A stretch of DNA of 60,985 bases, filler included, from 5 parts of 5 records of this genome joined end to end with filler, not necessarily neighbours in it; one strand, 5' to 3'. Counted from the first letter of the whole stretch, positions 1 through 60,985 are shown. A program made the numbers and translations. Notes: generated by a model not told the origin, from the letters alone.

Positions 1-4
1 TGCA

Positions 5-1399
5 ATGTGGATTCCAGATTTATTCATGAAACGTGTTCAAGAAGATGGAAACTGGACATTGATGTGTCCAAATGAATGTCCACATTTATTTGATTCTTAC
101 GGAGATGAATTTGAACGATTATATGAAGGGTACGAAGCTTCTAATAAAGGAAGAAAAACAATTAAAGCACGTGTGCTTTGGGAGAAAATCTTAGAATCTC
201 AAATAGAGACAGGAACTCCTTATATGTTATACAAAGATGCAGTAAACCGTAAAACAAACCATAAGAATTTAGGAACCATCCGTTCTTCTAACTTATGTAC
301 AGAGATTATGGAATATACGGCAAATGATGAGGTTGCAGTTTGTAATTTAGCATCTATTGCTTTGCCAATGTTTGTTACAGAAAAAGAAAACGGAGAAAAG
401 TTCTTTAACCATAAAAAACTATTCGATGTAACTAAAAAGGTAACTCGTAATTTAGACACGGTTATCGATATGAATTATTATCCTGTAATTGAAGCAGAAA
501 ACTCTAACTTTCGTCATAGACCAGTTGGATTAGGAATTCAAGGATTAGCAGATACATTTATCAATTTACGTTTGCCTTTTACTTCTGATGAAGCAAAAAA
601 ATTAAATCAAGATATCTTTGAAACCATGTATTTTGCTGCAGTAACTTCTTCTATGGAAATTGCCAAAGCTAAAGAGCCATATTCTACATTTAAAGGTTCT
701 CCAATGTCAGAAGGAGAATTCCAATTTAATATGTGGGGAATTAAAGATGATGAATTAAGCGGAAATTGGGATTGGGCAAAATTACGTAAGAATGTAATGA
801 AACATGGTGTTCGTAATTCATTATTAGTTGCACCAATGCCAACAGCATCAACATCTCAAATTTTAGGAAATAATGAAGCCTTTGAGCCATACACTTCTAA
901 TATTTATACAAGAAGAGTATTATCTGGAGAGTTTATTGTAGTTAACAAACATCTATTAGAAGATTTAGTAGAATTAGGATTGTGGAATAACAGTATGAAA
1001 GAAGATATTATGCGTGCAAACGGTTCTATTCAACATATTGAAGAAATTCCTGCAGAATTAAAAGAACTATACAAAACAGTTTGGGAAATGAGTATGAAAG
1101 ATATTATTGATATGGCACGCCATAGAGGATATTTCATCGATCAGTCTCAATCATTAAACTTATTTATGCAAGATCCAGATTTTGGTAAGTTAACTTCAAT
1201 GCATTTCTACGGATGGAAATCTGGATTAAAAACAGGAATGTATTATTTAAGAACAAAATCTGCTGTAAATGCAAAACAGTTTACATTAAATATAGAAAAG
1301 AAAGAAGAAGACAAACCAATGTCTGCAGATGAATTTAAAGCAATGGTAGATGCATCGAGAGACGCAGGACCGGATGATTGCTTAATGTGTGGATCTTAA
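5..1399 (+). CDS. nrdA: Ribonucleoside-diphosphate reductase class Ia alpha subunit, 5'-truncated by window edge
   Basis: SSNLCTEI catalytic loop, [34 protein letters not shown] and C-terminal CLMC redox pair. Confidence 0.97.
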
Positions 1400-1449
1400 T
1401 CAAATTCACAATCGTCCCTCGTGACACAAATTAAATTAAAAGTTGATAG

Positions 1450-1473
1450 AGAGAAGCAGCAATGCTTCTCTTT
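1450..1473 (+). terminator. Intrinsic terminator after nrdA
   Basis: AGAGAAGCA-GCAA-TGCTTCTCT hairpin followed by a short T tract. Confidence 0.7.
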
Positions 1474-1515
1474 ATTATGAAAAATTAAATTATTATAAGA
1501 GTAAATATTTGACAT

Positions 1516-1630
1516 AAAAAAAGCGATACTGGACATATCGCTCTTGGTGTATTTTAAATTTTTTCCTTGGCGGGCTAAAAATTTATAGTTGTTTGAAAGA
1601 TTTTTGAGATTAACTCATCTCCCTTTCGTT
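1516..1630 (-). ncRNA. Candidate ~115-nt small RNA divergent from the orphan gene
   Basis: Minus-strand Bacteroidota-type promoter upstream, hairpins at 1595-1627 and 1555-1585, terminator hairpin 1522-1542 followed by T7 on the minus strand; no credible ORF. Confidence 0.5.
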
Positions 1631-1633
1631 CTT

Positions 1634-1665
1634 CAATATTACGAAATAGGATTCTTTCCGCCAAG
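1634..1665 (-). promoter_or_regulatory. Bacteroidota sigma-A-like promoter (-33/-7)
   Basis: Minus strand CTTG-N20-TAATATTG versus consensus TTTG-N19-21-TAnnTTTG. Confidence 0.45.
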
Positions 1666-1781
1666 TTATTTTTCTAAATTTTATTTAAACAGAAATAAAG
1701 CTTTATGACCTTTGTTTTAGCTTTATAACACACTTGTTAACAATAATTATAAAAGTTAATAAGTATAATACAGATAATAAG

Positions 1782-2453
1782 ATGGAATATAAAATTTCAA
1801 TAAACCCTTTAGTTGCTTTTTCTAAAGGAACAGTATCAAAAAAAAGAAGAATTATTCTTGATCAGAAAAACCCTTCAGTTTTTAAAGTAGGTTGGTATCA
1901 AACACCAAGAGCTTGTATAAAGAAATCAATCTCTCAAAATGGAGATAGTGATGCAATTATTAAAGGTCTAGAAAGGTTGAAAGAGAAGGTAGTTGAAAAA
2001 CCAAGGCAAATTCAAAACAAGACTGCATCTATAGAAGCAATGAGAAAGTATTTGAATATAGAATTTCCACAGATTTTGAAAAACCATAATCTAAACATAA
2101 TTAAGAAAAGACTTGTAAAGTCTACTTGGATAAATGGAGTAGAAATCTTAGTTTCTCCGGATGTAGTATTCACTTTTGATTATAAAGGGAAAAAGTATAT
2201 TGGTGGAGTAAAGATTCATTTATCAAAAGGAGATATTTTTGATTTAAATGAATCAAAAATGGTTGCAACAATTTTACATAAGCATATTTTGGAAATATCA
2301 CCAAGTTATAATGCTATTCCTTTACATGAAACATGTTTGTCAATTGACGTTTTTGGGCAAAGAATTGTTGCGTCTGCAATAGATACTGAAAGAGTCTTAA
2401 ATGAAGTTACTGAAATATGTAATGAAATTAAGCAAATTTGGAATGTAGCTTAA
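1782..2453 (+). CDS. Orphan basic protein, possibly PD-(D/E)XK nuclease-like fold
   Basis: 223-aa ORF from ATG 1782 (track start 1734 is a TTG); VSPDVV...GGVKIHLSK motif spacing; followed by a terminator. Confidence 0.75.
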   Translation: MEYKISINPLVAFSKGTVSKKRRIILDQKNPSVFKVGWYQTPRACIKKSISQNGDSDAIIKGLERLKEKVVEKPRQIQNKTASIEAMRKYLNIEFPQILKNHNLNIIKKRLVKSTWINGVEILVSPDVVFTFDYKGKKYIGGVKIHLSKGDIFDLNESKMVATILHKHILEISPSYNAIPLHETCLSIDVFGQRIVASAIDTERVLNEVTEICNEIKQIWNVA

Positions 2454-2470
2454 TAATTATAAAATGTGAT

Positions 2471-2501
2471 AAAAGAGAAGCTATAAAGCTTCTCTTTTTT
2501 T
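2471..2501 (+). terminator. Intrinsic terminator after orphan gene
   Basis: AAAAGAGAAGCT-ATAA-AGCTTCTCTTTT hairpin with T tract. Confidence 0.8.
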
Positions 2502-2528
2502 GTTAACTTCGGCAATATTTTAACTATT

Positions 2529-3869
2529 ATGATGAATTGGGAACAACTCTTATCACTAAAAAGATATGGAGATACAGAAAAACGCCATAGAGCACAACAA
2601 GATGAAACCCGTTTGGGTTTTGAAGTAGATTTTGATCGAATTATTTTCTCAACAGCATTTAGAAGCTTACAAGATAAAACGCAGGTAATTCCATTATCAG
2701 AAACAGATTTTGTGCATACGCGATTAACACACAGTTTAGAAGTATCTGTAGTAGGGAGAAGTATTGGTAGACGAGTTGGTAAAGTATTATTAGAACGTCA
2801 TCCGAATTTAGTAGAATTGGGTTATACCTTTAATGATTTTGGAGCCATAGTAGCTGCAGCATCTGTAACGCATGATATTGGAAACCCGCCATTTGGTCAT
2901 TCTGGAGAAAAAGCCATCGGAGAGTATTTTAAAACAGGTAATGGAGCTACATTTAAAAATGAATTATCTCAAAAAGAATATCAAGATTTAATAGATTTTG
3001 AAGGGAATGCCAATGGATTTAAAATTCTTACAGAAACAAGAGAAGGTATTACTGGCGGTTTAAGACTGTCATACGCTACATTGGGTGCTTTTATGAAATA
3101 CCCAAAAGAGTCATTACCCAAAAAGCCAACCAATCATATTGTAGATAAAAAATATGGTTTTTTCCAATCAGAAAAAGAAGCTTTTATTGATTTAGTAGAA
3201 GACTTGGGATTGAAACAAAAATCTACTACCAAAGATATAGCATTTTATAGACATCCATTAGCTTATTTAGTAGAAGCTGCAGATGATATTTGTTACACTA
3301 TTATTGATTTTGAAGATGGAATTAATTTAGGTTTAATAGAAGAAGATTACGCGTTAGAATACATGTCTAAATTGATTAAAAATATCAATAGAGATAAATA
3401 TTACGCATTACAACATACTAAAGATAGAACTGCGTATTTAAGAGCAATTGCTATCAATTCTTTAATTGATGAAGCAGTTGATATTTTTTTAAATAACGAA
3501 AAAGCAATTTTAAAAGGAGAATTTGAAAATTCTTTATTAGATAAATGTAAGTATGAAGCACAAATAAACGACATTATACAAATAAGTATAAGAAAGATAT
3601 ATAAAAGTCATGATGTAGTTGAAAAAGAAGTTGCAGGATATAAAATAATAGCAGATTTATTAGATGTTTTTGTAAGTGCATTAAACAACACTTATAATGG
3701 TAATGCTTCTAATTATGATAAATTAGTATTGAATGTGCTACCTAATGAGTACAAAATTAACTCAGATAACCTGTATGAAAGAATTATGCAAGTATGTAGT
3801 TATGTTTCTAAAATGTCTGATAGTTATGCCATTAGATTACATAAAAAAATAAACGGAAATATTATATAA
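2529..3869 (+). CDS. dgt: Deoxyguanosinetriphosphate triphosphohydrolase (HD domain)
   Basis: RSLQDKTQV, HTRLTHSLEV, HDIGNPPFGHSGE, FEGNANG, EAADDICY. Confidence 0.95.
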   Translation: MMNWEQLLSLKRYGDTEKRHRAQQDETRLGFEVDFDRIIFSTAFRSLQDKTQVIPLSETDFVHTRLTHSLEVSVVGRSIGRRVGKVLLERHPNLVELGYTFNDFGAIVAAASVTHDIGNPPFGHSGEKAIGEYFKTGNGATFKNELSQKEYQDLIDFEGNANGFKILTETREGITGGLRLSYATLGAFMKYPKESLPKKPTNHIVDKKYGFFQSEKEAFIDLVEDLGLKQKSTTKDIAFYRHPLAYLVEAADDICYTIIDFEDGINLGLIEEDYALEYMSKLIKNINRDKYYALQHTKDRTAYLRAIAINSLIDEAVDIFLNNEKAILKGEFENSLLDKCKYEAQINDIIQISIRKIYKSHDVVEKEVAGYKIIADLLDVFVSALNNTYNGNASNYDKLVLNVLPNEYKINSDNLYERIMQVCSYVSKMSDSYAIRLHKKINGNII

Positions 3870-3922
3870 ATCCTTTTCACTAACTTTGAGATGTCCCTAA
3901 GCTTTAAATAAAATATTAAAAA

Positions 3923-6637
3923 ATGAAAAAAAAATTACTTTTACTTTTAGTGTTAGCAATTTCAACAATCGTTGTTTATAAAATTTCAACACAAAAATCT
4001 TCTGAAGAAATTCTAAAAGAAAAACATGCAGAGTTTTTAAAAAATCACTCATATAATGAGTCTTTAAAACTAACTAAGAAAGAAAGGAAAGCAAGAGGAA
4101 TGGCACCAAATAAATATTTTGAACAAGAATATTTATTAGAAATGAATCCAAATACAGGAAGAACGCATCCAGAAAATGTAATTCAATTACAAGAAAGATT
4201 AAAAGCGCAAAGAAAACTGCAAAGAGTACCAGGAGATGCATCTGACAATATGTGGGTAGAAAGAGGACCAAATAATATTGGCGGAAGAACACGTGTAGTA
4301 ATGTTTGACCCTAATGATAATACAAACAAAAGAGTTTTTGCTGGTGGTGTTTCTGGAGGATTATGGGTAAATAATGATATTACAGACGAGAATACTTCTT
4401 GGACAAGAGTTGGTATTGATGAAAACTTATCTATTTCTTGTATGACTGTTGATCCAAATAATTCTCAGATTATGTACATTGGAACAGGTGAGTCTTATAC
4501 TGGAGATGACGCCGTTGGAAACGGAGTTTGGAAATCTACAGATGGAGGTAATTCTTGGGAAAGTGTTTTAAGAGATGATTTTAATTTAGAGAAAAGAAAT
4601 AGGATTAATTATATAAATGACATTATAGCTTGGAACAATCCATCAACGAATAAAACAGAAGTTTTCGTTGCTGTTGCAAGAGCATACTATCGTGAAGGTG
4701 CAGCCTATATTGGGGACCATGGATTATGGAAATCAAGTAATGATGGAGCAAATTGGTCTGAACTTAATGTAGAAATAAGCCCAGGTTCTAATTATATAAT
4801 AAGTGATTTTGAAATTGGAGCAGACAATACAATTTGGGCTGGTACAAATATAAATACATTTAATGATGGAGGTGGGACAATTTTAAAATCTACCAACGGA
4901 ACAACTTTTACAGTAGCACATACAATAGCAGGTGGTAGAAGAACAGAAATTGCGGTTTCTAAAACTGATAAAGACAAAATTTATGTGTTATGTCATATTC
5001 CAGGATCACCAAAAATCGAATTAACGACAAATGGATTTACTTCGGTTTCTAGTATTACTGCACCAGCAGATGCAGATACAGGTATTCCAAATAGCGATTT
5101 TACTAGAGGACAAGCTTTTTATGATTTAGTAATTGAAGTAGACCCTACTGATGATAAGATAGCATATGTAGGAGGAATTGATTTATTTCTAACTTTTAAC
5201 TCAGGAAATTCTTGGCAACAAATTTCTAAATGGTCTAACAATAATAATTTAGCAGCATTAACCATTCCGTTGGTACATGCAGATCAGCATTCATGGGCTT
5301 TTCATCCAACTAATCCTAGACAAGCAATTATAGGTAATGATGGTGGTGTATTTTATGCAAGTGATTTGTGGGGGGCTGCAAACTCAACTACTGCTATTTC
5401 TGGTAGAAATAAAGATTATAATGTAACTCAATTTTATCATGGAGCTATTGGACAAGATAATTCAAACGATGTATTATTAGCAGGTGCTCAAGATAACGGA
5501 ACTCCATTTGTTCAAAACGCTAGTGCAGGCGTAAATAATATGGAAGATGTATATGGAGGAGATGGAGCGTATTCTTTTATTGATAAAGACGGAGAATACA
5601 TGATTGTATCTTATGTTTATAACACAAAAGCAAGACTTAATTTGCCGTACAACGGTTCAGGGACAACACTAGATAATGATGGAGATACTGGTTCATTTAT
5701 AAACCCAGGAGCTTTAGATGATAATTTAGATATATTGTTTTCAAATGCTTCAGGAAGTGGAAAAGATAGTATTATTAGGTATTCAGGTATAAAAAATGGT
5801 CAAACTTTAGTAAAAAAGAAGTTAGGTAACGCAAACTTAGCGGGAGCAGCTACAGCTTTTAGAGTTTCTCCTTTTACAACCACTTCAACAAAGTTATTTT
5901 TAGGAACAGATAATGGGTTAATATTAAAAGTAGAAAATGCAAACACAAACAACCCTGCATGGTCATTTATTGGTACAGGTAGTATGTCTGGTAGTGTTTC
6001 TTGTATTAGTTTTGGAGCTAATGAAGATGAAATATTAGTTACTATGCATAATTATGGAGTAATTAGTATTTGGTATACTTCTAATGGAGGAACTACTTGG
6101 GTAAGCAAAGAAGGAAATTTTGCAGATATTCCTGTAAAAGCAATTATGATGAACCCTGTAAATAACGATGAAGTTATTATTGGAACACAATTAGGTGTTT
6201 GGAGAACAAGTAACTTTAAAGATGCTTCACCTAAATGGACACAGTCTCAAGATGGTATGTCTAATGTAAAAGTAACTTCTTTTAGTTTAAGAACATCAGA
6301 CAATACAGTAATGGCATCTACGTATGGTAGAGGGGTGTTTACAGGACAATTTGCAACTGGAGTTGCTTCTGTAGAAGATGTTGTAAATGAATCTAAAGTA
6401 TTTACAATGTACCCAACGGTTTCTAATGGTGATTTTACTGTTTTTGCTAAAAACTCTTTAGGAAAAGCAAAATTACAGATGTTTGATATTAATGGTAGAG
6501 AGGTGTATTCTAAAGATTTAGATTTTACTCAACAGGCAAGACAACCAATTTCTGTAGATTTAAATGCAGGAATTTACATTGTTAATTTAATAGATTCAAA
6601 TAATAAGAAAGCTACAAGTAAAGTGGTCATTAAATAA
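3923..6637 (+). CDS. T9SS-secreted BNR/Asp-box beta-propeller protein with type A C-terminal sorting domain
   Basis: Signal peptide; GPNNIGGRTR start; repeated S-x-D/N-G-G-x-x-W boxes; C-terminal YP...G...FDINGREV...AGIYIV...KVVIK. Confidence 0.85.
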   Translation: MKKKLLLLLVLAISTIVVYKISTQKSSEEILKEKHAEFLKNHSYNESLKLTKKERKARGMAPNKYFEQEYLLEMNPNTGRTHPENVIQLQERLKAQRKLQRVPGDASDNMWVERGPNNIGGRTRVVMFDPNDNTNKRVFAGGVSGGLWVNNDITDENTSWTRVGIDENLSISCMTVDPNNSQIMYIGTGESYTGDDAVGNGVWKSTDGGNSWESVLRDDFNLEKRNRINYINDIIAWNNPSTNKTEVFVAVARAYYREGAAYIGDHGLWKSSNDGANWSELNVEISPGSNYIISDFEIGADNTIWAGTNINTFNDGGGTILKSTNGTTFTVAHTIAGGRRTEIAVSKTDKDKIYVLCHIPGSPKIELTTNGFTSVSSITAPADADTGIPNSDFTRGQAFYDLVIEVDPTDDKIAYVGGIDLFLTFNSGNSWQQISKWSNNNNLAALTIPLVHADQHSWAFHPTNPRQAIIGNDGGVFYASDLWGAANSTTAISGRNKDYNVTQFYHGAIGQDNSNDVLLAGAQDNGTPFVQNASAGVNNMEDVYGGDGAYSFIDKDGEYMIVSYVYNTKARLNLPYNGSGTTLDNDGDTGSFINPGALDDNLDILFSNASGSGKDSIIRYSGIKNGQTLVKKKLGNANLAGAATAFRVSPFTTTSTKLFLGTDNGLILKVENANTNNPAWSFIGTGSMSGSVSCISFGANEDEILVTMHNYGVISIWYTSNGGTTWVSKEGNFADIPVKAIMMNPVNNDEVIIGTQLGVWRTSNFKDASPKWTQSQDGMSNVKVTSFSLRTSDNTVMASTYGRGVFTGQFATGVASVEDVVNESKVFTMYPTVSNGDFTVFAKNSLGKAKLQMFDINGREVYSKDLDFTQQARQPISVDLNAGIYIVNLIDSNNKKATSKVVIK

Positions 6638-6655
6638 ACATTGGATAAATTAAAT

Positions 6656-6687
6656 AAAAAAGAGCTGTAATTTTACAGCTCTTTTTT
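6656..6687. terminator. Bidirectional intrinsic terminator between convergent genes
   Basis: AAAAAAGAGCTGTAA-TT-TTACAGCTCTTTTTT inverted repeat. Confidence 0.85.
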
Positions 6688-8449
6688 ATTGTATCTCTTT
6701 TATTTTCTTTAAGATTGAATTTACATCTATTTTCGAAATTTTATGGAGTTCATCAACAGTTCCATGGTGAATAAATTTATCTGGTATTCCCATTAAAGAA
6801 ATAGTATTTGTATAAGAATTGTTAGATGCAAATTCTAAGATTGAAGTTCCAAAACCACCTTTTACACTACCTTCTTCTATTGTAATAATTTTAGGATATT
6901 TTTTAAAAATTGCATGTAAAGCATTTTCATCTAAAGGTTTTAAAAACTGCATATCATAATGAGAAATATTTTTATTGTTAATAGCAATAGTTACGTTTTT
7001 AGCAATACTTCCTAAAGATAAAATAGCTATGTTTTTTCCTTGTTTAAGTTGAATACTTTTACCCAATGTAATTTTAGAAAATGGTTGTTTCCAATCTATG
7101 ATTTTACCTTTCCCTCTTGGATATCTTATGGCAATTGGGTTTTTTAATCCTAATTGAGCAGTAAATAAGATATTTCTTAAATCCACCTCATTTTTTGGAG
7201 CATAAATAATCATATTTGGTATACAATTTAAATACGCTAAATCATAAACACCATGATGCGTTGCTCCATCTGCTCCAACTAAACCAGCTCTATCTAAACA
7301 AAAGATTACAGGTAAATTTTGAAGAGCAACATCATGTATAACTTGATCATAAGCACGTTGTAAAAAAGTAGAATATATATTACAATATGGAATTAACCCT
7401 TGCGTTGCCATTCCAGCCGCTAATGTTACTGCATGTTGTTCTGCAATACCAACATCAAATGTTCTTTCTGGATAAACATCAAACATAAATTTTAATGAAC
7501 TACCGGTTAACATTGCCGGTGTAATTCCAACTATTTTATCATTCTTAGAAGCTAATTCTACCATAGTTTTACCAAAAACATCTTGATATTTTAAGGGTTC
7601 AATCTTTACTTCTTTTGGAATTATTTCACCAGTTTTACTATTAAATTTACCAGGAGCATGGTATTGAACCTGATTTTCTTCTGCTTGTTTTAACCCTTTA
7701 CCTTTTGTAGTTACAATGTGTAAAAATTTTGGGCCTTTAATTTTTTTTAACCTGCTTAATTCAACAACCAAATCATCTAAACTATGACCATCTATTGGTC
7801 CAGAATAATTAAAATTTAAAGCCTTAATAATATTGTTTTGAGCCGCTAACCTTTTATCATTTTTAACCTTAGTTAAATATTCTTTAAGTGCACCTACAGC
7901 AGGATCAATACCTATGGCGTTATCATTTAAAATAACCAAAACATTTGCATCCGATACACCTGCATGATTTAATGCTTCAAAAGCCATACCGCTAGCTATA
8001 GAAGCATCTCCAATAACTGCAATATGTTGTTTGTTAGTATCTCCTTTTAGTTTAGATGCAATTGCCATTCCTAGTACAGCAGAAATTGAAGTAGAAGAAT
8101 GCCCAACTCCAAACGCATCATATTTACTCTCGCTGCGTTTTGGAAAACCAGAAATACCATTTAAACGTCTATTGGTTTCAAAAGTAATTTTTCGTTCAGT
8201 TAATATTTTATGTCCGTAAGCTTGATGTCCTACATCCCAAACTAACAAATCATTTGGCGTATCAAATAAATAATGCAATGCTATAGTTAGCTCAACAACA
8301 CCTAGACTGGCACCTAAATGTCCTTCTTTTGTTGCTACAATATCAATAATAAATTGCCTCAATTCTTTAGCAACTTCTGGTAATTGATTAACAGAAAGTT
8401 TACGCAAGTCTTGCGGATTATTAATCGTATTTAATAGTTTATCAGTCAT
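6686..8449 (-). CDS. dxs: 1-deoxy-D-xylulose-5-phosphate synthase
   Basis: GHLGASLGVVELT, WDVGHQAYGHK, GHSSTSIS, DVGIAEQHAV, DRAGLVGADGATH. Confidence 0.97.
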   Translation of the reverse strand: MTDKLLNTINNPQDLRKLSVNQLPEVAKELRQFIIDIVATKEGHLGASLGVVELTIALHYLFDTPNDLLVWDVGHQAYGHKILTERKITFETNRRLNGISGFPKRSESKYDAFGVGHSSTSISAVLGMAIASKLKGDTNKQHIAVIGDASIASGMAFEALNHAGVSDANVLVILNDNAIGIDPAVGALKEYLTKVKNDKRLAAQNNIIKALNFNYSGPIDGHSLDDLVVELSRLKKIKGPKFLHIVTTKGKGLKQAEENQVQYHAPGKFNSKTGEIIPKEVKIEPLKYQDVFGKTMVELASKNDKIVGITPAMLTGSSLKFMFDVYPERTFDVGIAEQHAVTLAAGMATQGLIPYCNIYSTFLQRAYDQVIHDVALQNLPVIFCLDRAGLVGADGATHHGVYDLAYLNCIPNMIIYAPKNEVDLRNILFTAQLGLKNPIAIRYPRGKGKIIDWKQPFSKITLGKSIQLKQGKNIAILSLGSIAKNVTIAINNKNISHYDMQFLKPLDENALHAIFKKYPKIITIEEGSVKGGFGTSILEFASNNSYTNTISLMGIPDKFIHHGTVDELHKISKIDVNSILKKIKEIQ

Positions 8450-8514
8450 AAAAAAACAAAAGTACGAGTTTTACAACTCATATGCTTTTTGTATTATTGA
8501 AAAAATATTTTTTA

Positions 8515-8964
8515 ATGATAAATCCTTTTGATGATTCTTATTTTATGAAAAAAGCTTTTGAAGAAGCCTCGATTGCTTTTGATAAAGGAGAAGTGCCTGT
8601 GGGTGCTGTAATTACATATAAGGACCAGATAATTGCTAGAGCTCACAACTTAACAGAAACTTTAAATGATGTTACTGCTCATGCAGAAATGCAAGCATTT
8701 ACTGCAGCAGCAGACTATTTAGGAGGGAAATATTTAAAAGACTGTACACTTTATGTAACTTTAGAACCTTGTCAAATGTGTGCCGGAGCGAGTTATTGGA
8801 CACAAATAGGTAAAATTGTATATGGAGCTTCAGAACCAGATAGAGGCTTTGTTGCTTTAAACACCAAACTACACCCAAAAACAAAGGTAATTCATGGGAT
8901 TTTAGAAAATGAATGTAGTTTGTTGCTTAAAAGGTTTTTTATAGAAAAGCGAAATTTAAATTAA
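8515..8964 (+). CDS. tadA: tRNA-specific adenosine deaminase / nucleoside deaminase
   Basis: GEVPVGAV, TAHAEM, LYVTLEPCQMCAGA zinc motif; likely start MINPFDD at 8515. Confidence 0.88.
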   Translation: MINPFDDSYFMKKAFEEASIAFDKGEVPVGAVITYKDQIIARAHNLTETLNDVTAHAEMQAFTAAADYLGGKYLKDCTLYVTLEPCQMCAGASYWTQIGKIVYGASEPDRGFVALNTKLHPKTKVIHGILENECSLLLKRFFIEKRNLN

Positions 8965-10391
8965 TTACCGGTAACTTTTACATTATCTATTCTAAAGGTT
9001 GTAGTTATTCCTCCATCTCCTCCAACATATTGAAAAGCGACATGAACATTTCCACTTAAACACGAAAGGTTGATGTTTCCAGAACTTGTAAATCTAGTTC
9101 CGTAACCAGATGTTGGACCTTCAGAAAGTTTCGCATCTAAAAGAGTCCAGGTTGCAGTATTAATATCGCCATTAAAATCAGAAGAAACATATACTTTCAT
9201 CACTTTACCATTATCATAACCTGTGTTTGTATCAAATGTTAAAACTTCTTCTATAGAATTATCTAAGTTAATTGGCGGAGAAATTAACCAAACTTCAACA
9301 GTGCTTTCACCACTATTATAAGCAGAGAATTCTATAGCTCGGTTTCCATTTGAAGTCTTAGAACTATATTTAGCGCTATTATCGTTTGCATTAATATTAT
9401 TCCAGCCAGCATTTAATAAAGCAGAATTAGATTTGATATTTTCAAAATCTTCATTAAATAAAATATTGTTTCCAGGCGGAATCATATTACCGCAATTTAA
9501 ATATGCTGGATCACACCTTTCAGGGTTTTCAAAATGTATATCTGATGGTGTGTTTATTATTGTAACTAAAAATTTTGCTGTATAATCTTTGGTTAAAATA
9601 GTATTAATTGAACCATTTAATTCTGGAATTATTGTTGATTTAAAACTAGAAAATGTACTAGTCTGTAATCTTATTGTTTGCTGTGATTCACAATCTAAAA
9701 GGTATCTAAAACCGTCAAATTCATCATGAGGTTCTCCCGCAAAAGTTTTACCTATTTGGGTTTTTTCAAATTGTGCTTTTTCAAAACGAATTAATGTATT
9801 TAGGTGTTTTTCTTCTATTGCAGATAAGCTGATACTAGTGGGTACTATTTCAAAAGTTTCAGAAGACCTAAAAAAATGATTATTGATAAGCGTAGAAGGA
9901 ATATTGATTATAGAAATACCATCTAAAAACCCTAAATTATATTTTCCTATTGCAGCATTTGTTGGGTTAATATCACTCTGACCATCATCATAAGAAACCG
10001 TTAAACCATCAAGTTTTATGTAAACTTTTTGACCTACATTAAAACTAGTATTTAGATCTGATTTATTGATTAAGATTTCAATTCCAGCTTCAGGATTCTC
10101 TATAGCATCCTGTACAATTAATTTTTTGTAAAAATTTCCGGCAGCATCATTTGAAACCACATAAGTTTTAATATAAGTTGGATTATTATCATTGATTGGA
10201 AATGTATAATGTGTTTTTTGAGTTGAATTATAAGCTTGTTTTAAAGCATCTTTTACTTTTGCAAGAGAAGAATTTGTTCTAATATTAGGTTCAGTTATTG
10301 TGATGTCTGGGGTTTCAAATTCTCCATTGTTTACACATGAATAATTATTGAAAAGTAAAAGAATTAAAAGTGATTTTATAATAGTTTTCAT
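8961..10391 (-). CDS. DUF5689-family surface lipoprotein with C-terminal jelly-roll-like domain
   Basis: Lipobox-like YSC; YVVSND..GNFYK.L.VQD motif; C-terminal WLISPPINLD...FRIDNVKVTG. Confidence 0.8.
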   Translation of the reverse strand: MKTIIKSLLILLLFNNYSCVNNGEFETPDITITEPNIRTNSSLAKVKDALKQAYNSTQKTHYTFPINDNNPTYIKTYVVSNDAAGNFYKKLIVQDAIENPEAGIEILINKSDLNTSFNVGQKVYIKLDGLTVSYDDGQSDINPTNAAIGKYNLGFLDGISIINIPSTLINNHFFRSSETFEIVPTSISLSAIEEKHLNTLIRFEKAQFEKTQIGKTFAGEPHDEFDGFRYLLDCESQQTIRLQTSTFSSFKSTIIPELNGSINTILTKDYTAKFLVTIINTPSDIHFENPERCDPAYLNCGNMIPPGNNILFNEDFENIKSNSALLNAGWNNINANDNSAKYSSKTSNGNRAIEFSAYNSGESTVEVWLISPPINLDNSIEEVLTFDTNTGYDNGKVMKVYVSSDFNGDINTATWTLLDAKLSEGPTSGYGTRFTSSGNINLSCLSGNVHVAFQYVGGDGGITTTFRIDNVKVTGN

Positions 10392-10402
10392 AGCGTTGTT
10401 TT

Positions 10403-13195
10403 TTAAAATCTAAAATTGATATTGATAAAATATGTAGTACCTCTTCCGTGCCAATATTTTGGTCCAAAAAGAGGTTTGTTTAGAGCTTTGTCATCTCGAA
10501 GTTCTCTATAGTTTGCATTTCTACTTTGCTCAAAGCCACCTGTTTTAAAAAGAGTGTTTTGAAGATTATTAATGCTTGCAAAAAGACCAATATAATAGTC
10601 ATTAATTTTCCAAGATTTACCCCCAACAAGATTGATAACATTATAAGATTTAAATTCTTCTTGTTGTAGTAGTTCTTTTGCTAAATCGGGATCGAAATCA
10701 TTAAAAGGGATTCCATTATCATTACTAAAATTACTTGTTCTAGTTATTGGAGCCACATCAATATATATGTTGTTAAAAAAGTTGATGGTTGCCCCAAACC
10801 ACCAATAATCAGGATCTCTATATTCAAAGCCTAAAGAATATGCTTGTTGTGGCCCAGCTGCTATTTTATAATTTTTTAAGTTTGCTTTTCTTGATTCAAA
10901 TTGAAAATTAGGAGCTTCTGAACTTAAAGACAGTAATGGATTATTTGTATAGATATAATCCCCTAAATTTCCAGCTGCTTTTAATTTTATTGTTGGAGTA
11001 ACTTGCGTTTCTATACCAAATTCTAAACCTATATGTTTTTTATCTAAGCCAGAAATTACTTCTTGTACAAAAGCTGTATAATCAGAACCACTTCCTCCAA
11101 GCCCATCTGCGTAATAGAAAGCAACTTCTGTCGCATTTGAAGCTTTTGCGAAGTATCCTGTAAATTTTGCTTGTAAAACTGGGTCTCTATATATATAACT
11201 TAAATCTGATAATATTAACTGTTCTGTTTTTAAATCAGCAACAATTTTGTTTTGAATTCTTGGATTAGAAAAGGTGTTTTTTAATAATGGAGCCTTAGTT
11301 AAATACCCTGAATTAAAATCAAATAAATGACGTCCAGTAATTTTGAGTGTTGCTCCTGCTTTTAAACCATAATTTATAAACGTTTTTTTAGGCGAGTTTC
11401 CAAAGGAGTCATTTAGGTTATTAAACTTTCCATTTCTATATCTTCCATTTCTTTGATAAGAAGTTTTAGAAAAATTTATTGCAGTATAAAAATCTATTGA
11501 ATTATATTTAAACTGTGCTTGTAAAAAGCTGTTAAATTTCTCTGCAGTTAACAAGTAGTTATATTTAAATTTCTCTCCTTCTTGTACCTCTCGATTTGGG
11601 TTGTTTAAATCGTTTTGTTTTAAATCGTTGTCAGATGCAAAATTGTCAATATCTAAGTACTTGGAAGCACCAAAAAGGTCTCGAACTTTAGCATAATTTT
11701 CTGATTGAAAACTTTTATAAGCAAATTTGGCATTTAGCTGAACGTTATCAAAGATTTGAGCTTCAATAATAGTATTAATAGTTAACTGTTCATTTTTATT
11801 AATATCATCATATAAAACATACGTTGCGAAACCGTTATTAAAGTTGTTTGAGTTTGAAACATACAGATTTTTCCAATCTAATTGACCGTTGTTAATGAAT
11901 GATTCCTGTATTCTGTAGGTGTCTTTTCCTCCGTTTTTAATATCATAACTCGGTAAATTTTGATAGTATGAGGGATCTGGATTTGATCCACCTAAACTAA
12001 CAATAGTTGGAAAACCATTAATAACACCATCAATTTTACTACCATTATAATCTATTCTACTATTTGTAATTTCTCCAAATTGATAACTTATATTCGTGTT
12101 GATTGAAGTAGATTGGTTTAATTTCCAATAATGATTGATCATGAAAATAGGCTCTACTACATTCTTCACTCTAGAATTTCGAATTCGATTATTTTGAAAA
12201 CCCCAATAAGAATTATATTTGATTCCTTTTAAATCTGTTACTTCTTGTGTATTAGCAGATGATTTCCCTCTTTTATTAGGAGTATAAATAATAGATGCAT
12301 TTAAACTACTAGTTGAGGTTATTTTCTTTTCTACCGAAATTAATAATGAATTTGCATCATAAAAAGTACCATTATTAAAACCTTCATTTCCAGCTCTTCT
12401 ACTTGCACTTAACACATAAGACCAGTTATTTTTTAAAATTCCTGATGCATACGTAGCCATAACTCTATGCTCATAACTTCGGTTTGAGGTAGCATAAGAA
12501 AAACTATTTCCAGCTCTAATTTTAGAAGCTCTAATATTTATATTAGTAGTTCCTAAAATACCGCCAAATGTATAAGCTGATGGAGATAAGCCTGATGAGA
12601 ATTCTTGATTTCTAGTAACGTTGTTTAATCCTCCCCAGTTACTCCATAGTGGTCTGCCTGATAGAAATTTATTCATTTCTATACCATTTATTAATACTTT
12701 AGAGTTTTCAGAATCTAAACCTCTAACTCTAAAAAATGAACTACTAAATTCAAAAGCCGCAGACCTTAAGTAGAGGTCTCTAGAAGATTGCAATAAGCCA
12801 GTAATGTTATCAGCAGAATTACTTTCTTCATTGAGTTCATCATCTGTTAAAGTAATTGTACTTAAATCATTAATAACTCCCCTCTTTTTATATAAAAAAA
12901 TAGTACCAAGATTAATGGTAGTTCCGGTTAAGTTTAACTCAAAATTTTGAGATTCATAATTTTTAAATTGAATACTTAATACCGCCCTACCATAGTTTAA
13001 GTTTTTAATGATAAATGTACCATCTTTTTGGGAGTAGTTTTTGACTGAATTTTCACCTTTAATAGTAAGAATTACTTGCTCTAATGGTTGTTCAGAATCG
13101 CTGTCTACAACAACGCCTTTTACAATATTCTGAGCGCTCATTTTTATGTATAGCAAGCTCAAGAACATTACGATAATTGTCCTTTTCATAAGCAA
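10403..13195 (-). CDS. TonB-dependent outer membrane receptor with N-terminal carboxypeptidase-regulatory-like domain
   Basis: Signal peptide, plug FRVRGLD...VLINGIEMN, beta-strand-rich barrel, terminal GTTYFININFRF. Confidence 0.88.
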   Translation of the reverse strand: MLMKRTIIVMFLSLLYIKMSAQNIVKGVVVDSDSEQPLEQVILTIKGENSVKNYSQKDGTFIIKNLNYGRAVLSIQFKNYESQNFELNLTGTTINLGTIFLYKKRGVINDLSTITLTDDELNEESNSADNITGLLQSSRDLYLRSAAFEFSSSFFRVRGLDSENSKVLINGIEMNKFLSGRPLWSNWGGLNNVTRNQEFSSGLSPSAYTFGGILGTTNINIRASKIRAGNSFSYATSNRSYEHRVMATYASGILKNNWSYVLSASRRAGNEGFNNGTFYDANSLLISVEKKITSTSSLNASIIYTPNKRGKSSANTQEVTDLKGIKYNSYWGFQNNRIRNSRVKNVVEPIFMINHYWKLNQSTSINTNISYQFGEITNSRIDYNGSKIDGVINGFPTIVSLGGSNPDPSYYQNLPSYDIKNGGKDTYRIQESFINNGQLDWKNLYVSNSNNFNNGFATYVLYDDINKNEQLTINTIIEAQIFDNVQLNAKFAYKSFQSENYAKVRDLFGASKYLDIDNFASDNDLKQNDLNNPNREVQEGEKFKYNYLLTAEKFNSFLQAQFKYNSIDFYTAINFSKTSYQRNGRYRNGKFNNLNDSFGNSPKKTFINYGLKAGATLKITGRHLFDFNSGYLTKAPLLKNTFSNPRIQNKIVADLKTEQLILSDLSYIYRDPVLQAKFTGYFAKASNATEVAFYYADGLGGSGSDYTAFVQEVISGLDKKHIGLEFGIETQVTPTIKLKAAGNLGDYIYTNNPLLSLSSEAPNFQFESRKANLKNYKIAAGPQQAYSLGFEYRDPDYWWFGATINFFNNIYIDVAPITRTSNFSNDNGIPFNDFDPDLAKELLQQEEFKSYNVINLVGGKSWKINDYYIGLFASINNLQNTLFKTGGFEQSRNANYRELRDDKALNKPLFGPKYWHGRGTTYFININFRF

Positions 13196-13295
13196 TAGTT
13201 TTTCTTAAATATAATATTTATTTTTTAAACACTTGAAAAGCAGGTATTTATACTTGCTTTAGAATGTGTAGATTTACAGCCTTAAAAACAGCATT

Positions 13296-14348
13296 ATGAA
13301 AAAAATACTTTTTAGCATTTTCTTTACTTTTTTTGTCTTCGTTTCTTATGCTCAAAAAAATGGAGAAAAGTATAATATTAGAACTTTAGCTTTTTATAAT
13401 TTGGAAAACTTGTTTGATACAATAAATAATCCAAATAAAAACGATGAGGCAAGTCCTATTATGAAGTTAAAGAATAACAAGTCTAAAGTGTATTGGGATA
13501 AATTAAATAAGCTAGGAAGTGTTATTTCTCAAATAGGATTTGATAAAACTAAAACGAGCCCTGCGATTATTGGAGTTTGTGAAGTAGAAAACAAAAAGGT
13601 GTTAGAGGATTTAGTGCAAACTAAATATTTAAAGGATAAAAATTATGAAATTATCCATTATGAATCTCCAGATAAAAGAGGAATAGATGTTGCATTGTTA
13701 TATCAGAAAAAATATTTTACACCAACAAACCATCAATCTTTTACGCCAAACATTTATAAAGATGGTTATAGAGTTTATACAAGAGATCAATTATTAGTTT
13801 CTGGATATTTAGATGATGAATTAATTCATGTCATCGTTAATCATTGGCCATCTCGAAGAGGAGGCGAAAAGAAAAGTAGTTATTTACGAGAAAAAGCTGC
13901 TTATCAAAATGTAAAAATTATTGAAAGTATAAAAAACAAAGAAGCTAAAGCAAAAATTTTTATCATGGGAGATTTTAATGATAACCCTACAAATGCTAGC
14001 TTAAAGAAAGTTCTAAAAACAAAAGGTAAAAAGAAAAAAGTAAAAAAGAATAACTTTTACAATCCTTATGAGAAATTATTTAAAGAGGGTATTGGAACAT
14101 TAACTTACCGAGATAATATTTATTTATTTGATCAAATTATGTTTAACTCTTGGGCTTTAGATAAAGGCAAAAAAGATTATTCTTCTTACAAAATGTACAA
14201 AGCTAAAATTTTTAATAAACACTTTTTAACGGAAAAGAAGGGGAAATTTAAAGGGTATCCATTTAGAAGTTTTTCTTACGGACAATATACAGGAGGCTAT
14301 AGTGATCATTACCCAGTTTATATTTACCTAATTAAAGAAATAAAGTAA
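13296..14348 (+). CDS. Secreted endonuclease/exonuclease/phosphatase family protein
   Basis: Signal peptide; FYNLENLFD, GVCEVEN, NHWPSR, MGDFND, FDQI, SDHYPV. Confidence 0.92.
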   Translation: MKKILFSIFFTFFVFVSYAQKNGEKYNIRTLAFYNLENLFDTINNPNKNDEASPIMKLKNNKSKVYWDKLNKLGSVISQIGFDKTKTSPAIIGVCEVENKKVLEDLVQTKYLKDKNYEIIHYESPDKRGIDVALLYQKKYFTPTNHQSFTPNIYKDGYRVYTRDQLLVSGYLDDELIHVIVNHWPSRRGGEKKSSYLREKAAYQNVKIIESIKNKEAKAKIFIMGDFNDNPTNASLKKVLKTKGKKKKVKKNNFYNPYEKLFKEGIGTLTYRDNIYLFDQIMFNSWALDKGKKDYSSYKMYKAKIFNKHFLTEKKGKFKGYPFRSFSYGQYTGGYSDHYPVYIYLIKEIK

Positions 14349-14357
14349 TTAGTTCCT

Positions 14358-15380
14358 CTAATTATTTTTTTGAATTAGAGAATTAAGATGGTTTTTAAAT
14401 GCAACTTTATTATCTATAAAGAATACTAAATTTTTATAATTTTTTGTGATTCCATAAAGCCCTTTTAATTTGTTTTTTTCTTTTAAACGAATTATAACAT
14501 TATGACTTTCTAATTCACCTAAAAGTGAAAGTTTTCGAGTCTCTTTATTTAATTCTATGTCTTTAGAAGATAGTTCTACAGACTCAATATTAACAATATT
14601 GATCGTAGATTCACTCATAATTCCGTACCTAAGATATATTTTGTCACGTTCTATAAGAACAGGTCTCTTAGACATAGATTTTAAAAAACCAAAAAGTTGG
14701 ATACCAGAATAGACACTTAAAAAAGTGAGAATCCAAGCAGCAATAATACTCCATTTTAAAAGTAAAAAATGAAGCGTTATAGTTTCAATTGCAACAATAA
14801 AAATAATAGCAGCTAGTAAAGTTATACTTCCACTGTTTTTATGATAAGAATACTCGTTTTCTTTTAGTGGTCTTTTTTTCCAATAAAAAAAACCATAATA
14901 AAGTACAGCAATTTCAGTAACAACAAACATTACAGCTTTTTTTGGAAGAATCTCTTTACAAGTAGCGATTAATGTTGTGTAAAAATCAAAAGAACTATGC
15001 TGATGGTTTTTATACCTTTTTACAGCTTTTCTGATGTTATAAAGAACATAAGAAAAGATGAAAAGTTCAATAAAAGGTAGTATCCAAAATTTAAAAAAAC
15101 TTAAGTACTGTTGGTTTTTTGAAGGAATAATGATTGAACAAGTAATCACCCCTATAATTAGAACTGGAACAATGGTGGTTTTTGGAATTTTCGTTTTTCT
15201 TATTAAAAGAAAATACACTAAAGGAACCGTTAAAAGAAGGTCAATTGTTATTCCAATAGATAAAGAACCGGAATTGATATGGAACCAAGATGTTTTACTA
15301 ATAAAAACTAATAACCCAATAATTAATAATGGAATTCCAAAAATGATTAAATTTTTTTGAGTATTTATAGTTTTGTTCAT
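14358..15380 (-). CDS. Multi-pass membrane protein of unknown function
   Basis: 340-aa ORF with several hydrophobic helices and a soluble C-terminus. Confidence 0.75.
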   Translation of the reverse strand: MNKTINTQKNLIIFGIPLLIIGLLVFISKTSWFHINSGSLSIGITIDLLLTVPLVYFLLIRKTKIPKTTIVPVLIIGVITCSIIIPSKNQQYLSFFKFWILPFIELFIFSYVLYNIRKAVKRYKNHQHSSFDFYTTLIATCKEILPKKAVMFVVTEIAVLYYGFFYWKKRPLKENEYSYHKNSGSITLLAAIIFIVAIETITLHFLLLKWSIIAAWILTFLSVYSGIQLFGFLKSMSKRPVLIERDKIYLRYGIMSESTINIVNIESVELSSKDIELNKETRKLSLLGELESHNVIIRLKEKNKLKGLYGITKNYKNLVFFIDNKVAFKNHLNSLIQKNN

Positions 15381-15398
15381 TGGTATTAATATGTGTGT

Positions 15399-16286
15399 TT
15401 ATAAAATATAAAACTTTTTTGATGTAATTGGTTCTGGTATATCTTCTATTTCTAATTGTTGTTTAATATTAATTTCTATAATTCTAGAAATACTCGTCAT
15501 TGCAGTATCTGTAGGTTTATTTTCAAATGGATCTTGAATATTGTATGCTATTTTTTCAACTAGAAAAAAAGGAATCGAAATAAAAATCATAAATGGAATT
15601 TCTACAAGACTATGCATTTCTGTTAATGCCAACGAAAGTGTGATTAAAAAAATATAAATAAAAAGATGTAAAGTAAGTCTGTATGTTTTTGGAAAAGGTG
15701 TGTTTTTAATTCTTTCTGCTTGTCCCATTGAGGTACAAAGCCTAACTAAAGTGTCATCTAGTTGTACTTGTTGATAATCATTAATAGTTTTTTTATTATG
15801 TAAAAAAGCAACGTCCCTTGAGTGATTATCTAATAAAGTTAAAGGGATATTTTTTTGATTCTTTAATAAATTTATTTCTTCATCAGAAATAAATTCACTT
15901 ATGTTTTTAGTTGCATTAAGACCTCTTAAGTTTTGAGAAAGTGAATAGCACCATGCTATTTGCCTAAATGCAATTTTATTGACTAACTTATTATTTTCAT
16001 TATTTGTAAACGATTTCAATTGAATTACAAAAGTTCTAGAGTCGTTAACAATTGAACCCCAAATTTTCCTAGCTTCCCACCACCTATCATAAGAATGACT
16101 AAGCTTAAAGGAAAGTAATAATGCAATCGCAGTTCCTAAAAAGGCTCCTATGGAAATAGGAATGTTTAAATCGATTAAATATTTTGAAGAAAAATAGACT
16201 ACAAAAGAAAATATTGTTACAATAATAATATCCCATTTAATAGTATTTACCCAATAAGTAATTGGTAATCTCTTTTCTAAAATCAT
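15399..16286 (-). CDS. Bestrophin-family (YneE-like) ion channel
   Basis: SYDRWWEARKIWGSIVNDSR, ERIKNTPFP, IQDPFE. Confidence 0.92.
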   Translation of the reverse strand: MILEKRLPITYWVNTIKWDIIIVTIFSFVVYFSSKYLIDLNIPISIGAFLGTAIALLLSFKLSHSYDRWWEARKIWGSIVNDSRTFVIQLKSFTNNENNKLVNKIAFRQIAWCYSLSQNLRGLNATKNISEFISDEEINLLKNQKNIPLTLLDNHSRDVAFLHNKKTINDYQQVQLDDTLVRLCTSMGQAERIKNTPFPKTYRLTLHLFIYIFLITLSLALTEMHSLVEIPFMIFISIPFFLVEKIAYNIQDPFENKPTDTAMTSISRIIEINIKQQLEIEDIPEPITSKKFYIL

Positions 16287-16432
16287 AATTTCATTATTTT
16301 AATGTAAGCTGGTTGTATTCAAATAGGCATTAATGTTCATTCTGCAACTAATTTAGTAAATACTAACTGAATATTAAACCTAACAGAGATTTTGAAATAA
16401 AAAAAAGTTAATTAGTAATTTACTATTAAAAA

Positions 16433-18118
16433 CTATTTGATGTCTTTTAGCATCAATTGAATACTAGTATGTCCATTCCAAGTATTTTCGTCTAAAGCAT
16501 AAGCTACATCAAATTCATTTTTAATAAGAGGTAATGTATCGCCTAAGCCAAAACCAATTGCATTATATGTTTTGTTATCTGCTCCATAAATTAAATTTAA
16601 TTTTAAATGCGTTTTGTCTGCTCCAACTTGTTTTCCAAAACCATTATCTCTAACCGCACAAGAACTAAAAACGGGCTTCATGTTTTGTGGTCCAAATGGT
16701 GCCATTTGCTGAATAATTCTAAATAATTTTGGTGTAATTTCAGACAAATCTAATTCAGCATCAATAGTTAGTTCAGGAGTTTTTAAATCTTCAGGTAAAG
16801 TAGAAGCAACTACTTCTTCAAATTTCTCTTTAAATTGTTGATAGTTTTCAGGTAATAAGGTTAAGCCAGCGGCATATTTATGTCCACCAAATTGCTCAAT
16901 AAATTCAGTACATTGCTCTAAGGCATTGTAAACATCAAAGCCTTTTACAGATCTTGCAGAAGCTGCTAATTTATCTCCACTTTTTGTAAAAACTAACGTA
17001 GGTCTGTAATAAGTTTCTATCAATCTAGAAGCCACAATACCAATAACACCTTTATGCCAAGTTTCAGCAAAAACAACTGTTGAAGCATTTTGTTTTTCGT
17101 CATTTTCTATAATCTGTTGTAGAGCTTCATGAGTTATAAGTTTATCAAGTTCTTTTCTGTCTGTATTAAAAGTTTCTATTGCAGCTGCAAACTCTTTGGC
17201 AGAATTAATATCCATTTCTGTTAAAAGTTCTACAGCATAATTACCATGTTTCATTCTACCAGCTGCATTAATTCTTGGAGCAATTATAAAAACAACATCG
17301 GTTATGGTTAAACTCGGTTTTTTTACCTGTTCTATTATGGCTTTAAAACCATTTCTAGGTGAAGAGTTTATTACTTGTAAACCTAAAAAAGCCATCGCTC
17401 TGTTTTCTCCTATCATTGGTACGATATCTGCACCAATTGCAGTTGCAACCAAATCTAAATAAGGCATTAATTCTTCTGTAGATATGTTTCTTTTTGAGGC
17501 CAAACCTTGAATTAGTTTAAAGCCAACACCACAACCACACAATTCATCAAAAGGATAATTACAATCGATTCTCTTCGGATTTAAAACTGCAACAGCTTTT
17601 GGAATTTCAGCACCAGGCTTGTGATGATCACAAATGATAAAGTCTATTTTTTTTTCTAAAGCATAAGCAACTTTTTCAATGGCTTTTATACCACAGTCTA
17701 AAGCAATAATTAAAGAAAAGTCATTGTCTTCAGCAAAATCAATCCCTTTGTAAGAAATTCCATACCCTTCTTCATATCTATCTGGAATATAAGTTGCAAC
17801 ATGTGGGTAATATGTTTTTAAATACGATGAAACTAAAGAAACAGCTGTAGTTCCATCAACATCATAATCTCCAAAAACAAGAATATTTTCATTACATGCA
17901 ATGGCCTGTTCTATTCGGTTAATAGCTAGATCCATATCTTTCATCATAAAAGGATCATGCAAATCTTCTATAGAAGGTCTAAAGTATTTTTTAGCAGATT
18001 TAAATGAAGAAATTCCGCGTTGTAATAAAACCTTAGCAATGGTTTTATCTACAGATAATTCTTGCGCTAATGTGGTAATTTTTTCTTTTTCAGGTTTTGG
18101 TTTATAAGTCCAACGCAT
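16433..18118 (-). CDS. recJ: ssDNA-specific exonuclease RecJ
   Basis: GDYDVDG, LDCGI, DHH, PRINAAGR, GGHKYAAG, PFGPQN. Confidence 0.97.
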   Translation of the reverse strand: MRWTYKPKPEKEKITTLAQELSVDKTIAKVLLQRGISSFKSAKKYFRPSIEDLHDPFMMKDMDLAINRIEQAIACNENILVFGDYDVDGTTAVSLVSSYLKTYYPHVATYIPDRYEEGYGISYKGIDFAEDNDFSLIIALDCGIKAIEKVAYALEKKIDFIICDHHKPGAEIPKAVAVLNPKRIDCNYPFDELCGCGVGFKLIQGLASKRNISTEELMPYLDLVATAIGADIVPMIGENRAMAFLGLQVINSSPRNGFKAIIEQVKKPSLTITDVVFIIAPRINAAGRMKHGNYAVELLTEMDINSAKEFAAAIETFNTDRKELDKLITHEALQQIIENDEKQNASTVVFAETWHKGVIGIVASRLIETYYRPTLVFTKSGDKLAASARSVKGFDVYNALEQCTEFIEQFGGHKYAAGLTLLPENYQQFKEKFEEVVASTLPEDLKTPELTIDAELDLSEITPKLFRIIQQMAPFGPQNMKPVFSSCAVRDNGFGKQVGADKTHLKLNLIYGADNKTYNAIGFGLGDTLPLIKNEFDVAYALDENTWNGHTSIQLMLKDIK

Positions 18119-18135
18119 AGCAATTATTATATTAG

Positions 18136-18561
18136 TTAGTTTTCATGAAAATGTATTTCTGTAGTAACTTTTGCAAATTGCCTAAACATTTCCATAACTC
18201 CGCAATATCTATCTACAGATAAGTTAACAGCTTTTGTAATTTTATCTTCTTTCAAGTCACTACCATAAAAATGATAATCTACTTTTACCTTATCATAAAA
18301 CTTAGGATGCTCTTCGGTAAGTTCTCCAGTAACAACAATATTAAAATCAGCCACTTCTGCTCGCATTTTTGATAGTAGAGAATCTACATCTAAACCAGAG
18401 CAACCTGCTAAAGAAGATAACATTAATGCTTTAGGACCAAAGCCTTTCACATTACCATTATCCGCAGAAGCATCATACATCATTAAAGTATGCCCGCTAG
18501 GATTATCAGATTCAAATTGCATATTTTTTTTCCAGTTCGTAGTTACTGTATTTGTAGCCAT
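18136..18561 (-). CDS. OsmC/YhfA family protein
   Basis: GPKALML.SLAGCSGLDV and LSVDRYCGV two-cysteine pattern. Confidence 0.88.
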   Translation of the reverse strand: MATNTVTTNWKKNMQFESDNPSGHTLMMYDASADNGNVKGFGPKALMLSSLAGCSGLDVDSLLSKMRAEVADFNIVVTGELTEEHPKFYDKVKVDYHFYGSDLKEDKITKAVNLSVDRYCGVMEMFRQFAKVTTEIHFHEN

Positions 18562-18662
18562 AATTTCAATATTTTTTTGTTACTTGTGTCTTTATTTAGA
18601 GGTCGAATATAAATTCAAATCCTTAAACAAAATTACAGTAATTAAAATTAAATAGAAAGAAT

Positions 18663-18986
18663 ATGCCATTAGTAACACCTCTTTCTGCAGAACATGATGC
18701 AGAAACAAAAGAATTAGCAGAATTTTTTAATGAAACACTTGGGTTTTGTCCAAATTCTGTATTAACCATGCAACGTAGGCCTGCCATTTCTAAAGCATTT
18801 ATCAACTTAAATAAAGCAGTTATGGCTAATGAAGGCCGTGTTACTTCTGCATTAAAAAGAATGATTGCTTGGGTTTCAAGTAACGCTACGGGTTGTAGAT
18901 ATTGTCAGGCACATGCTATAAGGGCTGCAGAAAGATACGGTGCAGAACAAGAGCAATTAGATAATATTTGGGAATATAAAACACAT
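18663..18986 (+). CDS. AhpD/carboxymuconolactone decarboxylase family protein, truncated at contig end
   Basis: LGFCPN, VSSNATGCRYCQAH CxxC motif. Confidence 0.85.
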
Positions 18987-19086
18987 NNNNNNNNNNNNNN
19001 NNNNNNNNNNNNNNNNNNNNNNNNNNNNNNTTAATTAATTAANNNNNNNNNNNNNNNNNNNNNNNNNNNNNNNNNNNNNNNNNNNN
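18987..19086. other. Artificial contig spacer
   Basis: N runs around TTAATTAATTAA (stop-codon linker); abrupt composition change. Confidence 0.98.
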
Positions 19087-19386
19087 CATTTCCTTGCGCA
19101 GGCGCAGCAGGCCGCGCTCTGGCTTTACGCTGAAATCAAGGTCGTCGTATTTTGGGCCACCGACGGCACCGAGCAGAACAGCGTCCACTTCCAGCGCGCG
19201 GGCCATTGTATCGTCATGCAGGGGCGTGCCGTGTTTGTCATAAGCCGCGCCGCCAACAAGGTCGTGTTCCACGTCAAAGGGCAAATCGCGCTTGGCACCG
19301 AACCAGTCGATGATGCGGGTCACCTGACCCATGACTTCGGGGCCGATGCCGTCACCGGCAAGGATAAGAAGGGATGGGTTGGCCAT
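19087..19386 (-). CDS. leuB: 3-isopropylmalate dehydrogenase, N-terminal part
   Basis: [32 protein letters not shown]. Confidence 0.95.
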
Positions 19387-19452
19387 GGGACGCTCCTTGA
19401 GAAAATATGTTTAGCGGGGCGTAGCGCGATGGGGCGAAAGGGTCAAGAACAC

Positions 19453-20550
19453 CTAGCGCGTGAGGTCAACCCAGACGAGGGAATGGCGGCTGGCATCGGG
19501 GTTTGCCGGGGTGACCTGCGCCGCCGTCACTCGCCAGTCTGCGGAGGGCAGAACATAGTCCACACGCATTGGCCCGGTTGGGCCGAAGGCGACGGTCGGC
19601 TGCATTGGTAAAGGGTCTTGCAGGCGTGCATCGGTCAGCAGGCGGGTCATTGCGCGGCCCATGCCATCACCGGCATTTGGGTCTAGATTGGCATCCCCCA
19701 TCAGGATGAAGCGGTCACTTGGCACCGGGCCAAAGGCACCATCAAGATAATGCGTCCAGAACGCGGTTTCATCGTGGTTGCGTCTACCGTTGCGATCCTC
19801 TGGCCCGTCAAAGACAGGTGGCGTGGCGTGATAAGTCAGAATGGTGATGCGCCCCAAGATAGGGTGTTGGATCGGGAGGGCCCAATGGCCATGAGACGAC
19901 AGCCGTTGGATCGCCTGAGCCTCGACGCTTGGGAAGGGCTTGCCATTAGCTTCCGGCAGCAGGGCCATGGGCAGGTCGCGCCATAAAAGCGTTGAGAAAT
20001 CCTTCACCTCATCAGCAAGGATCGGATGTCTGGACAGTATCGCCATGCTGCCCTGACCGAAGAACCGGCCAAACCCCTGTGCATCTGCCGCCTCACCCAA
20101 TTGGCCGTTGCCATCCAGATCCAGCGGGGTCATCAGCCCGGCATTTGGTGGGGCGGCAAAGTGAAAGGGGTAGTCCAGCCTGTCGGCCAAGGCAGCAAGC
20201 GCGAGGTTTTGCAGATCGTAGTCGATGTTTTGCAGGACGACCACATCTGCCTTTGCCTCAGTGATCGTGGCCAGTACTGCCAGCAATTGCGGCTCTTTGT
20301 TGAGGCTTAGATCACGCAACAACAGACCCGGACCCTTGCGTGAAAGCTCTGTGTTATAGGTTGCGACACGCAGGGTTTCAGCGGGACATAGGGTGGCGAA
20401 CAGGCTTAGGCAGAGCGCAATCAGGCCGTTTGGAAACCATCGTCGGCTTCGGCGTTGGCATAGGTGCGACGGCGCTTTTCCCCGATCATCTCGGCGACGC
20501 GGCCCATTGCGATGCCGCGCATGATCATGCTTGCGGGAAGGAAGGCCCAT
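19453..20550 (-). CDS. Exported endonuclease/exonuclease/phosphatase family protein (true start probably near 20425)
   Basis: LRVATYN, HATPPVFDGPEDRNGRRNHDE, MGDANLDP, RVDYVLPS, SRH. Confidence 0.85.
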   Translation of the reverse strand: MGLPSRKHDHARHRNGPRRRDDRGKAPSHLCQRRSRRWFPNGLIALCLSLFATLCPAETLRVATYNTELSRKGPGLLLRDLSLNKEPQLLAVLATITEAKADVVVLQNIDYDLQNLALAALADRLDYPFHFAAPPNAGLMTPLDLDGNGQLGEAADAQGFGRFFGQGSMAILSRHPILADEVKDFSTLLWRDLPMALLPEANGKPFPSVEAQAIQRLSSHGHWALPIQHPILGRITILTYHATPPVFDGPEDRNGRRNHDETAFWTHYLDGAFGPVPSDRFILMGDANLDPNAGDGMGRAMTRLLTDARLQDPLPMQPTVAFGPTGPMRVDYVLPSADWRVTAAQVTPANPDASRHSLVWVDLTR

Positions 20551-21263
20551 GCGCTGAGTGTCCAGATGATTGTTTGCGGGTTCTGCAATGATACAGTGCC
20601 TATCAGATCGGCCATGGCTTTGACTACTGCGGGGATCACAAAGGGCAGCAGAAAGCCCAGCACGATATTGATGCGGGCATCGCGTTGCAGGCGTTCGACA
20701 ACGTCACCGCCGGCGGTAGGGTCAAACAAGGGCAGGTTTACCCAGACATTGAACGCGCCCTGGCGGGCAGGCCAACCCAGCACGCGAACCATTACCAGAA
20801 AGACCAGCATCGAGATCACCGAGACCAGATAGGCGATACCAGCGGCGGTTCTGACGGAAGTTACCAATGTGGAATCTGCCTCGGTTGGCAGCATCAGCAC
20901 CACAAGGCGGACGGGCGAATAGGGAAAGTCGATGGCATTGCCGAGGATCAAACCTGCGGAGGTCAATCCCGATGTCAGCGAGGAGGGCTCACTCTGGCCT
21001 TTGAAGATCAGGCTGAGAAAAAGAACCGTGGTCGCGAGGGCCGCAAACCTCAGGCGATTAAAGGGCGGGGCATCGCGAAATTCTACGATACTGGGGAAAT
21101 TGGAGTTATATTCGACGAAGGTCAGGAAAGCGGCGAGAAATGCCACAAGAACAGTGATTTGCGTTGAATCGCTCGCCACGCCGGGCAACAGAAGTGCCGG
21201 TGTCGCGATCAATACAGCCACCATCAGGCCGCGCGTCGCCGCGCCTGTCATTCGTCCAATCAC
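20421..21263 (-). CDS. Conserved Rhodobacteraceae-type membrane protein
   Basis: Multiple TM segments; EFRDAPPFNRLRF and FNVWVNLPLFDPT motifs; GTG start inferred. Confidence 0.75.
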   Translation of the reverse strand: MIGRMTGAATRGLMVAVLIATPALLLPGVASDSTQITVLVAFLAAFLTFVEYNSNFPSIVEFRDAPPFNRLRFAALATTVLFLSLIFKGQSEPSSLTSGLTSAGLILGNAIDFPYSPVRLVVLMLPTEADSTLVTSVRTAAGIAYLVSVISMLVFLVMVRVLGWPARQGAFNVWVNLPLFDPTAGGDVVERLQRDARINIVLGFLLPFVIPAVVKAMADLIGTVSLQNPQTIIWTLSAWAFLPASMIMRGIAMGRVAEMIGEKRRRTYANAEADDGFQTA

Positions 21264-21491
21264 TACTTTACCCTTCCAAACTGGCCAGACGCGATACATG
21301 CCGCGTACTTGTCCCAACTTGTCGCCTCCAGGGAAATGGAGGCCTGCCTCATTTCTGCCCAATTTGTGCCTTCTTTCGCCTTGGTTCTCAAGTCACTGGT
21401 TAACGATCTGCAAAAGGTAAGGCGATTTGAAGGTGAGGGTGGTGCGTTCTTGCATCTATTTCAGGGCAGAAAAGAGGCGAGCCTCAAGATG

Positions 21492-21518
21492 TTGTGGGTG
21501 CCACTGGGGCACCCACAA
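21492..21518. terminator. Hairpin downstream of leuD (terminator- or REP-like)
   Basis: TTGTGGGTGCC-ACTGG-GGCACCCACAA inverted repeat. Confidence 0.5.
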
Positions 21519-21567
21519 TCTAAACGTTTAACCTGTCATTATTTAGTACAGATTGATTAACGCTGTG

Positions 21568-22173
21568 TCAGACCCACGGACGGCTTTGAGAGGCGGTGGC
21601 CTCAAATGAGTCGATGGCGGCGGCTTTTTCCAGGGTCAGGCCGATGTCATCAAGACCGTTCATCAGGCAGTGCTTTTTGAAGGAATCGATCTCGAAGGAA
21701 AAGACCTCGCCGTCGGAGGTTGTCACGGTTTGCGCCTCAAGGTCGATGTCCATCCGCGCATTGGCACCTTTCTCGGCATCCTTCATCAGAATGTCGATCT
21801 GCTCTTGTGGCAATGCGATGGGCAAGATGCCATTTTTAAAGCAGTTATTGTAGAAGATGTCGGCATAGCTGGGCGCGATGATACAGGTGATGCCAAAGTC
21901 GGCGATGGCCCATGGCGCGTGTTCGCGTGAGGACCCACAGCCGAAGTTATCGCCAGCCACAAGGATCTGCGCATCGCGGTACTGTGGTTTGTTCAGCACG
22001 AAATCAGGGATCTCGTTGCGGTCGTCATCATAGCGCATTTCATCAAACAGGTTCACCCCAAGGCCGGAGCGCTTGATGGTTTTGAGGAACTGCTTGGGGA
22101 TGATCATATCGGTATCGATGTTGATCAGCGGCAGGGGGGCGGCGATGCCGGTCAGTTTGTCGAATTTGTTCAT
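21568..22173 (-). CDS. leuD: 3-isopropylmalate dehydratase small subunit
   Basis: [35 protein letters not shown]. Confidence 0.97.
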
Positions 22174-22186
22174 GGTTGTGCTCCGA

Positions 22187-22435
22187 TCAGGTTGCGTTTT
22201 CGCAAACAGCGATAAACTTGATCCATCCGTTTGATTGTGGTGTCTCTGAGTAGCTTTCGGCTTTGCCTGTCGGGCAACGGCTTACGACAGAAGTCCGTAC
22301 TTCTTCAGACGTCCAGCCCTCAGGGCTATAACTGCCGCTGATTCCGCCATCGTTGAAATCCATTTTGTAAGCACTTGGATCGCTGCTGCAGGCACCTAGA
22401 CCAATGACCGCAAGCAGAACATATCTCTTCCACAT
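22187..22435 (-). CDS. Small lipoprotein between leuC and leuD
   Basis: 82 aa, LGAC lipobox, start overlaps the leuC stop. Confidence 0.65.
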
Positions 22436-23841
22436 TACATCATCTCCCGCACATCGGTCAGCTTGCCTGTGATCGCCGCTGCTGCGGCCATCGCGGGTGA
22501 CATCAGGTGGGTGCGTCCGCCCCGGCCCTGACGGCCCTCGAAGTTGCGGTTGGATGTTGCCGCGCAGCGTTCGCCTGCTGACAGTTGGTCAGGGTTCATC
22601 GCCAGACACATGGAGCAGCCTGCAAGGCGCCATTCAAATCCGGCTTCGATAAAGATGTCGGACAGACCTTCTTCCTCGGCTTGGGCGCGGACCAGACCGG
22701 AACCGGGCACAACCATGGCGCGGATGCCATCCTTTTTCTTTTTGCCTTTGAGGATCGCCGCCGCTGCACGCAGATCTTCGATACGGCCGTTGGTGCAGGA
22801 GCCGATGAACACCGTGTCGATTTCGACATCGGCCAAAGGTGTGCCCGCCGTCAGACCCATGTAGTCAAGCGAGCGCTGGGCCGCCTCTACCTTGCCGCCT
22901 TTGAAATCGCTGGCGGATGGGATGTTTGCGGTGATTGGCAGCACGTCTTCGGGTGAGGTGCCCCATGTGACAACCGGTGCGATATCTTCACCTTTGATGG
23001 TGATCACCTCGTCCCAGGCGGCGTCATCGTCGGAATAGAGGGTTTTCCACCAGTCCATCGCCGCTTCCCATTGTGCGCCTTTTGGCGCGTGGGGACGGCC
23101 CATGCAGTATTCAAAGGTTTTCTCATCCGGTGCGATCAGACCTGCACGCGCGCCGCCCTCAATCGCCATGTTACAGACGGTCATGCGCCCTTCCATAGAT
23201 AGATCACGGATCGCTTCGCCGCAATATTCGATGACATAGCCGGTACCGCCAGCGGTGCCGGTGACGCCGATCACGGACATGGTGATGTCCTTGGCAGTCA
23301 CGCCGGGGCGCAATTTGCCGGTGATCTCGACCTTCATGTTTTTGGATTTCTTCTGGATCAGCGTTTGCGTTGCCAGAACATGTTCCACTTCAGACGTACC
23401 GATGCCGTGGGCCAATGCGCCGAAAGCACCGTGTGTTGCGGTGTGGCTGTCGCCGCAAACAACGGTCATGCCGGGCAGGGTCCAGCCCTGTTCAGGGCCA
23501 ACGATATGCACGATGCCCTGACGGACGTCAGAGACAGGATAATAATGGATGCCAAAATCCTTGGCGTTCTTGTCCAGCGCTTCAACCTGAATGCGGCTGT
23601 CTTCGGTCATGGTGGCGGCGTTGGCGCGATCCAGCGTGGTGGGCACGTTGTGATCCGGTACAGCGATGGTTTTATCCGGTGCGCGCACGGTACGGCCGGT
23701 CATGCGCAGGCCCTCGAACGCCTGCGGGCTGGTCACTTCGTGTACAAGGTGACGGTCGATGTACAACAGGCAGGTGCCATCATCGGCTTCATGTGCCAGA
23801 TGGGCATCCCAGATTTTATCGTAAAGTGTCTTGGGGGACAT
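22435..23841 (-). CDS. leuC: 3-isopropylmalate dehydratase large subunit
   Basis: [44 protein letters not shown]. Confidence 0.98.
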
Positions 23842-23907
23842 GGGTCCACTCCCGTATTTGGTTTGAAAAACTGATAGTGTGCGACGGCGGGTGTCGCGAT
23901 GCCGGAC

Positions 23908-23994
23908 TTATAGTCGGGAAAGCACCGTGGTGGTGGCCCCAAAGAAGCGTTCGCGCAGGCGGGCGCGGTCACCGATGTTGATAATCCGTTTCAT
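23908..23994 (-). promoter_or_regulatory. Putative 28-aa leader peptide upstream of leuC
   Basis: ATG 23994 to TAA 23908 reads MKRIINIGDRARLRERFFGATTTVLSRL; ends CTT-TCC-CGA-CTA; hairpins follow. Confidence 0.55.
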
Positions 23995-24120
23995 GCAATG
24001 TGGAATACACCTGTGCCTGCTGCGCTGCAAGCGCTGGTCGCGCTGCCTTATAGCGCTAAATTCAAGCAGGGTTGCACGGCTTGGCCGCTTCTGCGACCCT
24101 TTGAAAAGTGAGGACTGCGC

Positions 24121-25464
24121 ATGAATGATTTGACCGACCCGTTTGCCGATTTTCTTGCCACGCTTGAGGGGGTCTGGCTGTCGGGGCAGTCATTTCTGAT
24201 CGGGGTGATAGCCCCGGGATGGCGGCAAAATCAGGTACTTATCCTTATTGCATTAGCATTGATCGCTTGGCTGGTGCGCGGGCGTTGTGTGCATTTGCTG
24301 GAACGTTATGTGCGGTCGCGCGAAGGTTGGGCCAAGTGGCAGTTGCGGTTCATTGTGCAGCTGAAACAGCGGCTGGGTTTGATCGTGTTTGCGCTGTTGG
24401 CCAGTGCTGTTTATTTTGTGATGCAGAATGTCACATGGCCATCGCGGTCCTATCTGATTGGTCTGGCCGCGACATTGACAGCCGTGTGGGTTGGTACTGC
24501 CTTTGCCGCGCAGTTGGTGCATGACAGGTTTATCAGGCGCATCGTCAGGTGGTCCTTGTGGATCTATGCCACGCTGTATCTGTTAAATGTGTCTGATGAT
24601 GTTGCCGAGTTTCTGGACAATATCGCGTTGGAACTGGGCGAGTTCCGGCTTTCGGTGTTGACGCTGATTACAGCCTTGGTGGTGATCGGTGCGCTGTTGA
24701 TGATGGCGCGGTTTGCCAGTCGGGCGACCGCCAGCACCATTCGCAAGAATGAGGACATCAGCCCCTCGATGCAGGTGCTGGCCGTCAAGGGCGTACAACT
24801 GGTGTTGTATGGTGTGGCATTTTATCTGGGGGTCAAGGCGGTTGGCATTGATCTGACAGGGCTTGCTGTGCTGTCGGGGGCGATTGGTGTCGGCCTTGGT
24901 TTTGGTCTGCAAAAGGTGGTGTCGAACCTTGTGTCGGGTGTGATCATCCTGCTGGACAAGTCGATCAAGCCGGGGGACGTGATTTCACTGGGCGAGACCT
25001 TTGGCTGGATCCAGACATTGGGCGCGCGATACGCCTCTGTGGTGACGCGGGACGGTCGGGAGTATCTGATCCCGAATGAGGATTTGATTACCGGGCAGGT
25101 GGTCAACTGGTCGCATTCAGACGATTTCGTGCGGCTCGATATCCATTTTGGCACTGCCTATGGTGATGATCCGCATCAGGTGCGCAAGTTGGCGATTGAA
25201 GCGGCCAGCGGGGTCAACCGGGTGCTGACGTTCAAGCCGCCGGTCTGTCATATCGTTGGGTTTGGTGACAGCAGCGTGGATTATATCCTGCGGTTCTGGA
25301 TCAAGGATCCGACCGGCGGGCTGACCAATATTCGCGGCAATGTGTTTCTGGCCTTATGGGATACGTTTCAGGAAAATGGCATCTCTATCCCCTTCCCGCA
25401 GCGCGAGGTTTTGATGCTGGAAGATAGCAAGCTGTCAATTAGCCGGAAGGGTGGGGCGCAATAG
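24121..25464 (+). CDS. Small-conductance mechanosensitive channel (MscS family)
   Basis: GAIGVGLGFGLQKVVSNLVSG, IKPGDVI, IPNE, VVNWS, IPFPQR. Confidence 0.93.
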   Translation: MNDLTDPFADFLATLEGVWLSGQSFLIGVIAPGWRQNQVLILIALALIAWLVRGRCVHLLERYVRSREGWAKWQLRFIVQLKQRLGLIVFALLASAVYFVMQNVTWPSRSYLIGLAATLTAVWVGTAFAAQLVHDRFIRRIVRWSLWIYATLYLLNVSDDVAEFLDNIALELGEFRLSVLTLITALVVIGALLMMARFASRATASTIRKNEDISPSMQVLAVKGVQLVLYGVAFYLGVKAVGIDLTGLAVLSGAIGVGLGFGLQKVVSNLVSGVIILLDKSIKPGDVISLGETFGWIQTLGARYASVVTRDGREYLIPNEDLITGQVVNWSHSDDFVRLDIHFGTAYGDDPHQVRKLAIEAASGVNRVLTFKPPVCHIVGFGDSSVDYILRFWIKDPTGGLTNIRGNVFLALWDTFQENGISIPFPQREVLMLEDSKLSISRKGGAQ

Positions 25465-25519
25465 TGTGCCCGGTCCGCAGGAAGACCTGTCTGTGATCAG
25501 GTAAGGGAGGGCGCGGGGT

Positions 25520-26245
25520 ATGATGCAGACCGGCGACGTCATTCTGATCATGGGCAGTGGTCCAAATGCGGTGGCGGCGCAGCGCTGGCCGAAAGAGTGG
25601 TTTGACCAGATCGTGGTCATCAACAACGCTTGGCGGTTGCGTCCGGATTGGGACAGGTTGGTGTTCCCCGAAGATTTCCCGGTGCAAAAGCGCCCCGCCG
25701 AGATAGTACCGGGTCAGCAGTTGGTTCAGGCGGAAGCCTTTGTGCCGGCGCAGAACCTATTTGGCGGGTTTGTTCATGGCGGCGCGACGATGGCCATTAC
25801 TGCCGGCTATTGGGCGCTGGCCGCGCTGCGCCCTCGGGTGATGGCATTTATCGGCTGTGACATGGTGTACCCCGCCACAGGCTCTACACATTTCTATGGC
25901 AGCGGAACGGCGGACCCCCTGCGTGATGACATAAGCCTGCGTGATCTGGGAGCCAAGTCAGCCCGGCTGGCGCTGATTGCCGCCGCGCAGGGATGTGCCT
26001 GTGTGAACCTGTCGCAAGACGAATCGTCACTGTTGTTCCCAACCGCGGCCCCTGATGCATTGCGCGGCGGAATCATGCCGCCGGCGATTGATCTGCAGCG
26101 GGTGGCTGGCTTGCGTGCACGGGAAGATGCCTTGGGTTATGCCACGCCGGACGGGCGCTATGTGAATGACCCAAGCGCCTATGACATGGATATCTTGGGG
26201 GAAATTGATGCAAACTGGCGGATGCTGCTGCATCCGTTCACCTGA
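25520..26245 (+). CDS. Hypothetical protein with Rossmann-like GSGP start (GT29/DUF115-like motifs)
   Basis: ILIMGSGPN, VVINNAW, FIGCDM, HFYG. Confidence 0.65.
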   Translation: MMQTGDVILIMGSGPNAVAAQRWPKEWFDQIVVINNAWRLRPDWDRLVFPEDFPVQKRPAEIVPGQQLVQAEAFVPAQNLFGGFVHGGATMAITAGYWALAALRPRVMAFIGCDMVYPATGSTHFYGSGTADPLRDDISLRDLGAKSARLALIAAAQGCACVNLSQDESSLLFPTAAPDALRGGIMPPAIDLQRVAGLRAREDALGYATPDGRYVNDPSAYDMDILGEIDANWRMLLHPFT

Positions 26246-26406
26246 TCGCCGCACCGGTGCTTGCGGCCAGAGAACACCCTGCACGGATGGCGGGCAGTAA
26301 TGTCACACCCTGCGGCCTTGTCATTGAATTGTCAGCTTCGTGTTGTTAAATTACGAAAAACCCCAGCGCCGGGGGCAAGGCGGCGCGCCCAAAGGAGGAC
26401 AATGTC

Positions 26407-26826
26407 CTGTCACTACATACTGACGCATCCGTGCATGCGAAACCGGGGGCACCGCTGATGGCGCGTACCTCTGACATGACAACAAGCAATGCTGTGTTGG
26501 CCGCCATCCTGAACTCTCTGGAAGAAGACAAAGCCGAGGACATCGTGCAGATTGATCTGCGCGGCAAGACCGAGATTGGCGATCACATGATCATCTGTTC
26601 CGGCCGTTCGACCCGTCAGGTTTCGGCGATTTCGGAAAAGCTGGCACAGAAGGTCAAAGACGAATTTGGCCGCTCGCCCAAGATCGAGGGCAAGGACATC
26701 GGCGACTGGGTCTTGATCGACACAGGCGACGTGATTGTGCATGTGTTCCGCCCCGAAGTGCGCGAGTTCTACCAGCTGGAAAAGATGTGGATGGACGGCG
26801 GCGAAGTCGCATCCCCGCAAAACTGA
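26407..26826 (+). CDS. rsfS: Ribosomal silencing factor RsfS (start uncertain)
   Basis: DKAEDIVQIDL, ICSGRSTRQV, WVLIDTGDVIVHVF.PE.REFYQLEKMW. Confidence 0.93.
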   Translation: MSLHTDASVHAKPGAPLMARTSDMTTSNAVLAAILNSLEEDKAEDIVQIDLRGKTEIGDHMIICSGRSTRQVSAISEKLAQKVKDEFGRSPKIEGKDIGDWVLIDTGDVIVHVFRPEVREFYQLEKMWMDGGEVASPQN

Positions 26827-26842
26827 TATTTAGGGCCGCGCA

Positions 26843-27313
26843 ATGCGAGTTCATATTTGCGCGGTGGGCCGCCTGCGGGCTGGTCCTGAAAAAGACCTGA
26901 TCGATGATTATCTGACACGTTTCGACAGAACGGGGCGGGCCTTGGGCCTTGGACCTGCGCGTGTCGTCGAGGTCGAGGATAAGAAGGGCGGCGGCATGGT
27001 GGCAGAGGCCGCATTGCTGGAACGCGCCCTGCCTGCTGGTGCGTTGATCTGCGCATTGGATGAACGCGGCAAGGTCGAAACTTCGCCCGAGTTTGCCAAC
27101 CGTCTGGGCGGATGGCGTGACATGGGGCGCGGTGATGTGGCCTTTGTGATTGGCGGTGCTGATGGAATCGCAGCCGATCTGCGGTCCCGGGTGGATCACA
27201 AGCTGTCATTTGGCAAAATGGTCTGGCCGCATATGCTGGTGCGGGTAATGCTGGCCGAACAGCTCTACCGCGCGGCGTCGATACTTGCGGGCGGGCCTTA
27301 TCACCGGGTGTGA
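26843..27313 (+). CDS. rlmH: 23S rRNA pseudouridine-1915 N3-methyltransferase
   Basis: [34 protein letters not shown]; follows rsfS. Confidence 0.96.
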
Positions 27314-27336
27314 GGGGGGCTTGCGCGTGGCAGTTT

Positions 27337-27394
27337 TGGCGACCCCGATTGGATTCGAACCAATAACCTGCCCCTTAGGAGGGGGCTGCTCTAT
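27337..27394 (-). tRNA. tRNA-Arg(CCT), 5' part lost at contig end
   Basis: Minus strand: anticodon loop CTCCTAA, T arm GGTTCGAATCC, terminal CCA. Confidence 0.9.
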
Positions 27395-27494
27395 NNNNNN
27401 NNNNNNNNNNNNNNNNNNNNNNNNNNNNNNNNNNNNNNTTAATTAATTAANNNNNNNNNNNNNNNNNNNNNNNNNNNNNNNNNNNNNNNNNNNN
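27395..27494. other. Artificial contig spacer
   Basis: N runs around TTAATTAATTAA. Confidence 0.98.
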
Positions 27495-27697
27495 TTTGCC
27501 GACGCTGTGCGAAGGGCTGCAACAACCGATCGCAGCTACATGCACCGCAAGGCGTGCTCGTGTAGCAGCATTTTTCCAGGCCACAGTGCGGATAGCGGGG
27601 TGACGCTGCTGTCATAAAACGCCAACTATATAATGCATAGTAAATATTTGCAGTATTGATTGCCTTGTGATAAGAAACTCCGCTGCAAGAAACGTAC

Positions 27698-28001
27698 GGG
27701 CAAAGTCCGCATTGGTGGCATTGTTCAAGTCCGAGATCGATGTATCGATAAGGCGATACGAAGAGTTGTCCGTCGCCAAGAACGCGACAAGTACCAACGC
27801 GCACGATGCTAGTGCAGCAACGGTAGCGCCGAGCGTCAGTGCTGAATTCGGCTTCGATTTTACATTGGAAAGATCGACGGCAGCACTGTGTGCATCCTTC
27901 GTGTCTGCGGTGGCCATAACAAGGTTTTGCGATTCGCTGCTCTCCATAGGAGTTGGGTCCTGGGTCAGCGTGGGAAGAGGTCTCGAGCTCCTCGCGGGCA
28001 C
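27698..28001 (-). CDS. Possible first exon of a eukaryotic membrane-anchored protein
   Basis: ORF with one hydrophobic helix (ALTLGATVAALASCALVLVAFLA) ending at a GTACGT donor-like site; remainder not found. Confidence 0.3.
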
Positions 28002-28802
28002 AGGGGCGGGGGCGCCGGGGGCCTGCTCGCGAGAGGAATGTGTGGGTTGTCGTCTTGCGTTGCGGCGCGCTTCCCCTTCTCATTGGCCGCCCCCTTGCGC
28101 TCCTTCTCCCCTACAGGGTCCCCCTAGTGAGTCCGAATGTGCACCTAGCTTTATCATGGTGCGAAGTACTTGGCACGACTCAACGTGCGCCCCAATGGTC
28201 GCACGTTCGCCATGTCCACTGCTGTGCACATCCATTGCTTTTCTCCCCAGCCGTGCCATCATGTATTTGGTAGCTGTCAACAAACACCGCTGGTCTTTCT
28301 TTTAATAAAATGATGACTGTCTCCGCAAGTATTGTACGCCTGTTGTGCATCTCTCAGGATACGTGTTCGTTGCTTTGAGCACGCGAGCAAAGCAGTGCGA
28401 TCTACCCCGCATGCCCTGCAGCGGGCAGGTAGGTTTGCGGCGCCGAGCACGGCGCGCCCGCCGTTCGCCACGATCCGTACACCCTACGCGTGCAAGGCTT
28501 GGCTGCGTTCCCATTCGCATGTCCTCGAAGAGCAAAAGACTTGCCGTACGAAACAACAATATGAGCAAATACTCCATCAAGGAAATAAAAATGAGTACAT
28601 CTCACCCAAACGAATGTTTCGCGGGGCTGACGGAGTCGGCCGTAGTATGCGTGCCACCGGTGCTCGCCAAGAGGAAGAGAGGCCTCCTGGCACAGCACCT
28701 GAGGAGAGCTGGCATGTTTTGTCATACAGCACAATACTTTATTATCTCAACCATGCATTCTGCTAATCAGATAACATCACTACCACGGCAAGGAAGCCAC
28801 AG

Positions 28803-31137
28803 CTACGCCACCGTGGCTTTGCGAGGGCGCCTAGGAATATGCTTCACGGGGACCAACGCCAGGGGTAGATCTCGGCATTCAATCCAACGCGTGGCGCGCT
28901 CGGCCAGTGTCCCGCCACACTTGAGCCCGCGCGCATCCAGTGCCTCCTTCAGGACGCTGAGTCCAAGCGCTTCTGCTTCCTCGACAGTCTTGACTTGCAG
29001 TGCCTCTGCAGGAACTTGCTGCATACGCATCGAACCAGGGGGCAAGACCTTGCCTGAAGCATCGCCGTTTGGAGCTGTGCTCGACCCTGGTGCGATAGGC
29101 GATCGACCTTTGTCAGCAAACGCGTCACTTGCCCTCTGGCTGGCGTCCGATGGCGATCGCTCGCTATTCGGCAACGGGGTTGGTCCCGGTGTGTCACTTG
29201 CAGTCGATTTTCCTGATCCACTGTCATCACACGGCTCGTCTTGAGCTTCAGAGTCCTCAGAATCACTTCCGGACATGACATCGTCAAACATTGACAAGCT
29301 GTACCGGAGCGCAGACAAAAGAAGCCACATCGTAAGTGTGCCAGCGCTTTCATCGCACACGACATCAGCGTACGGGCGATTCACGTCCATGTTCGCGTGG
29401 CAAAGAAAAGCGTCCTTTTCCCCTACAAAGAGGATACTCGACGATAAAGCTAAACCGCCCAGTAGGCACCAAATGTGCGCACAGCTCCACCAGTGCCGCT
29501 GCGGGCATGAGCGTCGTGTCAATCTCAATCCTCCACGCGAGTACAGCAGAGTACAAGTACCTTTGCCCGCTCACACGTGGATACCCAGTCTTCTGCTTCG
29601 AGCGGCAGGCCTATTCCGATTCTTCTATTCACCAATGCAACCGCCGAGCATATACACACTCCAATACGCATATGACAACACTTTGCAACCCCTTGAGTGA
29701 GAAATTGATGCAACAGAAATATGATACGTACCTTGCTCTCGCACGCTTCGCGCTGCCACTGCTGCGGCTGGAGGGATCTGCTTCACCACTGGGCTTGTGC
29801 GCGATGGCGACAGCAACGGCATCGCGTGTAGCCGACACAGCGGTTTCATGCGCATTCTCAAACGAAGACGAATCGAAGGAATACTCAGGAACCGCCGCAA
29901 GCTCGTCATCTTCCAGACGGCGCTTTTTTGCCTCGCTACGAATCTTCTCTTTCGCCTCTTTCGGATCCCACTCGTGGAGCATTTTCTCCGCCTCGACGTG
30001 ACGCAAGCGCCTGCCTTGCAGATCTCGACACGCGCCGAAATTCGTCGTCTTTTTCTGTCCAATCTTAGATGCCTGGCCGCGAAGCAAAGCACCAAATCCT
30101 CCCTTCCCTGCACAGATCGAACAGAAGACGAGGTGCAACCACGGGAAGCGACCGCGCATCGCGAAGCGCGTAAGCAAACGCTCGGAAACATTTCGCCACG
30201 GATTCACCGCGTCACGGCGCGGCCAGCACTGCGCAAGCGAAGGTCCACGAACGCACTTCGGGTGCAAGAACTCTGAGCGCGCTTACAACACAAGCAAGCA
30301 TAAACTACTAATAAGCCAATCCCTTGGAGTAGGTAAAATTTCAAATAATAATAATAATAAGGCATTCATCGCACGAGGAAGAAACAGAAAACGCCCGTTT
30401 TGAGGGGCTCCGAAGGTCTGTTGCGCATCCCACAAACACTACAGCAAACCAAGGTTCACGGAACCGCCACTCTGCGTAGACGTGGCACAGTGTTGAGACA
30501 ACTCTACAGCACCCGGTTCTACTTCCAATGCCGCTGTCAAGGAAAATGAGAAGGATACGAACAAATCACAATGAAATATAGTAATTTCATCACAATTTCC
30601 TTTCCGAGGCGAATACGAGAGTCGCACGGGGCAACCCGAGCTGCACACGGCGACGAGGTGGGAGGCGCCGCGTGTGCCCGTCCGAAAGCGGACGGAAACG
30701 ACAGCGAATGAAGGCCAACGCGAACTGACCCACAATCCCGCTCTACCGGAGACTTGGCAGTGCAAACCCGTATCAATACATCGAACATAAGTCGATTGCC
30801 CGTCTCCGGTCGGGTTTCTGCGCGAGACACTTCCTTTCTCGAGGAAGGAACGCGTCCTCTTTGACGCACCTCCACGCAGCCTATGCCGGACGTCGCACAG
30901 TACAACGCCGCCTTCTTTCCCAAGTTCGAAAAGCTCCTCGCTGCTGGCCTCGATATCCAGCGCGTGTCCTCGCACACAAATCCAGACATCCTCACGTGAT
31001 GTGCGCGAGAGAGCACGTCCAACCACGTCGCCTACGGACTCGCGCCATTGCCCAGGTTGGCATGGTGAGACGAGAGGAATCACGCTCGTCCGCGAGAGCG
31101 TGGCGTCGCGGACAATAACCTGAACGGCGGGCGCCAT
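28803..31137 (-). CDS. SDE2: SDE2 homolog; exons 31137-30870, 30107-29732, 29298-28803 (379 aa)
   Basis: GT-AG splicing rebuilds ubiquitin-like domain + RLRGGKGGFG...[19 protein letters not shown]-terminal [19 protein letters not shown]. Confidence 0.9.
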
Positions 31138-33402
31138 CGCAGCGTGACAGCGGCGATCCAACGCAGCTCAATCCTCAAAAGTTGTTTTATTCCCTAATCC
31201 CGCGATAATTTTTTGTGAAAATAGAACGAGGGGTTCTCGCTTGACAAAATCAAAGGGCGTAGCGTTCCGCTGGACCTGCGAGTGTTCACGCGGCAGTCGC
31301 GCGGCACAGCTCGGTGGTACTTGGCGCGCTGCAACGCGCGCCGCTTGCGTACGGTCTGCAGATCATACGTGGCGGCACGCGGAGCCCAGTAAACACAACC
31401 CTAGTGTGAACCATGCATGCGGTATTTGCCCCAAGCACAAGCCGACCAATTTGCTGTCAAGTGAGTTGGCTGCACAGCTTCGCAGATTGTGTACGAAATG
31501 GAGCTTCCGTGCTTTCGACTTGCACTGCGTTACAACATACTTTGAGGATCTGACACGGGGGTGAAGAAAGACGAAGATCTCGCCATTCCCGCTCGTTTGG
31601 CAGAACGTGCAGTACGCTGCAGCAAACGGCGCGAGAAAGTCTTGCCTCTGCTCCTGTGTACTTCACTACCTCTAGGGGTACTTCAGGCAACGTTGGTCAG
31701 TTACACTTGTAATTCGTTGGTAGTGACAGACCCTATGTAAAATGAAACGAGGTGCCTGCTCGCGGCAGCTCCTCGCCGCACTGGGGGTGGCTGTGTGTGT
31801 TCCCTCGATCCAATGCTGCACCGCAGGCACGCACGAAGCTTGCAGCTAATTTCACCGCACGGCTACCTACGTACACAAACTAATTACTCATGGTACGCTC
31901 CTGCGGCCTTTTGGCTGCGTATGCCATAGGTCTCTTCAAGGACATATTGATTGATTCATCATTGTATTATAATGCACATGGTGCGCACCGTTGAGCGCAA
32001 GCACAGGCGTGCCATGGAAAGGCAACATGGGCTCTCTGCGCAGGCGGTAGCCGCCGCCACGCGGCTGTGTGCGGAGGGGCCCGCTGTTGCTGTCACGGCG
32101 CTTGTAGCAACGCGCTAGTGTTGTCGTTGGCACGCGGCGCGCTGTGTTGAGCGGCCTCGTTTACGGGATCATGCGCGAGATATGCGCTCTAGATGGATTT
32201 GTACTGCTCCTTGTACGGAACTTGAGATATTATTTTCAGTTTTCCGGGTGATGTGTGATCTCAAAAGGAAAGGGTTTTGGCTTCTTGTGAGCATAGGAAA
32301 TGGCTTCGCGTGCGCGTGTGTAACTGGTAGGAAGAGCCAACACAGACGCACGCCGCGCAAGCCCCCCTGTAGCCTTTTTCTTGTTTCCCTCTGCACGCCG
32401 TTGTTCGTCCAGAAAACGCGTAGGACTGCCCGGGCTTTCTTCGTGCTGCCGATGCACGTGCGCCTGATGAAACGAACACTAGATAGTTTATGTGTATGTA
32501 GCCTCTGAAACGCCCACGCTGCTTGGGAATAGGCGAGTGGGCCCCGCATCCGGCCGTCTATGGCCGCGTAGCGCTCTATGCGCGAGCACAGCAGCTGTGC
32601 AGCCTCGTTGCTGGCCCCCAGGGAGCTTTCGCGCTGCGCTGCGCTGCTCTTGCGCTCCACCGCGTGCAGCGTCCGCCTATTCGCGCGTCTTTTTCTCGGA
32701 GCGCTCCTCGCGCGTGATTCCAACATTCTATTTCCATGGTATACTGCGCAATGTTCCTCTTTGTTGGAAATCCTGCTGTGGGGAAAGAATGCTTCCTTTG
32801 TTTGCAACACCGCCCCCCCCCGGATTCGTTCTTGCTCGGCATGGAGCTGCCGCAGCTTTCGCACCATGGACTGTGCTGCTGTGCTTGCCTCTGTAGCAAC
32901 GAGGCAAGCGGCTTTCTTTTTTCGTTCAGGCTGTGTGCCAGGCCTGTGTTTTCGTTGTTGTTGTTTCCCCTGTCGGAGCGATTGGTATTCCACTTTGGTG
33001 TTTCCCAATTCCCAATATCCGCTACATCATTTTGTGCAGTAGGAAAGTACAAACAGGCCGGATACGTTTGGTGCCCCAACGCAGCACCAGCGCGTTTTCG
33101 CGTGGGCGTTGCTGCAAGGCGCGTGGTTCTCGCCGTCGCGGTTGGCGTTCCTCGCTGCAACTGTGGAGCTTGTGAAGCGAGTCCCACTGCGGTGCTGCTA
33201 CCCCCCCATCCGGTATTTTCTCTCGCTGTTGTCCCCACGGCTAGCCCCAGGAATGTTGCAAATTGCGTGGCAACTTTCCCTCTAACTCCCTGCTGTTCGA
33301 GTCGCTCCCTACGTGGCGTAAGGATCAGAATCTCACCCTTTTTGTCGCCTGCTCTCTCTGTGCCCATCGGTGTATGACTTGCTTGGACGGTGCTTCGTGC
33401 AG

Positions 33403-33597
33403 GAGAACCAGATCAAGCTCGCCAAGGTGCAGAAGATCCTCGGGCGCACGGGCTCGCGCGGTGGTATCACGCAGGTCCGCGTGGCGTTCCTCGATGACGC
33501 GAACCGCTCCATCATTCGCAACGTGAAGGGGCCGGTCCGCGAGGGCGATATTCTCACTCTCATGGAGACGGAGCGTGAGGCGCGTCGTCTCCGGTAG
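33403..33597 (+). CDS. RPS28: 40S ribosomal protein S28 (eS28), main exon; initiator exon not located
   Basis: [22 protein letters not shown]...[32 protein letters not shown] acceptor ending 33402. Confidence 0.95.
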
Positions 33598-34121
33598 AGG
33601 CGAGAGAACTATGCCTCGACGTACACAGTGATGTGGTGGCACTCTGCGGGGTTGCTTTTGTGTGGCAGCTCGGCGGGCAGCTTGCGCCGCTAGCGCATGG
33701 CGCCTCCCGCTGTTGCTTGCGTAGCGAGAAGGTGCCCGTCGCCTCGCTCGCTGCGAAAAGTGTATCCGTGCAGTAAAGTGAAAATCGTGCGGTATCGTCC
33801 TTGCGCATCCCATTCGCTGTCGCCGCAAGCTGAAGCAGCGCACCCGAGTGCGCGGCTCCTGAACAACTGTGTGCAGTGCACGACGCCGGTTCGCAGAAGG
33901 GTCTTTCGCGATTGTAGAGCAAATTCCACGCTCGAATGCGCGCACGCCATATTCGTCAGCTTGTATTCCGAGCTGTGTATCAGCACAGCAGACTCGCACA
34001 AGTTCGCGCGCAGCCCTTACCAACGTTTTTCCCCTTGTCGCCGAGGTAGGGGCGTGCCAAGTGCGTGGAAACACTGTCACACACCTCATTCGCTGCAGCC
34101 TCTCGGTCCGAGGCAGGTGCA

Positions 34122-35656
34122 TTAGAGATTGCCGCGGAGCTCCTGCTCGCGCTCAATGGCCTCGAACAGGGACTTGAAGTTGCCCGCTCCGAATCCGCTG
34201 TGGTTCTCGCGCTGGATCACCTCGATGAAGAACGTCGGGCGGTCCTGCAGCGGCTTGGTAAAGATCTGCAGGAGGTAGCCATTGTCATCGAAATCAACGA
34301 GAATAGCAAGCTCCTCGAGCACGTCCAGATCTTCCTTGACCTTCGTCGGCGACTTTGCCAGCCGCTCGCGCAGGAGCGTGTAGTACGACTTTGGCACGTT
34401 CAAGAACTTGAGGCCGCGCGCACGCAGCTTCTTGATCGTCTCGATAATGTTATCAGTGCGCAGGGCAATGTGCTGCACGCCCGCGCCGCCGTAGTAATCG
34501 ACGTATTCCTGAATCTGCGACTTGCGCTTTCCGTTTGCCGGCTCGTTGATGGGCATCTTGATCGTCTCGTCAAAGTCCGTGACGACAATCGACCGCAGAG
34601 AACTGTACTCGGTCGTGATAATCTTGTCATCCACAGACCAGAAGCGGTGGAAATCGAGGCACTTTTCGTACCATTCCACGGCAGGGACCATCTCCTTGTC
34701 CGGCTGGTTGCCGACACAGTGGTCCATCGTATGCAGGCCGGGCTCAGCAGTCAGCTGAATCACCGGGTCCTCATCGTCAATATTCTTGTAGCCCGGCAAG
34801 AAAACGCCCTTGTACTCGCCGCGCTGCACAAATGCGTGCACGACATCGCCATACGTGCGCACTGCCGAGATCACTACAGTTCCATTGTCGTCACTGAGCT
34901 CCTCGGGTGCATCGACCTCTTTGGCACCACGCTCCACCGCCTTCGCATGCAGAGCTTTGACATCGTCGACGTTGAACCCAACACGGTACACAGCGTCGCC
35001 GTGCTGTGCAAGGAAGCTTCCGTACACGGGATCGTTCACTTCCAGCGGCGAAGTGAACACGAATTGGATCTGCGCAGCAGCGCGCCGCAGCAATCGCAAC
35101 GCAGTTTGGGCCTCGGTCAACCACGATTTCGACCTTCGGAGCACAACGCTCCTCGCCGCACCGCGAGGTCCGGGCCAGCGGAGGAGCATAGAAAACGGAG
35201 CCGACGACAGTCGCACGCCACAAACCGCACAGCCGCGCGCTTCCGCCTCCTCAACAGCTGCATACGCTGTTTCATCCGTACCTTGCCTTGCTGCACGACA
35301 TGAGATGCGACGCGACGGCTGCCCGTCTCGAGGCCGCGGTACGCAACGCGCTTGAACCCAAACCGCGTGCAGTACCAGTCGGCGGCCTGCAGCGCGTTTC
35401 CAACGACAAACTCGACAAACGAAAATCCATCAAACTTGCCGACAGCAGGCTGGAGAGCACGTCGCCGACGAATCAACAAAAGGGTTTTTTTAGAAAGATC
35501 GACTCAACCGTTGGGCGCGAGGAGGATCGCCAACGTGGGCGAATGCAAAACGGCATGGAACAAAAAGCACGGCAAGCATTCCGCGTGCTGACGGCCTGGT
35601 AGGGCTTGGAAGAGCACCGTCGTCCGTCGTACCTTGGCGCCGCGGTCACCGGTCAT
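34122..35656 (-). CDS. HPD: 4-hydroxyphenylpyruvate dioxygenase; exons 35656-35633, 35449-35282, 35069-34122 (379 aa)
   Basis: [68 protein letters not shown]; phase-0 GT-AG introns. Confidence 0.96.
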
Positions 35657-37366
35657 GAACGACTGCACAATCGGCCGCGGATGCAAAAGGAACACGATTA
35701 CCTCGCAACTTAGCATATGCGCAAGTCAGGACTTTCAAAGTGCGTTCAGATTCTCCGACACGGTACGTTATCGACCCGGAAACCGAGTGGCTTGGTGCTG
35801 GCGTGCTACCAGCGCGAGCGCACAAGCCCACGAGGCGGGCCCCTCGCCGGGTAACAAAGAGTGTAGCGCAGCAAACACAAACTGCATCAAATATGCCATG
35901 AAAGTACACATCTACCTCGGAGAATAACCCCAGCAACAAAGACGGAGCTGTATGGAGTGGTGGTATCCGGAAAATCATGGCTCGCGCGCAAGAAAGAAAA
36001 GAGCGCGGAAGGAAAACTGCAGCGTCCGCGGCACGGGCGAGCAGGCTGCGAGGGTTCGCGAGTCTACTCAATTCGGCGAGAGCGCTCCTCTCACCACGCG
36101 GGCCGCTGCAAGCTTGCGCGTGCAGCTCCTCGCAGAGCACCAAACTGCACACCGTGCCCTCAGAGCGGCCTATACGTATCAAAAAAAAGCAAGACGCTCC
36201 ATGGGGAATGATTTCAGTGATACGGCTGGATACGAGCACCCGCCGGGTCAATGAGCTCTCCTCCACCGCCACGCTTCGACGGGCACACCAGCGCACGGTA
36301 GCACAGCTACCACGGGCAAGTGCGCGGCGCGCGCGACAAGCTGCCGAAGCGGTCAAAGCGCCCTGCGAAGAACACAACGCTGCGCCGCCACAGCACTGTG
36401 ACAACGCAAGGACTCTTGCATGTCCGTAAAACATCGGCTAGAAAACTACACAGTGCAAGCTGGGTGTGCGCTTATACGGATGAGCACAGCGTGCGGCCGG
36501 TCGCATACGCACTGGTGGCAGCGATGATTCGGGAACCTCCGCGCCAGAGCGGCACGCAGGGCCAACGCAGCGCTTATGCTGCACGCGGCTCCGCGTGTGC
36601 CTTTCCGCTCCGCACCGCTTGTAGGAAGGCAGCGAAACGCGACCGACCCATGCGGCGCCAGGGGACCCCTCTTGCGCGTGCCCCTCCTGCTACGCTCCAC
36701 CGCTCCGCACTTGCAAGATTTCCATCCGGAGACAGCTGTGCAACACGCACAAATGCATATGCATCGCGGAAAACTGCCGTCAACGTACGCCTTCCATTGT
36801 AGCAAAGAGTTCGGGAAGTGGGAGTGAAAAGATGCAACACGGGGTAGGCGCACGGCGTCAGCGGTACGGTTCGGCACACTGCAAGAAAGAAGCAGACTGA
36901 TCGACTGCACAGGTCGCTCTGTCCGAACCGAGCTCCCTTCTCGGCCAAGAAAGTCACTGTGCAAAGTAAACCGTGCTGGTTGCTATAGGGCTGCAGGTGA
37001 GCGGCAAAAACTGACAGAGAAGCCAAGGGCCGGAGGAGACTAATCGCTGCACCCTACTACGCACAACAAAAGTAAGAGATAAGATTTTGACTTTCCCGCA
37101 TATATACATGAGGGCAATGTAGAGTAAGGAGAGAAATTTCTCTTGAATGCTGGAGCACGGAGGTTTGCCGCGGCTGTCCACAGCCGCGCCAGATACAGGC
37201 AGAAACGGTCTCAACGCTGCTTGCGCCGCGCTTGGCCATTGGGGTGCCCCATCGTTTCGACTCCACTGCTCTCCGTTCTTCTCGATATCTTTCATAGTGC
37301 TGGATTCAAGACTCCCAAACTACATTTCGTGCCGTCGCTGCGCTACGTTGTGCGTGCAAGAGGGAG

Positions 37367-38439
37367 ATGAGCGGGCAGAATCTTACACAGTGGGATTCGG
37401 CGGTCTTGGATTTCTTAATGTCTCCAGGCGCCGAAGCTCCCGTTCCGCCGACTGCTTCCTCAGCGCAGTGCCAGGGCATGAACACAGTTCCAGAAGTGGC
37501 ACTCCCTGATGGCATTGTGACAGACATACAGCTCACGGAAGAGAAGGAAGCGATTCGATTGGCCCAAGGAGGAAGCCTGGACGACGCGATCGAGATGCTC
37601 ACGCGCGTCATTGCCGCCGCGCCGGAGTATCCCTCTGCACTCAACAACCGTGCGCAGGTCCTCCGCCTCGCTCACCGCGAAGACGACGCAAAAAGCGACC
37701 TTGACAAGGTTCGTTTCGGAGAGAGTGAAACTCAGCAAGAACTCTGCAAGGAGCGCAACTGCAGAGAGCTCTCCCATTCGCACAGCACGCGGGTGCAACT
37801 GCGGGGGTGCGGATCTGCGCCGGCAACCTGCAGTGCTTCAAAGAAATGCACTACCCGCGCGGCGGAGGCTGTTTTATGTCGCGCGTGCACACAGTTGCAC
37901 TCTCCATTCGCACCTGTTCCCTCACCTGTGCGCTCTGTGCGGTGCGCTGGCGGTTGTACCAAAAGGCAATCTCGATATGCACTCCGCTTACGGACAAGTA
38001 CTCTGTCTTCAGGAACGTTGCGGCCCAAGCGTATACGCAGAGAGGTGCGTTCGTGTCGCCCTTCGCAAAGCCACGCAGAGAGTGTGCGTGCGCATGGACT
38101 GTCGCGTGCCGCACACAGGAGCGCGTGGTACTGCAACGCTCCTGGGCCTGGGAGAACGACCGTCAGTGAGATTTTTCGCCTTCTTGATTCTCTATGCGTG
38201 GTATCCATACGTATGTGTGTGTGTCTGTAGGACTTCTCTGGAAAAAAGCCGGTGACGAAGAGCGCGCGTTGGCTGACTTTGAGCGTGGTGCTGCGTTGGG
38301 CAGCGTGTTTGCCAAGCGCGAGGCAGTTTCGCTGAACCCGTACGCGAAGTTGTGCCACTCGATGGTTCGCGGGCTTATGGAGAAATACCACTTCTCTCAC
38401 CCAGAAGAGGGACCGGACAGCAAGCGATCCCGAACATAA
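37367..38439 (+). CDS. TTC36: TTC36-family TPR protein; exons 37367-37708, 37966-38044, 38231-38439 (209 aa)
   Basis: N-terminal D.AVL motif, SALNNRAQ..RL, QAYTQRGLL, DFERGA.LGS.FAK...LNPYAKLC..MV; splice phases keep the frame. Confidence 0.9.
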
Positions 38440-39010
38440 GATCTTGATGATTGCAGCAGGATATCTTTCGAAGAGATCATCTGATATTGTACATCGGAAA
38501 ATCTGATTGTAGTACATGATAATTTGTCACCCGCTGCCCATGACAGCACTTGCTTGTTCGCAGCTGCTGCGAGTTCCGAACGGCAAGCTCTCGCGCGTGC
38601 GCAGTGGAGCCTGAATGCACTCCTTGTGTTGACTGTGCACTTTCTCCTTTTACCTGTTACACCGTGAATGGTTGCACTTGCACGGCGGTGGCATCGCTTG
38701 GAAGGACGAACTGCGACCTTCGTCACGGCACTGGATATTGCAGAGAGGCGCGTTGGCTGCGCGGCAGCAGTGGCGCGGGCCGAGTCTGCCGCCGTTGTCG
38801 CGAGCCCCTGTTGCCAGCAACGCCCTCACCCTGCGCCGTGGTCTGCTACCGCTGGTCTCCCCTTGGCAATGAATACGAGAAGAGAATATCGTGCGATTTC
38901 GTTGTGACAATTGAACAGAAGACGCTATCCGTGGCTACCGAGCAGAGCTGCGGCAGTGCTGTGCGTACTGGGTGGTTCTTCGTTTCATGGCCAGTTTCAG
39001 ACACTGCTTG

Positions 39011-39110
39011 NNNNNNNNNNNNNNNNNNNNNNNNNNNNNNNNNNNNNNNNNNNNTTAATTAATTAANNNNNNNNNNNNNNNNNNNNNNNNNNNNNNNNNN
39101 NNNNNNNNNN
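39011..39110. other. Artificial contig spacer
   Basis: N runs around TTAATTAATTAA. Confidence 0.98.
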
Positions 39111-39413
39111 GATATCGCCATCCTTCAGCTTCTTGTCGCCAGGAATGCCATGGCAAACCACGTGGTTCACGCTGATGCAGCTTGCGTGCTGATAGCCCTT
39201 GTACCCAATCGTCGCCGAGGTTGCGCCTGCATCCTCGACCATCTGAGTGATCAAACCATCAATTACGCCCGTAGTCTGGCCGACAAAAACATGGCCTGCG
39301 ATGTCATCCAATATCCGTGCAGCTAGCGCCCCTGCCGCGTGCATTCCGGCAAAGTCATCCTGTTCATAGATGCGGATACCGTCCTTGGTCAGACGGCCAC
39401 GATGGTCTTTCAT
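39111..39413 (-). CDS. map: Methionine aminopeptidase, N-terminal part
   Basis: GYKGY..ASCISVNHVVCHGIPG.K.LKDGDI. Confidence 0.93.
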
Positions 39414-39597
39414 CGATGCGAGACTCCAAATATTTCGCGCAGCACTTCTTTTACGCTGCTTGTGCAGAAAGTTCCAGAGGGTGCGGGGTAGCGAGTTACA
39501 AATGGAGAATGAAACGGTATCTTCAAGGCTTGGCCGCAAGTTTGCATCTGGGTGGGAGGCATGTTTGGTGGCAAGACGCGGACAGATGGCTTGGATT

Positions 39598-39627
39598 GGT
39601 GTCTGCTATGCGGACAAAGCGGACACT
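39598..39627. repeat. Short imperfect palindromic repeat, copy 1
   Basis: GGTGTCTGCT-ATGCGGACAA-AGCGGACACT hairpin; related copies at 40134-40152 and 50573-50597. Confidence 0.5.
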
Positions 39628-39683
39628 TTCCAAATGGCGGCGTCGGAAGGCGACTGAATTGAGACCGAATACTATTAGACGGT

Positions 39684-40073
39684 TTAATTGTCACTTATGG
39701 GCAAGACTACATAGCTGGGTAGGTCGCTGCGATGCATGTCATTGCTGTACATATCGTTTTGCAAGCAACCAGTGTATTCCGCCTGAGGCTCTCTTTGTTC
39801 TATGCGAACAGGGCCGCCATCGCGCGTGGCAACTCCAGCATGTATTGCTGCCATGCATATGTTGCTCCACCACGCGTAAGTTCCGCATCCTTGCACGTTA
39901 AATGGACGTATTCTCTGCGCCTCTCTAGTGCAGTTGCATTCCATAGGAAGTTCGGCTTCGCCGATATGGCCTGGGCAATCCGGCAAGTCCTCGACCGAGA
40001 GCGCGCTCGTTCCAAAACCGCAGACCAATAGGCACGCGATTGTCAGATAGAAGAGCTTTCGGACATCGAGCAT
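39684..40073 (-). CDS. Secreted LCCL-domain protein
   Basis: Signal peptide; VQG.GTY...SNIC.AAIHAGV...GGPV.I......YTG..QN...S LCCL pattern. Confidence 0.8.
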   Translation of the reverse strand: MLDVRKLFYLTIACLLVCGFGTSALSVEDLPDCPGHIGEAELPMECNCTREAQRIRPFNVQGCGTYAWWSNICMAAIHAGVATRDGGPVRIEQREPQAEYTGCLQNDMYSNDMHRSDLPSYVVLPISDN

Positions 40074-40133
40074 GCAAAAGACCGTATCATAGACTGTTGC
40101 AAGGAGCAAAAAAGGGTCGAGTGGAGCCATACA

Positions 40134-40152
40134 CTTTGGGCTCAAAGCAGCC
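40134..40152. repeat. Short imperfect palindromic repeat, copy 2 (degenerate)
   Basis: CTTTGGGCTCAAAGCAGCC; 13/19 identical to 39606-39624. Confidence 0.4.
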
Positions 40153-40160
40153 TTTATCTG

Positions 40161-40871
40161 CTACCGGTTGAACTTCTGCCAAACACCAACGTCCACCCAA
40201 ACCCCTTCCGGAGAGATTCGGGTGCCGCAGATCATTCGTTCAACACCCGATGACCGCGCAACCTCAAACGCCGCCGCATAAGCCGGGTCAATATCCGCCG
40301 CCAGTGCAAACCGGTCGCAATCGGTGCGTTGCACCAGATACAGCAGGATCGCCCGGTGGCCCTGCGCCGCCATTGCAGCCAGTTCGCCAAGATGCTTGGT
40401 GCCGCGCGTTGTGACGCTGTCGGGGAACTCGGCCAGACCCGGTTCGCGCGAAAGGGTCACGCTTTTGACCTCGACATAAGCGTCCGGCAGGTCGGGCTGG
40501 GTCAGCAGGAAATCGATGCGGCTGTTTTCGCCGTATTTGACCTCGGGGCGGACGGTTTCATAGGCCGCTAGTTCGGGGACCTCGCGGGCCTTCAAAGCCG
40601 CGCGCAATGCTTTGTTCGGGATCGAGGTATCGACGCCCGTAAAATGCCCATTCTCATGATCGACGAGCCGCCAGCCGTATTTCAGCTTTTTCTTTGGGTC
40701 GTCATTCGGCTCCAGCCAGATTTTCTCTCCCGGTTCCGCCAGACCCATCATCGAACCCGGATTGGCGCAATGGGCCGTCACCTCTTGTCCGTCTTCCAGC
40801 CTGCAATCAGCCAGAAAGCGTTTGTAGCGGCGGATCAGGCGGGCGGGGACAAGGGGGGTTTCAAATCGCAT
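40161..40871 (-). CDS. sfsA: DNA/RNA nuclease SfsA
   Basis: RYKRFLAD, AHCANPGSM, SRIDFLL, YVEVKSVTL, FPDSVT.RG.KHL.EL. Confidence 0.96.
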   Translation of the reverse strand: MRFETPLVPARLIRRYKRFLADCRLEDGQEVTAHCANPGSMMGLAEPGEKIWLEPNDDPKKKLKYGWRLVDHENGHFTGVDTSIPNKALRAALKAREVPELAAYETVRPEVKYGENSRIDFLLTQPDLPDAYVEVKSVTLSREPGLAEFPDSVTTRGTKHLGELAAMAAQGHRAILLYLVQRTDCDRFALAADIDPAYAAAFEVARSSGVERMICGTRISPEGVWVDVGVWQKFNR

Positions 40872-40922
40872 GGCCAACGGCCTATACCTGCCCTAACGGT
40901 CGATCAAGAGGGAGGGCGCGCC

Positions 40923-41645
40923 ATGGCCAATCCAACCGCTGCAATGTTGGTGATCGGGGATGAGATCCTGTCGGGCCGAACTCGCGATGCCAATATGCAT
41001 TATCTGGCTGGGGAACTGACCAAGCAGGGTGTCGACCTGAAAGAGGTTCGTATCGTCAGCGACGATGCACCGGCGATCGCGGCGGCGGTCAAGGCGCTGT
41101 CGGACACCCATGATCATGTTTTTACCAGCGGTGGCATAGGTCCGACCCATGACGATATCACCGCCGATTGTATCGCCCGCGCCTTTGGCGTGCATATTGA
41201 TGTCCGTGATGATGCGCGGGCACTGCTTGAGGCGCATTACGAGAAATCGGGACTGGAATTGAACCAGGCGCGCCTGCGCATGGCGCGCATTCCAGACGGG
41301 GCGGCGCTGATTGATAACCCGGTCTCGACCGCGCCCGGCTTCACCATCGGGAACGTGCATGTCATGGCAGGGGTGCCTTTGGTCTTTCAGGCGATGGTTG
41401 CGAGTGTTCTGCCCACGCTCACCGGGGGTCGCCCGCTTTTGTCGCAGACGCTGCGCGTGGATCGGGGTGAGGGCGATATCGCCGCGACTCTGGCGGCGCT
41501 GGCCGAGGATTTCGACGACCTCTCGATTGGTTGCTATCCGTTTCAATCCAATGGCGTGTTCGGGGCAAATGTGGTTGTCCGTGGCGTCGATGGCGGGCGC
41601 ATTGATGCCGCCATGACCCGCCTCGCGAAAGAGATCGAGCTTTGA
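40923..41645 (+). CDS. CinA-like molybdopterin-binding domain protein
   Basis: IGDEILSGRTRDAN, TSGGIGPTHDDIT, MAGVP. Confidence 0.92.
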   Translation: MANPTAAMLVIGDEILSGRTRDANMHYLAGELTKQGVDLKEVRIVSDDAPAIAAAVKALSDTHDHVFTSGGIGPTHDDITADCIARAFGVHIDVRDDARALLEAHYEKSGLELNQARLRMARIPDGAALIDNPVSTAPGFTIGNVHVMAGVPLVFQAMVASVLPTLTGGRPLLSQTLRVDRGEGDIAATLAALAEDFDDLSIGCYPFQSNGVFGANVVVRGVDGGRIDAAMTRLAKEIEL

Positions 41646-42352
41646 GCACCGATTGGGCCGCAATAGTCGACGGTACATGGCCCGCCGCGGGGTATCAAAC
41701 ACAGGGGCCTTTCCAGTTGCGGCAAGGGCAGGGCGGCGGGTCGCGCGTTTCAGCCGTCAGCCGTATCGGGGACGTGACTGACGCTGATATCGACGCCGCC
41801 GAGGGCGCCATGCAGGCGATGGGTCAAAAACGCATCTTTTGCCTGCGTCCGGGGGATGAAGTGCTGGACGCAATGCTAGCCGACCGCGGATATGACATCC
41901 TGGATCCGGTCAATATCTATTCCTGCCCCGTGCAGATCCTGACGGATATACCGATTCCACGGGTGACCGTTTTCAATGTTTGGGAACCGCTGGCCATCAT
42001 GCGCGAGATTTGGGCGCAGGGTGGAATAGGCCCTGAACGGCTTTCCATTATGCACCGTGCGAATGGCCCAAAGACCGGCCTATTGATGCGTCGCACCGAT
42101 GAACCCGCAGGCACCGGCTTTGTGGCGATCCATGACGGCATTGCGATGGTTCATGCGCTTGAAATACTGCCAGATCATCGCCGCCAGGGAATAGGTCACT
42201 GGGCCATGCGTGCCGCGGCTTTTTGGGCGCTGGACAATGGCGCACAGACGCTTAGCGTGATCTGTACCAAGGCGAATGCCGGGGCCAATGGCCTCTACCA
42301 CTCGCTGGGGATGGAGATCGTCGGAGAATACCACTACCGCCAGCGCGTTTGA
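41642..42352 (+). CDS. GNAT family N-acetyltransferase
   Basis: HRRQGIG acetyl-CoA motif; N.GA..LY..LG. Confidence 0.88.
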   Translation: MSTDWAAIVDGTWPAAGYQTQGPFQLRQGQGGGSRVSAVSRIGDVTDADIDAAEGAMQAMGQKRIFCLRPGDEVLDAMLADRGYDILDPVNIYSCPVQILTDIPIPRVTVFNVWEPLAIMREIWAQGGIGPERLSIMHRANGPKTGLLMRRTDEPAGTGFVAIHDGIAMVHALEILPDHRRQGIGHWAMRAAAFWALDNGAQTLSVICTKANAGANGLYHSLGMEIVGEYHYRQRV

Positions 42353-42362
42353 GGAGAGCGAT

Positions 42363-42935
42363 TTGAACAAACAGGACATGCCGACCGCCCTGAACCTGCC
42401 CATGGCGGACCCTCTGCCCCTGGAGACGCAGAAATACTTTGATATCTGTGTCGAGAAACTAGGCATGGTGCCAAACGTTCTTCGGGCCTACGCCTTTGAT
42501 GTAGAAAAGCTGAACGCATTCACGGCGATGTACAATGATCTGATGCTGGCCGATAGCGGGTTGACGAAGCTGGAACGCGAGATGATCGCGGTTGTCGTCT
42601 CGTCCATCAACAAATGTTTCTATTGCCTTGTTGCCCATGGGGCGGCAGTGCGGCAGCTGTCGGGTGATCCGCAGCTGGGTGAAATGTTGGTCATGAACTA
42701 CCGCGTCGCCAGATTGGACGAGCGCCAGCGCGCGATGCTGGATTTCGCCGCTAAGATGACCACCGCCAGCACAACGATTGAAGAACCCGACCGTCAGCAG
42801 TTGCGCGATGCCGGGTTTTCGGATCGCGATATCTGGGATATTGCCAATGTGACCGGTTTCTTCAATATGACCAACCGTGTGGCCAGTGCCACCGCGATGG
42901 TCCCGAACCCTGAGTATCACACCCAGTTCCGATGA
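42363..42935 (+). CDS. Peroxidase-related AhpD-family enzyme
   Basis: KLGMVPNV, EREMIAVVVSSINKCFYCLVAHG, FFNMTNR; TTG start after GAGGAG. Confidence 0.9.
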   Translation: MNKQDMPTALNLPMADPLPLETQKYFDICVEKLGMVPNVLRAYAFDVEKLNAFTAMYNDLMLADSGLTKLEREMIAVVVSSINKCFYCLVAHGAAVRQLSGDPQLGEMLVMNYRVARLDERQRAMLDFAAKMTTASTTIEEPDRQQLRDAGFSDRDIWDIANVTGFFNMTNRVASATAMVPNPEYHTQFR

Positions 42936-43834
42936 TCCGCTATTTATGCTTCTATATCGCTTTGTTGGCCGCACCTGCCCTGGCGCAAGATTTAACCTTG
43001 CCTTCCGGCGCTCGCCAGATTTCTGACCGTATCAGCGCGCTTGACAGCTATGACCTGCCAACCGGTGTTTTTGCCGACGGATCCGTTCCGTCTCGCACCG
43101 TTGAAGGACGGGTTGAACGGCTGACGTGGAGGTTGCAGGCCGGGTCCAGTACAACGCTGCAGATTCTCGCACCTTTGCGGGATCAGTTGCAGGCGCAGGG
43201 ATTTGAGATCACCTTTGAATGCGAGGCGCGGACCTGTGGCGGGTTCGATTTCCGCTTCGGCACCGAGGTGGTACCGACGCCCGACATGTATGTGGCGATC
43301 CATGATTATCGATTTCTCTCGGCAACCCGCGATGATGAGGTGTTGACCCTACTCGTCAGTCGCAATCCTCCAGATGGCTATGTACAGATGATCCGCGTCA
43401 CCCCGGTGGGAACTCAATCCCAACCGCCCCTTGTGATCGAGGAAACCGTTGACGGTACTTCGGGGTTGTTAAACGATCTGACCCGTGATGGGCATGTCAT
43501 ACTCGACGATCTGCATTTTCGCACCGGTGAAGTGGCGCTGGGCGAGGGGCCTTTTGCCTCACTCGCACTGCTTGCGGGCTATCTGGCAGATAACCCATCC
43601 ACTCGATTGGCGCTGGTCGGTCACACTGACGATACCGGTGCCTTGCAGGCAAATATTGCCGTCAGCACCAAGCGGGCCGAAGCCGTGCGCGCCCGCCTGA
43701 TCGAAGCCCATGGCGTATCCGCCGACCGGATCGAGGCGAAAGGTGTGGGCTATCTCGCCCCGATCACCTCGAACGCCACGCCCGAGGGCCGCGATATCAA
43801 TCGCCGGGTCGAGGCGGTTTTGCTGATTAACTGA
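42932..43834 (+). CDS. OmpA-family peptidoglycan-binding protein
   Basis: Signal peptide; VGHTD..G....N..VS.KRAEAV, G.GYLAP, NRRVE. Confidence 0.9.
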   Translation: MIRYLCFYIALLAAPALAQDLTLPSGARQISDRISALDSYDLPTGVFADGSVPSRTVEGRVERLTWRLQAGSSTTLQILAPLRDQLQAQGFEITFECEARTCGGFDFRFGTEVVPTPDMYVAIHDYRFLSATRDDEVLTLLVSRNPPDGYVQMIRVTPVGTQSQPPLVIEETVDGTSGLLNDLTRDGHVILDDLHFRTGEVALGEGPFASLALLAGYLADNPSTRLALVGHTDDTGALQANIAVSTKRAEAVRARLIEAHGVSADRIEAKGVGYLAPITSNATPEGRDINRRVEAVLLIN

Positions 43835-43924
43835 CCCACTTCAGTTCGCGCGGTAATCCGCTCCGATCCCTCTCTTGCTGTTATGCTTCGCCATAGTGCA
43901 AACTTGTTTACGGAGGAGTGTGTC

Positions 43925-44743
43925 ATGACATCCAAGACCGCAGGTTCACCATCACCGGACAATCATACACCTCAGCAACAGGCGATGCCCGAAGTGAATA
44001 CGCTGACAGCCCAGGATATCACCGCGTCGCTAAAGGCCGGGTTTTCCGACTTTCTGGCGCGCCCCGTCATGAGCGGTTTTTTCGGCCTGTTCTATGCGGT
44101 TTTCGGGATTCTGTTTGTCTGGTGCCTAGTCTGGCTTGGCAAGATTTGGATGATCATTCCCGCAGCAGTAGGTTTTCCACTGGTCGCGCCATTCGCCGCG
44201 GCGGGGCTCTATGAAATGTCCCGCCGGTTGCAGAGGGAAGAAAAATTTGGCTGGAACGAAATCCTCACCGTCATGGCCAATCAACGCAAACGCGAAATGG
44301 GCTGGATGGCCTTTGTCACCCTGTTCATATTCTGGGTGTGGACCTACCAGATACGGCTTTGGCTGGCGATCACGCTGCAGAATTCGTCCTTCTCGGATTT
44401 TGGTGGGTTCTTGAACATTGTGTTCTTCACCCCGCAGGGCTGGACCTTCCTCGTGATTGGTAGCTGCGTCGGTGCATTTATGTCGGCTGCGCTGTTCTCG
44501 CTGACTGTTATCGCCATGCCCATGCTGCTAGACCGGGACACAAATTTTGTGTCCGCGATGCTGACTTCCATTCGCGTTGTCAGGGAAAACCCGGTTGTCA
44601 TGCTTGGCTGGGCGGCAATCATCTCGGTCACAATGCTGTTGTCGCTGGTTCCGGCGTTTCTGGGGCTGATTTTCACGCTGCCAATTCTGGGTCACACCAC
44701 ATGGCATCTTTATCAGCGGGCCGTGTCACCAGTTGTGGAGTGA
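43925..44743 (+). CDS. DUF2189 membrane protein
   Basis: GFPLVAPFAAAGLYEMSRR; PILGHTTWHLY. Confidence 0.85.
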   Translation: MTSKTAGSPSPDNHTPQQQAMPEVNTLTAQDITASLKAGFSDFLARPVMSGFFGLFYAVFGILFVWCLVWLGKIWMIIPAAVGFPLVAPFAAAGLYEMSRRLQREEKFGWNEILTVMANQRKREMGWMAFVTLFIFWVWTYQIRLWLAITLQNSSFSDFGGFLNIVFFTPQGWTFLVIGSCVGAFMSAALFSLTVIAMPMLLDRDTNFVSAMLTSIRVVRENPVVMLGWAAIISVTMLLSLVPAFLGLIFTLPILGHTTWHLYQRAVSPVVE

Positions 44744-44848
44744 TGCACCCGGCCTATTGTTCGCAACAAACCGCACCGGGGTGCGCAACCACACAAAAAA
44801 AGACCCGCACTATTCAGTACGGGCCGTTTAGGTACCACAGGGAGAATT

Positions 44849-45754
44849 CTACCAATCCATCGGACCCTTTTCAGCAAAGGATGCGACTAGAAAATCAATG
44901 AAAGCCCGCACCTTGGGCTGCGTGAAGCGGCCCGGTGGGTAAACTGCATAGACGCCCTGAACCTCATCAGGCAAGGAGGGCATCGCATCCACCACTTCGC
45001 CCGATTTCAGGGCCTCGGCATAAAGATAGCTGGGCAAATGTGCTATCCCTAGCCCCGAGATTGCGGCGTTCAGCAGTGATTGACCGTCGTTGACGCTCAG
45101 CCAACCGGCGGTGCGGACCTGACGCTTTTCACCCGAAGGCGCGGTCAGCTTCCATACATTGCCCGAAGATTGGCTGGAATAGTGCAGAAGCTTGTGTTCG
45201 TTCAGATCGTCGATCTTCTGCGGGCGTCCAAACTGTTCGATATAGCTGGGCGCAGCAACCATGCGTTTCACAGTTTCGGTTAATTTGCGGGCACGCAGGG
45301 TGCTGTCTTCCAGCTCACCAATACGTACGGCCACGTCAAAACCTTCGGAAATAAGTTCCACGTAACGGTTGTTGAGAACCATGTTCACGGTGATGTCGGG
45401 ATAGGCAGACAGGAAGTCTGACAGTACCGGCGACAGGTGATTAACGCCGAAATCCGTCGCCACACTGATCCGCAGCAGACCAGAGGGTGCAGATTGCATC
45501 GATGTCACAAGGGCATCCGCCTCACCCGCGTCATTAAGAACACGGCGTGCGCGGTCGTAGTAGGCCAATCCAATCTCGGTCGGTGAAACGCGGCGTGTGG
45601 TGCGGTTTAGCAGCCGCGCACCCAGCCGTGCCTCAAGGCTCGACACGTGTTTGGATACGGCCGATTTAGAGATACCCATTTTTTTGGCCGCGTCAGTGAA
45701 ACCACCCTGGTCCACCACGTTGGAAAAGGCCTCCATTTCGGTCAGTCGATCCAT
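44849..45754 (-). CDS. LysR-family transcriptional regulator
   Basis: GGFTDAA...SKSAVSKHV..LE.RLGARLLNRTTR HTH; EGFDVAVR; PKVRAFIDFL. Confidence 0.95.
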   Translation of the reverse strand: MDRLTEMEAFSNVVDQGGFTDAAKKMGISKSAVSKHVSSLEARLGARLLNRTTRRVSPTEIGLAYYDRARRVLNDAGEADALVTSMQSAPSGLLRISVATDFGVNHLSPVLSDFLSAYPDITVNMVLNNRYVELISEGFDVAVRIGELEDSTLRARKLTETVKRMVAAPSYIEQFGRPQKIDDLNEHKLLHYSSQSSGNVWKLTAPSGEKRQVRTAGWLSVNDGQSLLNAAISGLGIAHLPSYLYAEALKSGEVVDAMPSLPDEVQGVYAVYPPGRFTQPKVRAFIDFLVASFAEKGPMDW

Positions 45755-45982
45755 TCTCGTTCCCCAGGTCTTCTGTTCGTTGTCTCTTTATCGCGATCAA
45801 TCTGGGCGAGAACGGGGCAGACATGGGATAATATAAGGGTTTTGAAAGGGATCGTTTGCGACTGGGAAACGCCGAGAGTGCCGAGCACCTCAGTGTACGA
45901 TTCTGCATAAAGCCCGGATTTTTGGACTTTTTTCCAATCGTGCTATGATTAGAAAGGCATTTTTGTGACCAAGGAGGAGAGT

Positions 45983-46423
45983 ATGAAAGCCAATTTCACC
46001 GCCGCCATCCTATGTTTTGCTGCAACTCTTGTCTGGGCCGGAGGGGAAACACCGGCGAATCCTGAAGCGAAGGTCTATTTCGTCAATTTGTCTGACGGGG
46101 ATACAGTGCAATCTCCCGTTAAGATTGTGTTTGGCCTTAGTGGCATGGGCGTGGCACCTGCCGGGGTTGAAAAAGAAAACACAGGTCACCATCATTTGTT
46201 GATTGATCGCCCGCCTCTGGGGCGGGGCGAAGACGGCGCGGATGAGCTGACTTATGGTCTGCCAGCAGATGATAACCACATGCATTTTGGTGGAGGTCAG
46301 ACCGAAGTGACACTGGACCTCGCCCCGGGTGAGCACACGCTGCAACTGGTGTTGGGGGACGCGGGGCATGTGCCGCATGCCACGCCGGTCGTGTCCGAGG
46401 TGATTACGATCACCGTCGAATAG
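45983..46423 (+). CDS. DUF4399 periplasmic His-rich protein
   Basis: Signal peptide; GMGVAPAG, TGHHHLLID, HFGGGQTE, PGEHTLQLVLGD..H. Confidence 0.88.
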   Translation: MKANFTAAILCFAATLVWAGGETPANPEAKVYFVNLSDGDTVQSPVKIVFGLSGMGVAPAGVEKENTGHHHLLIDRPPLGRGEDGADELTYGLPADDNHMHFGGGQTEVTLDLAPGEHTLQLVLGDAGHVPHATPVVSEVITITVE

Positions 46424-46431
46424 GTCAGTGC

Positions 46432-47730
46432 CTATTTGGCCATACCCGTGCGGTCGCGCTCTGGATTGGGCCGACCTGCGGGATCTACGAAAGACAGGAT
46501 GGCGACAACAGCCAACAGGCTGCCGATGGTGATGAGGATAACGGCCCATACCACTTCGTTCATATGGGCAATCGCCGCCAGAAGGGCTGAAATAGCGACG
46601 ATAGACAGACGGCTTATCGTTTGTGAAACAGCCTGTGCCACGATCCGCTGAGATTTCGGGGCCACGTCCATGAAATAAAGTGCCCGGGCGCTGCCCAGAC
46701 CTGTGACGGCAACGGTCACAACAAACAGCGACACAGCGTGCAGATGCACAGTGTGATCCAGACCCCAGTGGTGGATAACAATAAGACCAAAACCTGACAC
46801 TGCGACCATCAGCGCCCCTGTAATCATGACCACCCTGTTCGAGTAATTGCTGAGGACACGCCAAAGAGGTGCCGCAACCAGCAACGCAGCTGCGGATGAA
46901 ACAACAAGCGCTGTCAGCCCTTTGGCTGAACTGTGATGTGCCTCGGCTGCGATCAGCGCATAGAATGGAACCGACAGCCCGGCCACGACAAAGGTCAGTC
47001 GAAGCGCGATGAACTTTCGAAACCAGGCCTCACCAAGCAAGGACTTCGCATCGTGCCAATACGTTTTCAGTGTATCAAACCGCGACATAGTCCGCAGCGC
47101 GACCGGGGCAGATTGATCTGGCGCGCGTTCTTGCAATGTCATCATCGCCAGCGCTGATAGGACAAAACACAGTGCGCCAAAGCCGACGACCATGCTGTGA
47201 CGTGTCAGCGAAGGCGCACCCTGCATCAGCTGGTGCAACAACAATGCGATTGCGATGGTTGCGGCCCCTCCCAAGGCCTTTTGAATATAGCTTATGCGCA
47301 TCCTGTCCTTTGAGGCCAAGTTGTCGCTTACAAAATCGATGATAAGCAGGCTTTTGATCTCTTCCAGTACCCCAATGACGAATATCCCGGCCACAAAGGC
47401 TGCGATGACCATCGGCTTAGTCCCATAGGTGACCGTGAGGATGACAACCAGAAAACAGGCGGCCACGGCAATATCCGTTCGGGCGATGGTGGCTTTCTTC
47501 AGGCGCAGCTGTGCAAGGTGGTTTGACACGAATACATCTGACAGCGTTCCAGCTGCGTGCCGGATGGATACCAACAATCCTGCCAGAAAGATCGGTAAAT
47601 CCATTGCGACCGCAAGGAACGTCAGCACAATTGCGGGGCTTGCCATGGACCAGGCCGTCACGGCCAGCGCGCCCTGACCTGCCATGATTGGCAGGTTCCT
47701 TTGATGAAGTGCTGGCGGCTCTTTACTCAT
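46432..47730 (-). CDS. MFS-like membrane transporter
   Basis: About 12 hydrophobic segments in two halves with a central loop. Confidence 0.75.
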   Translation of the reverse strand: MSKEPPALHQRNLPIMAGQGALAVTAWSMASPAIVLTFLAVAMDLPIFLAGLLVSIRHAAGTLSDVFVSNHLAQLRLKKATIARTDIAVAACFLVVILTVTYGTKPMVIAAFVAGIFVIGVLEEIKSLLIIDFVSDNLASKDRMRISYIQKALGGAATIAIALLLHQLMQGAPSLTRHSMVVGFGALCFVLSALAMMTLQERAPDQSAPVALRTMSRFDTLKTYWHDAKSLLGEAWFRKFIALRLTFVVAGLSVPFYALIAAEAHHSSAKGLTALVVSSAAALLVAAPLWRVLSNYSNRVVMITGALMVAVSGFGLIVIHHWGLDHTVHLHAVSLFVVTVAVTGLGSARALYFMDVAPKSQRIVAQAVSQTISRLSIVAISALLAAIAHMNEVVWAVILITIGSLLAVVAILSFVDPAGRPNPERDRTGMAK

Positions 47731-47889
47731 GATCCTATGTGCTGCGATGCCGTGATTACTTCGGCTCGGTCAGGATAAGTTCACGACATGTCGCCAAAAT
47801 ACGCAAGGCTTGCACGTCCAGCGGGGTCGGGACACTTCGTGTATTCATTCCTTAGGATTGCGGGCGCGCGGGACCCAAGATTGTATCGC

Positions 47890-49983
<2,094 letters not shown>

Positions 49984-50055
49984 CTAACGTCATTCCCTTT
50001 GCGTTTTCTGCAGTGCTTGCTACAGACGCAGCAAAGCTTGTTCACGAGGCCGCGC

Positions 50056-50541
50056 ATGACCCCTGATGAAATCGCCAAACTGCCCTATCGCCCCTGTGTT
50101 GGGCTGATGTTGATGAATGCTGAGGGCAAAATCTTTGTCGGTATGCGCAACGACGGGCCAATGGACGCCTGGCAGATGCCTCAGGGGGGCGTGGACAAGG
50201 GCGAAGACCCGCGCGATGCCGCCCTGCGCGAACTTTGGGAAGAAACCGGGGTGACCGCTGATCTGGTTGAAATCATCGCCGAGACCGACGGCTGGCTGCC
50301 CTACGACCTGCCGCAAGACATCGTGCCGAAGATCTGGAAGGGCCACTATCGCGGACAGGAGCAGAAGTGGTACCTGATGCGGTTTACTGGTCGGGATGAC
50401 CAGATCGACATCGCGACCGAGCATCCCGAGTTTACCCGCTGGAAATGGCAGGATCAGGACCGGTTGGTGGAAGAAATCGTGCCGTTCAAACGGGATGTGT
50501 ACCAGCAGGTGATGGAGGCGTTTCGGGGATACCTTTTTTGA
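50056..50541 (+). CDS. rppH: RNA pyrophosphohydrolase (Nudix)
   Basis: [18 protein letters not shown].....[24 protein letters not shown]. Confidence 0.93.
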
Positions 50542-50572
50542 AGTTTAAATCCGGCCTCTTGGTCGAGCGAAA

Positions 50573-50597
50573 TCTGTTATGCGGGACGAAGCTGCCC
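50573..50597. repeat. Short imperfect palindromic repeat, copy 3
   Basis: TCTGTTATGCGGGACGAAGCTGCCC aligns with TCTGCTATGCGG-ACAAAGCGGACA (39602-39625). Confidence 0.45.
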
Positions 50598-50653
50598 TTG
50601 AGCGTTTGTATCTTTGAGATTATTTCGTAGCAAATAGTTGGCTTGGAGAGATC

Positions 50654-51214
50654 ATGAAACACATGCTTTTAGCGCTCCTTGTTGGGTTCAGCCCAATTAT
50701 TGCCAACGCGAACCAATCCGATTTAGCGCAGTCGATCATGAACGCAGGTAGAAGTGGTTCTGACGATAGAAGAACAACCGTCTTAGTTGACGATTGCACC
50801 GTTCAAACACTTGTGTTCGAGCCGTTCGAGAACCAAGGATTAGTTCTTTACTCAAGGTTCGAATTTGATCTCAGTTGGACCGACATAATTCTAGCTGACA
50901 AAAAAAGAGGCGAGTACTTTTTCGCTTTTAATGCTGAACAGTTGAAAGACGAAGCGGCTCTTTTTAACTTCCGCACCGTCAGCCCATACATGGCGTTGCA
51001 CGAAATGCCGAACTACAGAATTCGCAAGAGAAAAGACGGTAGCGACTCACACGTTAGGACGCCATCGTCAAGACAAGGGGCTGACGGGTATCACTTTATT
51101 GAGAACCATGACTTTGTTTTCATAATGGACAACCTTCCATCCCTAGAACAAGCAAGGGCTTTTGTAAGTGGCCTGAGGCAGTATCAAAGTGACTACTGTC
51201 GCCTCTCAAGTTGA
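50654..51214 (+). CDS. Orphan exported protein, more AT-rich than its neighbours
   Basis: 186-aa ORF with signal peptide and GGAG RBS; no recognised motif. Confidence 0.7.
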   Translation: MKHMLLALLVGFSPIIANANQSDLAQSIMNAGRSGSDDRRTTVLVDDCTVQTLVFEPFENQGLVLYSRFEFDLSWTDIILADKKRGEYFFAFNAEQLKDEAALFNFRTVSPYMALHEMPNYRIRKRKDGSDSHVRTPSSRQGADGYHFIENHDFVFIMDNLPSLEQARAFVSGLRQYQSDYCRLSS

Positions 51215-51272
51215 TTGTTAAGAACTCATTGTAATCGATTGATCACTGCTTGTTCAAAGGTGCGTAATGGGC

Positions 51273-52262
51273 TCAGAGCAGCCCTTCATCCTGCAACAAC
51301 TCAACCATATTCGCCTCCGGCCTTGGGCCGATATGGCTGATCACTTCACGGGCACAGACGTTGCCAATGCGGGCGCAGGTTTCAAAGTCGCGACCGGTGG
51401 CCATTCCAAACAGGAACCCCGCGGCGAATTGGTCGCCTGCGCCGGTTGCATCCACAGGAACAACTTTTTCCACCGGTACATCCGTGCGTTTGCCGTCGCT
51501 CAGGACAGTCACGCCGTCACCGGACCGGGTGCAGACAACCAGAGGGCAAATTTCGACGGTCTTGGCCAGCGCTTCTTCAAGATCGTCGGTTTCGAACAGC
51601 GATTTGATCTCGGCTTCGTTGCCGATCACGAAATCCAGCTCGTTCTCGATCAGCAACAGGAAATCGACACGGTGCCGCTCAACGCAGAAGGGGTCGGAAA
51701 TGGCGATTCCAGCTTTGCCACCGCCCTTATGACAGTTACGCGCGGCCTCAAGGAATGCAGCTTTGCCCTTTTCCTTGTCGAACAGATACCCTTCGAGGAA
51801 CATGATCTGGCTATTGCCTGCGACATCTCCGGACACATCGTCTGAGGACAGTTCAGACGAGATGCCCAGATAGGTGTTCATCGACCGCTCACCGTCTGGT
51901 GAAACAAAGATCATCGAACGCGACGTCGGCAGTTCACCACCCGGGACCGGAGGGTTCACAAAATCCACGCCGTCCTCGTTCATCGCATCCGCGTAGAACC
52001 GGCCCAGTGCGTCATTATGCACCCGCCCGATGAAGGCTGCGTCCAACCCCAAAGCGCCCGCTCCGGCGATGGTATTGGCGACCGAGCCACCTGGCGTCTG
52101 CACCCGGCCTTCCATCGAGGCATAAAGCACCTCACCGCGTTCCTGTTCGATCAGCTGCATGATGCCTTTCTCGATGCCCATCAGCTCAATGAAACTGTCA
52201 TCGGCCTGGGAAATCACGTCCACAACGGCGTTACCGATGCCGGTCAGTTGGTAGGTCTTCAT
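51273..52262 (-). CDS. PfkB-family (adenosine/sugar) kinase
   Basis: GIGNAVVDV, GGSVANT, ERSMNTYLG, DATGAGDQFAAGF. Confidence 0.92.
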   Translation of the reverse strand: MKTYQLTGIGNAVVDVISQADDSFIELMGIEKGIMQLIEQERGEVLYASMEGRVQTPGGSVANTIAGAGALGLDAAFIGRVHNDALGRFYADAMNEDGVDFVNPPVPGGELPTSRSMIFVSPDGERSMNTYLGISSELSSDDVSGDVAGNSQIMFLEGYLFDKEKGKAAFLEAARNCHKGGGKAGIAISDPFCVERHRVDFLLLIENELDFVIGNEAEIKSLFETDDLEEALAKTVEICPLVVCTRSGDGVTVLSDGKRTDVPVEKVVPVDATGAGDQFAAGFLFGMATGRDFETCARIGNVCAREVISHIGPRPEANMVELLQDEGLL

Positions 52263-52903
52263 AGTGTCTTGTCCTCAAATTCGCAGAGATCGCGGATGAT
52301 ACAGGTGAGGCACTGCGGTTTGCGTGCCTTGCAGTGATAGCGGCCATGCAGGATCAGCCAGTGATGCGCATGTTGCTGGAAATCAGTCGGGATGTTGTCC
52401 TCGATGGCGCGTTCAACAGCGTCCACATGCTTGCCAGGGCAGATACCGGTACGGTTACCGACGCGAAAGATATGGGTGTCCACCGCCTGAGCCGGGTAAT
52501 GCCACCACATGTTCAATACAACATTGGCCGTCTTGCGCCCCACACCGGGCAGCGATTGCAATGCCGCGCGGGAATTGGGGACCTCGCCGCCATAGTCATC
52601 AACAAGAATACGGCTCAGTTTGATGACATTCTTGGCCTTCTGGCGAAACAGGCCGATTGTTTTGATATGCTCGATCAAGCCCTCTTCGCCCAGATCCAGC
52701 ATCTTTTGCGGGGTGTCGACGATCTTGAACAGCTCTTTCGTTGCCTTGTTGACCCCGGCATCGGTCGCCTGCGCTGAAAGCGCCACGGCGACAACCAGAG
52801 TATAGACATTCACGTGATCCAACTCGCCCTTGGGCTCGGGATCGGCCTCGTGAAACCGCGTAAAGATCTCGCGGATCGTGTGATATCCAAGTTGTTTTGC
52901 CAT
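52259..52903 (-). CDS. nth: Endonuclease III
   Basis: LSAQATD, LPGVGRKTANVVL HhH, VDTHIFR, C-x6-C-x2-C-x5-C Fe-S motif. Confidence 0.97.
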   Translation of the reverse strand: MAKQLGYHTIREIFTRFHEADPEPKGELDHVNVYTLVVAVALSAQATDAGVNKATKELFKIVDTPQKMLDLGEEGLIEHIKTIGLFRQKAKNVIKLSRILVDDYGGEVPNSRAALQSLPGVGRKTANVVLNMWWHYPAQAVDTHIFRVGNRTGICPGKHVDAVERAIEDNIPTDFQQHAHHWLILHGRYHCKARKPQCLTCIIRDLCEFEDKTL

Positions 52904-53021
52904 CCGGGCCTTATTGCCGCCCAAGGGGTCGTGACGCAAGCCCAAAGCCAATGCGCATGTTCCGGGTCGATTGGGCGTGACCTGCGCACTATGGTCTATC
53001 CAAGCGAATGAGGTGAGACCC

Positions 53022-53873
53022 ATGAACATTCAGAACGCGGAAGGCGGATATCACTACAACGTCATGCGACGCGCGATCGAGCTGATAGATCAGGGCGGTG
53101 AAACCCTTGGCCTCGAAGACCTCGCCCGTCAGATGGACATGAGCCCGGCCCATTTCCAGCGCCTGTTCTCGCGCTGGACCGGGGTTTCGCCGAAACGGTA
53201 CCAGCAATATCTGACGTTGGGCCACGCCAAAGCGCTATTACGAGAGCGTTTCACCACGTTGGAGACCGCACATAACGTCGGCTTGTCCGGCAGCGGACGG
53301 CTGCACGATCTGTTCCTGAAATGGGAATCCATGAGCCCCGGTGAATATGCCCGCAAAGGCGCAGGTCTGACGATCTATTGGGGCTGGTTTGAAAGCCCCT
53401 TTGGCCCAGCTCTGATCATGGGGACCAACAAGGGTATCTGTGGCATTGCTTTTGGGGCTGAATCAGGTGAAGAAGAGGCGATGGAGGACATGCTGTCCCG
53501 TTGGCCGCAGGCAGAGTTCGTCGAAGACCCGATGCGCTTGCGCCCATGGGTTCTCAGTGCCTTTGGCGCGGCAAGTGACCGCTTGCAACCGACTCCGTTA
53601 TACCTGATCGGCTCACCACTGCAGATCAAAGTTTGGGAGGCGTTGATGCATATCCCATCCGGTCAGGTCACCACATATTCCGAGATCGCGGAGCGCGTTG
53701 GCTCTCCGCAGGCGGTGCGGGCCGTGGGTACTGCAGTGGGCCGGAACCCGGTCAGTTGGCTGATCCCCTGTCACCGCGCCCTGCGCAAATCCGGGGGTCT
53801 GGGCGGATACCACTGGGGCCTTCCGGTCAAACGCGCCATGCTGGCCTTCGAGGCCGCACAAGCCGACGCCTGA
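53022..53873 (+). CDS. AraC-HTH / methylated-DNA-protein-cysteine methyltransferase (Ada-like)
   Basis: SPAHFQRLF..WTGVSPK; RAVGTA...NPV..LIPCHR active site. Confidence 0.92.
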   Translation: MNIQNAEGGYHYNVMRRAIELIDQGGETLGLEDLARQMDMSPAHFQRLFSRWTGVSPKRYQQYLTLGHAKALLRERFTTLETAHNVGLSGSGRLHDLFLKWESMSPGEYARKGAGLTIYWGWFESPFGPALIMGTNKGICGIAFGAESGEEEAMEDMLSRWPQAEFVEDPMRLRPWVLSAFGAASDRLQPTPLYLIGSPLQIKVWEALMHIPSGQVTTYSEIAERVGSPQAVRAVGTAVGRNPVSWLIPCHRALRKSGGLGGYHWGLPVKRAMLAFEAAQADA

Positions 53874-53889
53874 TTGACAGATCGGCCTG

Positions 53890-54035
53890 TCGGTGCCAAA
53901 AGGCGCCGCAGGTTCGGGTCTCCTGCCGTTCGCGGCCCTATGGCTTTGGTGAAACCCGATAGATCAGAACATCTGTTGCCCTTTCCCGGCGCGCGGATGG
54001 TAATGCGAGCCCCGTCCAGATTTCGCGCCCGTTAA
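53890..54035 (+). ncRNA. Candidate structured leader RNA with possible pseudoknot
   Basis: TTGACA at 53874; helices 53914-19/53954-59, 53988-93/54024-29, 53995-54000/54012-17; loop-loop complement 53928-33/54005-10. Confidence 0.45.
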
Positions 54036-54052
54036 AGGAAACGAGGCAAGTC

Positions 54053-54487
54053 ATGAAACGTGTTCAAAACATCGCTCCGATTGCGGAGCTGAAAGAACAG
54101 GCAAAACGCCTTCGAAAACGCTTGCGTGACACTGATGTTGACCTGTCGCATGGCGAAGCACTGGAACTGCTGGCCCATCAACATGGCGTGCGGGATTGGA
54201 ACACGTTGCACGCGATGTCTGGCAATCGAATGCAGCTACGCGTAGGCGACCGGGTTGAGGGTCGGTATCTGGGTCAGCCTTTCACGGCAGAAATTCGCGG
54301 CCTGACAATGATGGGTGATGGATCGCATCGACGGGTAACCTTGCAGTTTGATACGGCGGTGGACGTGGTGCGGTTCAACAGCTTTTCTGCATTTCGCCAG
54401 CGTGTCACTGGTGAGATTGGCTGGGATGGCCGGTCCGCCCGCCAGACCTCCGACGGAGAACCACAGCTTGTTGTCCGACCTGTCTGA
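54053..54487 (+). CDS. Glyoxalase-superfamily (Glyoxalase_8-like helical domain) protein
   Basis: LKEQAKRLR...LSHGEALELLAHQHGVRDWNTLHA; C-terminal G.YLGQPF...FD.AVDVV.F.SFS.FRQRV. Confidence 0.85.
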   Translation: MKRVQNIAPIAELKEQAKRLRKRLRDTDVDLSHGEALELLAHQHGVRDWNTLHAMSGNRMQLRVGDRVEGRYLGQPFTAEIRGLTMMGDGSHRRVTLQFDTAVDVVRFNSFSAFRQRVTGEIGWDGRSARQTSDGEPQLVVRPV

Positions 54488-54497
54488 ATATTAGAGC

Positions 54498-54517
54498 GAG
54501 GCACCCTTGGGTGCCTC
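54498..54517. terminator. Hairpin between convergent genes
   Basis: GAGGCACCC-TT-GGGTGCCTC; second palindrome ATTTGATA-G-TATCAAAT at 54521-54537. Confidence 0.5.
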
Positions 54518-54541
54518 ACAATTTGATAGTATCAAATGGGG

Positions 54542-54599
54542 TTACTCGGCGGCCCAGCCGCCTATGGCCTTCACTTCCAGGAAGTCTTCCAGACCCCAG
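54542..54599 (-). CDS. Aldehyde dehydrogenase, extreme C-terminus
   Basis: Minus strand reads WGLEDFLEVKAIGGWAAE-stop, a typical ALDH tail. Confidence 0.65.
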
Positions 54600-54699
54600 N
54601 NNNNNNNNNNNNNNNNNNNNNNNNNNNNNNNNNNNNNNNNNNNTTAATTAATTAANNNNNNNNNNNNNNNNNNNNNNNNNNNNNNNNNNNNNNNNNNNN
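54600..54699. other. Artificial contig spacer
   Basis: N runs around TTAATTAATTAA. Confidence 0.98.
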
Positions 54700-54882
54700 G
54701 TGCGCTCTCTCGCGCGCCGGGGCTGGCGTAGCTTTTGTCCTGGTTTCACTCTGTTTCGCGCGAGAGAAAGGCGAGTTTGGTAGATGTTGTTGTAGTTTCT
54801 TTCCACTTTCCCATGTTTCTTACATGAATTGTGGTGACATTCACCGTGGACCCGTACTTGTGTTGGAATTTACCCTCTCCAG

Positions 54883-57800
54883 TTGCAACAAGTATCTCGC
54901 AAAGGAAACTGGAATGTGTCGAAGATACGCGAGAAAGTTACCTGTATTACATTCTGTTGAACCGACGAAACGGTCGATCAATTGTTTTTGTAAACGCGAT
55001 TTCGTACCTTCGAAGACTTCGTTCGCTGCTTTCCGAACTGCAACTTCCCGTTCACGTGTTGCATTCTGGCATGCAACAAAGGCAACGATTAAAGCACTTG
55101 GAGCGGTTTGCAAAAGACGATTCCGGTATTTTAGTCGCTACAGATGTCGCAGCTCGAGGTCTCGATATTCCTGATGTTGATCTGGTCATTCACCATCAAG
55201 TGCGTTTTGCTTTCCTATTTCACGTGTTTTTCCCCTTCATATCTGACATATAAGTACTCGTGTGCGTTTGTACATGTAAGATGGATCGGTTTTCATGTTC
55301 TGCAAAAAGAAACTGCTTCTTTTCGTTTGATGTGCGAAGAGAGTTTGTAGTTGGAACACGATTCTGCGTTTGGAGAGTTTGGTTTTCCTTATTCGTTTCC
55401 TTGAACATCAATTTTCTTCTTTTCTTTTTCAGCTTCTTCAAGTCTCACACATTTGTGGATTTGGAAACAAATTGTGTTTTGCGTTTGCTTTGCACCACCT
55501 CCTTTTCCTTTCCTCTTATCTCTGTGATGTTGATGATGTGCTTCATTCTTGTGGTTTCGCGTCGCTTTCTGTGTTTGATTTCGTCTCGTTTTCGGGAAAG
55601 AAACCGCGAAAACCATCGTTGTACGAGATCTCAACACTTGAACTCCATCTACATGATTGTTGAGCTCGATTCTCTATTTTCCCATGATTGTTTTTTTTTC
55701 CTCACGTTGCTATTTGAGATTGCGTTCCCTCTTTCTCTCTCTTTGTTCTTTTTTTTTTCGCGTTTCTTTGCGATAGATTCCTCGTGGAACGGACGCGTAT
55801 GTACATCGATGTGGAAGAGCGGGAAGAGCAGGAAAGAACGGATATTCAATAGCACTTGTTGCACCGGAAGGTAAGGGTGATAACGCTGCTCTGAAGTACT
55901 ACGATGCAAGAGAGGTGGCTCGAGTGCGAGAATAGTGGTTGTGTGGATTGTTGCGCAACAATGTAGCAAATGTCGCTGATTCTCTGCTGTATGGTGAATT
56001 GGAGAGAACAGCATAGTGGTGAGAACGCTTTTCGTACCATTTGCAAATGCATAAATTTTTGCCACTGGGTTCTGCTTTCTATAGCGTTCACGTACGGTGT
56101 AGTGCTACTCTGTTCCTTTGCGTTTTGGAGCTAGTTGTTCCTATTCCGCAGCAGAATAATTGTTCCTTTGTATGTCTTTGCGGTGGAAGTCAGGGCAGTG
56201 ACTTTGTTCTCTCTTGTGTGAATACTTGCAAGTTGATCGATACTTTTTCTGCCGCTGAGTCTCCGTTGGGAAAGAGAATGTGGAGTGAACCACGTCGTAC
56301 ATGTACACATTTCCTTCTCTTGCTTTGCTCCGATTGCTTTTCTGTGACGCAGGACGCACAGATTAGTCTACAAGAAACGGGGCGACGAGTATGTTGCGCT
56401 TTGTTGTGCTCTCTTGGTTGCAATTCTTACAGTTTGAGGAATCTATTTGGGCTAATTGTCTCTCGCATGTGATGTCCCTTTTTTGTTGCGCTCTTTTAAC
56501 AGAAAGAGTCCTATTTCGCCGCATTGTTTCGCAAGTTCTGAATGGAAATGAACCTCCCGCGGAGCGACTTGATCATCGGTTATTAGAACAAGCGAAAACA
56601 AGGTTATCTCTGGCGAAACAGATTGATGCTGTTGTGCATGCGCAAAGCAGAGAACGTGCGAAGCAACAATGGGAAGACAAGTACGTTGAAAACGAAAGAA
56701 CGAAAGAGAATGTATCTGTGCCATTGTCCTGGAAGTTGGAATTTCCACATTATTGTACAAAGTTTCTCGCTTGTTTTTCGTTGCGTACATCACTTTTTCT
56801 TGGGAGGGGCGTTGTGTGCTATCTCTCCGGTGCGGTCGATATGTTTTGCATTCCTTCGAGCGAACCTACTTCGCTCATATTGCAGATGATGCTTGTTCGA
56901 CTGTGATTTTATGTCGTCTCGTTTTCATTGCCGGGGATATGATATAGCGTTGCCATTGTACTTTCTTCTTTCTCTTCTCTCATAGTCCCTGCGCACTGTG
57001 CATTCTTAGATTGATCTGTTGCAGCACTTGTTCTATTTTCTTTTCCATACTCATTGCTTTTCTGTGAATTATTTTTTACGCACTCTTCTTACGCTATATT
57101 TACTGTGTATCGTGTTTTCTTTGGGGAACACAGAACGCTTTCTTCCATGGAACGTGCTGTGGATAACGACGAGGAAGATCCCGATGATCCATATGTGAAC
57201 CTTCGTCTCTCGCGCAAGGAACAGGCAAAGGTATGTGGTGAATTCGGTGCAAAGCGAAATGCAAAACTCTGTCGCACTTCTTTAGGATTCAGCTGCACGT
57301 AATTTGTGAACACAGGGATAGAAATCGTATTCTCTGCTGCAAAAATCCCACGATTCGCGGAAAACGACTGTCTGCGTCTTGTTTTTTTTTCTCTCTCCTG
57401 TTTCGGTGTTTTCTGTGCGTTGTTTTGCGAGCCACCAACGTGCTCCGCGTCCTGCGACACGTACCGCGAGTTTCAGTTGTTGCATGATCCTTATTCTCTG
57501 CATCGGAACGTAAAAATTCACACAGATCTGTTATACTCATACGATTTGCGAGTATTGCATACTGAAGTACGCGATAATGCTCTTTTCTAATGGCATATTC
57601 AGATTTCGCGACTGCGGAGTCAATTGGCGGAAAAACTGGGCGAATCCCTTCGCGGACGAACCGAATCTATCAAGTACGTGTTTGCTAATTTTCGTGTTAT
57701 GTTGTCCTACAATGACAGTCCTATTCAATTTACACCTATGAAACGAAGTATGACAAAAGAAATGGGTAATTTTGTGTTGTGCATGGCGCGAGATGTGCTT

Positions 57801-57955
57801 CATGGGGTCTACGGGAGTACTTGGCGCACGCAAGGGTCCGGACAGGCTATTGGCGCAGCCAGACTCCCTCCTTTCGCTGCGCTGTACCGGAAATCATCCC
57901 TAATTGTCCCACTTTATTACGCATTCAAAAAGCAGCATTCTCAAAAATAAAGTAA
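54883..57955 (+). CDS. DEAD-box RNA helicase DDX24/Mak5-like, 3' part; exons ~54883-55199, 55777-55870, 56503-56680, 57134-57230, 57603-57673, last exon from ~57860
   Basis: IVFVNAI, LHSGMQQRQRLK.LERF, VATDVAARGLDIP, YVHRCGRAGRAG after splicing, RLSLAKQID; phases consistent, last acceptor ambiguous. Confidence 0.88.
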
Positions 57956-58253
57956 GAATCCCCTCGTGTATGAAATTCCTTATTAGAAATACCGTTGATC
58001 GTTTGCTGATCCCCGTTCGGGCTCCGGGAAGATTTGGGTATCTGACGGAGAATACTCTCCTGCGCTTCTCGTACAATCTCGTCCGCCTTTCGCGTTGTCG
58101 ACGCGCAGAACCAAGAATCCTCTGGAGCGCGCGAAGGAGATTCAGCTGCAGCGACTACTGAGCGGGAAACGCTGACCACCGCTCATTTCCTTCCTTCTCA
58201 CCGTTGACCATGCGTATATGTGATTTACGAACCAATAGATCCATAAATGTGAC

Positions 58254-60702
58254 TCAATGAATCATCCGTTTCAGTCCTTCGTACACGAAAAACGTAATTC
58301 CCCCCAGGGGTGCAAAGTAGAGCGCGCGCGACCACGCTCCGCGCCAAAGCGCTGCGTAACCCTCCTTTTCCACCGAAGATACGAGACAATGCCGCACGCC
58401 TTGATACACGTGCGATGGTCCCTGCGTCTGCAAGCGAACTGTAGCGACATCGAGTGGATTCTGCACCAAGATGATAGTATAGGGGAGGCGATGAGGGTTA
58501 ATCTTGCCTGAAGCGCAAGGTGGTCGGGATCTGTGCGGACAGTGGTGCGCAAACGTAGACACCAGCAGCTGCGACGAGTGCACACACAAACCTGCACCGT
58601 CTCCCCCTATAGTCCCTTGCTCTGCATTCTACATCGATACCCATGGAGAAAATCGCAACATGCAACATTGCGAAGACGCATTTCTCCCATTTGTAAACAG
58701 CACAGGGGACTACGACAATGGCTTTGTGCAAGAACGGCGCAAGCTGTGGTTACTTTCCGCCCGAGACGACGAGTCTTTCACTCTTTCGCTGCTCTGGTAC
58801 CACCCTACTTGCATTCTATGCACTATTCTTGCTTAACTCTACAAAATAACGTCGTCCAAGCACACACACGTGCATGAAACCCCTCGCTTGCAATACAAGG
58901 TAAGAAGTTGTGCGCAAAGAAACCACCTGTTCCAGAGAACAGTCGCAGCGGGCTAAGCACAGAAAGAAGGAAATCACTCGCAAACGGAGAAAAACTACTT
59001 GGCACGGGAGGGCATCGTGAATCACCGACCAAGAAGGCAACAAGAGCAAAGCGCAAGACTCTCGCTCGACCTTTTCGCTCAGCATCCGACGTCCGCTCCA
59101 CATCCGACCAGGACCTGTTGTTCGCGCGGACGTGTTCGACCTTGCTTTGAGGTCGCGGAGCCCTTCTCCGCCGCCACACGGGTTTCGCAAATTCACAGAA
59201 TCGCAAGTTGTGCCTATGCGCTTGTTGGCACCTGGAGCCTCTATTCCCGAGGAGCGTACCGTTAAGAATGCAGCAACACCGCCAGCAATTCCTCCGGCAA
59301 GCAAGCAATCGCCTTCCGTTGCCTCAGCGCGACCTGTCTGCGCAGCGAACCGCTGCTTGAGCGCCTCGTAGATCGCAAATTGTAGAGCAGAATATGTACA
59401 GTCCCCCAAAAGCGTGGCTCCGTAACCTGCACATCAGCGACACGACAAAGAGAGGCACAACGCGCAGGGGATAATGATTAAGCACCACAGAACGGAAGAA
59501 AAAAGCTATAAAATGCACGCAATGAACTCCACGTGGAGCTTATTGAGCACAAGAACCCCAGAAAGAAAGTGAGAATGGAAACGCAAACGCGCAACGTGTG
59601 TGGCCCATGCGCCGCTTTCCATCTTTGGCTCGCGCGGGGGGTAACGTGGCACGCAGCGCCGAGTGTACCGGAAAGGAGTCGAATACTGCAAGCTTCTATG
59701 GGACGCAAGGGTGAAAATTTGTCTGCGCATGGAAAAGGAATCGTGTAAGAGGTTCCATGCGAGTTTCGTAGGAAATTGCGAGTGGCTGAATGCGCATGGC
59801 GTACCCGCGTAGAGCCCTCGAAGACCCTCCTTCCGTGCGATCGACTGAAAAGCGTGCAAAGTTCCTCGATAGCCAAACCTGATCCGTGTTTCATGGTAAT
59901 TCCACACATTCGAATCATGAGAAAGGAAAGCAGCGGTCAGTATTTGGCTAGAGGAAGCGCGTGCGGATGGGCCATTGCAGTGCCGGTCGGAAAGCGCGCG
60001 GACGCTTGGCGGCGCGCCAGCTGCGCAGACGCGCGGAGGTCGCAGCACCGCACCTCTGCCCGACCACGGAGGCGTACGAGCCGTTCCCGAGCTGAAGCCG
60101 CGTGCGGATCACTTCCGATGGCACCCAGACGATGGAAGAAATCAGTTCAGCCGACGCGCCGGCGACGAGGTGCACGACGAACTGCGGCACCCGAGGAAGG
60201 CGTCGCAGAGAACGCAGCGTTAGCCCGAGCGAGCGCTTTGTCCACGCACAACATACGCAGACGAGAGAAAACGAGCGCGAACGCGCGCCTCTACAGGTGC
60301 TCCTGGAAACCAGTATCGAAAATATCATAAGCTACCACTATTGAAGCGTACCTGGGCATGTTGGGGTACATGGCGCTCACCGAGGCGCTTCACCGACTCG
60401 TAGCCGAGGAAGTACAGAGCAGACGACGGCAGCGAGCCCGCTACCGTGGCTGCGAGGCCCGCGTAGAGGCCGCGCGCGCCCTCCTCCGCTGCAATTACGC
60501 GCGCGGCCTGCAGCACTCCGACGTACTTCGACGAGACTTTGCTCGACCCCATGACCTTGAGACGGGTATTGATGGTCATCACCGGGTGCATTACGGTATC
60601 AGCCACAGCGCCGGCAATTCCGCCCCGCACAAGCTCGCCCGGCGTCTCCGGCGGCTCGTGCTCGTCGGCGCCTTCGCCGAGCTGCGCCGCGCCGTGACCC
60701 AT
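58254..60702 (-). CDS. Mitochondrial carrier (SLC25) protein, about 5 exons
   Basis: Three carrier repeats: HPVMTINTRL, VPSEVIRTRLQ, NPLDVATVRLQ, with EG.RGLYAG / EGYAALWRG; GT-AG introns. Confidence 0.9.
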
Positions 60703-60985
60703 GATGAGCTGACGCAAACAGGAAAGAAAAAAAGGAAAAAATAATGCTCCGCTACTTTCAATAGTTACACTTCCCTATAAAACGCAACGTGCGCTAGTGC
60801 CTGGATACCTGGGCGTGGAGTTAGGATGGGTACGACGCGGCAAGTGCCGTGCCGTCGCAGCCGCGCCGCTGAGCGCGGGCAACGAGCAGCGCGCGGGCGC
60901 ACGAGCGCACTCTCACCGCGTCCGCTGCGGGGGGAGGCAAACTACGGTACAAATACTAGGGCTGAAATAATTCCGGGTCAATATA

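Follow-up and report, generated by a model that had tools for sequence, protein, structure and literature searches.

The window analyzed here, the whole stretch of 60,985 nucleotides, begins with the 3' part of nrdA (positions 2 to 1399, plus strand), which encodes the large subunit of class I ribonucleotide reductase (RNR) (Pfam family Ribonuc_red_lgC; E value, 5e-162). The terminator hairpin of nrdA (1450 to 1471; AGAGAAG-N8-CTTCTCT) lies within the left copy of a direct repeat (1435 to 1476, plus strand). Convergent to nrdA, a small-RNA gene unit composed of a promoter, two hairpins, and an intrinsic terminator is positioned on the minus strand at 1512 to 1665. The interval between the RNA gene and the start of the next gene (1666 to 1781, plus strand) is a constant leader that contains the palindrome ACTTGTTAAC (1732 to 1741) ... 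GTTAATAAGT (1755 to 1764) approximately 20 nt before the ATG codon. The following gene, referred to here as the cargo gene (1782 to 2453, plus strand), encodes a protein of 223 amino acids (aa) with a Cas4/RecB-like PD-(D/E)xK fold, as predicted from AlphaFold2 and Foldseek analyses. Its terminator hairpin (2474 to 2495) belongs to the right copy of the direct repeat (2459 to 2500, plus strand), which was recognized by its similarity to positions 1435 to 1476; the two 42-nt copies share 71% identity. The core gene to the right of this cassette is dgt (2529 to 3869, plus strand), which encodes a dGTPase-like HD phosphohydrolase (Pfam families HD and HD_assoc). Elsewhere, the window consists of ordinary chromosomal DNA.

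The initial annotation of this DNA had described a complete minus-strand unit in the gap behind nrdA, and its promoter, two hairpins, and terminator were confirmed in the sequence. The promoter (1634 to 1665, minus strand) is of the sigma-A type and consists of a -33 element, CTTGG (1665 to 1661), and a -7 element, TAATATTG (1641 to 1634). The resulting pattern, TTG-N20-TAATATTG, is of the host type according to the consensus given in PMC9723704. The same paper places the sigma-A box of Flavobacterium psychrophilum at positions -12 to -5; by this rule, the transcription start in the window is predicted near position 1629 (minus strand) and the length of the RNA at about 117 nt. Hairpin 1 (1595 to 1627, minus strand) has the inner stem GAGAU/AUCUC and a conserved GAGNUA loop (1617 to 1605). 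Hairpin 2 (1555 to 1585, minus strand) has a stem of A and U and a variable, G+C-rich loop, AGCCCGCCAAGGA, a shape that had been noted in the initial annotation and that was confirmed by the fold. This hairpin carries an 8-mer at 1573 to 1566, which is discussed below. The bases CCAAG (1543 to 1547, minus strand) lie directly 5' of the terminator and form the 3' arm of a conserved inverted repeat, whose 5' arm is the -33 CTTGG itself. A terminator scan located the intrinsic terminator at 1512 to 1545 (minus strand), where a G+C hairpin (stem 1545 to 1519) is followed by a T run. Folding of the RNA gave a minimum free energy (MFE) of -26.3 kcal/mol with a z score of -3.75, and none of 200 shuffled sequences folded equally well.

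Comparison of the promoters of 30 loci revealed the -7 box at the same position in all of them, with a perfect TAnnTTTG in 23 loci and one mismatch in 7, and a TTG 17 to 22 nt upstream of the box in 30/30 loci. The box varies only at its two free positions, as is typical of a real promoter. Two short frames, AUG AGU UAA in hairpin 1 and a leader frame beginning at a conserved TTTATG, were judged by reading to be noncoding (4 to 32 codons, variable). Readings of the CTTGG region as a sigma-54 promoter or an attC core did not fit by eye.

The promoter, both hairpins, and the terminator recur at 40 distinct loci of marine Flavobacteriaceae (duplicates counted once), with one copy per genome among the positive genomes scanned. 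This tally is biased because 29 of the loci were reached with the 223-aa protein as the first query. The upstream DNA of Flavobacteriaceae loci of the 223-aa gene carries the same minus-strand RNA unit, so that the hairpins are conserved beside homologs of the gene at 1782 to 2453, as had been anticipated in the initial annotation; the scan of species genomes for this gene comprised 48 loci. A covariance model of the RNA was built on 24 sequences. It yielded 30 strong matches (85 to 149 bits) in the window and the collected loci, a single strong match per genome in five of five control genomes, and exactly one match in each of 21 positive genomes among the 151 of a genus-level sample. The RNA cassette is thus accessory.

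In the 24-sequence alignment, 92.5% of the cells were paired, compared to 43 to 51% with slid partners. Ten pairs had changed on both sides, and none of 500 shuffles reached the observed values. The terminator stem was paired in 100% of the cells, and both-sided changes occurred in five of its seven pairs. For hairpin 1, 30 sequences were compared, in which 96% of the cells were paired. One of its pairs is AU in 24 sequences, GC in 4, and UA in 1, and A-U was replaced by G-C or U-A in five sequences. This covariation in hairpin 1 indicates constraint at the RNA level.

A search of Rfam 15 with E values up to 10 returned nothing on the RNA unit in the window, in agreement with the initial annotation, in which no named family had been recognized. 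Eight further loci searched with E values up to 1 gave only an unrelated weak match elsewhere in L051. A full-text literature search found no title or abstract opening on this RNA. Judged from its sequence conservation and clear covariation, the RNA represents a well-supported new small-RNA (sRNA) family that matches no Rfam family.

The distribution of the RNA was followed in several further samples. F. psychrophilum is absent among the RNA loci, and the Cytophagales loci L047 to L049 gave no match to the RNA model. Among the relatives drawn for genome G001, a DNA query gave no match in 61 genomes, including 37 of the same genus; a protein query of the genus sample (70 genomes) gave one weak match; and the RNA model gave no match in the family sample (151 genomes); the positive controls worked. 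With regard to this locus, G001 is probably not a close relative. The genus sample centered on G249 consisted of the same 41 genomes and added no loci. A metagenome scan with the hairpin-1 motif found one true match (L138) in 80 of 119 stretches; a weak metagenome match (L142, 37 bits) was excluded from all counts. To our knowledge, the regulatory RNAs of Flavobacteriia are poorly charted.

The genomic position of the RNA is constant. Every RNA locus examined is convergent to an RNR large-subunit gene. The adjoining RNR resembles that of the window in some loci (85 to 91% identity) and is of a second type (27 to 29% identity) in 8 of 10 new loci, and dgt flanks the cassette in many loci. The hairpin pattern AGAGAAG-N8-CTTCTCT occurs twice in the window, where 0 copies are expected, and twice each in genomes G254 and G250. 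In Polaribacter and Tenacibaculum loci, the cassette usually lies between two copies of this terminator hairpin of the reductase gene, and L198 has three copies. Of five RNA-free genomes that were tried, three gave a match to the nrdA query: two have nrdA, one hairpin, a PanT/PanA-type pair, and dgt, and in the third, nrdA is followed by sdh genes.

The leader is also shared. A palindrome, TTATTAAC ... GTTAATAA, is located about 20 nt before the ATG codon ahead of different cargo genes, and its flanks show compensatory changes. The distance from the 5' end of the RNA model to the ATG codon of the cargo gene is 95 to 149 nt over all loci and 112 to 118 nt in 20 of the 40 loci, which include six kinds of cargo.

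This arrangement resembles integron cassette arrays in that a constant platform is combined with exchangeable cassettes of one gene each, which terminate in similar hairpins. Integrons possess an IntI integrase and attC sites with R'' and R' cores. Unlike these sites, the hairpins found here are 22-nt terminator-like palindromes without R''/R' cores, and the array comprises one or two genes. No integrase was found in the Pfam scan of the window or, on reading by eye, among the reading frames listed for L061, L062, L066, L192, L196, L198, L200, and L201. More generally, a scan of the 43 longer reading frames, out of 62 called in the window, detected no recombinase or phage family (E values up to 1e-5).

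At least six unrelated families of cargo genes are found divergent to this same RNA. In the 21 genomes found by the RNA model, the cargo belongs to the 223-aa family in 10 cases, to a family of 103-aa WYL-like proteins in 6, and to other types in 5. The last group consists of a DUF3800 protein and of proteins of 318, 84, 74, and 53 aa. Over all 40 loci, including the 29 from the protein-first search, the corresponding numbers are 29, 6, and 5. The DUF3800 cargo (PF12686; E value, 2.3e-16) sits behind a 40-codon remnant of the 223-aa gene. Profile comparison revealed no relationship between the 223-aa and 103-aa families, and the RNA subtype is independent of the cargo type.

We conclude, with a probability of about 0.72, that the new sRNA family provides the constant part, or platform, of an accessory cassette that swaps its cargo and lies after RNR genes and that the role of the RNA is independent of the cargo. 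The independence is inferred from the fact that the same RNA accompanies unrelated cargo genes. In the proposed mechanism, the sigma-A promoter (-33 TTG and -7 TAnnTTTG) would drive an RNA of about 117 nt with predicted 5' and 3' ends. This RNA would consist of a 5' hairpin with a GAGNUA loop, a second hairpin with a variable loop, a single-stranded ACCAAG, and the intrinsic terminator. Together with a leader of about 114 nt that ends in the conserved palindrome, the RNA gene makes up the platform, and a divergent, swappable cargo gene, in the window that of a protein with a predicted Cas4-like nuclease fold, makes up the other half of the cassette. The whole cassette, of 0.65 to 1 kb or more, is placed directly after the terminator of the RNR large-subunit gene. 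The RNA, if expressed as predicted, most likely controls expression across the shared promoter and leader region of the cassette.

The 223-aa protein, which had been called an orphan in the initial annotation, has at least 75 homologs; those named are from Tenacibaculum, Polaribacter, Algibacter, and Flaviramulus. It has no match in Pfam, NCBIfam, or PADLOC. Its AlphaFold2 model reached a pLDDT of 94.3, and the best Foldseek matches of this model were the Cas4-family protein ACE1, Dna2, and the nuclease domains of AdnA/AddB (E values, 1.5e-4 [probability, 1.00] to 1e-2; TM scores, 0.45 to 0.51). According to the model, the protein has a Cas4/RecB-like PD-(D/E)xK fold, and a nuclease activity is putative. 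The residues P126, G141, K144, H146, and D189 are invariant in the family and are located on central strands of the model, and D127 is mostly kept. The motif reads G-V-K-I-H; an acidic residue two positions before K144 is missing, and no clear (D/E)xK triad of the canonical kind can be recognized. The protein shares the overall fold of the Cas4/RecB nucleases (ACE1, Dna2, and the AddB domain) but differs from them in that it has no Pfam match, no evident canonical triad, and no four-cysteine cluster.

Outside the clade, the genes of distant homologs of the 223-aa protein follow a small, co-oriented DUF2188 gene (PF09954; E value, 9e-23), which matches the PADLOC candidate PDC-S16 (E value, 1.7e-31). 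According to a preprint (10.1101/2022.04.27.489752), DUF2188 has been linked to defense. At one of these distant loci, integrase genes adjoin the pair formed by the DUF2188 gene and the homolog. Only six homologs of the 103-aa protein were found in the database, and its structural model is of moderate confidence (pLDDT, 79.8). Its best structural matches, which are borderline, are WYL domains (E values, 1e-3 to 2e-2; TM scores, 0.54 to 0.63). This cargo is similar in structure to the WYL domains of BrxR, PafBC, DriD, and CapW but stands alone, without a DNA-binding domain. A defense-type context for the cassette is plausible but indirect, being suggested by the Cas4-like fold, by the WYL-like and DUF3800 cargo types, and, at other loci, by the DUF2188/PDC-S16 partner. 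The RNA family marks a compact hotspot beside an essential conserved gene, at which single accessory genes are exchanged. Since several of the cargo proteins have defense-like folds, searches with the RNA could lead to new accessory or defense genes.

The -33 CTTG and the next one to three bases are complementary to the bases ending in CAAG before the terminator, and RNAalifold proposed the corresponding CTTGG/CCAAG helix unprompted. This inverted repeat of 5 to 7 bp brackets the promoter. Pairing at the fifth position occurs in 39 of the 40 loci (G-C in 28, A-U in 4, U-A in 4, and G.U in 3). The exception is L016, for which the anchor is uncertain; shifted anchors were set by hand for L015 and L016. 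At the sixth position, 34 of the 40 loci have A as the 3' base. The 5' base is complementary in four of the six non-A loci (L061, L043, L026, and L021), and in the two hand-anchored loci, L015 and L016, C is opposite T. Own partners lengthened the core by a mean of 1.54 Watson-Crick pairs, compared to 0.90 with foreign partners. An outer 7-bp flank of the repeat (GAAATAT on the promoter side) has its counterpart in the 5' terminator arm of about 20 among the first 30 loci, in which helices of 8 to 10 contiguous pairs can be formed; L021, L015, L064, and L043 show parallel changes on both sides. The window subgroup of eight loci lacks this flank and has a longest run of 2 to 5 pairs. Helices within the promoter spacer seemed at first to covary and were rejected (own versus foreign partners, 5.07 versus 4.90 and 6.73 versus 6.42).

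In the initial annotation, the RNA had been said to match its own promoter through the loop of hairpin 2. A match of the RNA to its own promoter was found, but in the covarying pair of pre-terminator CCAAG and -33 CTTGG and not in the loop 8-mer. The CTTGG arm lies outside any RNA whose start is downstream of the -7 box, and the repeat must therefore belong either to a longer transcript or to the DNA. Two readings are suggested by the pattern, namely, a promoter that can be inverted and a longer isoform of the RNA.

If the repeat acts at the DNA level, the CTTGG and CCAAG arms, each with a -33 TTG, would bracket a flippable segment of about 125 bp that carries the -7 box and the start site. 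Inversion by a recombinase would aim the promoter at the cargo gene (ON). The orientation seen here would be the OFF state, in which transcription meets a dedicated terminator before the reductase gene, and the sRNA would be the product of that state. Invertible promoters are known from fimS of Escherichia coli and from the capsule loci and other invertons of Bacteroides, and invertons are common in Bacteroidota. As in these systems, short inverted repeats bracket a promoter beside a variably present gene. The covariation of the repeat, the coincidence of its invariant part with exactly the -33 box, and the parallel changes of the outer flank on both arms are consistent with such a switch, as is the combination of a constant platform with variable cargo. 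When the leaders were read by eye, no consistent sigma-A promoter for the cargo was seen. The loop of hairpin 2 is reverse-complemented between relatives (L013 versus L014 and L017 versus L025), and these local inversions between close relatives indicate that DNA inversion occurs here. However, none of the 40 loci is flipped, assemblies displaying the majority state only, and the repeat is very short (4 invariant bp plus 0 to 3 Watson-Crick pairs), without an outer flank match in the window subgroup. In some loci, the two arms differ by one base in the distance from flank to core. Unlike fimS and the Bacteroides invertons, the locus has no invertase nearby, with no recombinase family among the scanned reading frames of the window, although a distant invertase may exist, and the -33 box lies inside the repeat and not inside the flipped segment. 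In addition, the covariation of hairpin 1 argues for constraint on an RNA. An invertible promoter is therefore an unlikely explanation, although one of some consequence, because an inverted repeat acting as a switch would be a new way to control such accessory genes.

The other possibility is a longer structured RNA that would start upstream of the promoter and in which CUUGG and CCAAG would form a closing helix (P1) around a multihairpin core. Its 5' leader, GAAAUAUUU, which is present in most genera, can form a helix with the terminator 5' arm, so that a riboswitch-like choice between terminator and antiterminator could gate read-through antisense to the reductase gene. P1 was not only predicted unprompted in the alignment but is also present in many single-sequence MFE folds, and its G.U pairs fit the minus strand. 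The helices between the leader and the terminator arm reach 8 to 10 contiguous pairs in about 20 loci and are longer with own than with foreign partners (9 versus a mean of 4.45 in L021 and 9 versus 5.24 in L015), and in the MFE folds of L011, L006, and L026, the antiterminator helix replaces the terminator. On the other hand, no consistent promoter was found upstream of the leader, the internal -7 box is conserved exactly as a real promoter would be, and the spacer helices are no better with own than with foreign partners. The leader helix is missing in the window subgroup. The sixth P1 position is C.A in 13 of the 40 loci, which is a wobble only on the plus strand. A riboswitch would have a gene downstream on the same strand, but only the convergent reductase gene follows. 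Nested isoforms, as in the istR-tisB system described below, would be one way to explain a repeat that spans the promoter. Overall, we consider the longer RNA improbable, somewhat more so than promoter inversion.

Either a promoter flip or a switch between RNA isoforms would allow a further, speculative proposal, in which the RNA unit is the switch of an undescribed cassette system at the 3' ends of RNR genes and provides phase-variable cargo expression. The cargo (nuclease, WYL-like, DUF3800, or other) would be swapped in between the terminator-hairpin repeats. This proposal is doubtful at present, and a platform RNA with a cargo-independent role remains the preferred reading.

According to the initial annotation, the RNA and the 223-aa protein formed a dedicated module, in which the RNA would act as an antitoxin, decoy, or guide of the protein and the loop of hairpin 2 would recognize the promoter. 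The RNA is indeed adjacent and divergent to the 223-aa gene in 29 loci, it could replace the DUF2188 partner of the homologs outside the clade, and the hairpin-2 loop is hypervariable. A dedicated pairing is nevertheless very unlikely because the same RNA also fronts six other, unrelated cargo types irrespective of its subtype, and its hairpin-2 loop is found in both orientations. An antisense antitoxin found no support either: duplexes between the RNA and the start region of the cargo gene had z scores of -2.4 to +2.2 in 28 loci and were no better than those of shuffled sequences. The RNA is unlikely to serve the 223-aa protein specifically, either as its antitoxin or as its guide.

In the type I toxin-antitoxin system istR-tisB, an sRNA gene is divergent from the toxin gene, and istR has nested long and short RNA isoforms. 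The RNA found here likewise has its own promoter and terminator and is divergent from a potentially harmful gene. Unlike in istR-tisB, the cargo is not a small hydrophobic peptide, the RNA serves unrelated cargo genes (53 to 318 aa), and it has no complementarity to the leader or start of the cargo gene; the overlap characteristic of type I systems is also absent. Type III (ToxIN-like) systems, in which a tandem-repeat RNA is encoded ahead of an endoribonuclease toxin gene in the same orientation, differ from the locus as well, since the RNA has no tandem repeats and is divergent from the cargo gene.

The 8-mer CCGCCAAG, on which the proposed recognition was based, is present in the hairpin-2 loop (1573 to 1566, minus strand) and over the -33 box (1658 to 1665, plus strand), as had been reported. 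The nonrandom meaning attached to this recurrence was not upheld. The word is not rare: the 61-kb window contains 4 copies compared to 2.15 expected, and 16 of 100 shuffled sequences reach 4 copies. Complementarity of at least 8 nt between the -33 region and the hairpin-2 region occurs in 1 of the 40 loci, that of the window; the other 39 have 3 to 6 nt. In L008, the closest relative, the loop reads GCCUCUCAAGC and the promoter CCACCAAG, and it differs from the window at both sites; no covariation of loop and promoter is seen. The loop is the most variable part of the RNA, and hairpin 2 itself is present in the sequences that were read in alignments and folds. Because the match is confined to one locus and the loop is highly variable and even reverse-complemented between relatives, the agreement of loop and promoter is judged to be due to chance, a coincidence specific to this lineage. 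The initial observation was thus partly confirmed, and its interpretation was partly supported. Even so, two copies of the 8-mer within 100 nt are unusual a priori.

Analysis of the cassettes, each comprising the minus-strand candidate small RNA (window 1512-1665), its leader and a divergent, swappable cargo gene downstream of the ribonucleotide reductase gene, revealed a remnant of one cargo beside another. In L192, about 128 nt past the RNA, an N-terminal remnant of the gene for the 223-aa Cas4/RecB-like-fold protein (window 1782-2453), 40 codons in length (MSKMEYKILLNPFMD...), is positioned upstream of a DUF3800 gene. This remnant provides direct evidence of cargo replacement at this locus. 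The reductase terminator hairpin, AGAGAAG-N8-CTTCTCT, is present at 1429 and 2015 in L201 and three times within the single locus L198, at 1430, 2002 and 2517. The three copies suggest that L198 carries a tandem pair of cassettes, with a hairpin closing each.

Rearrangement was also found within the RNA. Comparison of hairpin 2 between close relatives (L013 versus L014 and L017 versus L025) revealed that the entire element is present as its reverse complement (GGGGTCGGATCC versus GGATCCGACCCC). These flips apparently represent two local inversions, separate from each other.

The spacer that separates the RNA terminator from the reductase hairpin (window 1477-1511 and its counterparts in other loci; 45 to 60 nt) is itself conserved and comes in two versions (TTTGAGATAAAA and GCTGAGGTAGTAAA), which means that conservation reaches beyond the terminator of the RNA. 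On the plus strand, a reading frame whose length differs among loci, from 4 to 32 codons, is opened by a conserved TTTATG(A/G)CC (window 1704-1727 and the equivalent position elsewhere); what is conserved here looks to be the nucleotide sequence rather than the peptide. In L006, L009, L013, L014, L018, L021, L026 and L138, the main -7 box of the RNA promoter is in tandem with a second perfect TAnnTTTG box, which lies 8 nt upstream of it.

An exact 11-nt inverted repeat links window 1540-1550 with 1902-1912 and is probably due to chance. ACACCAAGAGC, from the 3' part of the RNA, recurs in the mRNA of the 223-aa gene at its most conserved motif (YQTPRA); because this copy is same-sense, it does not constitute an antisense site.

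Distant homologs of the 223-aa gene (28 to 29% identity) also lie downstream of a reductase gene in three Cytophagales loci (L047, L048 and L049). The RNA covariance model gave no match in these loci; their gap holds a minus-strand terminator and a promoter-like pair, TTGAC...GGTTTG, and possibly encodes an analogous RNA.

Between the reductase gene and dgt, a dGTPase-like gene, a small membrane protein is encoded beside a SocA/Panacea-domain protein (PF13274, E value of 7e-21) in L061 (2103-2919), L066 (2196-3045) and L067 (approximately 560-1400). These look like a PanT/PanA toxin-antitoxin pair, and the pair occurs both with and without the RNA cassette.
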